Part shown: positions 1-64,000 of the stretch, piece after piece
Layout of the letters: every line of letters starts with the position of its first letter
Position numbering within the stretch: position 1 is the first letter of the stretch
Assembly (NCBI GenBank): GCA_964016885.1
Contig: OZ024740.1
Location: 224,936,001-225,000,000 of the forward strand
Direction: 5' to 3'
Source of the DNA: Eledone cirrhosa
Lineage: Eukaryota
Length of the DNA: 64,000 nt
Translations under genes and position numbers: made by a program
The notes under the pieces: model-generated
Database searches by the model: none
What the model saw: the letters and a program-made list of their open reading frames with translations, nothing else
Told to the model about the DNA's origin: nothing

Positions 1-159
1 AGTAGTCTTCTTTAGTGAATACTGAAACTTATGACAATTAATATGTAATAACAATGGGTGGTGGATTGGCAGGTTCATTAGAGCATATATATGAGAAATG
101 GTGTGCTGTGTTGTTGTGAATGGGATACATAGGAATAAAATTAGTCCTTCATCAGTATA

Positions 160-165
160 AATATA

Positions 166-196
<31 letters not shown>

Positions 197-234
197 TACA
201 TATATATATATATATTACATATATATATATATAT

Positions 235-318
<84 letters not shown>

Positions 319-347
319 TATAAATATATAAATATATATATATATAA
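160..347. repeat. (TA)n microsatellite
   Basis: Near-pure TA dinucleotide tract. It explains the IYIY ORF at 120..323. Confidence 0.95.
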
Positions 348-387
348 ATTACACAATAATCAAAACTATGTTCAAATCATTTTATTT

Positions 388-430
388 CTCACAATCGTTT
401 CTTCCAAACTTTCGTTTGGAATCCTAGGAG
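388..430 (-). ncRNA. Decayed type I hammerhead ribozyme relic
   Basis: Minus strand reads ctc-CT(.)AGGA-ttccaaac gaaa gtttggaa-GAAA-cgattg-T-gag. Stem II is a perfect 8 bp with a GAAA loop and stem I is ctc/gag. Core G5 and H17 appear deleted. Confidence 0.45.
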
Positions 431-530
431 CAATAGCAAAGTTTGGACATATAATTAATTTCCTATTCAACTGAACAATCATATAGATACATAGATATTA
501 ATGTTGTCATCAACAGTTTCGTATTTACAG

Positions 531-660
531 GGTGGAATGGATGTGACAGAGATTACAAGAGAATTGTATAATAATTAAAGAGGCACAAGAGTGGAATGCA
601 TGTGACAGAGATTACAAGAGAATAGTATAATAATTAAAGCAGTATAGAGAGTGCAAATGC
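531..660. repeat. Tandem duplication with a ~59-bp unit
   Basis: gtggaatg..atgtgacagagattacaagagaat.gtataataattaaag occurs twice head to tail. Confidence 0.85.
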
Positions 661-2888
661 ATTAGGCATATACAGGACAGTTAGGTAGGAAACAAGCAAT
701 GGTACTAGACATATTAATTACTGCATGGCAAAGGGATCACATAAAATAACATAGGTTTACAAGCATATCAAGCAGGCAAAGATGTTTGTGTATTAAAATT
801 ATGAGTTTATGGTGAATGTATTGTGATAATTGTTTCTGTAATTTTCAAATGTGCATGTGTTGAGAGTATTATTATTATTGTTATCTTTTCCATTACATTG
901 GTTATATTTTATTTTAGTGAATATTTATAATAAGATACAGCTATGGATTGTATATATATATATATTAATTGTATCATATCAGTTATTAAGATAGATCTAG
1001 ATTGTCAAATAGATCTAGATTGAGTAGAATGAGAGACAGAATACCTTGCAGTACTAAGTAAGTTACATCCCTTTATATTTAGAGCTAAAATGTACCTTTC
1101 ATCTTGTGGAACCTATACAGTAAAAATAATCATGTTATATTGACTATAAGATCTAAATACGTTTGAGAAATAAAAGAAAAATACATTGTGGTATTTGAAT
1201 TGAGCAAATGCATAAGAGAATAATGCATAATTGAATTGAGTAAATGCATAAGTGCAAATACATAATGAGTAAATAGCAATAAGTGCATATTAATAAATAG
1301 ATAATAATGAATAAAAGTAAGATAATAATCAAGTAATAGGATCAATTTTATTAACAACAGCTTCTGAAAACAACAATGATTATGATGATAATGACAATAA
1401 TATTAATATTGATAAAATAATGATAATCGAAGATCTAGAGATAGAAATAACCCAAATGCAGATGAGGAAAACAGGAACAATCACTAGATAATAGGTACTC
1501 TGGCAATGATAAGAAAAAACACACAGAAAGGCACTTAATCAAAATCACAGACTTACAAATATATACCGCATACAGAAAATAGCACTACTAGGCACTGCAC
1601 ACATATTACAATTGTATTTATTACTCTTAAATACAATAGAAACAACAACACCAAAATCAACACTGCACATACTTAAGGCACACAGGGCTGTGCTCAGTAA
1701 GGCAGTGACGACACACAGCAATAATAATAATAATAATAATAATTTGAGGCTTTGAGCCTTAGTTGGTAATCTTTATTAAGATGGATCACTATTCAAACCA
1801 TTCTATCTAATATGGAGCTAACTTGGTTTGCACTGTAATAATTCCAGGGTTTTGAACAATTCTAATGCATTAAGAAACCATAACAATGACCTGATGGGAC
1901 CCCATGTTGATGGACTAATTAAACATGCTACAAAGGTGCTGGTATTTTAATGATTTAAGATAACACAAGGCCAGTCGTGCTGGCATAAATTGAGTGGCAG
2001 AAATTATTAGGTAATATGAAGGCAGTGTGATGACTCACAGCATGAACAGGCCTTGTGCCTGAGGATTGACAAAATATGAATGCATGTCCCCTAAGAGGTG
2101 TCTTTTATTTTCAATGTGAGATTGCATTTAGTTGCTTCAGTTTTCGAAGATGAATGAGTCAGACAGAAATTTAGATACTGATTCAATAGGCATATGCCAG
2201 ACTTTCTTCATAGTAGTGGTGGTGGTAGTGATGGTAGTAGACGTAAATTACCAAGATTCAGTCAAGTAAAGGTGACAAATGAGACAGACATCTTTTAAAT
2301 TAAATTTGGTTCAGTGTACATCAAAAGAAGATAAATGAGAAAATGCCTTTCCTTGTAAATGTTCAGACATTTTCTGTCAAAGACCTAACAGAGCCATTAT
2401 TGTAAGCATGTAGTTTCTAAATAGCTTACTATGCACAGCTCATAATGACTTAGTCGTTCTATGCATTTTTACTTGCTTGTTTTCAGTTTTTAATCATTTT
2501 ACTATTCTATTATATTGATTAGCCTGTGAGGCCTCCCAAAGAAAATAAGACAGGATCGAGACACACTAGAAAATTCTGTTGTCATTATCATAATTTTTTT
2601 TATGTTGACCCCTTCCCCTAAGAAAGGATCAAGACACATTAGATAATGTTGTCATCATCATCATTGATTTTTATGTTGACCACTCACCTCCATTCTAGCA
2701 TGGGCTGGATGGGAATTGTTGAGGCCTTGTTATCCAGTCAGATGCTCTTCCTGACACCAACCCTTTCAATCACTTCTTTTGACACACAGGGATACGGTAT
2801 ACATATTCTTAACCCATTCTATGTTGAATGCTAAACTGATGTGCCAAACAATTTTGATGGTAATGATGATAATAATAATGATAATAAT

Positions 2889-3071
2889 AATTGTTTCTAC
2901 TTTAGGCACAAGGCCAGCAATTACCCAGTGCATTACTGGTACTTTATTGTATCGACCCCGTAAGGATGAAAGGCAAAGTCAACCTCGGCGGGATTTGAAC
3001 TCAGATCGTAAAGGGACGTAACTTTGCTGGAAAGCATGGCGTCCAACCCTCTACTGATACTACCAATCCAA
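2889..3071 (-). mobile_element. SINE with Nin/Deu-like central domain
   Basis: Reverse complement contains gagttcaaatcccgccgaggttgactttgcctttcatccttacggggtcgat...aagtaccagt. Near-identical copies at 27196, 34956 and 56646. Confidence 0.8.
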
Positions 3072-3689
3072 TGGTTTCTAATTTAGGCACAAGGTCAACA
3101 ATTTTTTGGGGGAGGATTAAATTGACCCCATTGTACTCATGATGCTTTATTTTATAGACCATGTAGGGATGTAACTATATGCAGAAGAGCTTCTTCTGTG
3201 ATGCTCTGCTGATATTGCTAATCCACTGCCCTTCACAGGTCACATTGATTCTTTAACACTTTTCTTTTTTGTGGTTGTTGTGGTGGGGAACTTGGAGGGT
3301 ATGAGTTGGGGCAGTCCCAGTTCAAATCACCATCCAGGTCTGTATTTGGAGATTTTGTGACAGTGGATGACTTTTCAACCTTAGGATGGGCTCTTCCTCA
3401 GGTGATGAATGTGCTTCCTGATCAACCTTAAAAGCAGCAATTTGACGTACTATTCTGATTCTTGTTTTTCCCATAAAGCATTTTTGTGTTATGCAGAAGG
3501 TTGTCACAGGTTTGCATGTTTGTTACTTGAGACACCATTTGTCATGACGTTATATGTTCATAAAAAAATTTTTGTGAACTGCTTTGTTTGTAATGAGAGG
3601 TGATATTAGTATGCTTTAGGTAAGCCTTCTCAAGAGAGACACATCTGAAGCTTTTACAAAATATGGAGAATACAAAGTCAAAATAGCAA

Positions 3690-5850
3690 AACTTATTTGG
3701 ATGATTACAGGTTAGCAAATGTTAAGAGGGATACCCTCAGAAATAATAGAGTCAGAGATACAGAATTACTTGTAAAAAGGAAGCAAAGGTTTGAAAAAGT
3801 CAGAAATTTTAATAAACCAAATGAAAATAACCAGTAAAACGGAATAGAAACAGAGTTTGAAGACCAAGTATTTGCTGAAGAACACAGAGAGTCTATGATT
3901 GAAATGAAGCACAACATTTTAAATGAGTTAGCATTTGTAAGACATACAAGTATGAATGATAGAAAACCACTTAAAAATCTCTCAAATAGAAACCAAAATG
4001 AAAAGAAAAAACTAAATCAGTGACTATGCAACAAAAATATTCATTCAAGAATTAGAACCTGATCTTATTGAGTTAAATAAAATTATTCATGCATTTGCTA
4101 GGGTAATTGAAACAAGTCGTATGCTACCAAAAAACAAAAACAAACTTAAAAAGAAAGCCACAAGTGAGAAATAAAATTGAAAAAAAAAAAGAATTGAATT
4201 AAAGAGAGGAGAAATATAAATATTAAATGAACTAAGCTAAGATCCAGAAAAGGAAGAAAGTTGAAGGGAAAATATGGATTTTCATCAAGAGAAGATCTGA
4301 TATCAACAAAGGAAACACTGAAACAAATTTCAAGTAAAGGCTCAAAGAATATGAAGGTTTGAGAAAAGAAACAATTCTTAAAAGCAAAATAAGTTTTTCA
4401 GAAGAAATTTCAAATCATTTCACAAAGAAATAGGGTAGGAGAAAATAACCACTGAAGACACACACCCCTCCCATGGAAGAAGTTGAAAGGTGTTGGAAAA
4501 CGATTTGGAGTCATGAGAAGGCGTTCAATGAAAATATAGATTGGATTAAATGCACAAAAGAATCCTACACAAATTTAAAAGAACAAATATGGGAAGACGT
4601 CTTAATAGCAGTCATAAGGATGGCACACACAAAGGCTCATAAGTGGAAATCTGGTAAAGAAAGGCGACCAAATGTCTGGCTTTCATTGCTTTCATGAACA
4701 TTTAAAAAGGAAGTCCAGCTGCTCAATGAAATTATGACAGATCCTGAAAATATACCTGACTAGGTAACAAGTGGTATTACTTATTTACTACCAAAGAATA
4801 ATGAAACCAAAGATTAAAAGACTATCAGCAGGGAGAAGAAATTTGTTTATGGAAGAGAATAATATTTTCTCTATTGAACAAAAAGAGTGTCGATGAGGTT
4901 CATATCGATGTAAAGATCAACTCTTAATTAATCATATGATCTTTTAGAACTGTCATAGATAGTGCAGCCATTTAAGTTCCATATGGACTATGACAGCAAA
5001 ACCCATTCAAGGAATCTGAAATCACTAGAGATCTTCAACATTTCTCCTGTAATTTTAAACTTTCTAAAATATATGTGATTATGGAACACAAATATCCAAT
5101 TATATCATTCTGATGGAGTACTAAGTTCAAACAACATTAGGATCAACTGGTATTTTCCAAGATGACTTACTTTCACCTCTAATGTTTACATAACTCAAAT
5201 ACGCACTGCTATCAAACCTAACAGAACAAGGTATGATTAGCAACAGGAAAATAAGCCATCTATTTTATATGAATGACAAACCCCATGGCAAAAACAATAA
5301 TGAGCTTGAAGGCCTTTTACATACTGTGAAAGCACGCAGTGATGAAAGTGGAGTGGAGATTAGGCTTGATAAGTGTCCCAAGGCCACTTTCAAGAAATCA
5401 TATGTTGAAACACTTATAAAAGAACTTGAGCAGGTACAAACCCTTAAATACCTAGATATAAAATGAAGGCTTCAACATGCATCATGCAAGCATGTTAGAG
5501 AAGATAAGGAAGTAATGTTAAAGCAGAGGATGAACAGTTCTGAAATCTGAGCTAAATGCACATAACATAGTGTTAGCATACATTTGTTAACAATTCCAGT
5601 CATTAGTTATAGCTTCAATGTGTTGAACTAAAACATCAGTGAAATAAAAAGAATTAACACAAAAAAATTGTAAGTTGCTGACTTGTAATAAGATGCACCA
5701 CCCATAGAAAAAGGTGGATTATCTTTATATTCCCAGAACTCAAGAAGGCCAAGGCTTAACCCTATTTGAACTGTCTTAGAAACTAGCACAATTGAACTGG
5801 GTGGCCAAATATCTTGAAATAACATTTGGAAGACATAACTGAGAAAGTCT
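3690..5850 (+). pseudogene. Decayed non-LTR retrotransposon ORF (R4/Dong-like RT)
   Basis: Fragmentary frames carry WKTIWS, HKWKS, ISHLFYMND (YMDD equivalent), LDKC and LKYL motifs, with many stops and frameshifts. Boundaries are approximate. Confidence 0.7.
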
Positions 5851-6098
5851 AGAAATATTAATAATTGATTTAGGAATTTTATTGTCCCAATTGATTGCAA
5901 AGAACTCACATGGAAATTCTCTGTGATCTCATTTTAATGTTCACCAAATATTTCTGGATTCCTGAACTCATGATGTCAGAATATTTGAGTATTGTCTCAT
6001 CTTGTACACTTGGTTGTATTGTGTGCTGAATGATGTATTGATTATATATATATATCATGACGATGATAATGATATATAATATATATATATATATATAT

Positions 6099-6991
6099 AT
6101 AGGAACCAGTAAGACCCCGACAGCTGAGCTCAAGCCGTTTCGACGGCTAATTCTGGACTAAATGAACATTTATCCTGGTATTTAAATAGCCGATCTTCTC
6201 AAGGGGTAATTCCATATATGGTCAAAGTGATTGTCAAAAATCAGTAGTAATTCTGTGGTTGCAAATTAGTAGGGGAGATGGTGGCTAAACCTGCCAGTAG
6301 GAGAAAGAGGGGAGGGGGTGGAGTAGACCCAATCAAGCGTTGGTAGTGCCAGCTACAGCTGGGCATGAGGTCAAAGAAGATACAGGGGAGGGGGAGGGGG
6401 AGGAAGTCGGAACGGTAGGTAGAACAATGGGGGGTAAAAATAGGAAAGAAAAAATACTGAGAGTGAAGAAAAGCAAATAAGTGTAAAGAAAAAATTAAAT
6501 TCTACGACCTAGGTGTCAGGCTATTGTTAGGCGAGAATAAAATAAAGAAAGAAAGAAAGAAGTAAATAAATAAATAAATAAATAAATAAGGAAATAAGTA
6601 AAAGAACTAGGTGGGACGAATTAGGCAAGGACCCTTTTAAGAGGTATAAGTACGTAAATGATACGGTGACTGGTCAACAAAAGGGGCCAAAATACTAAAG
6701 AGACTACCACGAAATAAACAATAAAGGTTTCCATCCCGGGCCAGCAACGACCCAGTGCAGCAAAGTGAACTTGTACGACATAATAATTCTGAGTCCCGGG
6801 AAAAATATATACTAATGCTAACTCTAAAAGATCTAAAACAAGCTACATGAAAGTTCGTACGAAATAAAGGTAGAATACGGAGAAATAAGTTCAGAATCCA
6901 CCCCGCCCAGAAGAAAAGCGAAGCAAGAAATACTGAAACGAAAAAATAAGGCATAAGTGCCACTAAGAAATATAGAGGGCACAGAGAATAG
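6099..6991 (-). repeat. Inverted pLTR copy (left arm)
   Basis: Reverse complement of 8859..9751, with mirror coordinates summing to 15850. ORF 6637..6963(-) translates identically to the C-terminal 108 aa of 8833..9213(+). Confidence 0.95.
6114..6207 (-). ncRNA. Type I hammerhead ribozyme, U3-A8 variant (mirror copy)
   Basis: Exact reverse complement of 9643..9736. Confidence 0.8.
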
Positions 6992-6996
6992 AGGGC

Positions 6997-8544
6997 ACAG
7001 ACATAGGGAGAATCAGCAAAAAAATCCTAGACCGCGTGATACCAAAAGTCAAGCAACACACCCGACTTAGCCTATGGATCAACACCCAGGAAGTAATCTC
7101 CTGGTTCAGCAATATGGAGGATAAACGAGAAACTAAATTCATACAGTTCGACATAGAGAGCTACTATGCTTCAATCACCTTACCGCTACTTACTGCCGCC
7201 TTGGACTTCGCCGAAACACTCGTGCCCATCACCGACCAGGAAAGAAAAATCATCCTCCACGCCAGGAAGACAGTCTTACTCTTTGACGACTCTAAATGGA
7301 TAAAAAGAGCTCCCGACTCACCCTTCGACGTCAGCATGGGCGCCACGGATTCGGCGGAGGTCACTGATCTTATAGGATTATTCCTAATAGCCAAACTCAC
7401 TGATATGTTTCCTGCATTCGGTGGTGGATTGTACCGTGATGATGGGCTCCTTACCCTTAAAGGGTACAACCCCAGTAGTACAGATCGGGTCCGGAAACAA
7501 TTAATCAGATTCTTCCGCGACTGGGGATTTAAAATAACCCTACAAACGTCCCTGACCCGAGTAAACTTCCTGGACGTAACCCTCGACCTCGAAAACGACC
7601 TGTACTACCCATACAGGAAACCTAATGACAATCTGCACTACATCCACCGCCGATCAAACCATCCTAGGAACATCACAAACAACCTGGTCAAAAACATCTC
7701 CCTCCGCATATCCCGTTTGTCAGCTAATGAGCGGATATTCGATGAACATGCGCCTTATTACAACCAGGCCCTCAAGCGGAGTGGTTTCCGGGAGGAAATA
7801 TCCTACTGTCCAGATCCCATTAGCGGAACCAGCAGGAGACACCGCCGCTCACGCAATGTAACATGGTTCAATCCTCCCCACAACGCAGAGGTGACTACTC
7901 CCATCGGGAAACTATTCTTTAGGCTCATTGAAAAACACTTCCCATTACAACACCGCTACCACAACATAATTAACAAAAATACCATCAAACTCTCTTACAG
8001 CACTACACCAAACTTCGCACAAAACATCGTCTCCTCTAACAACAAAAAACTCAACCCCGATGGCAGAAATAACCTAAATAGCAGTGGAGAACCGACCAGG
8101 AGGTGTAACTGCCCGGATAGATCTATTTGCCCACTCGACAATAGATGCAGAGACCGTAATGTGATCTACCAGTGCAACGTGAGGACGGATACCTCCAACA
8201 AAGCCTATATAGGACTTACCGCATGTGACTTCAAGACCCGGCTATACCAACATAGACATACCTTCCGAAACCCGGCCCGGCGTCACGCCACTACACTTTC
8301 GGGCCACATATGGGACCTCAAGGACAACAACATCACCTATGATCTCACTTGGAGATTACTGTCCAGAGCCAATTCTTACACGGGAGGACGCCGTCCGTGC
8401 AATTTATGCTCGGAGGAAACTTTACAAATGCTGTTTTCGACGGACCAACTCCTAAACAAGAAAGATGAACTGGTTACTGCATGTAAACATAGATTGCGTA
8501 GGACTTACCTCGCCCTCAAACCCCATAATGACCCGGGGGGGTAG
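6997..8544 (+). CDS. PLE reverse transcriptase plus GIY-YIG endonuclease, N-terminally truncated, otherwise uninterrupted
   Basis: RT motifs QFDIESYY, MGATDSAEV, GLYRDDGL and NFLDVTLDL. Linker CNCPDRSICPLDNRC. Endonuclease VIY...AYIGLT...FKTRLYQH and CNLCSEE. The frame extends upstream of GTG 7036 as TDIGRISKKILD. Confidence 0.93.
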   Translation, partial: TDIGRISKKILDRVIPKVKQHTRLSLWINTQEVISWFSNMEDKRETKFIQFDIESYYASITLPLLTAALDFAETLVPITDQERKIILHARKTVLLFDDSKWIKRAPDSPFDVSMGATDSAEVTDLIGLFLIAKLTDMFPAFGGGLYRDDGLLTLKGYNPSSTDRVRKQLIRFFRDWGFKITLQTSLTRVNFLDVTLDLENDLYYPYRKPNDNLHYIHRRSNHPRNITNNLVKNISLRISRLSANERIFDEHAPYYNQALKRSGFREEISYCPDPISGTSRRHRRSRNVTWFNPPHNAEVTTPIGKLFFRLIEKHFPLQHRYHNIINKNTIKLSYSTTPNFAQNIVSSNNKKLNPDGRNNLNSSGEPTRRCNCPDRSICPLDNRCRDRNVIYQCNVRTDTSNKAYIGLTACDFKTRLYQHRHTFRNPARRHATTLSGHIWDLKDNNITYDLTWRLLSRANSYTGGRRPCNLCSEETLQMLFSTDQLLNKKDELVTACKHRLRRTYLALKPHNDPGG

Positions 8545-8858
8545 ACTAGGGCTATAACACCCCAGTTGCCGATTTTGCAATGGGTAACCCCTGCTTGCCA
8601 AGGAAGACGTAAGATCTTCTTTGTATTCTTTTATCGCATCCTTTATTTCCTTCCCCCCTCTCTCCTTTGTCCTTCTACCCCAGCTCTTCTCCTTTGTCGG
8701 CGTCTTTTCTCGCCCACCCGAGGCTGCCCTTTGGCCCCATGTAGCCTTAGTACCCCCACTCCCCCCTCCCCTAGTCTTTGATAGATTTGGCGGACTCCGC
8801 CCTTTATAGCAGTTGGCTTAGACCCCGGATACTTGCCCCCCTTTTCCGACCGCTCCCA

Positions 8859-9751
8859 CTATTCTCTGTGCCCTCTATATTTCTTAGTGGCACTTATGCC
8901 TTATTTTTTCGTTTCAGTATTTCTTGCTTCGCTTTTCTTCTGGGCGGGGTGGATTCTGAACTTATTTCTCCGTATTCTACCTTTATTTCGTACGAACTTT
9001 CATGTAGCTTGTTTTAGATCTTTTAGAGTTAGCATTAGTATATATTTTTCCCGGGACTCAGAATTATTATGTCGTACAAGTTCACTTTGCTGCACTGGGT
9101 CGTTGCTGGCCCGGGATGGAAACCTTTATTGTTTATTTCGTGGTAGTCTCTTTAGTATTTTGGCCCCTTTTGTTGACCAGTCACCGTATCATTTACGTAC
9201 TTATACCTCTTAAAAGGGTCCTTGCCTAATTCGTCCCACCTAGTTCTTTTACTTATTTCCTTATTTATTTATTTATTTATTTATTTACTTCTTTCTTTCT
9301 TTCTTTATTTTATTCTCGCCTAACAATAGCCTGACACCTAGGTCGTAGAATTTAATTTTTTCTTTACACTTATTTGCTTTTCTTCACTCTCAGTATTTTT
9401 TCTTTCCTATTTTTACCCCCCATTGTTCTACCTACCGTTCCGACTTCCTCCCCCTCCCCCTCCCCTGTATCTTCTTTGACCTCATGCCCAGCTGTAGCTG
9501 GCACTACCAACGCTTGATTGGGTCTACTCCACCCCCTCCCCTCTTTCTCCTACTGGCAGGTTTAGCCACCATCTCCCCTACTAATTTGCAACCACAGAAT
9601 TACTACTGATTTTTGACAATCACTTTGACCATATATGGAATTACCCCTTGAGAAGATCGGCTATTTAAATACCAGGATAAATGTTCATTTAGTCCAGAAT
9701 TAGCCGTCGAAACGGCTTGAGCTCAGCTGTCGGGGTCTTACTGGTTCCTAT
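8859..9751 (+). repeat. 3' pLTR region (right arm)
   Basis: Pyrimidine-rich 3' region that is duplicated in inverted orientation at 6099..6991. Confidence 0.95.
9643..9736 (+). ncRNA. Type I hammerhead ribozyme, U3-A8 variant with extended stem II
   Basis: acccc-TTGAGAA-ga(t)cggcta...tagccgtc-GAAA-cggct tgagctc agctg-TC-ggggt. All three stems pair and the triplet is GUC. Predicted cleavage is after 9731. Confidence 0.8.
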
Positions 9752-9827
9752 TACCCACTCTACTACCTCAAGTATTGAGTACTTTGGTGCGTTATGGTCC
9801 ACCTGGTTCCTTACCACATTTCCTTCG

Positions 9828-9872
<45 letters not shown>

Positions 9873-9880
9873 ATAGAAGG

Positions 9881-9931
9881 AGCTTCTACAGGACTAGTAC
9901 TGTTTCATTCAGATGAAATCTTCAGGAAGCT
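9881..9931 (-). ncRNA. Type I hammerhead ribozyme, canonical core
   Basis: Minus strand reads agcttc-CTGAAGA-tttc atct gaat-GAAA-cag tactagtc ctg-TA-gaagct. Stem I is a perfect 6 bp and the triplet is GUA. Confidence 0.88.
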
Positions 9932-10108
9932 GGGTGTCATCTTCAAGGAGGTATTGAGGTCGATTCTTGTTAGCATATTTTCTTGAGGATGGTTATAAGG
10001 GCACTAGGGTGTGCTTGGATACGTAGGTCCCGGGTTGAGTCGGGGATAACCACAGTAAGTAAGATACTCAATACATGGCAGAGTAAAATTTTTTTATTTT
10101 ATAGAAGG

Positions 10109-10152
10109 AGCTTCTACAGGACTAGTACTGTTTCATTCAGATGAAATCTTCA
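10109..10152 (-). ncRNA. Truncated second copy of the 9881 hammerhead
   Basis: Identical to 9881..9924 but cut by (TA)n, losing C3 and the 5' strand of stem I. Confidence 0.75.
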
Positions 10153-12760
10153 TATATATATATATATATATATATAATTAAGAGTAGTTTTCCGAAGCAG
10201 ATTGGAATGAATTATAGGTAGCTAAATTGCTCAATACATTACTAGAAAAGATATTTATTTTTATATGAATATATATATATATAAATCATCATCATCAACA
10301 TCATCGTTTAATGTCTATCTTCCATGCTAGCATGGGTTTATATATATATCCAGTATACCCTGTCCAGTGATAGTTTGTGTGCCACAGTAACTCATGCACC
10401 AAGTTCACACAGTTATGTGGTTGGCATTAACAAGTGCATCCACCTGTAGAAACCAAGCCAAAAGATAGATGAGATCATCTAACCTGACTAGTCTGATAAT
10501 GAAACAACCCATCTAACAACCCATGCAAGCATCAAAATAGAAGTGAAATGGTGTTGGTGATTATGATGCTGATGACAATGATAATGATGTAATAATGTAT
10601 TGTGATGATATTGTGATAATATATTTTGTAAAGTCCTTGAATTATATTGATACTATAAAAAATATATAGGAGGTTGGCTGATAGTGGCAATTGAAGTTGC
10701 TTTACAAGTTTTCCAGTTATGTTCTTGAGCAACCATCTTTTCCTGGTTACACATAGAATTGGGCAGCCTCCGGTAACTAACTGATTTATAAAAATTCAAA
10801 TAAAGATTTCAGTTATTGGGAAACTAACAATTCAAATATTAATTGCATTACCACAAGAATAGGCAATTAAGAAAAGAAGATAAATAAGCTCAAAAAATGT
10901 TATAATGAACATGCTAAAATATGAAATAAGTAGAAAACTATACATTACAATTCAAGAAATGATTTTAGGAATTGTGTTGCTGTGTCCAATGTGTTCAAAC
11001 ATGAAATGATTTGAAAGAACTTAAGAATTAAGATTAGCTCGCATAATCTATACAGCTGTTCTCTTCTAGATAGACTTAATAGAAGACTTTTAGTCATGAG
11101 AGACTTCAACTAAATAATTTTATTATCCGTTTTCAGATAGACAAAAAGACATCTTTGGAAATCTAATTGGTTATAAGAGTGAATAGAATTGAAAAAGCAC
11201 TGAAGAAATGAATGGGAGGAAAAATTATAGAGATGGATTTTAAAATGATGTAGGAGTATTAAAACATAACAATGATATCGAAGAATGTTAAAAACAAAAC
11301 ATCATCAATATCAGCCAGAATTTTATAGAAAAACTAGAATTGAAGAAAGAAAAATGAAAATAACTGGCAAATTGTTAATTTCTATTAACAATTGTGAGCA
11401 AGTAAAAGCAGAATGTTGTTTTAGAAAAGATTATTTAATTCAATGAAGCAGTAGTGTTGTAGCAGTAGTAAAGTAATAACATAATATCAAATTATTGAAA
11501 ATTTTCTGTGAAAGGAAACTTCCAAGATGGCTAGCTTTCACACAGCTCTCTAATGTTGTAGTGTTATTTGTGGATGAAATTAAACAGACGAATCTTATTT
11601 CACACGTCACAGTAGGAAGGATAATTTAATAAATTAAGTGAAGCATTTTCTATTTAGCATGTGAATTAGTCAATTTGATATGTTAATTAGGTCACTACAA
11701 GATTTGATCATATCGAATTTAAAGACTACTTGTTAAGTAAAATGGATCCTGATTCTTAATTAACGAAGTAGCACCTGAGTGCAGACACCGTGATAAGGAA
11801 TGTAAATACCATCACCCTCAACATGAAGGTGAGAAACGAGAAGACCAAGCAATAAGAAGTCCAAAAATATATTTCAGCATGAAAGGTGACACAAAAGAAC
11901 TGACAGAAATAATTATTTAGCTTTCAATCATCACCATCATCAGTCCAACCATTCTTAACTCCATCATTATCATCAGCAACATCAAATATTTTCTACCTTA
12001 TTTCCAAAGGCAAATATTGATTAAGAGAGTTAATATTTTCCCTCAGTTTGCTCCATCACTTTCATTGATTTTTCTCTTTTTCACCTTGCTTAATTTCACG
12101 GTATGGTAACATGTTTATACTCCACCTCTCCAGTTAATCATACTTCTCAAATAGTTTGTTGAAAAATATTCATGTGAATGTAATAAATAATAACGAAAAT
12201 GTCGATTTTTTTTTCCGATTACGAACATGTTACAATAAGTTTTAATAAATAGCTGTAAAAATCAACATGATTTGGCAAATCAATTTATTAGTATTGTATT
12301 TCATGATATGGAAACATATCGAGATATGTTCAATGTATGCAATGTACTTCAGACTTCAGACTTTGTATATACATAAAACAAAGTTTTATTAGACTTTAAA
12401 GAAATAGTGTGGAACAAGAAGAACATAGGCTATAAAATAAAAATGAATAACAAAATTTTTGCAAAGTATGAAACTAGATAGAGGAATGGAATTTTATGAT
12501 AATATTTGTCATCTTGTTAACCCTTTTGATACTAACCCACCTGAAAATGTCTCTGTTTCTCTGATACAATACTGTCTGTTTTAAAGTGTTCCTAATTATA
12601 TTAGAACCTTTCCTTATAATTTCTTGTACAAATATATTTCTTAATTCTCTAAAAAGGCTTAATAATGGGAAAATGTTAAGTATTTTACTAGATCAGTCCA
12701 TAAATTGAACCACATAATATATTTCTTTTGAAATAACATAGCAAAAAGGTAAAAGAAATA

Positions 12761-12799
<39 letters not shown>

Positions 12800-12900
12800 T
12801 TCCATCATCATTAGAATCATTACAAGCATCATCATTATCATCATCCCACCATCATCATCATCATCGCCGTCACCACAACCACCACCATCATCATCATCCT
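12761..12900. repeat. (CAT)n/(CAC)n microsatellite
   Basis: Trinucleotide tract. It explains the poly-Met ORF. Confidence 0.9.
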
Positions 12901-13917
12901 CGTAATTATCATATCATATGATGATAATTCTCATCAGATTTCCATCTATTTGTCCATGTTGGCATGAATTAGACAATACTATTTGAGGCAGCTGTATATC
13001 TTCCCTGATGCTAATCCTCACTTGTTTTAATTGAGGTACTTATCTTGTGAGATTAACCAAAGAATTACAAGAAAGATTGTGTAAGTGAAAGTCAAGTGAG
13101 AAGAGGAAATATGTGATGTCTGAATAAGTACCTCCACTTTCAACTAACTTACCCTTTACCTTTTGATCCCAGCCACCAGGATGGAAAATACATTGCTGTG
13201 GAGGATGGCAAGGGAGATGCTTGGGGCTCGGACCTACAAGCAGCCAACTCCACTCTGATAGCAGTGAATAGGGATGTGCTCCAGAGGCCAAGAACGCTGG
13301 AAGTCTCCACATGAGTCAAACCACAGAGCAGTGGCACATATTGTTGAAAGCTTGTATTTGACATAGAGAGCAACTGCTAAAAAATTCTCATATCTGGAAA
13401 TGTATCATGAAAAGTCAACTAATTTTTAAAATGCAAGATAACATCTTGTTTTTATTGGTTTATCATCATCATCATCACTCAGTTCAATCACCAACTACTT
13501 ATAGCAGGGAAAAAGCGGACGTAAAATGAAAAAAATGATATATAGCATCATCATTATCACTGTTTAACATTCATTTTTCCATGCTGGCATGGAAAAATAC
13601 AGTTACCCCGTATTGAAGCAGGGCTACTGATCCCCCAGTCAGGCTTCGGGTTCTACCAAGTGCATTTTACTGTGGACTATCACTAGAGATATAGTCATGT
13701 CCTTGACACAAGTGGAGGGTCCTCCAACCCTTTGTTTGGCAAGTTCTCTATGACTGGATGACCTTCCTATAACCAACTACTTCATAGTATGTAGTGGGTG
13801 CGTTTTATCATGTAGATCACCAACAATAGGGGGGTTGTCATGACCTTGACACAACTAAATGGTCTTTTTAACCCCTTGTTTGGCAAGCTTTCTATGGCTG
13901 AATACTCTTTCTATGTA

Positions 13918-13969
13918 GACAGTTACTGATGAAGGTTTCAAGAAAGATTGAATCTCAGGTGTGGCTGTT
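13918..13969 (+). ncRNA. Possible decayed hammerhead relic
   Basis: CTGATGA-aggtttcaa-GAAA-gat tga atc-TC. Distal acagttac/gtggctgt can pair, but proximal stem I and stem II are broken. Confidence 0.3.
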
Positions 13970-15649
13970 CATCTTTTTCAATCTACAGAGAAATATATAA
14001 ATAAGCCAAGTTTACATGCTTAACTATATAAAAAGAAATTTGTTAACATTCACATCTTTTCACAACTTCAGTTACAAATCCTGTACTGTTTGTACATATA
14101 TGAATTCATAGCTTCAGCTGCTTAGATGAATGGAAAATATCTAAATAATAGTTTCTTGCACAAGGCAAGTAATTTGTAGATAGGGGAAAGTCGATTAAAT
14201 ATACCCCAATGCATTACTGGTATTTTATTTTATCAAATCTGTAAGGATGAAAGGCAAAGCTAACCTTCGCAGTTATCTAAATAATTGGACTTGATTGATC
14301 AATTTTCGTTAGTGTTGGTCTGTTGAGACCTCCAGTGTCCTCAATCCCCAGACTGTAGTTTCCCTCCATAATGTCAGGATAAGTGCATTCAACCTAAAGG
14401 CAGAGCCCAAAGAGGTGAAATGGTTGATGCAGTGGGTGTTAATGGCTTTTCACTATGGCAATGCTTTCACCATGCTTTTTGCAGGGCAAAACTGAAATAT
14501 ACTGTGCAACCAGTATATTTCTTCTATTTAATATGTGTGTATTTGTGTGTGTATGTAAGTGTGGGTATGTGTGTATGTATCAATATATATGTGTACACTT
14601 ATATCTATACGGATTTTCATTATATTTATTTGTCTGTGTACATGTCAATTTATTTCTGGATCTTTATTTCTGTATTTATGATAAAATTTGTAATCTCCAT
14701 CTTCCTCTCTCTCTCTCTTTGAAAACAAGGTAAATCTTCCGTAATCATTGGTATATAAAATTACATTTTGATTATAACAGAATTATCAACAAAAGAAAAA
14801 TAGTTTCTGATCCATTTTAATTTTAATTTATCATAGATATAGTAAACATCGCAAACAGTGTAAAATATATATATAGATATATATAGATATAACTTCATAA
14901 ATCAATTTGCATATATTCACAACATATTCCAAAAGAGACATATATTTGTATTATAAAGTAATTTTTCATGATTATGCAAATATTTTTGAAATCTACTTTG
15001 CATCTTCTTTTTTTCTACTTTTGCAATGGAATTATCATATAGCATATTTTACTTAATGGATATACAAATAGCCAATTGATGAAAACTCACATGATTGTTA
15101 TCAAAATCATGACTGTGAACTGGAAAATAATTTCTTTCAATGTGAAATCAATTTGGAATCCTCAGTGATTGAATAGTGAAAGTGTTCAAAATTTGTGTTC
15201 AAATGTCTTTATTTCATATCTGGTTGAATATATTTATCTTTTTTTTTATTTTGAATACAACAACACAGCAAATAAGTTATGACAATTTTCCCTGCTAATG
15301 CAGGAGTTACCCTTGCAGGCCCTGTGGCAGGCTTCATAGTTATTATGCGGTTCTTTCGGAGTCAATGTTTTAGAGTCAGATGCCCTTCCTGGCACCAAAC
15401 TTTTAGGCCCCTTTTACAACATGCAGTTATAGAATGAATCTCATTTTAATTTGATATACACATTAAACCAATTTCCATAGACAAATATATTTAAGATACA
15501 ACATATTTGATTTTATACGAATGTAATAGGATATGGTAATGTATTCTTTCTCACACTTATCATCATCATTTCTCTGTAAATCTATGTTTTATACAGCATT
15601 TGAAAAACATATAGTTTAACTGAACACTAAATGAATAACGAGTACTCAA

Positions 15650-17160
15650 ACATAATTACTCAAACCATATGGGCCCAGACATTGCAGGAGGACACCCTGC
15701 CCTGATAATAAGGAAGTGGAATGCCAGAAGTCTACCACTACAGGTTTAATAACAAGCCTCGCAATCTTCAGCCGGTTGGGCAATGATGTCTGCGTCTGTT
15801 GCTGAATGCATTAGTTTGCTACTGGAGAAGGTGTCACTGCATGTTGCCTCCCTGATGAGGGGTTTATCACCACAGAATGGAAAGTTTGTGATGCCATCTA
15901 GCCTTCTGCCATCCTTTTTGGTTCAACTCCATCAGTTTGAGCTAGGAAGGGAAGCCTGCATCATTGAAACCATACTTAATGATCTCATTGAGAGAGCTTC
16001 TCATGGGAAGTGGCCAACAATGTAGCAGTGTATAAAGGATAAAATCGTCCACAGTGGATTCACAGTGGCACTTGTGTGGCTCACAGATCTGGAGACCAAG
16101 CTTCTAGAAAACAGTGATGTGCAGATAGTTGCTGTCCAGCTTAGTACTAGTTAATACCATAGCTAGTGTTAAGTCAGTTCAGTGACAAAAGAAATGCTGG
16201 AAATGCCAATGAGACTAAATACTGGAGACCAAGGCTACTTCTATCTGATGGATCAGGTGGCCTGTCTCTATATGGTTTAATCAAACTGAACATAGCATAG
16301 CACTTCTGCACCACACCAGAAACAGTTAGTTAGAGGTACTGTAGAAGTATATTCAAGCTTTAGCATGGCAAAGCAGTTACCCAATGGGAAGAGACTTGAA
16401 AGTGCATTGATCAGATTCAGCCTGCTCATAAGTATTTTACACTCATAAAGCCTAGACCTGAGGGTTGATCAGATTGCAGGCTGTGGTATCAGCAAACCAA
16501 GGATGAAAATGTCTTTCTTGGTGATCACTTGTACCTGATAGAGTATTGCCCCCACAACTGAGATAGTGGCTGTGGAACCCTCTGCATTGTAATTGACGAT
16601 GAGTTTATCTTGAAGTCGATCAACGCCAGAGCAAGAGCTGCTGATTGAATTTGTATCAGTCATTGTATCAACAAGATACCAAATGTTAAATGAAGCTGTG
16701 ATGCTCCAAGCATTGTTGTCTACCCTAAGAGCAATGAGGAAGGGGCTTAATTGATCATCCTATTGAACAGCAGGAGAAGATGATATAACTTTATTCATGG
16801 TAAGGAGGAGCATGCTTGGAAACATGTACAACAGGTCAGTGAATGGGCAGGTGGATGAAGCATGGCCAAGATATTTGAAGGCATTTTTCCTGTCAATGCC
16901 TAGAATCTCTCTGTCTAATTGCATGAGTAGGCTTCTCATACCTGCCAGTGGCCTCAACCCCTTGCTACATTAGGCTTGGTTCCTCACGTAATATAGAGAC
17001 AACAGATCTGTAGATGATCGATCTTGGCTGCCAGCCTTCTGTAGACCACAGCAATAGGGATTATACCATCCTCTTTTTTTTCCTATGGTTGTTCAGGCAG
17101 GCTGAAAAGAAGAGGTCTTAGGAATAAAGGCCCAGGGCACTGATACTTATATGTTTCAGA
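15650..17160 (-). pseudogene. Highly decayed non-LTR retrotransposon (R2-superfamily-like)
   Basis: Minus-strand remnants AFIPK, LS.LLFN and GLGL-like segments, plus a C-terminal VIKPVVV segment, in the expected order with many stops. Confidence 0.5.
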
Positions 17161-18779
17161 CCAGTCCTCTCAAAATCAGTATCTCATCACTTACTGCATT
17201 GTTTTATCATCACTTTTGGGAAGCTCAGAATCCTGTGATCAGCTTTCACTACTTTTGTTCACATGTTCGTACATCTTTATTTATCTTTATTTTCTCTGAC
17301 TACTATCCACTTAAAGCTCTCAGTATGCTTTTATACAACTGTTGTTATCTACACTTTACATTTCTTAATGAAATAAAACAAAAATATCATGAACAAATGA
17401 ATGCTCACAATGTATAGATGTGCAGGTATGGCATGAAAAGTTAATTAGTAAAAACTGAAAATGATTACAGTCAATGAAAAGAAAAGAAAGGAAATCTTTT
17501 TATTTCAAATAATATTCATAAAACCCTATAATTTGAAAGTGAACATTTTGACTCCTGGTCTCAGAAACAATTTATTTGTGTTCCCAGCTTAAATCATGTC
17601 AAGAACTACATGTGCCACACATAAAATAAATCTGTAAAATTAAATTTAAAACTATCCGACAAATTATCGTTACAATGAGGAAAAGAACCCAAATATCAAT
17701 AGTTGCTGAAAATGATGTAAAATATAAATAAAACATTATTGGAAAATAAAAACAAAACGAAATTATATTGATCTTTAGAATCATTGAAAATAAATCAAAG
17801 AAACAGACTCGAAGAAAATTTCAACAATATTGACAACATTAAGTAGATTTGCTGAGAAAAGTGTATCAGCTACAGCATGCAGTCAAATCTATTGCTGAAA
17901 CAAATCAAATCACATATATAACTTCAGTAATGATTGAAGTAGGGCATGGTTGTTTTTAGCTGATGGAATCAAGACAAATACTAAACATGAAATTACAAAT
18001 AGTATGCTATGTAGTTTATCTGACTTTAGAAAGAGGTCAACTTGTTGAATTACTCGAGAGGAAAAAAAAGGAACAGATATTGAATATAAAACCTACGGAG
18101 AATACATTTACAATAAAAGAGAGGGATTAAAGAAAAGGAAGAACTAATGCAAAAAATGTACTGAAAAAATGTCAGTCTTTCCAAAATTAACTATTGAATA
18201 TAAATAATATAGATAAATATATAAATTAATTAATTAGGACAAATTGAAATGATTATAAAAAGAAATTTGGATTACTAGAAAAATAAGAAAGATTATTTCC
18301 TGCAGGATATAGAACCAGAAACAATGTCACTGTAGTAGGGTTAGGAATAAAATAGTTGCTCATGTTGAAATAAGATTAAGAAATAAGAATTTTAAAAAAA
18401 TTTATCAGCTTCAATTTCCTTAAAGGAGAAATACTTAAATAAGAAAAATAACAACTGTCTGAAAACATTTTAGAAAAAATTGAAGCTAAATCGGATTTGC
18501 TATAGATGAATGCAGAAATAATTAATTAAAGAAACCATAAAATTATCTGTTATGGAATCCACTTTACTAGTGCACAATGAAAGAAAAAACAAGTTTAAAT
18601 AAACATCGTTATCAAATATATAATATATTTACAGTCATGAAAATAGACATATTATCAGGCAATATGTTTCTTATTGAGTATTATGTAGGTCTTTATAGAA
18701 GAGAAGAGATCAATAATTTCTTTTAAGAAGCCACCATTTTATAAGAAATAGAAGACGAGAGGCAAAGTTAAATAGGAAA

Positions 18780-18912
18780 TGAAACAGAATAAGTACAATT
18801 TCTTAGATTTACTTCAGTGTAGATTTAATCCATCATCCAGTTTAACACAACCACCTTGCCCTTATGTGTATTTAGCTGAGTCAGAAAATGAAAGTGCAAG
18901 TTCAATTTCTTA
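18780..18912. repeat. Degenerate ~110-bp tandem repeat; continues at 19291..19312 and 24292..24420
   Basis: atttaatccatcatcca...ccaccttg...tttagctga.tcagaaaatgaaag...aagt.caattt recurs on both sides of the Gypsy insertion. Confidence 0.65.
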
Positions 18913-19312
18913 GATAAAATGTAAAGAAAAACAAAGCAGTATTAGAAAGGACTATAAATGCCATAGACGAGAGGAAAACAAGAGAAAGAGCAAGGACTAT
19001 TAAGCAATGGAAGGAAGAAAGGGGGAGAGTGACAGACTCTAGACCGAGGTCAGAGTGGTATTTCGGTTGTGCCCCATGGACAAAATTGCAATGGCATTTC
19101 CATGGACAATGGCCAGTAACACATGCTGCAACAGCCACGCCATCTCACAGGACTCCTTCCTCAGAAGGGCAGCTGTCATTCAGATTTTACAGAGTTCAGC
19201 TGCATGGGGTCTGAGAGGATGCCTGAGATCTCAACTGCAACTAGTACAAAAAGGAAGTGGCCAGACAAGCCTCAGTATTTGCTTGTCTTCATATTTAATC
19301 CCCCACCCAGTC

Positions 19313-19735
19313 TGTAGAAGATCAGGCCACCTAGTTTTGACTTTGGAGGCAGTCGATTAACTACCCTTAGTTCTGACGTCAGTAGCTGAATATACTGGCT
19401 TTTCAACTTTGTATGTTGATGCGAGCAGATGCGTTTCACTGTGACGAAACAGCGATATTACACCATGCGGTCACGGGATATTTGAACACCGCCACGAAAT
19501 GATAATTACGAATTACCAATCATGGAGTAACTGATATGATAATCTGTTTTGTTTATTGCCCTGATTAAAATGCTCATGTACATATAATTTCGAGGTATGT
19601 TCTTTTTGCTTAATTGTTTACCTACACCTAACAACAAATAGAAGAGATGTTCTAGCAGCCAAGCTAGGGAAACGAACTCCCCTCCAAATCGTAAAACAAC
19701 GCAGCTTTCTAAAATTGGTGACCATCTCTCCGAAA
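19313..19735 (+). repeat. 5' LTR
   Basis: Starts TGTAGAAG and is a direct repeat of 23866..24287 with scattered substitutions. Confidence 0.92.
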
Positions 19736-19736
19736 G

Positions 19737-19752
19737 TGGTGACCCCGACGTG
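19737..19752 (+). promoter_or_regulatory. Primer binding site, tRNA-Trp
   Basis: TGGTGACCCCGACGTG lies 1 nt after the LTR and is complementary to the eukaryotic tRNA-Trp 3' end. Confidence 0.85.
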
Positions 19753-20197
19753 TTGCTATACACAGCCTTCTAAAAAAGACTTCTAAAAACTTCTAGAGAA
19801 ACATAGAAAAAGAAATTGACGAAACTAATATTTTATTTCTTGCAACTATTCGAAAATAACGAAATTGAAATTTGTTTGTTTAACAGAAAAAAAAAAGAAT
19901 TGACAATGGCTGACTGGTCCGCCAATTGTCTTTCTTCTTCGAAATGCAGCCATCTGATTGGCTAAGACGCAACATGTGATGCCATCTCCTTCTCCAATTA
20001 AAAAACAAAACAAAAAAAAAACATTTAACTTTTCTGCCTTGAATTATTGTGACTTGTCGATTCGGGAATTTGCATTTCTTCTTTCTTCATGGATGTTGAA
20101 GGAAATTTGTGTAGTTTTCCCGTTGTTCCAAACATCTAACGCGCGTTGCATTTCTTTACTTGGATATCATTTAGTATTTTTTATGTAGAACTGATAC

Positions 20198-23100
20198 ATG
20201 CTAATTATGAGTAGTCCTAATTTACCTGCCTCTTCTTCAATTTTGAACCAGCCCGTCTCGACACACGAGGATTCCATGTTAAAAGCTATTGACGCTTTGA
20301 CGCATCAAGTCGCTCGGTTATGCAGAGAGAATAGGCCGTATTCCCGGCGGCCTAGGAGTCGTTCGCGTTCTTTCGCGACTCCACGTCGGCATACTACTTC
20401 GCCCGCCAGCAATCCATTATTTTGCTGGTATCATGGCACCTTCGTGGAGAAGGCAAAACATTGTCGGCCTCCATGTAAATATTAAGCTTGGGGAAATGTA
20501 GATCAGAGTCACTAAAGGCGGCAAGTGAACTCTGCGAGACACAACAGAACCGCCATTTCTTCATAGAGGACCTCCTGTCTGGAAGATCTTTCTTCGTAGA
20601 TACGGGAGCTTCCTGTAGCATTTGGCCAGTGAACTGTGTTAAAGAAACTCCTCCTGAGTCATCAATGAATCTACAAGCTGTCAATCATTCGCCAATACGG
20701 ACTTTTGGACAAATCTCGCTTCCTCTGCAATTCAGAAATCTTCGACGAGAATTCAAATGGATTTTTACGGGTGATGACCTACCATACCCGATCTTGGGAG
20801 CGGATTTTCTACACCATTTTGCATTAACGGTGGACGTCTGTGGCCGACGCCTAGTAGACGACATTACTGGCTTCTCTCTTCGTGTCCAGAAAGCTAATTT
20901 TCCAACAGTAAGCCCGACCTTTTTCATCGCTAATGCTGGGAATCCCTATCATGCATTGATGAATTCTTTCCCACAGCTTACTCAGGGAAATTTTCGAGTT
21001 GTCGAACCGACTCACACAACGGAGCATTTTATCTCTACAACTGGCGCTCTAGTGTTCTCACGTCCTCGTCGCTTGCCTGCTGACAAATTGAAGGCAGCAC
21101 GGTCCGAGTTCGACCACATGCTGCAGCTTGGCATAATTCGCCCTTCTACGAGCCCTTGGGCTTCTCCGTTACACATGGTACCCAAGACTTCTGGAGACCC
21201 ACTGGGGATTATAGGAAGTTAAATGCTATAACTGTCCCGGATAGATACCCTATTCCACACCTGCAAGATTTTGCATCGTCGTTGCAGGGATGTAAAATTT
21301 TCTCGAAGCTTGATTTGGTGCGGGCCTATCATCAGATTCCTGTCAGGAAAGAAAATATTCCGAAAACGGCCATTACGACTCCATTTGAATCATTCGAATT
21401 TCTTACCATGCCTTTCGGACTTAGGAATGCTGCTAGCACCTTTTAACAGTTCGTGGATGAGGTCACTCGTGGTTTAGACTTCGTCTACACTTATATTGAT
21501 GATCTGCTTATTGCTAGTTCCTCAAGAGAAGAACACATACGTCATTTGAATCTTTTGTTTTGTCGACTCAAGGATTACAGTGTTCAAATAAATCCCACAA
21601 AATGTGTTTTCGGTGCGTAATCACTGAATATTTTAGGTCATGTCATTGACTCTGACGGTATTCGACCTATTCCTGAGAGAGTTAAAGCTATAGAGGATTT
21701 GCCTCCACCAACCTCACTCCGTCAGTTGCGCCAATTCTTGGGGCTAATTAATTTTTATAGGCGGTTTGTGCCTAATTGTGCTAAGCTACTCTTCGCTTTG
21801 ACGGAAATTTTGAAAAATTGCCGAAAGAAAAATAAAGACATTTCTTTGAATGAAACTCAGCTCGAGGATTTTGATAATGCGAACATTTCTCTAGCCAATG
21901 CATCTTTGCTGGCTCACCCAGTGTCCAATGCTAATCTTTCACTTTGTGTTGATGCGTCGGATACTGCCGTGGGCGCAGTTTTGCAACAAAGTAGGAATGA
22001 TCAACAGCAACCGTTGGAATTTTTCTGCAGGAAGCTGAAACCTGGCGAAACCCGCTACAGCACCTTTGGACGGGTGTTGTTAGCTATATACTTATCGGTG
22101 AAGCATTTTTCGCGCATCCTTGAAGGAAGAACGTTCACCATCTTCACGGACCACAACCCATTGACATTCGCCTTGCAAGCAAAGGCCGACAAATACTCGC
22201 CCAGAGAAACTAGACATGTCGACCTCATCTCTCAATTTACTAATGATATTCAACATATTCCGGGTTCTATGAATACAGCGGCCGACGCCCTGTCTCGTTT
22301 GCCTATTGCTTCGATCTCGTCGTCCGATGATATAGATTTGAATCGCTTGGCAGCCGATCAGCCTACCCTCGAATCATTTGATGTTACATCGTCTGAATTT
22401 GTGAATTGCAGGATGAAATACCTACCATTATCGGCCGCAGACGGACGGATCCTCTGCGACGTCTCTTTGGATGCGCCACGCCCTTTTGTTCCGTTGAACC
22501 ATCGTCGAACTGTGTTTCTTGTTTTACACGGCATTTCACATCCAGGATCTTCTGCCACAGTAAAACTCATAACGGCTAGATTCTTCTGGCCAAATATGAG
22601 ACGTGATATTACTGTTTGGTGCCGTTCCTGTGTTGCTTGCCAGAAATCAAAAGTTCACAGGCATATTAAGACTCCTCTAGTTACTTTTAGTAACCCGGAC
22701 GCTCGGTTTCGCCACATTCATGTGGACATCGTGGGATCTTGGCCAATCAGCGGTGGTCATAATTAGATATTGACTGTTATCGATCGTTTTTCGTGATGGC
22801 CTGAAGCCATCCCCTTGAAAGATATCACTCCTGAGACGACAACGCGTGCCCTTGTGTCTGGATGGATCGCTCGATATGGAGTACCAACGTCAATTACCAC
22901 AGACCGTGGAAGGTATAAAGTAACGAAAATCATCGGCGCTAAATGCATCCGAGCGACTGCATATCATCCTGCCTCTAATGGAATGGTGGAGCGCTTCCAC
23001 CGACAACTAAAAGCCGCCCTACGGACTTCTCCTGACTCTACGCGTTTGAGCGAGTACCTCCCTATTGTGTTGTTGGGGATTCGGTCAACAATAAAGGAGG

Positions 23101-23612
23101 ACCTTGGGTTCTCCCCGGCCGAATTATTGCATGGTGCTCTTCTAGCGTTACCTGGCAAATGCTTTCCCCTGCCGATCTTGCTGCACAGGATCCGCTTTCC
23201 TACGTATCCCGTCTGCGTTCCTATTTTCAAGACCTGCCGCCGATGGAAGCAAACTGTAAAATCTGCAGTCCCGAGGGATATTGCCTTGTGGACCCATGTG
23301 GTCGTGAGTAACGATGCTGTGAGACCACCTCTCACACAACCGTACTCTGGACCCTACCGTGTATTAGCTCGTTCCGAGAAACATTTCACTGTAGACATTA
23401 AGGGTTCCAGAGAGACGATTTCTATTGATCGACTCAAACGAGCACATTTGGACACAGACGCTATCACACCTAAGCCACAAATGCCCCCGTATTTTGCTTT
23501 CGCACACACACCTGATTCTTCGCCCCCTCCCCCTATCACCAAGATATAAGACTACGACCCGTTCCGGTCGGAGGGTTCATTGGCCCAAAAGTCTGTGTAG
23601 CACTATATTTTA
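20198..23612 (+). pseudogene. gag C-terminus plus pol (protease, RT, RNase H, integrase), frameshifted
   Basis: Gag knuckle CWYHGTFVEKAKHCRPPC. Protease [24 protein letters not shown] and YIDD (~21492). RNase H VDASD and FTDHNPL. Integrase HGISHPG..CVAC, HVDIVG, TDRG, NGMVERFHR and GPY. Multiple stops and frameshifts. Confidence 0.92.
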
Positions 23613-23851
23613 AAGCTGTTATTGTGCGGCGCTTTAATCCTGTATTTTCTATTTGAAGTATTTGAACTTTTAAAAATTGTATTTACATTTTATTATAATT
23701 TTTTTTTTTTTCGTTCTTGCATGCTTGTTTCATATGTTCTTTTGAAATTTGTTATGCCCTTCATGCTCGGTTGGGCTGATTGCTCCTTGGTTTGGGGTTT
23801 TTGCTACATACATGGTCCGATGAACCGATTTTTATTTCTTTTTCTAAAAAT

Positions 23852-23865
23852 CTGGTGGGAGGCCA
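23852..23865 (+). promoter_or_regulatory. Polypurine tract
   Basis: ctggtgggaggcca lies immediately 5' of the 3' LTR. Confidence 0.65.
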
Positions 23866-24287
23866 TGTAGAAGATCACGCCACCTAGCTTTGACCTTGGA
23901 GGCAGTCGATTATCTGCCCTTAGTTCAGACGTCAGTAGCTGAATATACTGGCTTTTAAACTTTGTATGTTGATGCGAGCAGACGCGTTTCACTGTGGCGA
24001 AACAGCTATATTGCACCATGCGGTCACGGGATAATTGAACACCGCCACGAAATCCTAATTACGTATTACCAATCATGGAGCAACTGCTATGATAATCTGT
24101 TTTGTTTATTGTTCTGATTAAAATGCTCATGTACATATAATATCGAGGTATGTTCTTTTGCTTAATTGTTTAACTACACCTAACACCAAATAGAAGAGAT
24201 GTTCTACCAGCCAAGCTAGGGAAACGAACTCCCCTCTAAATTGTAAAACAACGCAGCCTTCTAAAATTGGTGACCATCTCTCCTAAA
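23866..24287 (+). repeat. 3' LTR
   Basis: Direct repeat of the 5' LTR, followed by TSD AGTC. Confidence 0.92.
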
Positions 24288-25915
24288 AGTCTATCTCCAC
24301 CACCTTGACCTTAGGTCCATTTAGCTGAATCAGAAAATGAAAGAGTAAGTACAATTTTTTAGGTTAACTCCAAGGTATATTTAATCCATCATCCAATTTT
24401 ACATCACCAGCTTGCCTAGAACCAAATCCACTCTGCTGCAACCATTTAGACAAGATATTTTATTTTATTTTCTGAGGATGCTTTATAATTCTCCTGGAAA
24501 GCTGTGAAAAGGCTCATAGGCATTGCTTTTCCTCTCTGAATACACAGTAAGGAAAAGTAAGAGCATTGTGGTTAGAAGGGACTGTAAAACATTCCACGAG
24601 ATCTTGATAACAAATCTTGTGTTATTTTGTAAGTTTTATTAAATAACTACTGTTTAGTTAGCCCCTAGGTTTTTCCTGATCAAGAAGGCCTTATGATCAA
24701 AGACATTCTAGCCATAAACGCACTGCTCATTTGTTTTTTAGGGATAGTGTACTGGGACTACACTACCAAATGTATCCATATTTTAAGATGGTATGTGATG
24801 TGGGGGAGGTTTAACAGCTATTTCTAGCAGTTTAAGTGATCACCTACAACCTCCCTTATTGTGTTAAAACCATGTACTGACATGATGGTTGGATATAATC
24901 CATGAGCTCAGCTGGTCTCACCAGGGGATCTAGCTGGATTAATTGAAACAGTTGATTCTGACAGGAATCACTGGAACTGTTTGCTGACTCTGCACCCACA
25001 ACCTTCTCAGGAATAAGTGGGTGAAGAAGAAGAAGAACTCTATACTCATGCTAGTTACTACACTCCTTTCATTAATAATCATCATCATCCTTTTTAATTC
25101 AATGTTTTCCATGTTGATATGGGTTGATGAAACATTTGTGGGGTAGTTTTTCTATGACCAGATGCCTTTGCTGATGATAAACTATATTTTATAAGTATAG
25201 TATATCAAAGAAAGAATTATATATATATTTCACTGCTTTTCAACGATGACAAACCATCTTGCATATGATATCACATGGTTTTCCACAAATTCACACTCAG
25301 ACACACACACACATATACCAACACACGTCCACACACATGGATGTATGATGATATATAGAGTTATCTATTATATGATGTAATTAGTAGTGGTGGACATTGC
25401 ACTGAAAATATAATAGCTAGAATAAAAACAATAAAGAGGTGTTTTTCTAAATGAAGAGATTTTATATCTGTATGTCAGGTGTGATAGTTCATATCATGGA
25501 AGTAAGACAAGGGCAATGAATATAGTGGATATGCAAATGCTGAAGACAAAATATCTAGAATACACTGCCAGATGAATCATGGATGAGCAGAGATAATAGC
25601 TGAGTATAAGAGAATTCAGATGTCACATACAGGAGAGATGGTTATCCGTGTAACTACAGACAACATGCTGAAGAAGTACCAAGACTTACAAGTAGAAGAA
25701 AATCATAGAAAAGGAAGACCAACAAGACATGATCAGAGGTGGTCAAAGCAAACATGGAAGTGTTAGCCTGTGACATATTAACTCCCTCACGTAATTGTGT
25801 TAACATCTCATATCACACTTGTGCGGCTTGCAGTTGAATTGATTGCATAGCAGCTCTACAGTGGTGTAACTGAAGTATGTATAATCCAATAAATATGATT
25901 ATGTAACATCTGTCT

Positions 25916-25921
<6 letters not shown>

Positions 25922-26007
<86 letters not shown>

Positions 26008-26190
26008 AGAGAGAGAGATCTATATATATATATAGAGAGAGAGATATATATATATATATAGAGAGAGAGATATATAGAGAGAGGGAGAGAGAAAGATATA
26101 TAGAGAGAGGGAGAGAGAAAGATATATATATAGAGAGAGAGAGAAAGATATATATATAGATATAGATAGATAGATATATGTATGTATATG
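25922..26190. repeat. Compound (TA)n/(GA)n microsatellite
   Basis: Read directly from the sequence. Confidence 0.95.
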
Positions 26191-27195
26191 TATTCCTAAA
26201 GTGTAAATTTTTAAAATACTTCTGCTATTGTATTATTTATTAGTTTATAAATACAACCAGTTATTTTGCTGACAAAAAGCTTTACAAGCCATTCATGTGC
26301 TGTGTCATTTATATAAATTTGAATAAATAATATCACCACTCTAAAGTAATTTAATTAAAAAGCTGAAAATTGCATATGTAACAAAAGAGTGTAAAAATAA
26401 TATTTCATGAGTTTACATAAAATTAAATCAGTTAAGCCTAAATTAGATTTGTGTAAGAGAATATAATATGCATTCATACACAAGCATATGTATGTATGTG
26501 TGTGTATATAAATGTATGTATGTGTATTTATGTAAGTATATATATGGGTTTGGGTGTACATGTATGTTTAGGTAACTATAATTTTAGCATATTATATATA
26601 ATTGTATAGTTATCTGCACATACATGAAACAGATTCTACACCTCTTATTGCAAGTTTGTTTTCTCTTTCTCTCCCTTTTTACCTCTCTTTCTCTCCTCTC
26701 TTTCTTTCTCCCTATATATATATATATATTCTTTGCTGTCCTCTCTATTTTTATTCTCTTTTGCCTCATGGTGCCTAACTCTTGTCAACAAGTAGATCAT
26801 CTGCATTTGTTTCCTGTGATCCACAGGGTTCCAGTCATGTAGGTGAAGTAATATTTAACATCATCAATAGTATTAATTTAGATCTAAGCATCGACATTTA
26901 ATACAGCCAACTTACCAGTCTGGTATTCCAGTCCCAACAATGTTTCACTTGTACATCTCATCAGTCCATTATTCCATTTTGCTGCATGTTTCTGCTTAGT
27001 AGTGTTAGTTACATGAATTTCTGCATAAATCAGACCTAATAAATAGCATTTAAAGAAAAATTCTCAGGGGCTTCAGATACAACTACATATCTTTATACAG
27101 TCGAAGACTTCTTCAATACTTTGAACCCACTGGTCTCAAAGATGGTTGACTACATGTTGAGTTAGCTGTATTCTGTCTTGACACTTCTAATAATT

Positions 27196-27380
27196 AATTG
27201 TTTCTACTTTAGGCACAAGGCCAGCAATTACCCAGTGCATTACTGGTACTTTATTTTATCGACCCCGTAAGGATGAAAGGCAAAGTTAACCTTGGCGGGA
27301 TTTGAACTCAGACTGTAAAGGGACGTAACTATGCTGGAAAGCATGGCGTCCGACCCTCTACCGATACTGCCAGTTCACCA
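27196..27380 (-). mobile_element. SINE, same family as 2889..3071
   Basis: High similarity over ~180 bp to 2889..3071. Confidence 0.8.
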
Positions 27381-28174
27381 CACTTCTAATAATTAATACT
27401 GTTGTTCATGCTGACTTCTGCCTGAATGACATTGCTGTAATTTTTATCAAGTTTATGAAATATATATTTTATTCTATTTCTTTATATATATTTGGCAAAT
27501 ATCCTTTTATAATTGATTCTTTTGCATAGAGACCTAGAGACTGTATACATGGCAGAGGGTCAGCGCTGAAAGGGTTAAAACCATCTTAGGGCTCAGAAAA
27601 TATTTACATTTTGTTAGCATGTTATGTCTGCTATCATTGAAAAGAATATACTACAAATATCGACATTTCATATAATTTCTGAAGATTTTTCAAACTTGGC
27701 TGCTATTCATCATCAGCAACAGTTTTATGTCTCATTTAGTAGGCACAGTGTGATTTAGAAATATAGTCACATTGTTTTGATTCAGGTTTTATCCTTTTGC
27801 CTTATGAAGGAATTTAGTAGAGAGAAGCAGTTTGAAAATTCATCGTATACAGATACATACATGTGTGTGCGTGTATATATATATATATATAGATCTTTGG
27901 TGCTACGCAGTAATACAGAAGACCCGCCTTGCCCATGTACAAAGCGAAACCTACAGTCAGTAGGCACCTCTTAACCAAATATACACCCCAATCCACTACC
28001 CCTACCCTATCATCCCACTCCCACCACCACCACCCTCTAAAGTTGGTACCACAACATCCAGTCCAAATGAATGAGATAATGAGATCGAGATCGTGTAGGT
28101 GTCACGACAAAAACACGCAGTCCATGCTGTATTGTGGCCATGTAGGTAACACGGTAAAAAGTTCCCAGTTGCAC

Positions 28175-28354
28175 ACTGTAAATTTGGTTAGTGTTAGGAA
28201 GGGCATCCAGCCATAGAAAGCCTGCCAGATAGTCATATATGAGCGAGACACGGTCACCCGACCAACCTTGCCTCAAGTGGGACAACTCCCGTCTAACCCA
28301 TGCTAGCGTGGAAGATGGACGTTAAATGATGATGATGATGATGATGATGATGAT
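28175..28354 (+). mobile_element. SINE/LINE 3' end with RTE-type (ATG)n tail
   Basis: ttaggaagggcatccagcc...aacccatgctagcgtggaagatggacgttaaatgatgatg. The same end recurs near 10290(-), 32040(+), 42230(-), 46575(-) and 55770(+). Confidence 0.7.
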
Positions 28355-28355
28355 A

Positions 28356-28405
28356 GCTTTCCTGATGATTTCCTTCGAATGAAACAGTTCTAGTCCTGCA
28401 GAAGC
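28356..28405 (+). ncRNA. Hammerhead of the 9881 family with mutated cleavage triplet (GCA)
   Basis: gctttc-CTGATGA-tttc cttc gaat-GAAA-cag ttctagtc ctg-CA-gaagc. The downstream tail to ~28490 aligns with 10025..10090(-). Confidence 0.75.
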
Positions 28406-30432
28406 CATTTATATATTACACTTTGTATATACTCTACTAATGTATTATGTACATTATTTACAGTGGTTACCCCCGATTGGACCTGGGACATACACACACA
28501 CATATATATGTACATATATATATATATATTTATGTATGTATGTATGTATGTATGTACATATATGCCATGCCAGGTTTCTGCTTACTACTGGAACAATGTA
28601 AATCAGTACAACCTGCTTCATGGTCAAGTGATCAGTGACCAATCTAACTCCCCAAAGAGACCCTAGTCTGGTGAGGAGGGTAAGTGTAAACACACAAGTA
28701 CAAAAGCAAGATCTGTTAAAAGGATGGATGAACTTCTGAGAGTCAAGGACCATCCACTCCAACAATGGGTTAAATAGCCTCAACAACCCAGAATTAGCCA
28801 AGCCTAGTGAATACAACACAAAATGGTGGAGGGCAATCAGGGAAGGGTTCCTCCAACAGAAGAAGGCCTTGGATTGGATTGGATATATGTATGTGTGTGT
28901 ATGTGTGTGCATATGTGTTGGGTGTGTGTGTGTGTGCTTATGTGTTGTGTGTGAGTGAGTACATTCATGTGTGTGTGTACGTGTAGTATATTACTGTTTG
29001 TTGCAGGCATCTTCATAGTGAAAATGTTTGAAGAAGACTATATTTGCTTATGTTATTTATAACCAAGGGGTCCTGTAATTTAACACTCCAAGAAGATGAA
29101 CATTATATAACCATACATCTGAACACTCACATTTCTTTTTACATCTGTCAACTTAGCAAGGTTCAAGTTAAAATTATACAAGGTGGCAAATTGGTAGAAT
29201 AATTAGAGCATTGTACAGATGTCTCGTGGTATTTGTCATGATGTTCTGAGCTCAAATTTCACCACAGTCATCTTTGTCTTCTAGAATGTTGGGTCGATAA
29301 AATAAAGTACATGTTCAGGGTGGAGGAATGGTGTGATTGTGAGGGCATTGAACAAGATGCCTTTTGGCATTTGCTTTTTGTGTCCACAAGCCACTATGCC
29401 CTACTTGGGTTGTACACTTAATTCATTGTTTAGTTCAACTCTACTACCTATAGCTGAGCCCACTCTTTACAAGCATTTGTGTTAGCTTTCAAGTTTGAGA
29501 ATGCTTTTCTTCCTTCATTCCATCAGTCTTAGAAACCCCGAAAAGTATCATAGGCACAAACATACCCTTTGTAATTAAACAGTAAAAAAACAAATAACAT
29601 TGAAAATATACAACCTCAAACTCAAGTCTTAAGTGGCCTGCAAAAGCCATGGGCAGAATCCCTCTCCACTGACTAAGCTATAAACAATTGTTATAAAGAA
29701 GCTTTTCAGCTGTTAACCAGTTATACATGTTTGTTTTCTGCCAAGAGTTGTGACCGGTAGATAGTACCAGCAATGGAAAGACCAATGGAAACATGGTTTC
29801 TTTGGTCCAATTTGACATGGTCCACCCCACTCAGCAAGCGAATAAGGTCTGGGATCATATTTATCGATCAGAGTGATCGATCTTGCCTGTGTGTATCCAG
29901 TTTAGAATAGATACACTGCATCTCTAGTTGTCATAAAAGTTGGTGTCAGGAAAGTCATCCGACCGTAATATTTCATCAGAAAGGATTCAATAATGAGTAT
30001 GAAACTTGTCATGTAGCTTGCCAGACTAATTCCCACTGTAACAGGAAAATAGATTTAAGAGGCATATTATGTTGTTGTTGATATCATTTACAAATTTTTC
30101 TACCTACTTTAAGCTGTAATGGATTATTTAGAATCAAATAGATACCAGAAAAAGTTGTTTTTTTGTTTTTTTTAAATATTGCAAAACACCTAGTGCATAC
30201 TTCTTTTTAAAATTCTACATGCAGATATTCAAATTAAAAAATAAACCCAGATCTATAAACCAAAACACACACAGACATATAAATATATACACACACATAT
30301 TTATATATACACATATTTGTATATACACATATCTATATCTCTCTCTCTATATATATATACATATCTATATATGCGTGTGTAAGTATATATATCATCATCA
30401 TCATTGATTTACATCCAAATATATATAATATA

Positions 30433-30500
<68 letters not shown>

Positions 30501-31742
30501 TATATAAATATTATGTGAGTATACATTCATTTGCTCAATAATCAAAAAAGAATATGTTATAAACATATAGCAGTTTATTTTATTATAATTCCCAAGATAT
30601 CATTGGTTATTGGTTATTAGAATAACAAACATATTTTATTGGAAAACAGTTTATAGGAATGTTCATATATATATGTACTTATCTAACTTTAAATATGCTT
30701 ATCTATATAAGTATTGCCAGATTTTTAATACCTTGTAGCTTAAGCTACAAAATATACAAATTTAGATGTAAATATACCCTCTCTGTTAGTGTCTACTTAT
30801 GCACAACTTTTCTCCACAATTCTCTTGAAGCTAAATATGATAACCTAGAAATAAGCATGCATAATTACATTTTTTATTTAATTTTGTCTTTTAGTTTGTT
30901 TTTATTTTTATTTTTTCCCCCGTACAATCAATATATCAATGGAAATGTCTGGATATATATATTTTTCTTTTTGTTACTTATTTATTTATTTAGTTGTTAT
31001 TTCAACAAAAAAAATGTCGAGACTACTCAGTTTTAAGGAAGTTGCCAGCAAAAATAAAATGAAGATGTACAAAAATAAAATAAAATATAAAAAAACGAAA
31101 TCAAGAATTTAAGGAAAATAACAGTAAATAATTCTATTTTTCAATCTTAAGCAAATTACTAGTTTAGTTTCAACAAGTTTCAATACATGAGACTATAACA
31201 ATATACAGTTAGCAATATAGAGAAAACTTTTTCTTATAATTTCTTTGAACCAAGAATTAGAAGTAGGGTACTAAAACTCAGTATATCTTTCCTGTAAAAT
31301 ATGTTATGTTTGCATCACAATTCTAGAGTGAATAAATCAGAAATTATTTCATATTCTCATCCTCTGGCAGAATAAAATGTTTGTCTTTGTCTCGCGAGCT
31401 GAATATAAAAGGATATAGGATATATTCTTCTTCTCCTTACCATTCCCAAGCCACAAAATGTTATAGGAATTGTTTTCTTTTTTTGTATTTAAGGCACACA
31501 TTCAGGTTATTTCTGTTTCTGTATCTATATATTTAGATAATTTTTCCATTTATTTGAGATATACATTATCATCTGCTGTGTCTGATATGTCAGTTAGGAA
31601 GCATTGTGAATTAGTCTCTGTATCCCTGTATGTGTGTATTAGCATATCCTTGAGTTCTTTGTCACTCTCTGAGACCATTTTTGTTGTATGCTTGTTCCAG
31701 CTATTTCTTTTGGTATTTTGTAATGCTAAGGCAGAGAACTGA

Positions 31743-31878
31743 TGGCTTAGTGGTTAGAGCATTGGCCTTGCAATCGAAAGGCTGTGAGTTCAATTCTCAG
31801 ACCGGGTGATGTGTTGTTTCCTTGAGCAAGACACTTTATTTCACATTGCTCCAGTTTACTCAGCTGTAGAAATGAGAT
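31743..31878 (+). mobile_element. tRNA-derived SINE with CORE-like domain
   Basis: A box TGGCTTAGTGG, B box GTTCAATTC, then ccttgagcaagacacttt. Related copies at 51408..51543(+) and ~59400..59510(-). Confidence 0.75.
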
Positions 31879-32899
31879 GATAGGGACTGGGATCCATATC
31901 ATTCCACTGCAAAGTGGTCGTGGAGGTGCCCCCCAAAAAAGCACCCAGCACTCACTGTAAATGAGGTTGGTGTTAGGAAGGGCATCCAGCTGAAGAAATC
32001 AAGCCAGGATCAGTTCCCGTCCCACCCTTGTAAGCAGGGAAAAGCGGACGTAAAATGAAATGAATGAATGATTTGAGGTACTTGTTCCATTTCTCTGCTC
32101 CCTGATTTCAAATCCCACTGAGGTTAACTTTGCCTTTCATCGATTTGAGGTTGATAAAAAGTACCAGTCAAGTACTGGAGGTGGGGGGCGATTCTTCCAC
32201 TATTTATATCCTCTTAACTTTCATTCTCTATCCTTCGCAGGAAGAAACGTACTGTAATCAGAACTGGACAAGAGGTGAGCTCCACCAGGTTTTAAAAATG
32301 CCCTAGAAACACCTCATGTCAATATGGCTCCCCAATGACTCCTCAAGAGTAACATGATCATGCAAGCATGCTATGCATTTTATAATGCTGGCATAACTTA
32401 GATGCATGTAAATCCCAAATTTGTCATGTCTGTTATTTAATTAAGACTGGACAACAAGAGACATTATTGTTGTTTGATTCTACCCCATCTCCACAAATTC
32501 TGCTCTAATGTTATTGTATTCTACTTTATTACGTACTTTTGGTGGTTTCTGGTGTAGAGGATTTTACTTTTGTGCTGCAATCAAAAACCCTTCAGTCTTA
32601 GCTTTGCATCCTGCTCTTCTTAGCCAAGTAGCAAATGTTCCTTGCCTACTTCCTCTGTGTTAAACGTTCTTAGTTATAAGTCATGCTGTTGTTATAGGTA
32701 GGCTTGCTGTTGATTTATCATGACGTTCTGTACATTCTGTAATCCTCTTTTTAGCTTCAATTTTAGCCTTTTCGCAATTACTATTGTTATTTAACATTTT
32801 TATTCATAAATTTCATATCACTTTAGCCTAACTTCTGTTTTGTATTTCTTGGAGACAAAACATTTTTAAAAAATGTTATTTGTATTTTGTGGTTATTTG

Positions 32900-33830
32900 T
32901 TTTAGGTTTCTATGAATATTTATGGGATATTTTCATAGTTGCACAGTGGTTAATTTTATAATAGTTTTCTATTTGTATGAGGTGATATCATACTTCACAC
33001 CCCAGTCAAATATCAGTCGCATGATCATGTTGAAGAATGATCCAATGTATCTTACACAAAATACTTCTGTTTTAAGATTTCAAGAAATAAGAATTGTCTG
33101 CAATGAATCATCTGGATATATTTAAGTACTGCTTCAGACATTCTACTGATAGCACAGTGAAGTTTAGTGAACTAAGCAAGCACCTTCAATAAAAATGTCT
33201 GCTGGCATGTGATATGTTTAACATGAGTATTTGATGAAAAGTAAATTGATGCTATTCAAATATCAGTTGGAGAAAGGTGACTTCACACATTTTTCAAATC
33301 TTCTTGCCACTGGTGATAATAAAGACATACACTTGGAAGAATGAAGTAAATTCACTAAGAAGATTTGAGAAATTATTGAACAAATAAAGAAAAGACTTTT
33401 CTGAATTTTCTCACTTGTAATATCCTGTAAGGCTGACCTGTAGTCCATTTGAATTTTCTATTTAGAATGTAGTTAATGTCGAATGGTTTACATCATCTAA
33501 AGCAAATGCATAAACTGAATTATTTGCACTGCATTTTGATACTTGTGCTGCACTGTAATACCGAAAAGCTAAACAAAACACTAAAGAAAATACTGTAAGA
33601 AACTACAGTTAATCAGTGAAAGAAGTTTGGATGTCAGTGCAAAAGGAAAGATTTCTTACTCTGAAGAAAGAAGCAAATTGTATTATTTCAATGTTCAGTA
33701 CTATATATATCTGTGAGGAGACCTTTTCATTAATGAAAAACATCAAATTCACTAAGGTCAATGAGTAGCCACAATTTTCACACTGATGGTTATTTTTCTA
33801 ATAACTATGAACAACTATTAAATTTATTGT
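32900..33830 (+). pseudogene. hAT transposase relic (SPIN/GTF2IRD2-like)
   Basis: Remnants FSELSKHLQ, KLMLFKYQLEKGDFTHFSNL and the dimerization motif SMFSTIYICEETFSLMKNIK (~33690..33750). Confidence 0.7.
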
Positions 33831-34225
33831 GAAGGCACATGGCTTAGTGGTTAGAGAATTGGATTTGCAATTCCATTTTTACTCACAGAATACATACAGA
33901 CCTCTAGAACAATTTCTTTTATATTTATCATATGATATAATATTCATGTGGTACTGTGGAAAAAACTAGAACATCAAACATAGGCCATTACAAGTTGCTA
34001 ATCACTGCATTTGATTATGTGGGACTCTTCACAGTTCAGCTGTTGGTGATCTCCATCATAAACGTATTCAGTAGACATTATAAAGTGGTTGGAGATAGTA
34101 AAGCCATCCAGCCACAGAAAACCTGTGAAACAAAGGGTTACTAAGGCCCTTCAGCTGCATTATTGATATGACAACCTCCCTAATGTTGGTGCCATGATGA
34201 AATGCACCCATTTCACTGTGTAGTG

Positions 34226-34425
34226 CAGTCATGGGCAACCTGCAGCCCTCAAAGCTTTCTGAATGGCTTGCCTAAGTCACCTAATTGAAATCTTTATGAT
34301 TATTTTGCTCCAACTTTTCATTCATAATTTATCATTTTTACGGTCGAGGAAAACAACATGTACGAATTCTGAAGATGAGCCATATTTCATGCAGCCCACT
34401 TCTCAAAAAAGGTTCCCCATGCCTG
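34226..34425. mobile_element. hAT-type MITE
   Basis: TIRs CAGTCATGGGCAACC and GGTTCCCCATGCCTG, with an 8-bp TSD gtgtagtg/gtgtagag. A related shorter copy lies at 57147..57279. Confidence 0.75.
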
Positions 34426-34955
34426 GTGTAGAGTGTTGAAACATATGTAAGATGCAGGCCTTTATCTTATCTGACACCGTAGTAGCTCACAGTAAGTACT
34501 GATATAGTTCGGGATGACCTGTCCAAACTTTTCCAGAATGGAAAATAGGCATAAAATGATAATGGTGACGATAATATTTATATATGCCTGTGTTTCTGCG
34601 TGTGTGTTTAAGAAGTTTAAAGTTATGAAGTACAGGGTTTGATATTCCAGTGTATCATTTTGTGCAAATATCTTTACCATTGTCATAGGCAGACCCATGA
34701 AATATGAATGAATTGCATAGATGGAAATTGTGTAGAAAACCATTGAAGAGGTTGTACCTGTAATTCAAAGGTTAAACCTTACGATATACTGTTGCATGCT
34801 GAGTCCGCTTTGGAATTATGTTAAAGGTGCACATGCCTATGGAATACTCAGCCACTTGTGCATTAATTCATGAGCTAGATGAGTTGATACACGAATAGAA
34901 GATGCATCACTTACACATCATATAAATTATTATTAAAAAGTACTATTATTAAAAA

Positions 34956-35174
34956 GGCGGTGGATTGGCAGAATTGGAATAAGGTTGGGCACCATGCTTT
35001 GCAGCATAGAGTTACGGCCCTTTATGCTCTGAGTTCAAATCCCGCCAAAGTTAACTTTGCCTTTGATCCTTATGGGGTCGATAAAATAAAGTACCAGTCA
35101 TGCACTGTGGCTGATTTAATTGACTTTCCCCTCCTCCAAAATTGCTGGCCTTGTGCCTATAAAAGAAACCATTA
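34956..35174 (+). mobile_element. SINE (Nin/Deu-like family)
   Basis: ggcggtggattggcag head and the shared central domain. Confidence 0.78.
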
Positions 35175-35264
35175 TTAAAATGTACTTCAGTAGTGAGCAC
35201 TCATTCTCAAACCCATTAACATCACATGGATGTATCTCTATTTCTTCTTTAATTTCTCATACTA

Positions 35265-35300
35265 TTTTCTGAGGGAGGACTAGCGTCCGAAACGTTAAGA
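35265..35300 (+). ncRNA. Minimal type I hammerhead with one extra G in the core
   Basis: tttt-CTGAGG(G)A-ggac tagc gtcc-GAAA-cg-TT-aaga. Stem III is reduced to the palindrome AACGTT. Confidence 0.6.
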
Positions 35301-35390
35301 CTCTTTTCCTAATATATAAAGTGTAAAATGAATAATATATTTCTTCATTGTGCTGTGTTGTTTGCTTTGTTATCTCTGTTTGCCTTTTGC

Positions 35391-35449
<59 letters not shown>

Positions 35450-35666
35450 ATCAAAAGATGGTTAAAGGAGTTCCATGTATTTTATTATGCGCATTTCAAA
35501 AACAAATATCATCATGCAATAACATTTGTGTTTTCATCAGATAAAATAGGAAGACATGATATGGAGGTTAAAAAACACTTGTCGATAGTGCAGTTTTAAA
35601 TCAACATATATCCGATATCTACATTGCTTTATTGTACTACAATATATATATATATATATTTATTGT

Positions 35667-35734
<68 letters not shown>

Positions 35735-36293
35735 AGAGAGAGAGAGAGAGAGGGAGATAAAAAGAGAGTGTGTGTGTGTGCGCGCGTGTATGTATATATA
35801 TATATAAATATATATATACACGTGCATACATGTGTGAATGCATCATTTGATTAGAAAAACCCCAAAAATTAAAATCTTATGCAAACACGAAAGTTTTCAA
35901 TTTTATGGTTTCAACATCATATTTGCAAGTACTGAACTGACTTTTTCTATTGACAATGCATTTAGAAGAAGGAGATATTGCATCTCAGTATGTTATTTAC
36001 AATAAATCCAAAATAAAACTAGATACAAAAACTTCTGTTGATAAAAGTATTTTCCCTCAGCCATAGTGTTGATATTTCACATATGAATTCTTTGAAAAAA
36101 ATCGAGGCATTTTTAAAGCTATATGCTAGCACAATACAATGAAAAATCCGCTATGAAAGACACATATCAGGAAAAAAGTATGTAAAATAATTTGTCTAAA
36201 AAAGAAATCATTCCACATATACATAATCACACAGATATACACACACACACATATATATGTATGTATGTATAGTGTTATTTCCACAACAAATTA

Positions 36294-36353
36294 GCAAACC
36301 ATACTCGAAGACGTGTGTTTCACTGAATGGATTTTCAACCCATGTATGGTTGC
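36294..36353 (-). ncRNA. Degenerate minimal hammerhead with TTGAAAA core
   Basis: Minus strand reads aaccatac atggg-TTGAAAA-tccattcagt-GAAA-cacacg-TC-ttcga gtatggtt. Stem I is long and stem II is weak. Confidence 0.5.
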
Positions 36354-36624
36354 AGTAAGAATGGAAGTGTACATGTGCTGAGTGGATTCTGCGCAATAGA
36401 CTTCGCTATTTTGGTGACAAGGCAGATGATTCAAATAAGACTGATGCTGAGAAGATAATTTTCGTTTGAGTTCATTCTGGGTAAGATGTATGGTTATCCC
36501 GGGTCTTTCCAGTTACATTAGAGATAATTCATAGTGTGGGGCAGCGATTAAAAATATCAGCTCTTGTGTTCAGGCAAATATTATTACGTAACTTCTGCAA
36601 GATAACAGAAACTATCTATCTGTA

Positions 36625-36769
<145 letters not shown>

Positions 36770-37153
36770 TTATAGTATTATTCAATTTCCGTTAGTGTAA
36801 AATCAATTAATTTGGTTGTTCAACAAGAATAAAAAAACCGCTTAGACTAGTGTTTTACTCAATATTTGAATTAATCCAATTTGTAGATTCTCTGGTAGTT
36901 TTACTGTAGGCAAATTTGTTGTAATGCGAGTAGTTGGATGCAAGTTAATTTGATTTAAATAATTAGATATTAACGATCCAAGACTAATATGTAATACATA
37001 CAATGAAACATGTGTAAGTGTTATGCAATGCATTTTATTCCCACTCATCTGGGTTGTGGTATTTTAAATAATAATTTTGTAAATTTCTATATACGCTCTG
37101 CAAATTGTTACACTTGGCACCTATACTGAAACTACCACATGATCTACCAATTG

Positions 37154-37195
<42 letters not shown>

Positions 37196-37290
37196 CTTTC
37201 GTTTGTTTTTATCCTTCTATGTTGTTCACTTGTCCCCCTCGCTTTACGCGATTGCTGGTCCCAATAACTTTTTTTAGTTTATTGCTCGCA

Positions 37291-37341
37291 CCAACCTGAA
37301 GTATCTGATTTTTAATGCGATGAAATACCAATGATGGTTGG
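37291..37341 (+). ncRNA. Decayed hammerhead relic in a ~230-bp island between (TA)n tracts
   Basis: ccaac-CTGAAGT-atctgatt ttt aatgcgat-GAAA-taccaatga-TG-gttgg. Stem I is perfect but A9 and H17 are substituted. Confidence 0.4.
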
Positions 37342-37415
37342 CAAATCAGTGACGAAGGGCTATTTTTACCATATGTAACCCCTGTGCAAACCACGCAGTA
37401 TTCTTCTTTCTTCTC

Positions 37416-37498
<83 letters not shown>

Positions 37499-37693
37499 TT
37501 ATATATATAACGTCCTGTAAGTTGTGTATTGAATATCTTGCAGTATATGTGTGTGTGTATGTATAGCTAGCTGTAGAAATGATGCCTTAAAAGAGTTGAA
37601 AGGGCTCTTCAGTTATGACAGAAACATGAAACCCGCTCTAGTGCTTCAAACTCTTGGTACGAAGGAAAACAAACATTAAATGATAATTATATA

Positions 37694-38896
37694 CAGAGTG
37701 TAACAGGTAAATGCGGACCATATTTTTATCTTTATTATAATTAGTATAACTCAGAAAAATCAAACACTGCAAACTTTATGTTTATGCCAGTTTATTGTGG
37801 AGTGTTTAGCACTTATTTCAGAACAATGTGACAGCCATTCGCTTTCTTTACCAGTTCAATCCATTTACGAAATGATGTGCATGCCTTAACTATTTCTTCC
37901 TTTATCATTTTACTAAATGCTCACTTAAATGAAGCCTTCAGTGGACAGTTGCATTAGTTATTGCTTCACCTGTGCCCCATAGCCCAAAATCAAATGGATT
38001 CAAATCTGGTGAGCTATAGGGACAGATATCTTTAGGAATAAACGTGGTCAATTCATTCTTCAAAGATTCTTGCACATTGTTCGACAAATGGATAGACGCA
38101 GAATCCTGTACAAACATGACTTGACTTGAATCATAATACTTCCTAATCCAAGGCAACAAAACTTTTTCTAAGATTTTGAGCTACTCTGCTGTGCCTTTTT
38201 AAGACCCGCTTCAATATAATGAGGAGGCATCAATTTCCCATCAATTGCAACTGCTCCAAAGACCATAATAGAAGCCAGATTGTTGATATACATAACTGAA
38301 GAAACTTGGGATTGGTCGTACACTATCACTCGTAAGTTTTGGCAGTTTGCAATTTTGTCTACCACAAAATTTCTTTTCATACACGAAGATGCAGACGTCT
38401 CTGCCATGATGTTTCAGGTGACTAAGAATGTGGGGGCTTCTCAGCTCAAATGGCTTTAGAGTGGGTAGTTAGGATGTTATGGTGTCTCCTCACATACAAT
38501 TTCATATGGAGGTTTTGTCTCACAACCCTAGAAACGATCATTTTACTGATTCCTCGAGCTTGAGCCAACTTTCCCATCGATTTTGATGAGTTCAACTCAA
38601 TCGATCTTTTAAGCTCTGCTAAGAAGTGAAGTGTGTGTTTTCAGTCCCTGCAAGCACTATGAGGCTTTCACCGAACATACTGACTTTCCTTCAAATTGGC
38701 TACAACTCTAAAAACAGTAGATTTGACATAATTTGTGGCTCTAACAACCTCACCAGCACTTGTGCTGACATGGAATAATTCGGCAATTCCACTTCAATGG
38801 TTTATTTTTTTATTAACATACTATTTTTTTTATTAACATACTATTTCTTATTACAGATTGAACAGATATTTGTCCTAATTTACCTGTTACACCCTG
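37694..38896 (-). mobile_element. Tc1/mariner-superfamily DD37D (maT) transposon, decayed
   Basis: TIRs CAG(A/G)GTGTAACAGGTAAAT flanked by TA. Transposase remnants MVFGAV and QDSASIH...SSPDLNPFD have 37 residues between the second and third Asp. Confidence 0.85.
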
Positions 38897-39210
38897 TATA
38901 TACATATTAAAAATTGTTTCTAGTTTTGGCACAAGGCCAGCAATTACCCAGTGGATTACTGGTACTTTATTTTATCGACCCCCTAGAGAGTATTGAAGTT
39001 TGCTTGAAGCATTGTGGAATAATAAGATATATTTTCTTTAGGTCGTTTTGGAAGCCTCAACAATGCAGATGGGTAATTCTCCGGGTAACAAGGTCTGGTG
39101 GTGAAGAGAGAGATGTAAGTGAATGTAGAATGAGATGTATAGTGTGTAGAAGAACGAAGGAAAGAGCGTAAAAAATAAAAATAATAACACGAGATAGAGT
39201 TACCTTTATG

Positions 39211-39242
<32 letters not shown>

Positions 39243-39549
39243 GATATTAGGTGTGTAACTACAGTTGCAGGTGGCGTGCAAATCAAAACACCCAATTCTG
39301 TTACAAGTTCCATCTTGAGTGTTATGTATTCCAGAGTTAAGGCAGCTGTAATTGTTTATAAGTGTATATACAAAGATCTGAAGGACATCTGTCATCAGTT
39401 TGTCTTTGCACACATAAACTCACATATCTGTTAAGATGTCAAATAAGACTGGGGTTCCATCATCTTAATTGTACTTTAGCTGATCGATATCAAAACAATT
39501 GCAATATGCCAATAAAGTTTGTACATATGCTGCAACGCTTCAATTCTAC

Positions 39550-39552
<3 letters not shown>

Positions 39553-39645
<93 letters not shown>
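39553..39645. repeat. (TA)n microsatellite
   Basis: Read directly from the sequence. Confidence 0.95.
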
Positions 39646-39647
<2 letters not shown>

Positions 39648-39813
39648 TAGATAGGTAAATATACACGGGTGTGTATGATTGTGTATAGAAGATTATATTA
39701 ATAAGAGGAATTCCAACTTTCTCTGATTTACTCGTTTTATTTACAATCCTTTAAAATATATAATGGTATTATAATGAAATAGTATGATAGAATATTAAAT
39801 TCTAAGTGTTAAT

Positions 39814-39852
39814 TGAACAAGTACTTTCATGCTTTCGCAATCTTCAGGTTCA
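39814..39852 (-). ncRNA. Minimal type I hammerhead (left arm of palindrome)
   Basis: Exact reverse complement of 39930..39968. Confidence 0.85.
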
Positions 39853-39929
39853 TAATATATGGTGACTGTCAAGTTTGTAATTTTCAACTGACAGTTGAAA
39901 ATTGCAAACTTGACTGTCACCATATATTA

Positions 39930-39968
39930 TGAACCTGAAGATTGCGAAAGCATGAAAGTACTTGTTCA
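39930..39968 (+). ncRNA. Minimal type I hammerhead (right arm of palindrome)
   Basis: tgaac-CTGAAGA-ttgc gaaa gcat-GAAA-gtac-TT-gttca. Stem III region is the palindrome AAGTACTT. Confidence 0.85.
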
Positions 39969-40080
39969 ATTAACACTTAGAATTTAATATTCTATCATAC
40001 TATTTCATTATAATACCATTATATATTTTAAAGGATTGTAAATAAAACGAGTAAATCAGACAAAGTTGGAATTCCTCTTA

Positions 40081-40115
<35 letters not shown>

Positions 40116-40209
40116 GTGGAATACTGGAAGGTAATATCCGTGGTGGTAGAGCACTCAGTCCAAGGGACGAGTTAGGTAGATGTGGTTACACAATAGTTAG
40201 TTCACCATA

Positions 40210-40249
40210 CTGAGAACAATTGTTTCACATTAGCGGATCTTCAGTTCGG
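40210..40249 (-). ncRNA. Mirror copy of the 42067 hammerhead with damaged stem I
   Basis: ccgaa-CTGAAGA-tccgctaatgt-GAAA-caattg-TT-ctcag. Confidence 0.7.
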
Positions 40250-40281
40250 GATGGGCATGGTTATAGGAACAGGAAGGACAA

Positions 40282-41899
40282 GGAACTTGCCGCCGCCCTT
40301 AAGGTAGATAAGAAGCTACAATCTCTAGCTAAGCGGGAGGCGTTCCTCACCCTGAAAGATCACAAGATAGACTTTACTTCTAACCCTAAATGTAGACTAA
40401 TAAACCCGGCACGCACAGATATGGGACTAGTCAGTAAGACCATACTTAGAAACATAGTTAAGACCATTAGGACCAAGTCCAACCTGCCATATTGGGAGAA
40501 CAGCGACTCCGTAATTAATGGTTTAACTCCTTAAAATAAAAAAAGCGAAGTTCACACAGTTTGACATTGTCGATTTTCTCCCGTCGATCTCAGAGACCCT
40601 GTTAAACAAAGCGTTGGACTTCGCTACCACTTATACCACCGTCGATGGTTTAGACAGGGAAATCATCGCTCACTGCCGGAAAACCCTCCTCTTCAACGAC
40701 GGAGTAGCCTGGGCAAAGAAGTCTGCATCTTCAGACCTGTTCGACGCCTCCATGGGATCGTTTGACACTGCTTTTATCTTAGACATATTACGTGTTAGAT
40801 TCCCGGACTTCCACACTGGAATATACCGTGACGATGGACTGAGTTTATCGAGCCATAAAAGTGGTCACGACCTCAACCGGTTTAAAAAAGACTTAGCTTC
40901 TACTTTCAATGAGTTAGGCCTTGGGATAACAGTAGCCACAAACCTCTCTAGCGATTTCTTAGACATTAATTTAGACCTTCGCACCCACACCCACAGATCC
41001 TTCCACAAGCTAAACGAGAAACTTAATTACATCCACAAGGACTCATGCCTCCCTCCCACTGTTTTTAGAATTTTCGTTAAGAATATCAGTACTAGAATCT
41101 CAAACCTCTCCTCTAATAAGGCTATCTTTGACAGGGCGGCACCCTACTATAACACGGCGTTGACTAACAGCGGCTTCTCACAACCCATCACTTACTCTCC
41201 CACTAGCAACAACACATTTAAGAAAAGTAAGCGTAACAATAGGCAAACTATTTGGTTCTCTTCTCCTTTCTCACTCAACGTAAAAACCAATGTAGGAAAA
41301 ACATTTCTAGCCCTCTTAGATAGACACTTTCCCATAGGTCATAAATACCGCCCCATCTTTAACCGACACAAAGTTAAACTAGGACACTCCTGCGCTAAGA
41401 ACATGAAGGCCCACATCACCAGCACCCCTAGGAGTAACACCCACCAGGGTTCTTTTGCCGTAAGCCTGAAGCTTGCCCTCTTCAACAGCAATGCAACACA
41501 TTAACTGCAATCTATGAAGCTGTGGTCACTTCCAACCGACCAAACGAACCCCAGGAGGTCAAATCCTATGTGGGCATGGTGGAGGGCCAATTCAAGGAAC
41601 GTTTCCTGAACCACCAGTCTACCGTCAGACACCCGGACATACGTTCATCCACGGAACTTGCGTGCCACGTATGGTCCCTCAAGGACTAAAGTACAGACTA
41701 CTCCATCCAATGGAAAGCCATCACTAAGTCGAAACCATACGCAAGAGGAAATCCGACGTGTGGCTTATGTATTGACGAACGAATAACTATTCTAAAGAGA
41801 TTACGGAATAGTGATTGCCTAAACACAAGAAGTGAATTTTTCACACGTTGTCCACACGTCGCCAAATACCTATTACATAACTACAAGGCTCCGGGCTGA
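40282..41899 (+). pseudogene. PLE RT plus GIY-YIG ORF with frameshifts and stops
   Basis: TLKDHK..CRLINPA, QFDIVDF, GIYRDDGL, DFLDINLDL, CRKPEACPLQQQC, IYEA...SYVG...FKERFLNH and CGLCIDE. Confidence 0.9.
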
Positions 41900-42066
41900 T
41901 TCTTTGTATTTTTATTTTATTTTCAACCTAAAAACTTTTCGGGCTTTCGCAGTTATCTCCCTTACACCTCTCGGACGCAGTCTAGTATTGCCTGTGTGAA
42001 GTGACCGGGTTTCTGCGCATGCGCGTTCGTACGGTTGTCATTCCTGTTCATATAACCATGCCCATC

Positions 42067-42106
42067 CCGAGCTGATGATCTGCTAAAGTGAAACAATTGT
42101 TCTCGG
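42067..42106 (+). ncRNA. Minimal type I hammerhead ribozyme in the PLE 3' end
   Basis: ccgag-CTGATGA-tct gctaa agt-GAAA-caattg-TT-ctcgg. Stem I extends with ccat/atgg and stem III is the palindrome CAATTG. Confidence 0.88.
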
Positions 42107-42134
42107 TATGGTGAACTAACTGTTGTGTAACCAC

Positions 42135-42198
<64 letters not shown>

Positions 42199-42427
42199 TT
42201 TTGCTCTACATGGCTCAATACATCATCATCATTATCATCATCATCATCATCATTGTTTAACGTCCATCTTCCATGCTAGCATGGGTCTACAATAAATGTA
42301 ATCTAAGTTTTTTTAATATTAATAATAACATTCGATTCGTTTGCAATTATGCAAACAAGCCTCATTTTTAAAGCTATGTCAGTAGAAAGAACCCTTCGTT
42401 CTTGCTCTTGTGTTGGCATGTAAACAG

Positions 42428-42476
42428 AACTGCAGACACTAATGTTTCTGGGTTATCACTCTTCATCAGTACAGCT
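42428..42476 (-). ncRNA. Type I hammerhead ribozyme
   Basis: Minus strand reads agctgta-CTGATGA-agagt gata accca-GAAA-ca ttag tg-TC-tgcagtt. Stem I is 7 bp, the triplet is GUC, and stem II has one mismatch. Confidence 0.8.
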
Positions 42477-42540
42477 CACTATTCACCTGCCAACTGTCAG
42501 AGCTAGTGAAAATATATGGATTTTCAAAAATATACAGTGA

Positions 42541-42639
42541 CTGATCGGCCTGATCTGCATATTAGCAAACTGGATGATCAGTCAGATCTGCATATTAGCA
42601 CATCCGCTGATCAGCCAGGTTTGCATATCAGCAAAATGG
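42541..42639. repeat. 3 x 33-bp minisatellite
   Basis: tgatc.g.c.g.t.tgcatat.agca is repeated three times. Confidence 0.85.
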
Positions 42640-43375
42640 CCAGTCAATTTCCTGTATACGAGCGATAAATGGCCTGCTTTGCCACATTCAAATAAAAATA
42701 AAAAAATTACCCAGAATCATTAGTGTCTGCAGTTCTGTTTACATACCAACACTAGAGCAAGAATGAAGTTGTTCATTCTACTGACATGGCTTTTAAAATG
42801 AGGCTTGTTTGCATAATTGCAAACGAATCGAATGTTATTATTAATATTCGAAAAACTTAGATTACATTTATTGTATTCAGCCACGTAGAACGAACATTTT
42901 TTTTTTATTTGAATGTGGCAACACACGATTTCATATCAAAAACCTTGTAAAACATATATATATATATATATATTACGTCTTTTATATAATTGTTCTACAT
43001 CTCTTTGTATTGACCACAAAGTTACTAAGACAAAACCTATATCTTTGCTAGCGTAAGTATACATCTGTATAAATATGTTGGTAGATATACTAATTCTTTA
43101 TAATTTGCTCCAAATTATTTTGTTGAGCAAAAGTTTGCCTAAATTACTATTATGGTTCATAGTATTAGTTTGGCTACTGTCTTTTTAACACCCCACTCCT
43201 CACTGATTAACCTCGATGTCACATGATTGATTCTTTTGAATTGCCACTGACCAGGAAGGCAGTAAAATTTTCAATGTCTTGGAATTTAGTCTGCGCTTGC
43301 TTTTTTCCATCTACTGAATTATTTTTGTATAAGTACCCTGTGTCGGCGTATTGCCAGGAATCTTAGCCGAGAATG

Positions 43376-43458
43376 ACACCCTGATGAAGAAAGGATTCTC
43401 GATGGTCTCCATTTGAAAACTATGTATATCCTCTTTCAGAAACTAATTAGTTGGAGTG
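43376..43458 (+). ncRNA. Hammerhead-like motif with long stem II insertion and degenerate stem I
   Basis: acacc-CTGATGA-agaaaggat...atcctctttca-GAAA-ctaattag-TT-ggagtg. Stem III is the palindrome CTAATTAG. Confidence 0.6.
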
Positions 43459-43712
43459 AAATTTAAGTAAGTAAGTAAATTACTATAATTTTCTTATTTT
43501 ACGTCTTTTATATATAAATGTATATACGTCCGTCTGGGAAGAGATATATTCGATATGTCTCATATGAAATAATACAGACAATTTTCCACACAATACATTT
43601 AGTTAGCACCCCAAACGTTTAATTAGGAATATGCTCACTTATGTCCTAATGTTTGTTGAGTGAGTTGGAATTTGGCCGGATTATCGCTAAAAGCTTTCTC
43701 CGATAATGTATT

Positions 43713-43777
<65 letters not shown>

Positions 43778-45639
43778 TATATATATATGCATATATATAT
43801 ATACACACATGTATATATCCATATATGTATATATATGATTGTATATGTATTTCAATAAAGGTCATAAATAAAAAGATTAGAGGAAATGATCTGCATGAAG
43901 TGTATATATACAAATAGCGTCTCACTGTCTGAGTATGGTGAATGAGTGCAACCCTCAATTATCTGAGGTTATTCTTGCCATTTCAAGTCCACAACTCTCT
44001 TTAGAGGATGTTCAGGTAATGGGAAGCAATCAAGGTAGAGATGGTTTTCCCCTTGGTTGAACCAAGTCTTTTGGAAGAATTTCAGATAATGCTGTTGGGC
44101 TTCTTACCCATTCAACATATTCAGACAGCAAGATTCTATTTGTATATGTAAATATATTTTATGTTGAGTGTTCCCCTCAAGAATTTTCCTCTCTACTCTT
44201 TGTTATATTGCATAATCAACACATAATTTATCTCCCTTTTTCTCGAATCTGAATTTGGCCATTCTAGTTTAATGAGCTTGCTGAATAAATGTGCTTCACT
44301 GAAAAGATCTATTAAGATCAAGTTATATCCATTGCTTTCAACAAGTTAGCTTATAGACAATGCCCACTCTCACTGTCAAATTTCTTTTCGTTTTAGTGGT
44401 TGTTGTGAGCCAAACACATCACCCACACATATGTTTGTGATATTTAAATCATCATGCAACACATTCAAATTTGTAAATGAATTCTGCCCATGTAAGTTTG
44501 GCTAAGTAAATGTAAAAGAAAAACATGTGAGCAAATGATGGAACAAGTGACCAAATGAAAAGAACAATTGAATGGTTGAATAGAACCATGATCTGAAATT
44601 CAAGGAATAGAAACTATTGGCAACATGATATTCTGAGTCCTATTCAAAATGTGTGAATGTAATTATCAGCAGTCATACTAAATAATCTTAGTTACTAATG
44701 GACAAAGCAGAACCTGTGTACACAAGTAAAAGCAAAATGAATTTCATCTTTCACATCTTTCTCATCCCCTCCTCTTTTCTGCTGATTCATCCTCTAATTT
44801 ATTGATCAATGGACATCTAATGAGCATATTTTATTTTTTTTATTTTATTTTCGCAGCCTTCATAATAGTTTACTCTTTCTTTCTATAGCTGATTGTTTGA
44901 GAAACACATAGACACATGTCTAATTTAGATACCACTAATGAACCTGCAACCCGCAGGATATATTGTTATTCTCATAGGCCTTAGCAGTCAGATGAAACAA
45001 TTTTTATCTTTATGCACTACATTTCACTCACTTGAAACTACTGCCTCTTCTCTGTCATCTACATATCATTTTGAGAAGCTAACAATAGTTGTTTACTTAG
45101 TTAATTTTCAGTCACTTTACTTCCAAACTGTACATATGGATGAGCAAATAAAATAAATGTATGGAAAATATGGAAGAATTGATTTTTGTAAGATGTATTC
45201 AGAAGTTCAAATCTTTCGTAATCCACCAAGCGTTTTGGGTGCCAATGATGAAGTTGATATTTCCATTGTGTGTCAAGTAAAAGCTAACTTCTTTTTGTCT
45301 ATCCAATTCTGAGCGTTCACTCAAGTTAAAATCTGTAGAATTGATAGACAATGATTGAGAGGGGAATTGAAATATTCATGTCTTTCTCCATTAATGATGT
45401 ATGTGAATAAAATGTCTCTAATTAAGAATCATGAATGGTTATCAAATGTTACATGTCCAAGATATAATTCTACTCACTGACATTTATCAAATATTAATGA
45501 GAGATAACACTAAACATGTGTCAAATCAGTTCTACAATTTAATCAAAATCATTGGAGGTGAAGTATTTATGGATTTTTCAGGCCCTCCCAATCTATTAAG
45601 ATCTATGCCTTTGATGTTCAATTTGAAATTTTGTATTTT

Positions 45640-46500
45640 TATGATTGTAGGAAAAAATAGGGAGAGGCAGTTTCCTAGGACTGAAGTTATAGGTAGGAAT
45701 GACTCAGCAAAGTTTTGGGTGTGGGAGGTGAAATACAACAGAGCTGATAAGAGGAGAGAAGAGGCATGAGTTTAGTCAGGGCACATAGTATGCAGCATGC
45801 TAATTCAGAACATTGAATTAACAGCTGGGAAACCAGAGCAAGTATAGGCTAATATTTGTAGTGTGCTTGTGTCTGTATGTGGTAGACCTAATCTGTTACC
45901 CAGTGTAACTACACGACCTAGACTTTAGATGCTCTTCATGGATTTCACACTGTCACAAACATATAGACCTGGTTTCCTTTATCCCTTTCTCACACCAGTC
46001 TTGGAGACTCTGAAAATGGTTATCGACACAGCCTTATACTTTTTGTCTAAATAGTATAAGAAACCTAGACAAATGTCTTTATTTATGTTGCTAGTTTGTG
46101 TGTTAGCTGAGCTTTGTAGGTGATCAAAAACAATTCATATATTTTCTGTTGTTAAAGCTTTGTTTAGGGATTCCAGCTTGGCAGTATTATACATATGTGT
46201 GAGGTTACTTTGAGAGATTCTCACACACTGTAAGGTCTAGAATTTATAATAACGTTAAACATCTTAGCTGTTAGGTTTTCATGTTAGTATAGGATAATGT
46301 AAGAATGTTCCTTTTATATCTGTGTTGTTGAAGGAGCCCAAGTTGGCATATCCTTACTGGAATATATTTCTGAGATCACTGATCATGGAAGTGAGATGTC
46401 TAGATTTCAGGAAGTGGCATCTGTCTATGCAAGGTTAAGACAGAATGAGAAAAATGTTTCCTCTGCTTATACGAGTGTGTGTTTTTAAGAAACAAGTAGG
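45640..46500 (-). pseudogene. CR1/L2-like LINE 3' relic
   Basis: Minus-strand SFLPITSVLGN resembles the C-terminal FFPRT..WN.LP motif, with an upstream decayed EY..W segment. Confidence 0.4.
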
Positions 46501-46719
46501 TCCTCAATATTCATAAAGCTAAATGTGTGGGAATATAGACGATCTTATGTACACTAGATTTGATATGTCAGCATCATCATCATTTAATGTCTATTTACCA
46601 TGCCAGCATGGGTTAGACTAGTTGTCCCATTTGAGATAAGTCTGGTCAGGTGGCCATGTCTTGCTCATACAGAAATGTTTCTGACCTGATTTCTATGGCT
46701 GGATACCCTTCCTAACACC

Positions 46720-46910
46720 AACCACATTTACACTGGAGGCCGGGTGCAATTTGTCATGACATCTACATGACCACTTTACAGTGTGGACCGGGTGTTTTAT
46801 ATCAAAGCTATGTAATGACCAATTTACAGTGTGGACTGGGCGCCTTTCGTTGTGATACCAACATGACCAATTTACAGTGTGGACTGGGCAATATTTGTTA
46901 TGTTACAAAC
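46720..46910. repeat. ~48-bp minisatellite (4 units) within a SINE-like element
   Basis: atgacca.tttacagtgtggac.ggg is repeated. Confidence 0.75.
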
Positions 46911-49900
46911 ATGAATACTATATCAGTACTTTTTAACAGGTGGTGGCTAACTCTCAGCAATGCAACAAGTAATCAGCAATATAGCAAACAGCAAGCAACA
47001 ATTTGTATGCTGTATGTTATAAAAGAAAATGAAAAAAAACAAAAAAAAACCCAATTCGATGCTACCCTTAAAATCAGAAAACAATCAGCTTTGAGTTGTC
47101 GAAATTGAGAGTAACAAGGTAGTACTTGTTAGATTCAAAGAGATTATTATTTTATGGAATTTGACAGTGTCATGTTGCTATAGATCCAGAGAGCTGCCTG
47201 TAGATAGATAAGTTTAATGTGGAGCAGAGCTAACTCAGGGATGTATATTTAGTTTCAAGGTAATGGAAGGGATACTGATTGGAACAATCTTCTTGTTGGG
47301 TTGAAATGATTGGACATGATTTTACACTTAGTAATTGTGTGTGTGTTAGTGAGTATGTGTGTGTGTGTTTGTTCATGTGTGTATGTGTGTTAGTGTGTGT
47401 AAGTGCATATGTGGGTGTGCTTGCATGTGTGTTTATGTGTGTGAGTGTGTATGTGTGCTTGGAAGCAAAACATTTAGCAAATTTGAAGGCTTCATCTGCC
47501 AGATAACCCCTTACAAAGCTATCAAGGTTGAGAAGTAGCTGCAAAATCATTAGAAACCCTAAGGGTATCGAATTAGATAGTCAGGGCATACAGTTATAAG
47601 GAACATTACTTCAAACAGTCCATTCAATGCATGAAAGCATTCCTATCTTTCCTGGTAGTTGTTTTACATGGTTGCTAGTTACAGGTAATCAACTGTATGG
47701 TTGTGATGGAGAATGACATTCTCTAAATGTTGTAAGTTACTTTCTTCTTACTTTATCTGAGTCTATGCTTTCTAAACTAAACATAAATCTACCTGTATGT
47801 CTTTGGCACACAGGGAATGAGAGATAAAGGATTTCCACAACATTTTTGACACTCAAAGATTTAAAAGAAAATGTAACTTAAATACATATTGTAAGTATCA
47901 TAGAGTTGAAGTCTGAGATCTCACAAGCTGAGTTTGAGATTTTCTTTTAAGTTTGTTTGAAACTATTTCTCATTACTTGTGCTACTAATGTTATTTAGAA
48001 AGTTATAAACCCTAAGTAATTCCATTTCTCTACTCCCATAATTTTGACACCTTTTGCCATGTTAAAAATTGTTTATGCACAATTTGGAAGGAATTCCATT
48101 GAATTTTACTCTGCTGTTCTAATTGTAAATATGTTATTGTTTCGTTTCTTGGCAGAGCTGTTCTGCTAGAGAACAGGTCACAGGTGGCAGATATCTATTC
48201 AGTCTATGGTCACTAATCATAAGTAATGACTAAAAGAATATGATCGTGAATAAAAGTGGCCGAAATGGGGTTTCTCTGAAGAGTCTTTTGGAGTAACATT
48301 ACTCGATAGAGTGCATAGCTCGCAGATCAGAGAGTCACTCTATCTAGAGCCACTATTTTTTTGAATCACAGCTCCAATACTATCGGCATGTGGTTAGAAT
48401 GTCTCAGGAAAGAATCGCTGGACAGATTTTACAGGGAAAACCAACCGGCAGGGGACCCAGTGTTAGACTCTAAGCAAGATGGTTGGATAACATCCATAAA
48501 CTTGGCTGGTCTTCCTTGGGAATCCAGATGGAGATGGTTGCTTCTGACAGGACCTGCTGGAAGGAGTGTTTAGGGACTCTGCCCCCATGTCCGTCTCATG
48601 AAAAAAAGGGCAAAAAAGAAGAATTGTTTTGTGCCATTCTAAATACCTGGAAATGGCATATCAACCAAACAAAGATTGCTTTATCATTAATGATTTCATT
48701 AGAGGGAGACGACTGTAGATCTGAACAAGATCTCATTAGTCCTATATACTAAGGACATCACAATATGGATATGCACAGGCTGATCATTCGGTAAACACCA
48801 TCATTGATCTAAGCAAGAACTCATCAGTGATTATAGTTCTAAGGACATCACAATATGGATATGCACAGGCTGGTTATTCAGCAAATACCTTCTAGCTCTG
48901 TGCAAACACAGGAGCTTGTCTTCTTGGGCTCTTGAACACTATGCAAGATCCTGATAGGTAGCACTATGTATTTGAACAAATCCAAGGAAACTCAACCCAG
49001 TGATGATTGGAAAATATTTGTTTACAGTTCAGTTTTCTTCTTCAAACTAATGGTTTCTGGATCAAGGATTAAAACCAGACAATTTTTCAGAATCAATGTG
49101 GAATTCATACATGTAAATTTAATGAGAACAATCTCACATTGCTGCATTTCACTGAGCTGTTTGAGCATCCGTTGATTAAGGGAAATATGATGATTCTTTG
49201 CAGATTGCTTCGGGATAAAAACAAATCAGAAAGAAAAACCTCTTCAAATCGTTTGATGCTTAAAATGTGAATTGCAGATTTATTCTACCAAATATTAATC
49301 ACAGAAATTATTAGAAGCTGTTCATCTTCTCATACCATAATAAGAATAAAGATTAAAACTACTTCACCATAAATGCCATTATCATATCAATATTATTATG
49401 CATTTTCATATCAATATTATTCAGTATTATCATTATTATTATTATTATCATTGTTGTTGTTGTTAACACATACCACTGCTATTAATACTATCTTGAAACC
49501 AGTACTTTGAATTTACTGATTTTCTCAGAGGCATTTTACCTCCATTTAAAAAATAAAATAAAATAAAGTAAAATGAGATAAAACATAATAAAAGATATAT
49601 CAAGAAAGTATGGCTAAATGCAATATCTTTCATGCTTTTTGAACAACTTATGTGTTAAACTGATTTTCAAATTGTTCTTTCTCCTGTCTCTGCTCAAGGC
49701 TTTTCAGTCTTATTATCAATTCAAAACTTATTTTCTTCATGAAATCACACAGAGATTTAATTCATCACTAAAGGAATAAAAAGAAAAAAATGAAAAAAAA
49801 AAAGCTATAAACCATAAGCCTTCCTTACAGATTTTCACACACTTTTACCAATGATTTGTTGAACCGTAATGCCATATTTACATTCAAGTAAACATCAGAT

Positions 49901-50699
49901 ATTAACAAACAATGAAATATCAAAAAAGCAAAAGCTGTTTTGCATGGCTCAGCAACTAAAGATTTCCAAGTGCAAGAAAAGAGAAAAAACAAAAGAAGTA
50001 TTGTAATAAAATATATGAAATAATAATAATAATAATAATAATAGAATGGAATTGGTAAGGAATGCAATTGGTACTTTCAAGAGAAGAAGGAAGCATGCAA
50101 ATCGTTTCACAGACAATGGCAATTTTTCTTAGAAGATATGAATATGTTTAGTATGATATTCTTTTGCACATTTGTAAATTTTTATATTGGTTGCAGTAGA
50201 AAAGTGTTCTGCTTATAGTTATATAAGCAAGATTGTCACCGAATGGTGCAGTTACATGACTAATGATGCATAAGGTTATAAGTTCAATATCTGCTACTGT
50301 TATTAAAATATGAATTTTATGTATTACCATACATAGAATTTAGTCAAGCATTAACTGAATGAGCACTCAACACATAAGTAGAGTAGTCTTTTCATTGTAA
50401 GGATTAATACTTGTTATTGTTATTTTGTTTTAAACTTAAAGAAGGTTACATTATATTTTTTCAGTCTAGCAACAGTGTGTAAGAGTAAATGTTATGTCTA
50501 ATGTAGAACATTCTATATTTTTCATACTGGGGACACACTTTTTAAAATTAAAAGTGACACATTAATTTTTTTCAGTGACATGAAATTAACAAATTTAGTA
50601 CATAAACAATTACATGTCTTTTATGTGTTTGATTACACACAGTTTAATTAAATAAACCTCACAATAGATATTGGGAACTTTTGGCAAGATTTACAGCTG

Positions 50700-51340
50700 G
50701 AGTAAAGTGCCAGCCAGACAGAGGGTGACTTGGTGGTAGAGGCAGCCATTAAAGCCTATACATGGGCATGGAAAGATTGGATAACTGGGATAGCAGAGAC
50801 TGCTACTAAGAAAGAAGCTAGGCGACAGGTACACACAGCTTTAAGAGAGGCTGAAAAATGTAAATTTGCTAATGTCTCAAGATGTGAGGATCAGAGGCAT
50901 AAAGTGTTCTGTATTGTAAGGCAAGGTGTTAGTGTAAATCAAGATGTTGTTTCGTAATAAGGTGTTAGAGATGATGCTGCTGCACTTAGAACCACTGATG
51001 CCCAAAGGAAAGAGGCCAGGAAATGTTACTATAAGAGATTGATGAATGTAGAGAATGAATGGAAGGAAGAAAAACTACCCCCAACTTACCCAAAGAAAGG
51101 ACCAGCTATTATAGTTGATAGTTTTAGAGTCAAAGCTGCAATCAAGGAGATGAAGAATGCTAATGCTGCAGAACCATCAGAAATAGTTGCTGAGATGCTG
51201 TAAGCATCGGGGGAGGGAGGAGTCAAAATAGTAACCCATGTAGAAAATCAAGTAATACATGATGGGGCCATATGCAATGACCGGTGCAGAAGTACAATCA
51301 TAAATTTCTACAAGGGCAAAATAGTGCTGTTGGACTGTAT
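50700..51340 (+). pseudogene. RTE-clade LINE ORF2 fragment
   Basis: KKEARRQV, KAAIKEMKN..A..PSEIVAEML and IINFYKGK (RT-proximal motifs). Other probable RTE scraps lie near 25520, 48250, 55650 and 63140. Confidence 0.7.
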
Positions 51341-52093
51341 GACAATCTACGTCTACCACCACAGGAAACACTTAAGAACATCTAAATGAATTCTATATAA
51401 AGAGCTGCATGGCTCAGTAGTTAGAGCATTGAGTTTACAATGATGAGGTTGTGAGTTTGATTCCCAGAATGGGTGGTGTGTTATGTCTCTGAGCAAGGCA
51501 CTTTATTTCACGTTGCTGCAGTTCACTCAGCTGTAAAAATGAGTTGTGATGTTACTTAAGCCAAGCTATAGTAGCCTTTGCCATTCTCTTGGACATCATC
51601 AGTGGCATGGAGGGAGGAGACTGGTATGCTTGGACAACGGCTGGTCTTCCAGAAAAACACCACCTTACTCAGCCTTATGCCTCAGAGGGGAACTTTCTCA
51701 GTGCGAAACTCATGGTCGTTGATGATGGAAGAAGGTAGGAGCTCTTTATAAGGAGGTGCATGTGAATTATCAGAGTTCTTAGAACTTCAGATTAAATGTA
51801 TTATGATATTTGTTCTGGCAGATAATACTCAGAGTTTAAATCCTGCCAAAATCAACTTTACCATTCATTTTGTCCCATTGGTAAATAAAGTACCAGTCCA
51901 GGGCAGTAGAGTGGTGAAATTGTAGAGATGTTTTGCTCTGAGTTTTGAATTCTAATCCTGTCTGATATCACTGGGAAAAAAGTGACATGCTAGGACTGGA
52001 ATCTCTGCCATTAAAACATTTAATACATCTCTTATAATACATCCTTATAGAAGGCCAGCTAAATCATGTATGCGTTGTAACAACATCACGCTT

Positions 52094-52171
52094 CTTGCTT
52101 CTAACTACACCCAAAACTGAATTTAACATAACTTGCTTCTAACTACACCCAAAACTGAATTTAACATAACT
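52094..52171. repeat. Perfect short tandem duplication
   Basis: cttgcttctaactacacccaaaactgaatttaacataa occurs twice. Confidence 0.9.
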
Positions 52172-54479
52172 AATTCAAAATGTTATGTCAGGTCAGGCTT
52201 CTTCCAGCTACTGGTAAAATAACCAGCTCCCCCACCAGAGGCTTCTGGGGTTAGGAGGATGATCTTCTCAGAGTAAACAACCATCCATCTCATCTATGGG
52301 TTAAAATGTCTCACCAACCTGCAATTAATTAGCCAAGTATGATTAGTATGGTTACCAAAGAAGAGTTCCTCCAACAGGATTAAAGGGCTCTGTATTGGAT
52401 TGGAATTCAAAATGTTCTCTTTAATAGATATATGATATATAATTATTTTAGAAGTAAGCTATAATTATATTTTGTATAAAAATAATTGTCTATTATCTTT
52501 ACGGTGTGTTACATACTATCATCAGCATTTTTACGTTTGTTTAAACTGACATTTTGGTGCAGTGTTTCCATGGTAAGATGCCCTTTCTGGTGACCTTATT
52601 TATATGTATGGTTTATAGCACTCACCTTTGCCAAGACTCTTCACCTCATTACATGGAGGAAGAAAGGTTTATTCTTATGTTCATAAAATGGAGTTCTTGC
52701 TAGAAAATGAAACACACCCTTCAACAGGAATGTAGTATGCCAAATGCATAACAATTTGCTTCACATTCATGAGTTTCAGAGTTAGATCCCACTGTGTGGA
52801 ATCTTGAAAACATGTCTTTTACCATAGCTTCAAGTCAATCAAAGCCTTTTGAGTAGAGTTGCATAAAATCATCAGAGACCTGATGTAATTCAAAAGGCCA
52901 GCTGTGTTACATGCTGAATTTCACTAAGAATTATATCAAAGTTACATATTTATGTGGAAAGCTGAACCAATTGTTCGTTAATTTCATAAGCAGCCTGTTC
53001 TGTTGATAAAACAATTGGACCACTCATTGAAACTGATGGATACCCCTTTACTTTACTTATGCTAAAAGGTTATGATAATGACTTACTATATAGAAATCAT
53101 TCTTTGCAAGAGAAATGATATTCCCTTTATGGCATTTATGATTTATGTTTAATGGAATGGCTTCAAAATAAAATTGTAATTAGGTTAGGAAATTGGGTTG
53201 CCATAATCCAACATACTACAATAAACATAAAATTAAAATTGTGTGTGTAATGGGTTATTTTTTGAGGAGGAGAATACAATATGCTGTTGCTTTTCTTCAT
53301 AGTAAGTACTACGTTTTTTGCATAACTGCTCCAGAGTCATAAGTTCATCATTAGCAACAGGCAGTATTTAGTGTCCATAGACAGCTCATATTATTAGATT
53401 GTTACTTGTTTTTTCACATAAAATTACTGAGCCAGAAAACTGGTTCCAGTGCTATTTCATAAATTACTGTGTATAACTCCCAAGAAAGATTCCCACTATT
53501 TAAAAGAAAAATATGTGAATAAAAATGGCAAATAAATACTCACTTCAAAAGCTTTGGAGACTAACTGAATTTTTGAACTCATCTAATAAGTTACCAGAGA
53601 GGAAAATGGATTTTGAAAGGAATTCTCTAAATGAACAGTTTACATGAAAAAGACAGGAACATTTGTGAGCCAATTCCATTGTGAAACTAACTGTGAAAAT
53701 CAGGAATAAATGGGTAGTAATAATTACTTTGAAATGCACAAAGGCCACCATTCCAACAGAAGCCTGTCAAAGAGATGTGCAAGGCATTCGGTATATATGT
53801 CTTTATTGGCTAAATTAGCTTAACCTCTGATGCTCAACACATTAGGTGTACAGGAACTATTAAAAATGCAGAAGTTATTGTATTCAAGACAGGAAATCTT
53901 TGTGAATCAAAACTAATAGAGATAATTATGAAAGCAACAAGAGCTTTAGTCATGAATGTGTTAGATTTAGTGGAGACTAGGCAGTCTGGTTTAATGTTTA
54001 ATGGTGATTTCACCAGTTATATTAGAAGCATATGACTGAGTATACTATGAAACAGCTACTTAAGAAATATATATTATGTAATAATTAATAACATCTTGCA
54101 TTGCCAATTTAGTAGAAACATTCAATATAGTTGCTTGTGATATGCAACTGACAGCATATAATCTACCTATAAATGAAACATTCTTACAGGGTTTTGAATT
54201 ATGTGAATATGACAATGAAAATGGAGGTTGTTAAAGTAGTATAAATATATCTTATAATAACTATGAAAGAATCTGGAAATATAAATGAATGTATTTGCAG
54301 GTATTTCATCTATATATATTATATAAGAGTTAATATATTTCTAATTTTACATGATAATATAGATTTGTAATATGAATAGATTGCAGGTAAATAGTTGATT
54401 TGAATTAATAGTGAACAATATATGTGCTAAGCATTTGATCCAATCTAAGAGACTCAGAATTAAGATAAAATAATATTAA

Positions 54480-54672
54480 CCCTTTAATATTGGACCAGAA
54501 TTCTCTCACCTCTTTCTCTTCAAACTGGCTGTAATTGGCCACTCATACTAATGTTAAGATATTGTTTCCAAAATAAATAATAGCAAAATCTCATAGATTC
54601 AATATTATGTGAGGTAAAGTGTTTACCACGAAAATACAATAGTAAATATAGAGTAATGTAAATGCTAAAGGG
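54480..54672. mobile_element. piggyBac-type MITE
   Basis: TTAA|CCCTTTA ... TAAAGGG|TTAA. Similar ends occur near 12518 and 27570. Confidence 0.6.
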
Positions 54673-56420
54673 TTAAGGATTTTTTTAGTATTTGTTCATC
54701 ATCAACATTGTTTGACTGTAGTAGCAAGTAGCCACATCTTCCACTTACTACAGCTTTCATAACCATTTGGGGTCCAGGGGTCAGGTGATTAGATCTGATC
54801 ATTAGTGGCACACAACCAAAACAATTCTGCCCTTCCATTGCTTGTGAAATGATACATACTTTTATCAACCCTAAAATTATGAAATATAAAGTTTACCTTG
54901 ACTCAGAGTGCTGAGTGTCAAGGCATTTGATCCAACCATTTAGCAACTCTGCCAGATCACTGCCACTATCAAATCAGGGAGAGAAGATGGTGGCAGTGAT
55001 AGTGATGCTGCTGATGATAAGCATAAGGATGATGATGGTAGTAGTGATGATTGTGGCAATGGTGGCGGTGGCATTAATGGTGGTAGTGGCAATTGTGATG
55101 TTGATAATGATAATGATGATGGTTGTGGTGCTGGTTGTGAAGGTTGTGGTGGTGATGAAGATGATGAGAAGATTTGAGTTAGACCTGTGATGCATTTCAC
55201 ATGAAACATATCAGTGTTCAATAGAAGTCATGAGATGTAAGATTATTTGGTAGGAGACAAAAAAAACATAAGAATACAAATAGGTAAAATCAGTGATAAA
55301 AGTAACACTGCATCTGTAAGATAGTGGATTAGATTACATTTGTGTGGTCGAATGCTATTTAAATTAACATCTCCATTGAAAGAAATTGTCTCATCGTAGC
55401 TTTTTGTTCAATATGAAGTAGAAAATGCGATGATGTGCTTGAATAGTTAAGAATTGAATATATTTGATCTTACAAAAAGTAGCTTCAAGTTGTTCAACTA
55501 TAATGAAAAATAAATAAAATAAGAAAAAGAAAGCTGACAAGAATTCTATGAAATTTGGTTTCAGAACAATTCAGAGTTGTAGCAGTAAGGAAAAACTTGC
55601 AAATGCTAAATATTGGTAAATACAACAATATATTATATGTATTATATGTATGAAGAAAGACCTGGGGGAGGTTGTGTCAGCTGACCTCAAATCACTGAGA
55701 CTCACAGAGGCGATGTCAAAGGATCACAACGTGTGGAGAGATGCTGCGCTGAGAAAGACCTGTCAAACCCATGCAATCATGGAAAGTGGACATAAAAACG
55801 ATGATGAGAAATATGATGATGTAGCAAATAACATGATAGAATGATGTGTGGATAACAAAAGAGAAGTAAAAAAAAATGTAAAGAGTAATTGAATAAATGC
55901 TATATGTTAGTAAAATGGATAAAAGGTAGGGGTGAGATTGTAAGAAATTTTGTGCTTGGTGACCTTACATTTGATATGAAATTTCACAGATTGTATATAA
56001 ATATTTCTTAGTTGATCTTCATTGCCGAGTGATTTGGTCTGAGATAAAGCTATCATCACTACCACCACAACCAACCACTAACCACCACCACCACTACCAG
56101 CATCAACACCACCATAATCATCATTATTTTACATCTACTATCTATGCTGGCATGTGTTAAATAGGTCATTATGGTTCAAGTCTGTTCTTATTCCGAGTTA
56201 CTACACATCAACATAGGTAGGTAGAACATATGTTATTTGTACGTTCTAAATTTTGGCATGGTTTCTGTAGCTGGATGCTCTTCATAACCCCAACCACTTT
56301 ACACTCTGAAAGTTAAAACAATTGCATCATGGCTGTGTCATACTAGTCCTTTCAAACTCACATATGTGTTTACTTTTTAAGTGTCAGAAAAAATGCCTTG
56401 CATTATCTAGTTATGAGAGG

Positions 56421-57135
56421 ATGGTGGATTGGCAGTATTGGTAGAGCTTTGGTCAACATGCTTTGCAGCATAGAGTTATATCCCTTTACATTCTAAGTTA
56501 AATCCTACTGAGGTTATCTTTGTCTTTCAACTTTACAGGGTCGAAAAATAAAGTACCAGTAACGCACTGATTTTGAGTTAATCGACTTTTCCCTCCCCCT
56601 ATATTGTTGACTTTGTGCCTATATCAGAGACCATTATTTAGTTATGGCGGTGGATTGGCAGTATCGGTAAGGGTCGGACGCCATGCTTTGACGTATAGAG
56701 TTACGGCCCTTGCCATTCTGAGTTTGAATCCCACTGAGGTTAACTTTGCCTTTCATCCTTACGGGGTCGATAAAATAAAGTACCAGTAATGCACTCGGTA
56801 ATTGCTGGCCTTGTGCCAAACGTAGAAACAATTATTTAGTTATGAGACTTTATATTCACAAATCAAATTTTTCTGAGGTCAACTTTACTTTTCACACTTC
56901 TTGGGTTAATAAAATAAAGTATTAGTTTATGTCATTAAGATCGATCACTGACCTCTCCTCTCATCAAAATGTTGGCCTGATGCCTAGAGGGTCACATAGA
57001 GTTATGGCCCTTGCCATTCTGAGTTCAAATCCCTGCCGAAGTTAACTTTGCCTTTCATCCTTACGGGGTCGATAATATAAAGTACCAGTAATGCACTGGG
57101 TAATTGCTGGCCTTGTGCCAAAAGTAGAAACAATT
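56421..57135 (+). mobile_element. Cluster of 3-4 head-to-tail SINE copies (Nin/Deu-like family)
   Basis: Copies start near 56421, 56646, ~56850 (decayed) and 56994 (5'-truncated). Confidence 0.78.
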
Positions 57136-58500
57136 ATGTCATAGAGCAGGCATGGACAACCTTTATGAGTAATGGTGGATTATCATAAGACATGGCTATA
57201 CTAGTTAGAAATTCCAAGCAATTTTGAAATTAGGCATGTCATTCAGAAAGCCAAACGGGTCACAGTTTATCCAGGACTGATATAGATATAAGTATCAAAG
57301 CATATTTTTTAGACATCCATGATCCAGTCACTGTTAACATCCTTTACTGTACCTGTTGTACTATAAATATAAAGTACAATGAAAAATGTTATTATAAAGG
57401 GAAGGATAGTCTAAACACAGTGTTACAAATATATATATACATTTTACACAAACCTCACACACTTATAAATAATTGTTCTATTACAAGGGTTGTAGTAATT
57501 AAAGATAATCAGATTTCATCATTCCTAGCATCAGAAATTCATTGCCTTATGGATTAAGTTTAACCTTTTACTAAAAACACATCCTCAAGTACAAACTCTG
57601 TGACACTAAAAATAAATGTGGTGACAGACAAGTGGCTACAGAATCTAGTAATCAAAATTGGAGATGATAATGATGATGATGATGATGATGATGGTGGTGG
57701 TGAGGGTTGTAGTGTTGATGATGATGAATTTCTGCAAGTACTTAAGAGTTTAAGCAATAAATAGCAATAAAATACAGATATATAACCTTGGATAGGGCCT
57801 TTGGTTTCGTAGAAATATAAGATTATAGGACTCAGACGTTTAGAGTATCCCACCTCAGTTTATTTTCATTTTCATTAAAATAAATCCTAATATTTCTTTT
57901 GGATCGATTCATTTCTTTAACCTACATTTTACTAAATTGCAATCATCAAAAAAATATATCACTTAACTCTTTTGTTCTCATATTTCTCATGAAATATGCT
58001 GATAATTTAACAAAATTTCTTAGATATGCACTTTAAGGGTGGAGGTTTTATATCACAAATTAAGGTCAGTTTCAGGCCTGTTGGTAATAAAAGCATTAAC
58101 TCTACTCTGCATATATATGTCCTCTTACCGAAGATATATGATAAGAAATACATCCAATTAGTGATGTTAATCCAATTCTGCTAATCATTTATCTACTAGC
58201 CTTTGTAATTTAATGATGCTACAACTTTTATGGTTAAACCTTCCTTCTCTTTTAAGTAGCCTTGAAGTAGTAATATAACATTTTTCTGTACAACCAGAAG
58301 CTCTGCTAATGAATATGTATATCGATAATGAATTAGTTAACAGCTATTTAAATAGAACTTGCATGTTAATTTCACAAGCAAGCTATTCATTTGATTGATC
58401 AACTGTAACATGCATCGTCGAAACTGACTGAGATTCTTTCCATTTGAAGAAACTTACATGTGTTTGTTATAAATTCAAACATTTAATTTACATTATAACA

Positions 58501-58860
58501 ACGTGAGTCTTGCCTTTTAATGTGAAGCATGGTTTTGAAATGTTTGCTCATCATTTTAAACATATTTGAAAGTTTATTGATGGAGGTATATCTATTGCTT
58601 TGAGCATGTTACATAAACACGTAAATGATTCCTTGCTAGCCCAAGATAATGATGATGGAATAAATGGCAGTTGTAATGTTTGGGATGAGGAAAAGATCGA
58701 TCATAGATTTGTTGATAAGAGTAATGAGGATTTTCAATTCCTTTGCTCTCTGTTTTTCTTTTCTTCTTTTTGGCTACTCTTACATTTGCTTGTCAATTTT
58801 AGCATGAATTGAATAATTTGAGAAATGCAGGTGTTTACATGAAAATACTTCATAGTTGGA
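58501..58860 (-). pseudogene. Probable class A peptide-GPCR fragment (TM5-ICL3-TM6-TM7-H8) with two stops
   Basis: Hand translation gives ...KEEKKNREQRN*KSSLLLSTNL*SIFSSSQTLQLPF...LCNMLKAIDIPPSINFQICFKMMSKHFK, resembling the N.L....S.NF.IY..MS..FR TM7/H8 pattern. Confidence 0.45.
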
Positions 58861-61857
58861 TGACTTTCCTAACAACAACCACCACAATACTATGCAGGAG
58901 GAAATGGTACCTCTTCCTGTTAACTGGGACATGTTGAGCCTTGTCTATTGCATGGCCTTTCTGCAACATTGATTCATTATGCAGTGATGGCTTTAGATTA
59001 TAAGTAGTAAATTTGCAGAGTTGTTAGAGCATTGGGTCTTGCTGTATTTGTTTCAAATAGACCCAATGTCATTTTTGCTTTTCACCTTTTGGGGGTCAAT
59101 ATAATTCTAGAGAGGTGGATTGGTGGTATTTTTAGAGCATTGGGTGGGATGCTTTGGGTTGTCTGTTCCAACTTTATGCATTCTGTGTTCAAATGCATAA
59201 AGTTGGAACTGGTAAAAAGGTGACTATAGGATTGGGTTTCCAATCATTAAAAACAACGTTTAGATGCTCATCAGTCCAGCACTTATCTTAGCTTTATATT
59301 GATTTAAGCAACTGAGATTATATTCCTTTGGATGAAATGCCAGTCCACTGTAAAGTTACTCCAGATACAGTTAGCACATATTTTTCTTGTTGAACAGGAG
59401 CAATTTGAAATGAAGTGCCCTGCTCAAGGACTTAATGGTCACCTATCTCAGAGAACAAACTCACAACCTTAAGAACATGAGTGCAATTCCATAAACACTA
59501 AGCCACTGGCTTTTACAAAAATTAAACTAAACAATATAAATCTAAATGAAGTAATAAATAATTCCACAGTGATAAAAAATGTATTAAAACAAGTCAAATG
59601 GAGACCATCTAAATGGTCTCTCATTCTGCTAGAAATAGGAGCCAAATCTCCTTCGTATTAAATTCTACTATCTTAAAAAAATGGCCACACTACATAATGT
59701 AATATTTGATGCTCTACATTTAAAACAGAAATATAATGGTCACTTCCAGAAAGGATGGCTTTAGGTTTTAGGTCTGCTCCATCACAGCATTCCTTGGGTT
59801 AAACAATGAAATAATTAGTCAATCAGATTATTTTTTTTCCTTAGCATTTAACTCTTTTGTGATTATATTTCTAATGAGAAGATTGCTTGTGTTTTGGAGG
59901 AGATTAGCAAAGTAATTATAATTTATTATAATTTATTTTAATTTATTATATCGGTGTTGACCAACTGAAATCTCATGTTATCATTTATGTCATGCAATTT
60001 TGATAGATATAATATTAATAAACACGAACTATATCGACAATCTCAAAGGTTAGTATCAAAAGAGTTACAAATACAGTGGAAACTATATTAATTTGTTCCT
60101 GAAGGTCGTTCATCACCTGAAATGTTCCTAAGCTATTTTTCCCATACAAAATTTTGAGAGATATATAGTAAGAAAGAGACTGTGTACAAAAGTTAGATTG
60201 ATATCACCAAAGTAACTAACTACACATAAAGTGACACTTCACCACAGATACTCCTAGCTTGTCACCAACTGCTGTTGCAGCTTGCATGTTTGTTACTCAA
60301 GATGCCGTTCATTAACCAAAACATTTCATGTTCGGAAAAATTGTTCCTGAACCAATTTGTTCATGATGAGAGGTGTTTGTGAACTGAGGTTCCACTGTAC
60401 TTTGATCAGAATTGCCTTAACCTATTTGTTACCTGTGACTTTCAAATAATTTTGAAAATAATAGAGAATTTGGATTGATTTAGTAATACCTAACTTTCTC
60501 ATTATCCTTTAATGGAAAAACAACTTAATAAGATAAGAAAATAGATTGAGAAGAAAGAATGGAATGTAAAATAAGAAAATATTAAACAAATAACTGAAAG
60601 GGAAGGGAATGGCAAGGGCTCTAGTATTGCAGAAGAATAGGGAGGGTGATTGGGCTCTGGGCCTAGGCACGGCAGTAATGAGGCTGTGCCGCACGGACAA
60701 GACCACAAAAGCATTCCTGCAACAGCCACCCCACTTGATGAGGCTTCTTACTCAGATGGGCCACCAACATTCCGATCTTGTAGAGGAGCTCGGCAGTATG
60801 GGGTCTCGATGGTGACCAGTACAAAGAGTAAACAGCCGGACAATCCCCAGTATTTGTTTATCTTCCTTTCCTCTGCATGGCAGAGAATGTGTTGCAAAAT
60901 GTGGCATCCCAGATGAGGGATCTACCTCCTTTGAATGGGAAGAAAGTGATTCCATCATAGCACTTGTCATCGCTGTGGTCAAGGCTTGCTGGCTCCAGTT
61001 GTGTTGGGAAGCCAGCTTATTATTAAGCTGAGGTTTGGAGCAGTACTTAACAAATCTTCATACAGAAAATTGTGACAGAAGGTTTTTAAAAGAATGTAAA
61101 CAAAGACAACCAGCAGAGTTTGTAGAGCATCATGTTAAATATTTAGGCATTTATTCCAGCTCTCTTCTCTCTGAGTTTAAAGCTTTTCTTCTGTTTGGGG
61201 TTGATCAATAAATACCCTTTTAAGGACAGTCGATTAGCAGAATTGGTAAAGAATAAGATGAGATGCTTTGCAGTATCTGATCCTGCTATGTGCAGTCTGA
61301 GTTTAGATCTCATCTCCTTTTGCCAGGAATTGAACCAGTAGATAGTATCAGTAATGCAGAAATTAAGGGAAACATTGTTTCTTTGTTCTGGTCTCACGAT
61401 TGGTTCATTTTCCTCCAAAAATCAATAGCTTAGTATCATAGGACCAGAGGCACTTTCAGGAGAGTTAGCATCAAACGGGTTAAGCATATTGATACATTTG
61501 CTAACTGTGTGTATCATTGCTAAGTCATAAAACACCATACAATGACAAAGCAAACAATCAAACAAACATTTATAAATCATTCTGTGAAATTATGAGGCTT
61601 TTGTTTTGCAATCTCAATTTTCAAAAGTGTTTAACTGTGATGCCATTATTAGAACTGTGCCAACCAATAACATTACATCTTCATTGTGTTGTCAAAACAT
61701 TGTTCAAACATATAATTAACATCTCCAAAGTAGAGGAATTTTCCTTGAAGTAGAAGAAACTAATTTTCAATAATGAGAAGCTACGTAAAATAGGGCGATG
61801 GTTCAAAGTCTTATATATTGTGGATTTCTTTTCTAAATGTTATTACAGATTTGATAT

Positions 61858-61963
61858 TGTATGTATGTATATATGTATGTATATATATATATGAATATGT
61901 ATATGTATGAATATATATGTATATATATGTTTAGATATGTATGTATATGTATGTATGTATATG

Positions 61964-62014
<51 letters not shown>

Positions 62015-62039
62015 GTATATATATGTATATGTATGTATG

Positions 62040-62122
<83 letters not shown>
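61858..62122. repeat. (TA)n/(TATG)n microsatellite
   Basis: Read directly from the sequence. It is the source of several spurious ORFs. Confidence 0.95.
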
Positions 62123-64000
62123 CAAAATGAATTTATATTAATATAGAAATATTGACTCACTACACCAGAACCTCTCGATGTAAATAGTTTGGTGTGAAAA
62201 TACCAAAAACAGAGCGCACTACTAACAGATAAAGTTATGGATACAATATTTCTAATACCTTCCAAATAAATACGATAGAAACAAACAGATCATTAATAAT
62301 ATTACTTACATTATATTAACAATATATAGTTCTAATACAGCCTTAGATAACATTGTTTGAGGTCTTGAGAAAACAATAATTGCCATAATTATATGGATAA
62401 TTAGTAATGTAAAGAAGTTGACTCTCATTAGTGTGTCATCTTATTAATTAGACAATATATTAACTGTCCATAATTCTGTTTGATTTGAGACAAAATCTCA
62501 CATATGTGTAGGCAATTGCAGAAATAAATGAGAAGGTCATGGAAGAAGGCTAAATATAATGCACTCTGAAGCTGAAAGGAACTTTACCAATATATAAATA
62601 TATATATATATATAATAAGGAGTATTGTTACTTTGGAGTTTCACGTTTTTATCACAGGGTCATTATATATATATATATATATATATCATAATGTTATCCT
62701 TACTTGCCATGAGAAGAAGTCATCATGCTCTGAGTAATTTGTTTCATTTTTGATTTGGAGTTAGCACCTGTCTACGTAGTCAAAGGACCATTCACACTCA
62801 TACATTTCTTTTGTGGCAATGTTTTTTAATTCCGATGAATTTACAGAATACACAAGGTGTATTGTATCATGATCTTCTCAAACCTATATTATTTCTCTGC
62901 CTTTGCCAATAAATTTACTGCATTAATAAGTTTGCCTATTATCTTGCAAGATTAAAGCATATTCACTACTCTACCTTGCCTCCCCTTATTCAAGGCAACA
63001 TGACGATGAGGGCAAATAGAATATAGAGCAACGACTTAGAACAGAATTAGGGTGAGAGATTTATGAGGTTAAATATATAATTGAATGAACAGTGTGATTG
63101 AGATGAATGTTAGCAGAAGGGAAGAAATATGTGAAAGACAGTGATAGACATAATAATCAAAATGAAAGAGTAATAGCAAGGAATAATGAGTTAAGGGATC
63201 AAGAGTATGATGAGTGAAACAATACAGAGGGTGGAAGAAACGGAAGAGAGACATGAAATGAAGTATCCAGCCATTTGAACACAAGTTCTTCAGAAGGTTG
63301 CTATACATCCCATACACAGAGCACAAAACAAACAGCTTTGTCAGACAGCAAGTTAACAAATATTTTGGCAGACAGGAATCACTCCATGCAATGGTGGAAA
63401 GATGGAAATTCTTGTTCAAAACCATCCTTCAGAACACAGATGAGAGAAGAGGAAAAAGAAGCTGACAAAAAAGTCCTGGTCCATAAACTCAGCAACACCA
63501 AGACCCTTCTATGCATGACAAAGAATAGAGATCAATGATTATGACTGACTGTAAAAGTGTCTAGTGTAACACCCCAATGACTGGTTGCATAGTGATGGGA
63601 ATGTGACAATGAAAAGTGAATAATGGGTAGTAAGATTTTAGCAAAGGTGAGAGTGAATGATGGATGCTTCAATAAGTGGTCTGGAGAGGTATCATTGGAA
63701 AGAGAGAGATAACGTTGATGGCAGGGCAAGATTGAATACAGGTAGGTCTAATGACATATCTCATTAGAGAGGCAATATGGTGTAATGAATGGGAAAGGCA
63801 TGAGTGTCAGAGATATAAGAGGTTCAGACAGATCCAATGACATGCCTGCTTGTGTATGCAACTTGGTGCTGTAAATGGGAGAGAGAGTGAATGAGAAAGA
63901 AATGAGAGAGTATCATTTTATATCCAGTTTATCTTTTAACCTGACTGTGTTTTCATTACACATGACCAGTTACCATGTGTATTGGGTTTAGAATAGGTAC

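What the first reader, a model, noticed from the sequence alone, without database searches (positions are those of the whole stretch)
9732..10114. GTATTGAGTA lies exactly 40 nt after the cleavage site in two unrelated ribozyme elements
Seen: in the autonomous PLE the predicted cut follows 9731 and GTATTGAGTA starts at 9772. In the short element (minus strand) the cut follows 10115 and GTATTGAGTA starts at 10074. Both gaps are 40 nt, and both motifs are preceded by ACTCT, although the ribozymes differ in sequence. Degenerate versions occur 41 nt after the 28356 HHR (GTATTATGTA) and in the second PLE's tail (GACTGAGTG, 40152..40160, minus). Orphan versions lie near (TA)n at ~10229 and ~37527. 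Inference: a conserved cis signal for RT/EN recognition, priming or transcription that would let short elements use the PLE enzyme.
Basis: partly seen in the sequence, partly recalled or inferred. Interest (0 to 1): 0.75.

Follow-up and report, generated by a model that had tools for sequence, protein, structure and literature searches.

The report
Twin start hairpins of Hydra-Penelope retrotransposons
The 10-base motif is one arm of a small bulged hairpin whose pairing is conserved across Hydra-type Penelope jumping genes, usually in two copies, with insertion ends mostly lying 5 to 11 bases before each copy, so it likely tells the element's reverse transcriptase where to start copying; the '40 bases' spacing is not general.

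Summary
The two 10-mers and both 40-nt gaps are real, but the reading needs repair. The elements are not unrelated: both are pieces of autonomous Hydra-clade Penelope-like elements (proteins 50% identical), and the 'short element' is a rearranged end of the second family. The gap is 40 nt only in these two lineages (53-114 in nine other families here, 51-70 in 27 metagenome families). What is conserved is a hairpin, RCUC-stem-loop-stem-U(N) bulge-GAGY-RCU, with compensatory changes, usually present twice (H1, H2) between hammerhead and start codon. Insertions have two fixed outer ends, mostly 5-11 nt before H1 or H2; 46 of 48 head-to-head insertions have one of each, and either arm can be the longer. 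Best explanation (0.65): the protein likely binds each hairpin on the RNA and starts reverse transcription at a UA patch just 5' of it, which would explain the one-sided 'tail' and the inverted copy. Binding is untested; one family has scattered ends, and an ORF-less tandem family has the hairpin without such ends. I found no description in print (seven searches). This scan noted the hairpin before on other DNA; I reached it before looking.

The parts
6099..6995 (-). Inverted, 5'-truncated arm of family A (897 bp); its outer end is the 'short' end, 8 nt before H1, abutting (TA)n
6976..8544 (+). 5'-truncated RT + GIY-YIG ORF of Hydra-clade family A (residues 203-717 of the 717-aa protein in tandem copies)
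9643..9736 (+). Predicted type I hammerhead of A: U3-A8 core variant, long stem II, cut after 9731 (cleavage untested)
9749..9751 (+). TAT patch where short ends join (TA)n; inferred priming site, 8 to 5 nt before H1
   Evidence: 25 of 29 short ends at -8
9757..9783 (+).
9752..9828 (+). 'Tail' of A; long end at 9828. H2 starts 6 nt further on in tandem copies and is not part of this insertion
   Evidence: (49 of 58 long ends at this base)
9829..9869 (.). (TA)n target tract between the A and B insertions
9871..10152 (-). Rearranged fragment of autonomous family B: truncated hammerhead, tail, 5' UTR, first 12 codons (ATG at 9976), then a jump back to a second pLTR piece that ends at the short end
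9881..9931 (-). Intact predicted hammerhead of B (cut after 9887), followed by (TA)n and no motif
10109..10152 (-). Truncated hammerhead of B (cut-equivalent after 10115); C3 and the 5' arm of stem I are missing
   Evidence: read from sequence
10063..10084 (-).
10001..10014 (-). Divergent H2 of B (GCAC ... TA GTGC), 7 nt after the family's long-end site at 10022
10229..10248 (-). Possible decayed hairpin in a 94-bp piece between two (TA)n runs; no relative found in my loci
28362..28450 (+). Decayed end of a B-related subfamily: hammerhead with GCA at the cut and a broken H1 (28431-28450)
40113..40281 (-). Long-ended arm of a second Hydra element (family D): cut after 40215, H1 at 40172-40150 with a one-base U bulge
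40268..42139 (+). Short-ended arm of the same D insertion, about 1.9 kb, ten times longer than the long-ended arm
37526..37535 (+). One-mismatch match without hairpin; treated as chance

Best explanation
The motif is the 3' arm of a bulged hairpin conserved in Hydra-clade Penelope-like elements, usually in two copies after the hammerhead, and it likely acts on the RNA as the site where the element's protein docks to start reverse transcription a few bases 5' of each copy. SHOWN: the hairpin and its covariation; two copies; two fixed insertion ends, mostly 5-11 nt before H1 and H2; one end of each kind per head-to-head insertion; a TA-phased patch at -8 to -3 of H1; either arm can be the longer. 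INFERRED: the protein nicks both strands of (TA)n; each 3' end pairs with the UA patch beside a bound hairpin; the start before H2 copies H1 and gives the 'tail', the start before H1 gives the tail-less inverted arm; the two cDNAs are joined in the middle. MORE SPECULATIVE: the U(N) bulge before G-C/A-U pairs would form a U.A-U triple and an arginine sandwich as in HIV TAR, read by a conserved arginine such as those of the N-terminal R-x-R-W-K/R motif. The 10/10 identity and the 40-nt gap of A and B come from invariant positions, the commonest variants and kinship.
For: Enrichment: in 80 stretches not used to write the descriptor, 40 of 98 hits also had a 2-nt bulge and RCY, against 0-4 in 10 shuffles. 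Covariation with no pairing used for selection: H1 found by sequence anchors in 27 of 35 metagenome families; first two upper pairs paired in 27 and 26 of 27, shuffle maximum 25, 0 of 5000. On 28 sequences 97.9% of cells paired, 4 of 7 pairs change on both sides, slid controls 20-62% (rows chosen from descriptor hits, so it leans to the structure). G-U type 6 against A-C type 1 on the sense strand. Seen by eye in 4 of 6 published Hydra consensi. Ends: modal gap to H1 8 (A), 6 (D), 8 (F), 5-7 (H), 6 (I), 9 (K), 7-11 (E, by reference); to H2 6, 7, 8, 8, 6, 6 in six families; 6-11 in 7 metagenome cases. 46 of 48 head-to-head pairs are one short + one long, 21 of 22 in unselected stretches. Short arm longer in 8 pairs, long arm in 5, so neither arm is a fold-back copy of the other. 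TATATA phase at -8: 3.44 against 2.37, 0 of 5000 shuffles. The hairpin that marks an end is absent from the inserted DNA at that end. Two internal RT starts bounding the tail, and cutting and extension of both strands, were shown in vitro for a Poseidon PLE (PMC11167929). R37 and W38 are 100% and 98% conserved in 117 proteins.
Against: No binding, cleavage or RT data. Short ends of family B scatter from 3 to 20 nt before H1, mode 20. H2 is divergent in B (GCAC/GTGC) and D (TCTC, about 95-nt loop, A bulge), and its upper stem shows no significant covariation in 14 metagenome cases. An ORF-less tandem family has a canonical hairpin, yet its ends fall 94-109 nt after the hairpin start and none at -8. 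A Neptune-type family has two paired ends without any hairpin, so the geometry does not need this structure in other clades. Folding the 150 nt after the cut gives H1 of A a probability of 0.02, because its 5' arm pairs with the 3' arm of H2, and 0.33 for B; 7 of 27 metagenome H1 score 0.5 or less. 8 of 35 metagenome families and 22 of 33 genome hammerhead families fail the descriptor, most of the latter of undetermined clade. TA microhomology blurs each end by up to 3-7 nt. Shuffle controls ignore kinship.
Confidence: 0.65

Rival explanations
1. The hairpin is a 5' UTR element for translation, RNA stability, packaging or transcription, and insertion ends fall beside it only because a UA-rich patch there pairs with the (TA)n target.
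For: Both copies lie between hammerhead and start codon. The TA-phased patch alone could fix ends. B ends scatter; the ORF-less tandem family has the hairpin without adjacent ends; a Neptune-type family has paired ends without it. Penelope has an internal promoter (PMC2377424, abstract only).
Against: These UTRs hold other TA-rich stretches that are not used; ends keep a narrow gap to two separate hairpins in families whose cut-to-H1 distance runs from 25 to 68 nt. An ORF-less element keeps the hairpin with compensatory changes, which translation does not explain.
Confidence: 0.15
2. The signal is read in DNA by the GIY-YIG endonuclease (extruded hairpin or the near-palindromic AGYRCT), and the ends are cut sites made when a transposition intermediate is resolved.
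For: The D. virilis Penelope endonuclease needed the tail for recognition (as reported in PMC11167929); Craig et al. ascribe the tail to endonuclease resolution (PMC8557442). GAGYRCT is near-palindromic.
Against: The marking hairpin is missing from the inserted DNA at its own end; G-U beats A-C 6 to 1 on the sense strand (small numbers); the short arm is the longer one in 8 pairs, which needs an independent template.
Confidence: 0.14
3. One reading: a linear 10-mer at a fixed 40 nt from the ribozyme cut, shared by unrelated autonomous and short elements.
For: Exact 10-mer at 40 nt in 39 A and 22 B copies; a third lineage has the exact 10-mer.
Against: Gaps of 53-114 nt in nine other genome families and 51-70 nt in 27 metagenome families; five of the ten positions vary with their partners; A and B are related and both autonomous.
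Confidence: 0.04

Closest known systems
Hydra clade of C-terminal-EN Penelope-like elements (Craig et al. 2021, PMC8557442; section 11, passages and supplement parts 1, 2, 52, 53 of 59 read)
   Same: RWK/R, DKT, CxCX5C, CxxC and CxH motifs, hammerhead, (TA)n targets, tandem and inverted copies, one-sided tail.
   Different: The passages I read describe no conserved hairpin; tails here are about 65-110 nt, not 30-40; A has a U3-A8 core with long stem II; the A unit is 3531 bp against 'generally <3 kb'.
Poseidon element PAc of Anolis (Frangieh et al. 2024, PMC11167929; main text read, supplements not seen)
   Same: Internal RT initiation at two sites that bound the tail; both target strands cut and extended; hammerhead upstream and not needed for insertion in vitro.
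   Different: There the starts lie in an AC-rich stem-loop inside the ORF without homology to the target; here ends lie in the 5' UTR, 5' of two repeated conserved hairpins, with TA microhomology. No conserved binding motif was defined there.
Arginine sandwich motif of HIV TAR and 7SK (Pham et al. 2018, PMC6189040; passages read)
   Same: Pyrimidine bulge (first base U) after a Watson-Crick pair and followed by G-C then A-U, the layout that forms U.A-U triples.
   Different: Here the bulge is on the 3' strand with the G-A-G helix at the base of the hairpin; no structure or peptide binding tested.
Non-LTR retrozymes as non-autonomous PLE derivatives (PMC7229834, passages; bioRxiv 10.64898/2026.07.22.740005, parts 1-3 of 5)
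   Same: The ORF-less 613-bp tandem family with a hammerhead-like fold fits this class.
   Different: Neither text, as far as read, names a cis signal for the PLE enzyme.
Protein-bound stem-loops that set RT register: telomerase template boundary element, hepadnaviral epsilon, R2 3' UTR (recalled, no call)
   Same: An RT-bound RNA structure fixes where copying starts or stops; the model's two best fold matches are telomerase RTs, weakly (TM 0.33-0.36).
   Different: No sequence or structural homology shown; two copies giving two starts on opposite target strands is not a feature of these.

Membership tests
Hydra-clade PLE (families A and B) | Single ORF, RT with C-terminal GIY-YIG endonuclease | tested here: met
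   717 and about 720 aa; YRDD at 348/346, YIG at 606/602
Hydra-clade PLE (families A and B) | RWK motif, DKT, no GxKF/Y | tested here: met
   RWR at 37 in both (K is the commonest residue in 117 relatives), DKT at 117/115, no GxKF/Y match
Hydra-clade PLE (families A and B) | CxCX5C linker; CxxC and CxH around the late catalytic residues; no CCHH | tested here: met
   CNCPDRSIC / CNCPDKTTC, CNLC / CDLC, CKH / CMH; absence of CCHH judged by eye
Hydra-clade PLE (families A and B) | Hammerhead in pLTR; insertion into (TA)n | tested here: met
   own descriptor scan, ends on (TA)n; Rfam reported no hammerhead; A has a U3-A8 core
Hydra-clade PLE (families A and B) | Generally under 3 kb | tested here: not met
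   A tandem period is 3531 bp; the paper gives this as a tendency, not a criterion
Hydra-clade PLE (families A and B) | Placement in an RT tree with named Hydra, Neptune and Nematis references | not tested
   the tree (quick search, midpoint root) held only my own loci
   matches the start of family B's ORF; first hammerhead truncated; junction not shared by the other 29 loci
Non-LTR retrozyme (613-bp tandem family, L377/L379) | ORF-less tandem units with a type I hammerhead | tested here: inconclusive
   613-bp unit, no Hydra protein match inside it, hammerhead-like MFE fold with U3-A8 core; missed by my scanner; cleavage and circles untested
Arginine sandwich motif | Bulged pyrimidine after a Watson-Crick pair, followed by G-C and A-U | tested here: met
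   bulge TT 34, TC 7, TA 2 of 43 (first U was part of the anchor); preceding pair formed in 41 of 43; CTC/GAG invariant
Arginine sandwich motif | Base triple and arginine intercalation | not testable with these tools
   needs NMR, cryo-EM or peptide binding
RT-initiation signal | Protein binds it and the start site follows it when moved | not testable with these tools
   only genomic end positions are available

The most novel reading that the evidence does not exclude
Hydra-clade PLEs carry a clade-wide pair of TAR-like arginine-sandwich hairpins, each docking one RT-endonuclease protomer, so that one RNA is primed twice by the two nicked strands of a (TA)n target; this double internal priming is the cause of the long-unexplained one-sided tail and inverted arm, and a single hairpin is the tag that lets ORF-less retrozymes use the enzyme.
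Probability: 0.35. Interest if true: 0.8.

Novelty: new variant of a known kind. Interest (0 to 1): 0.58.

Why it matters
How Penelope-like elements choose their start sites, and why insertions carry a tail at one end and an inverted copy at the other, is an open question (PMC8557442, PMC11167929). A 25-nt element with a measured gap to each end turns it into direct experiments (break, rescue, move). Family A has at least 40 identical ends and intact ORFs, so it is a good source for an in vitro system. The hairpin is also a handle for finding element boundaries and non-autonomous partners, and a microsatellite-targeted RT with a portable start signal is of interest for insertion tools. The elements themselves are a known clade.

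Tried and rejected
Rfam found no hammerhead or hairpin family in the window, only microsatellite-driven miRNA hits. Pfam gave nothing for the two window ORFs. First guess that the short element is a 228-nt retrozyme monomer: rejected. First guess of Naiad: rejected by motifs. I briefly counted 17 ends of the Neptune-type family J as lying 8 nt before a hairpin; that junction is unique in the genome and the hairpin belongs to another family, so all 12 J pairs were dropped from the 60 before the 46 of 48 count. In one search, 42 of 49 rows came from queries that themselves held TA runs and were dropped. The spread figure (mean 7.5, SD 1.4) left out family B and used one value for family E, so I quote ranges instead. 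One search was aimed at wrong coordinates and is not used. No RNA holder was listed; contigs of four other-organism runs showed (TA)n loose ends at the same two sites in two runs, not used as support for function. Dimer prediction for residues 1-480 gave no answer. Fold search gave only weak generic RT matches. In the Naiad and Chlamys consensi the first 7 places of each of four 7-mers showed no matching hairpin by eye; this is not exhaustive. Luense et al. (PMC5785218) is not held. Literature searches that found no description of the hairpin. Unseen supplements (PMC11167929 Figs S1-S2, the 2026 preprint, Repbase entries) could mention it.

Full report
Observation. GTATTGAGTA occurs twice in the window, at 9772 (+) and 10074 (-). 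A descriptor scan places a hammerhead cut after 9731, with a U3-A8 core and long stem II; the second cut-equivalent follows 10115. Both gaps are 40 nt, and 39 and 22 genomic copies agree. The side cases are weaker. The 28356 element is a decayed relative of the second element (72.5%). The second PLE's motif is 54 nt from its cut. One-mismatch matches are at chance level. The hammerhead at 10115 has lost C3 and half of stem I.

What the elements are. Tandem copies of the long element (family A, period 3531 bp) encode a 717-aa RT-GIY-YIG protein. The 'short element' matches the pLTR, tail, 5' UTR and first 12 codons of a second autonomous family, B. The proteins are 50% identical over 701 aa. 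Both carry RWR, DKT, CxCX5C, CxxC and CxH, the marks of the Hydra clade in Craig et al. (section 11). In a quick tree of 83 RT fragments all 20 genome rows fall on one side of a branch (SH-aLRT 95), with A and B at an unresolved fork and 56% identical. They are kin.

The conserved feature. I scanned 132 evenly spaced 10-kb stretches. Behind many hammerheads I saw RCTC, a short variable stem, a T(N) bulge, GAGY and RCT. The descriptor did not require a 2-nt bulge or RCY; in the 80 stretches fetched after it was conceived, 40 of 98 hits had both, against 0-4 in 10 shuffles. By eye it is present in 4 of 6 published consensi (coral, two sea cucumber, copepod variant). A scan of metagenomes gave 78 loci in 59 clusters; 35 had a hammerhead and 100 nt behind it. 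Using sequence anchors only, H1 was found in 27, and its first two upper pairs were paired in 27 and 26 of 27 (0 of 5000 shuffles each), the third in 20 (5 of 5000). The base pair is G-C there and A-U in many genome families. Shuffles ignore kinship, but slid controls on 28 rows fell from 98% to 20-62%. G-U outnumbers A-C 6 to 1 on the sense strand. Energy folding is mixed: 16 of 27 metagenome H1 score above 0.85, but H1 of A only 0.02 in context, since it can pair with H2.

The spacing. Of 43 hammerhead families in my loci, 22 had enough sequence and no match and 10 were too short; one of the 22 has a Neptune-type ORF (my reading of its motifs), one has the hairpin in other copies, and the rest are unassigned.

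Two hairpins, two ends. A second copy follows 55-83 nt after the first in 14 of the 27 metagenome families and in six genome families with tandem copies, canonical in four and divergent in B and D. Insertions end at two sites. Short ends lie before H1: 25 of 29 at 8 nt in A, 8 of 10 at 6 nt in D, modes of 5-11 in five more families, but scattered from 3 to 20 in B. Long ends lie 6, 7, 8, 8, 6 and 6 nt before H2. Seven metagenome ends lie 6-11 nt before a hairpin. The gap holds a TA-phased patch (0 of 5000 shuffles). Of 48 head-to-head insertions, 46 have one end of each kind (after dropping family J). Of those 46, the short-ended arm is longer in 8, the long-ended arm in 5, 26 are near-symmetric, 6 undetermined and 1 without a detected repeat. 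The window's second PLE is such a case: a 1.9-kb short-ended arm and a 170-bp long-ended arm. Neither arm can then be a fold-back copy of the other.

Mechanism. The hairpin that marks an end is not in the inserted DNA at that end, so it most simply acts on the template. I infer that the protein binds each hairpin, nicks (TA)n on both strands, pairs each 3' end with the UA patch and copies away from the hairpin. The H2 start copies H1 and yields the tail; the H1 start yields the tail-less inverted arm. This matches the two internal starts and two-strand extension shown for a Poseidon element (PMC11167929), though there the starts lie in the ORF without homology to the target. The bulge layout equals that of the arginine sandwich in TAR and 7SK (PMC6189040), and R35, R37 and K/R39 are conserved; this link is speculation. 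A confident model of the protein (pLDDT 93) gave only weak RT matches, telomerases first.

Against. No biochemistry; scattered ends in B; divergent H2 in B and D and no significant covariation of its upper stem; an ORF-less 613-bp tandem family with a canonical hairpin whose ends fall 94-109 nt downstream and never at -8; a Neptune-type family with paired ends and no hairpin. These sustain a UTR-function rival (0.15) and a DNA-level endonuclease rival (0.14).

Novelty. The elements, hammerheads, tails and inverted arms are known. Seven searches and the passages read in PMC8557442, PMC11167929, PMC4209133, PMC7229834, PMC6765202 and the 2026 preprint gave no description of the hairpin; unseen supplements and subscription papers may hold one. 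Other agents of this scan reported it, unreviewed, in this and other genomes; my note predates that look-up, and their agreement is not independent evidence. Verdict: observation partly confirmed, interpretation partly supported, new variant of a known kind, interest 0.58.

Noticed in passing
L377/L379 (613-bp unit), L358; relatives L101, L110, L119: ORF-less tandem family with a hammerhead-like fold (U3-A8 core, long stems II and III) and one canonical hairpin 128 nt after the predicted cut; upper stem covaries among relatives; several 5' junctions fall near the cut or 8-9 nt before the hairpin. Candidate non-autonomous partner of Hydra elements.
   Followed up: partly
window 9643-9736; L080, L078, L093, L166: Several hammerhead families have U3-A8 in place of C3-G8, some with stems II of 50-60 nt; Rfam misses all hammerheads of the window.
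   Followed up: partly
L121:4947-7612 and 11 more loci: Neptune-type family with two ends 60 nt apart, paired one of each per insertion, without the hairpin; it may use another signal.
   Followed up: partly
L061:4291-4390: In family A the 5' arm of H1 pairs well with the 3' arm of H2 and would close the whole tail into one hairpin; a possible switch.
   Followed up: no
L165:4329: A Neptune-type end is joined to a foreign tail exactly 8 nt before its hairpin; unique in the genome.
   Followed up: partly
window 39700-40080: Fold-back pair of hammerheads of another family directly beside the second PLE's long end.
   Followed up: no
window 19313-24287: Gypsy-type LTR retrotransposon, LTRs 423 bp and 93% identical, with protease, RT, RNase H and integrase frames broken into pieces.
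   Followed up: no
L078, L013, L180, L118: Hammerhead families without the hairpin share a tail with GTAAGT and a GTCACTACTCTAAAA-like block; one forms an 11-unit, 310-bp tandem array.
   Followed up: no
L233, L380-L394: H2 of family D is stretched to about 110 nt by an internal duplicated segment, yet long ends stay 8 nt before its start.
   Followed up: partly
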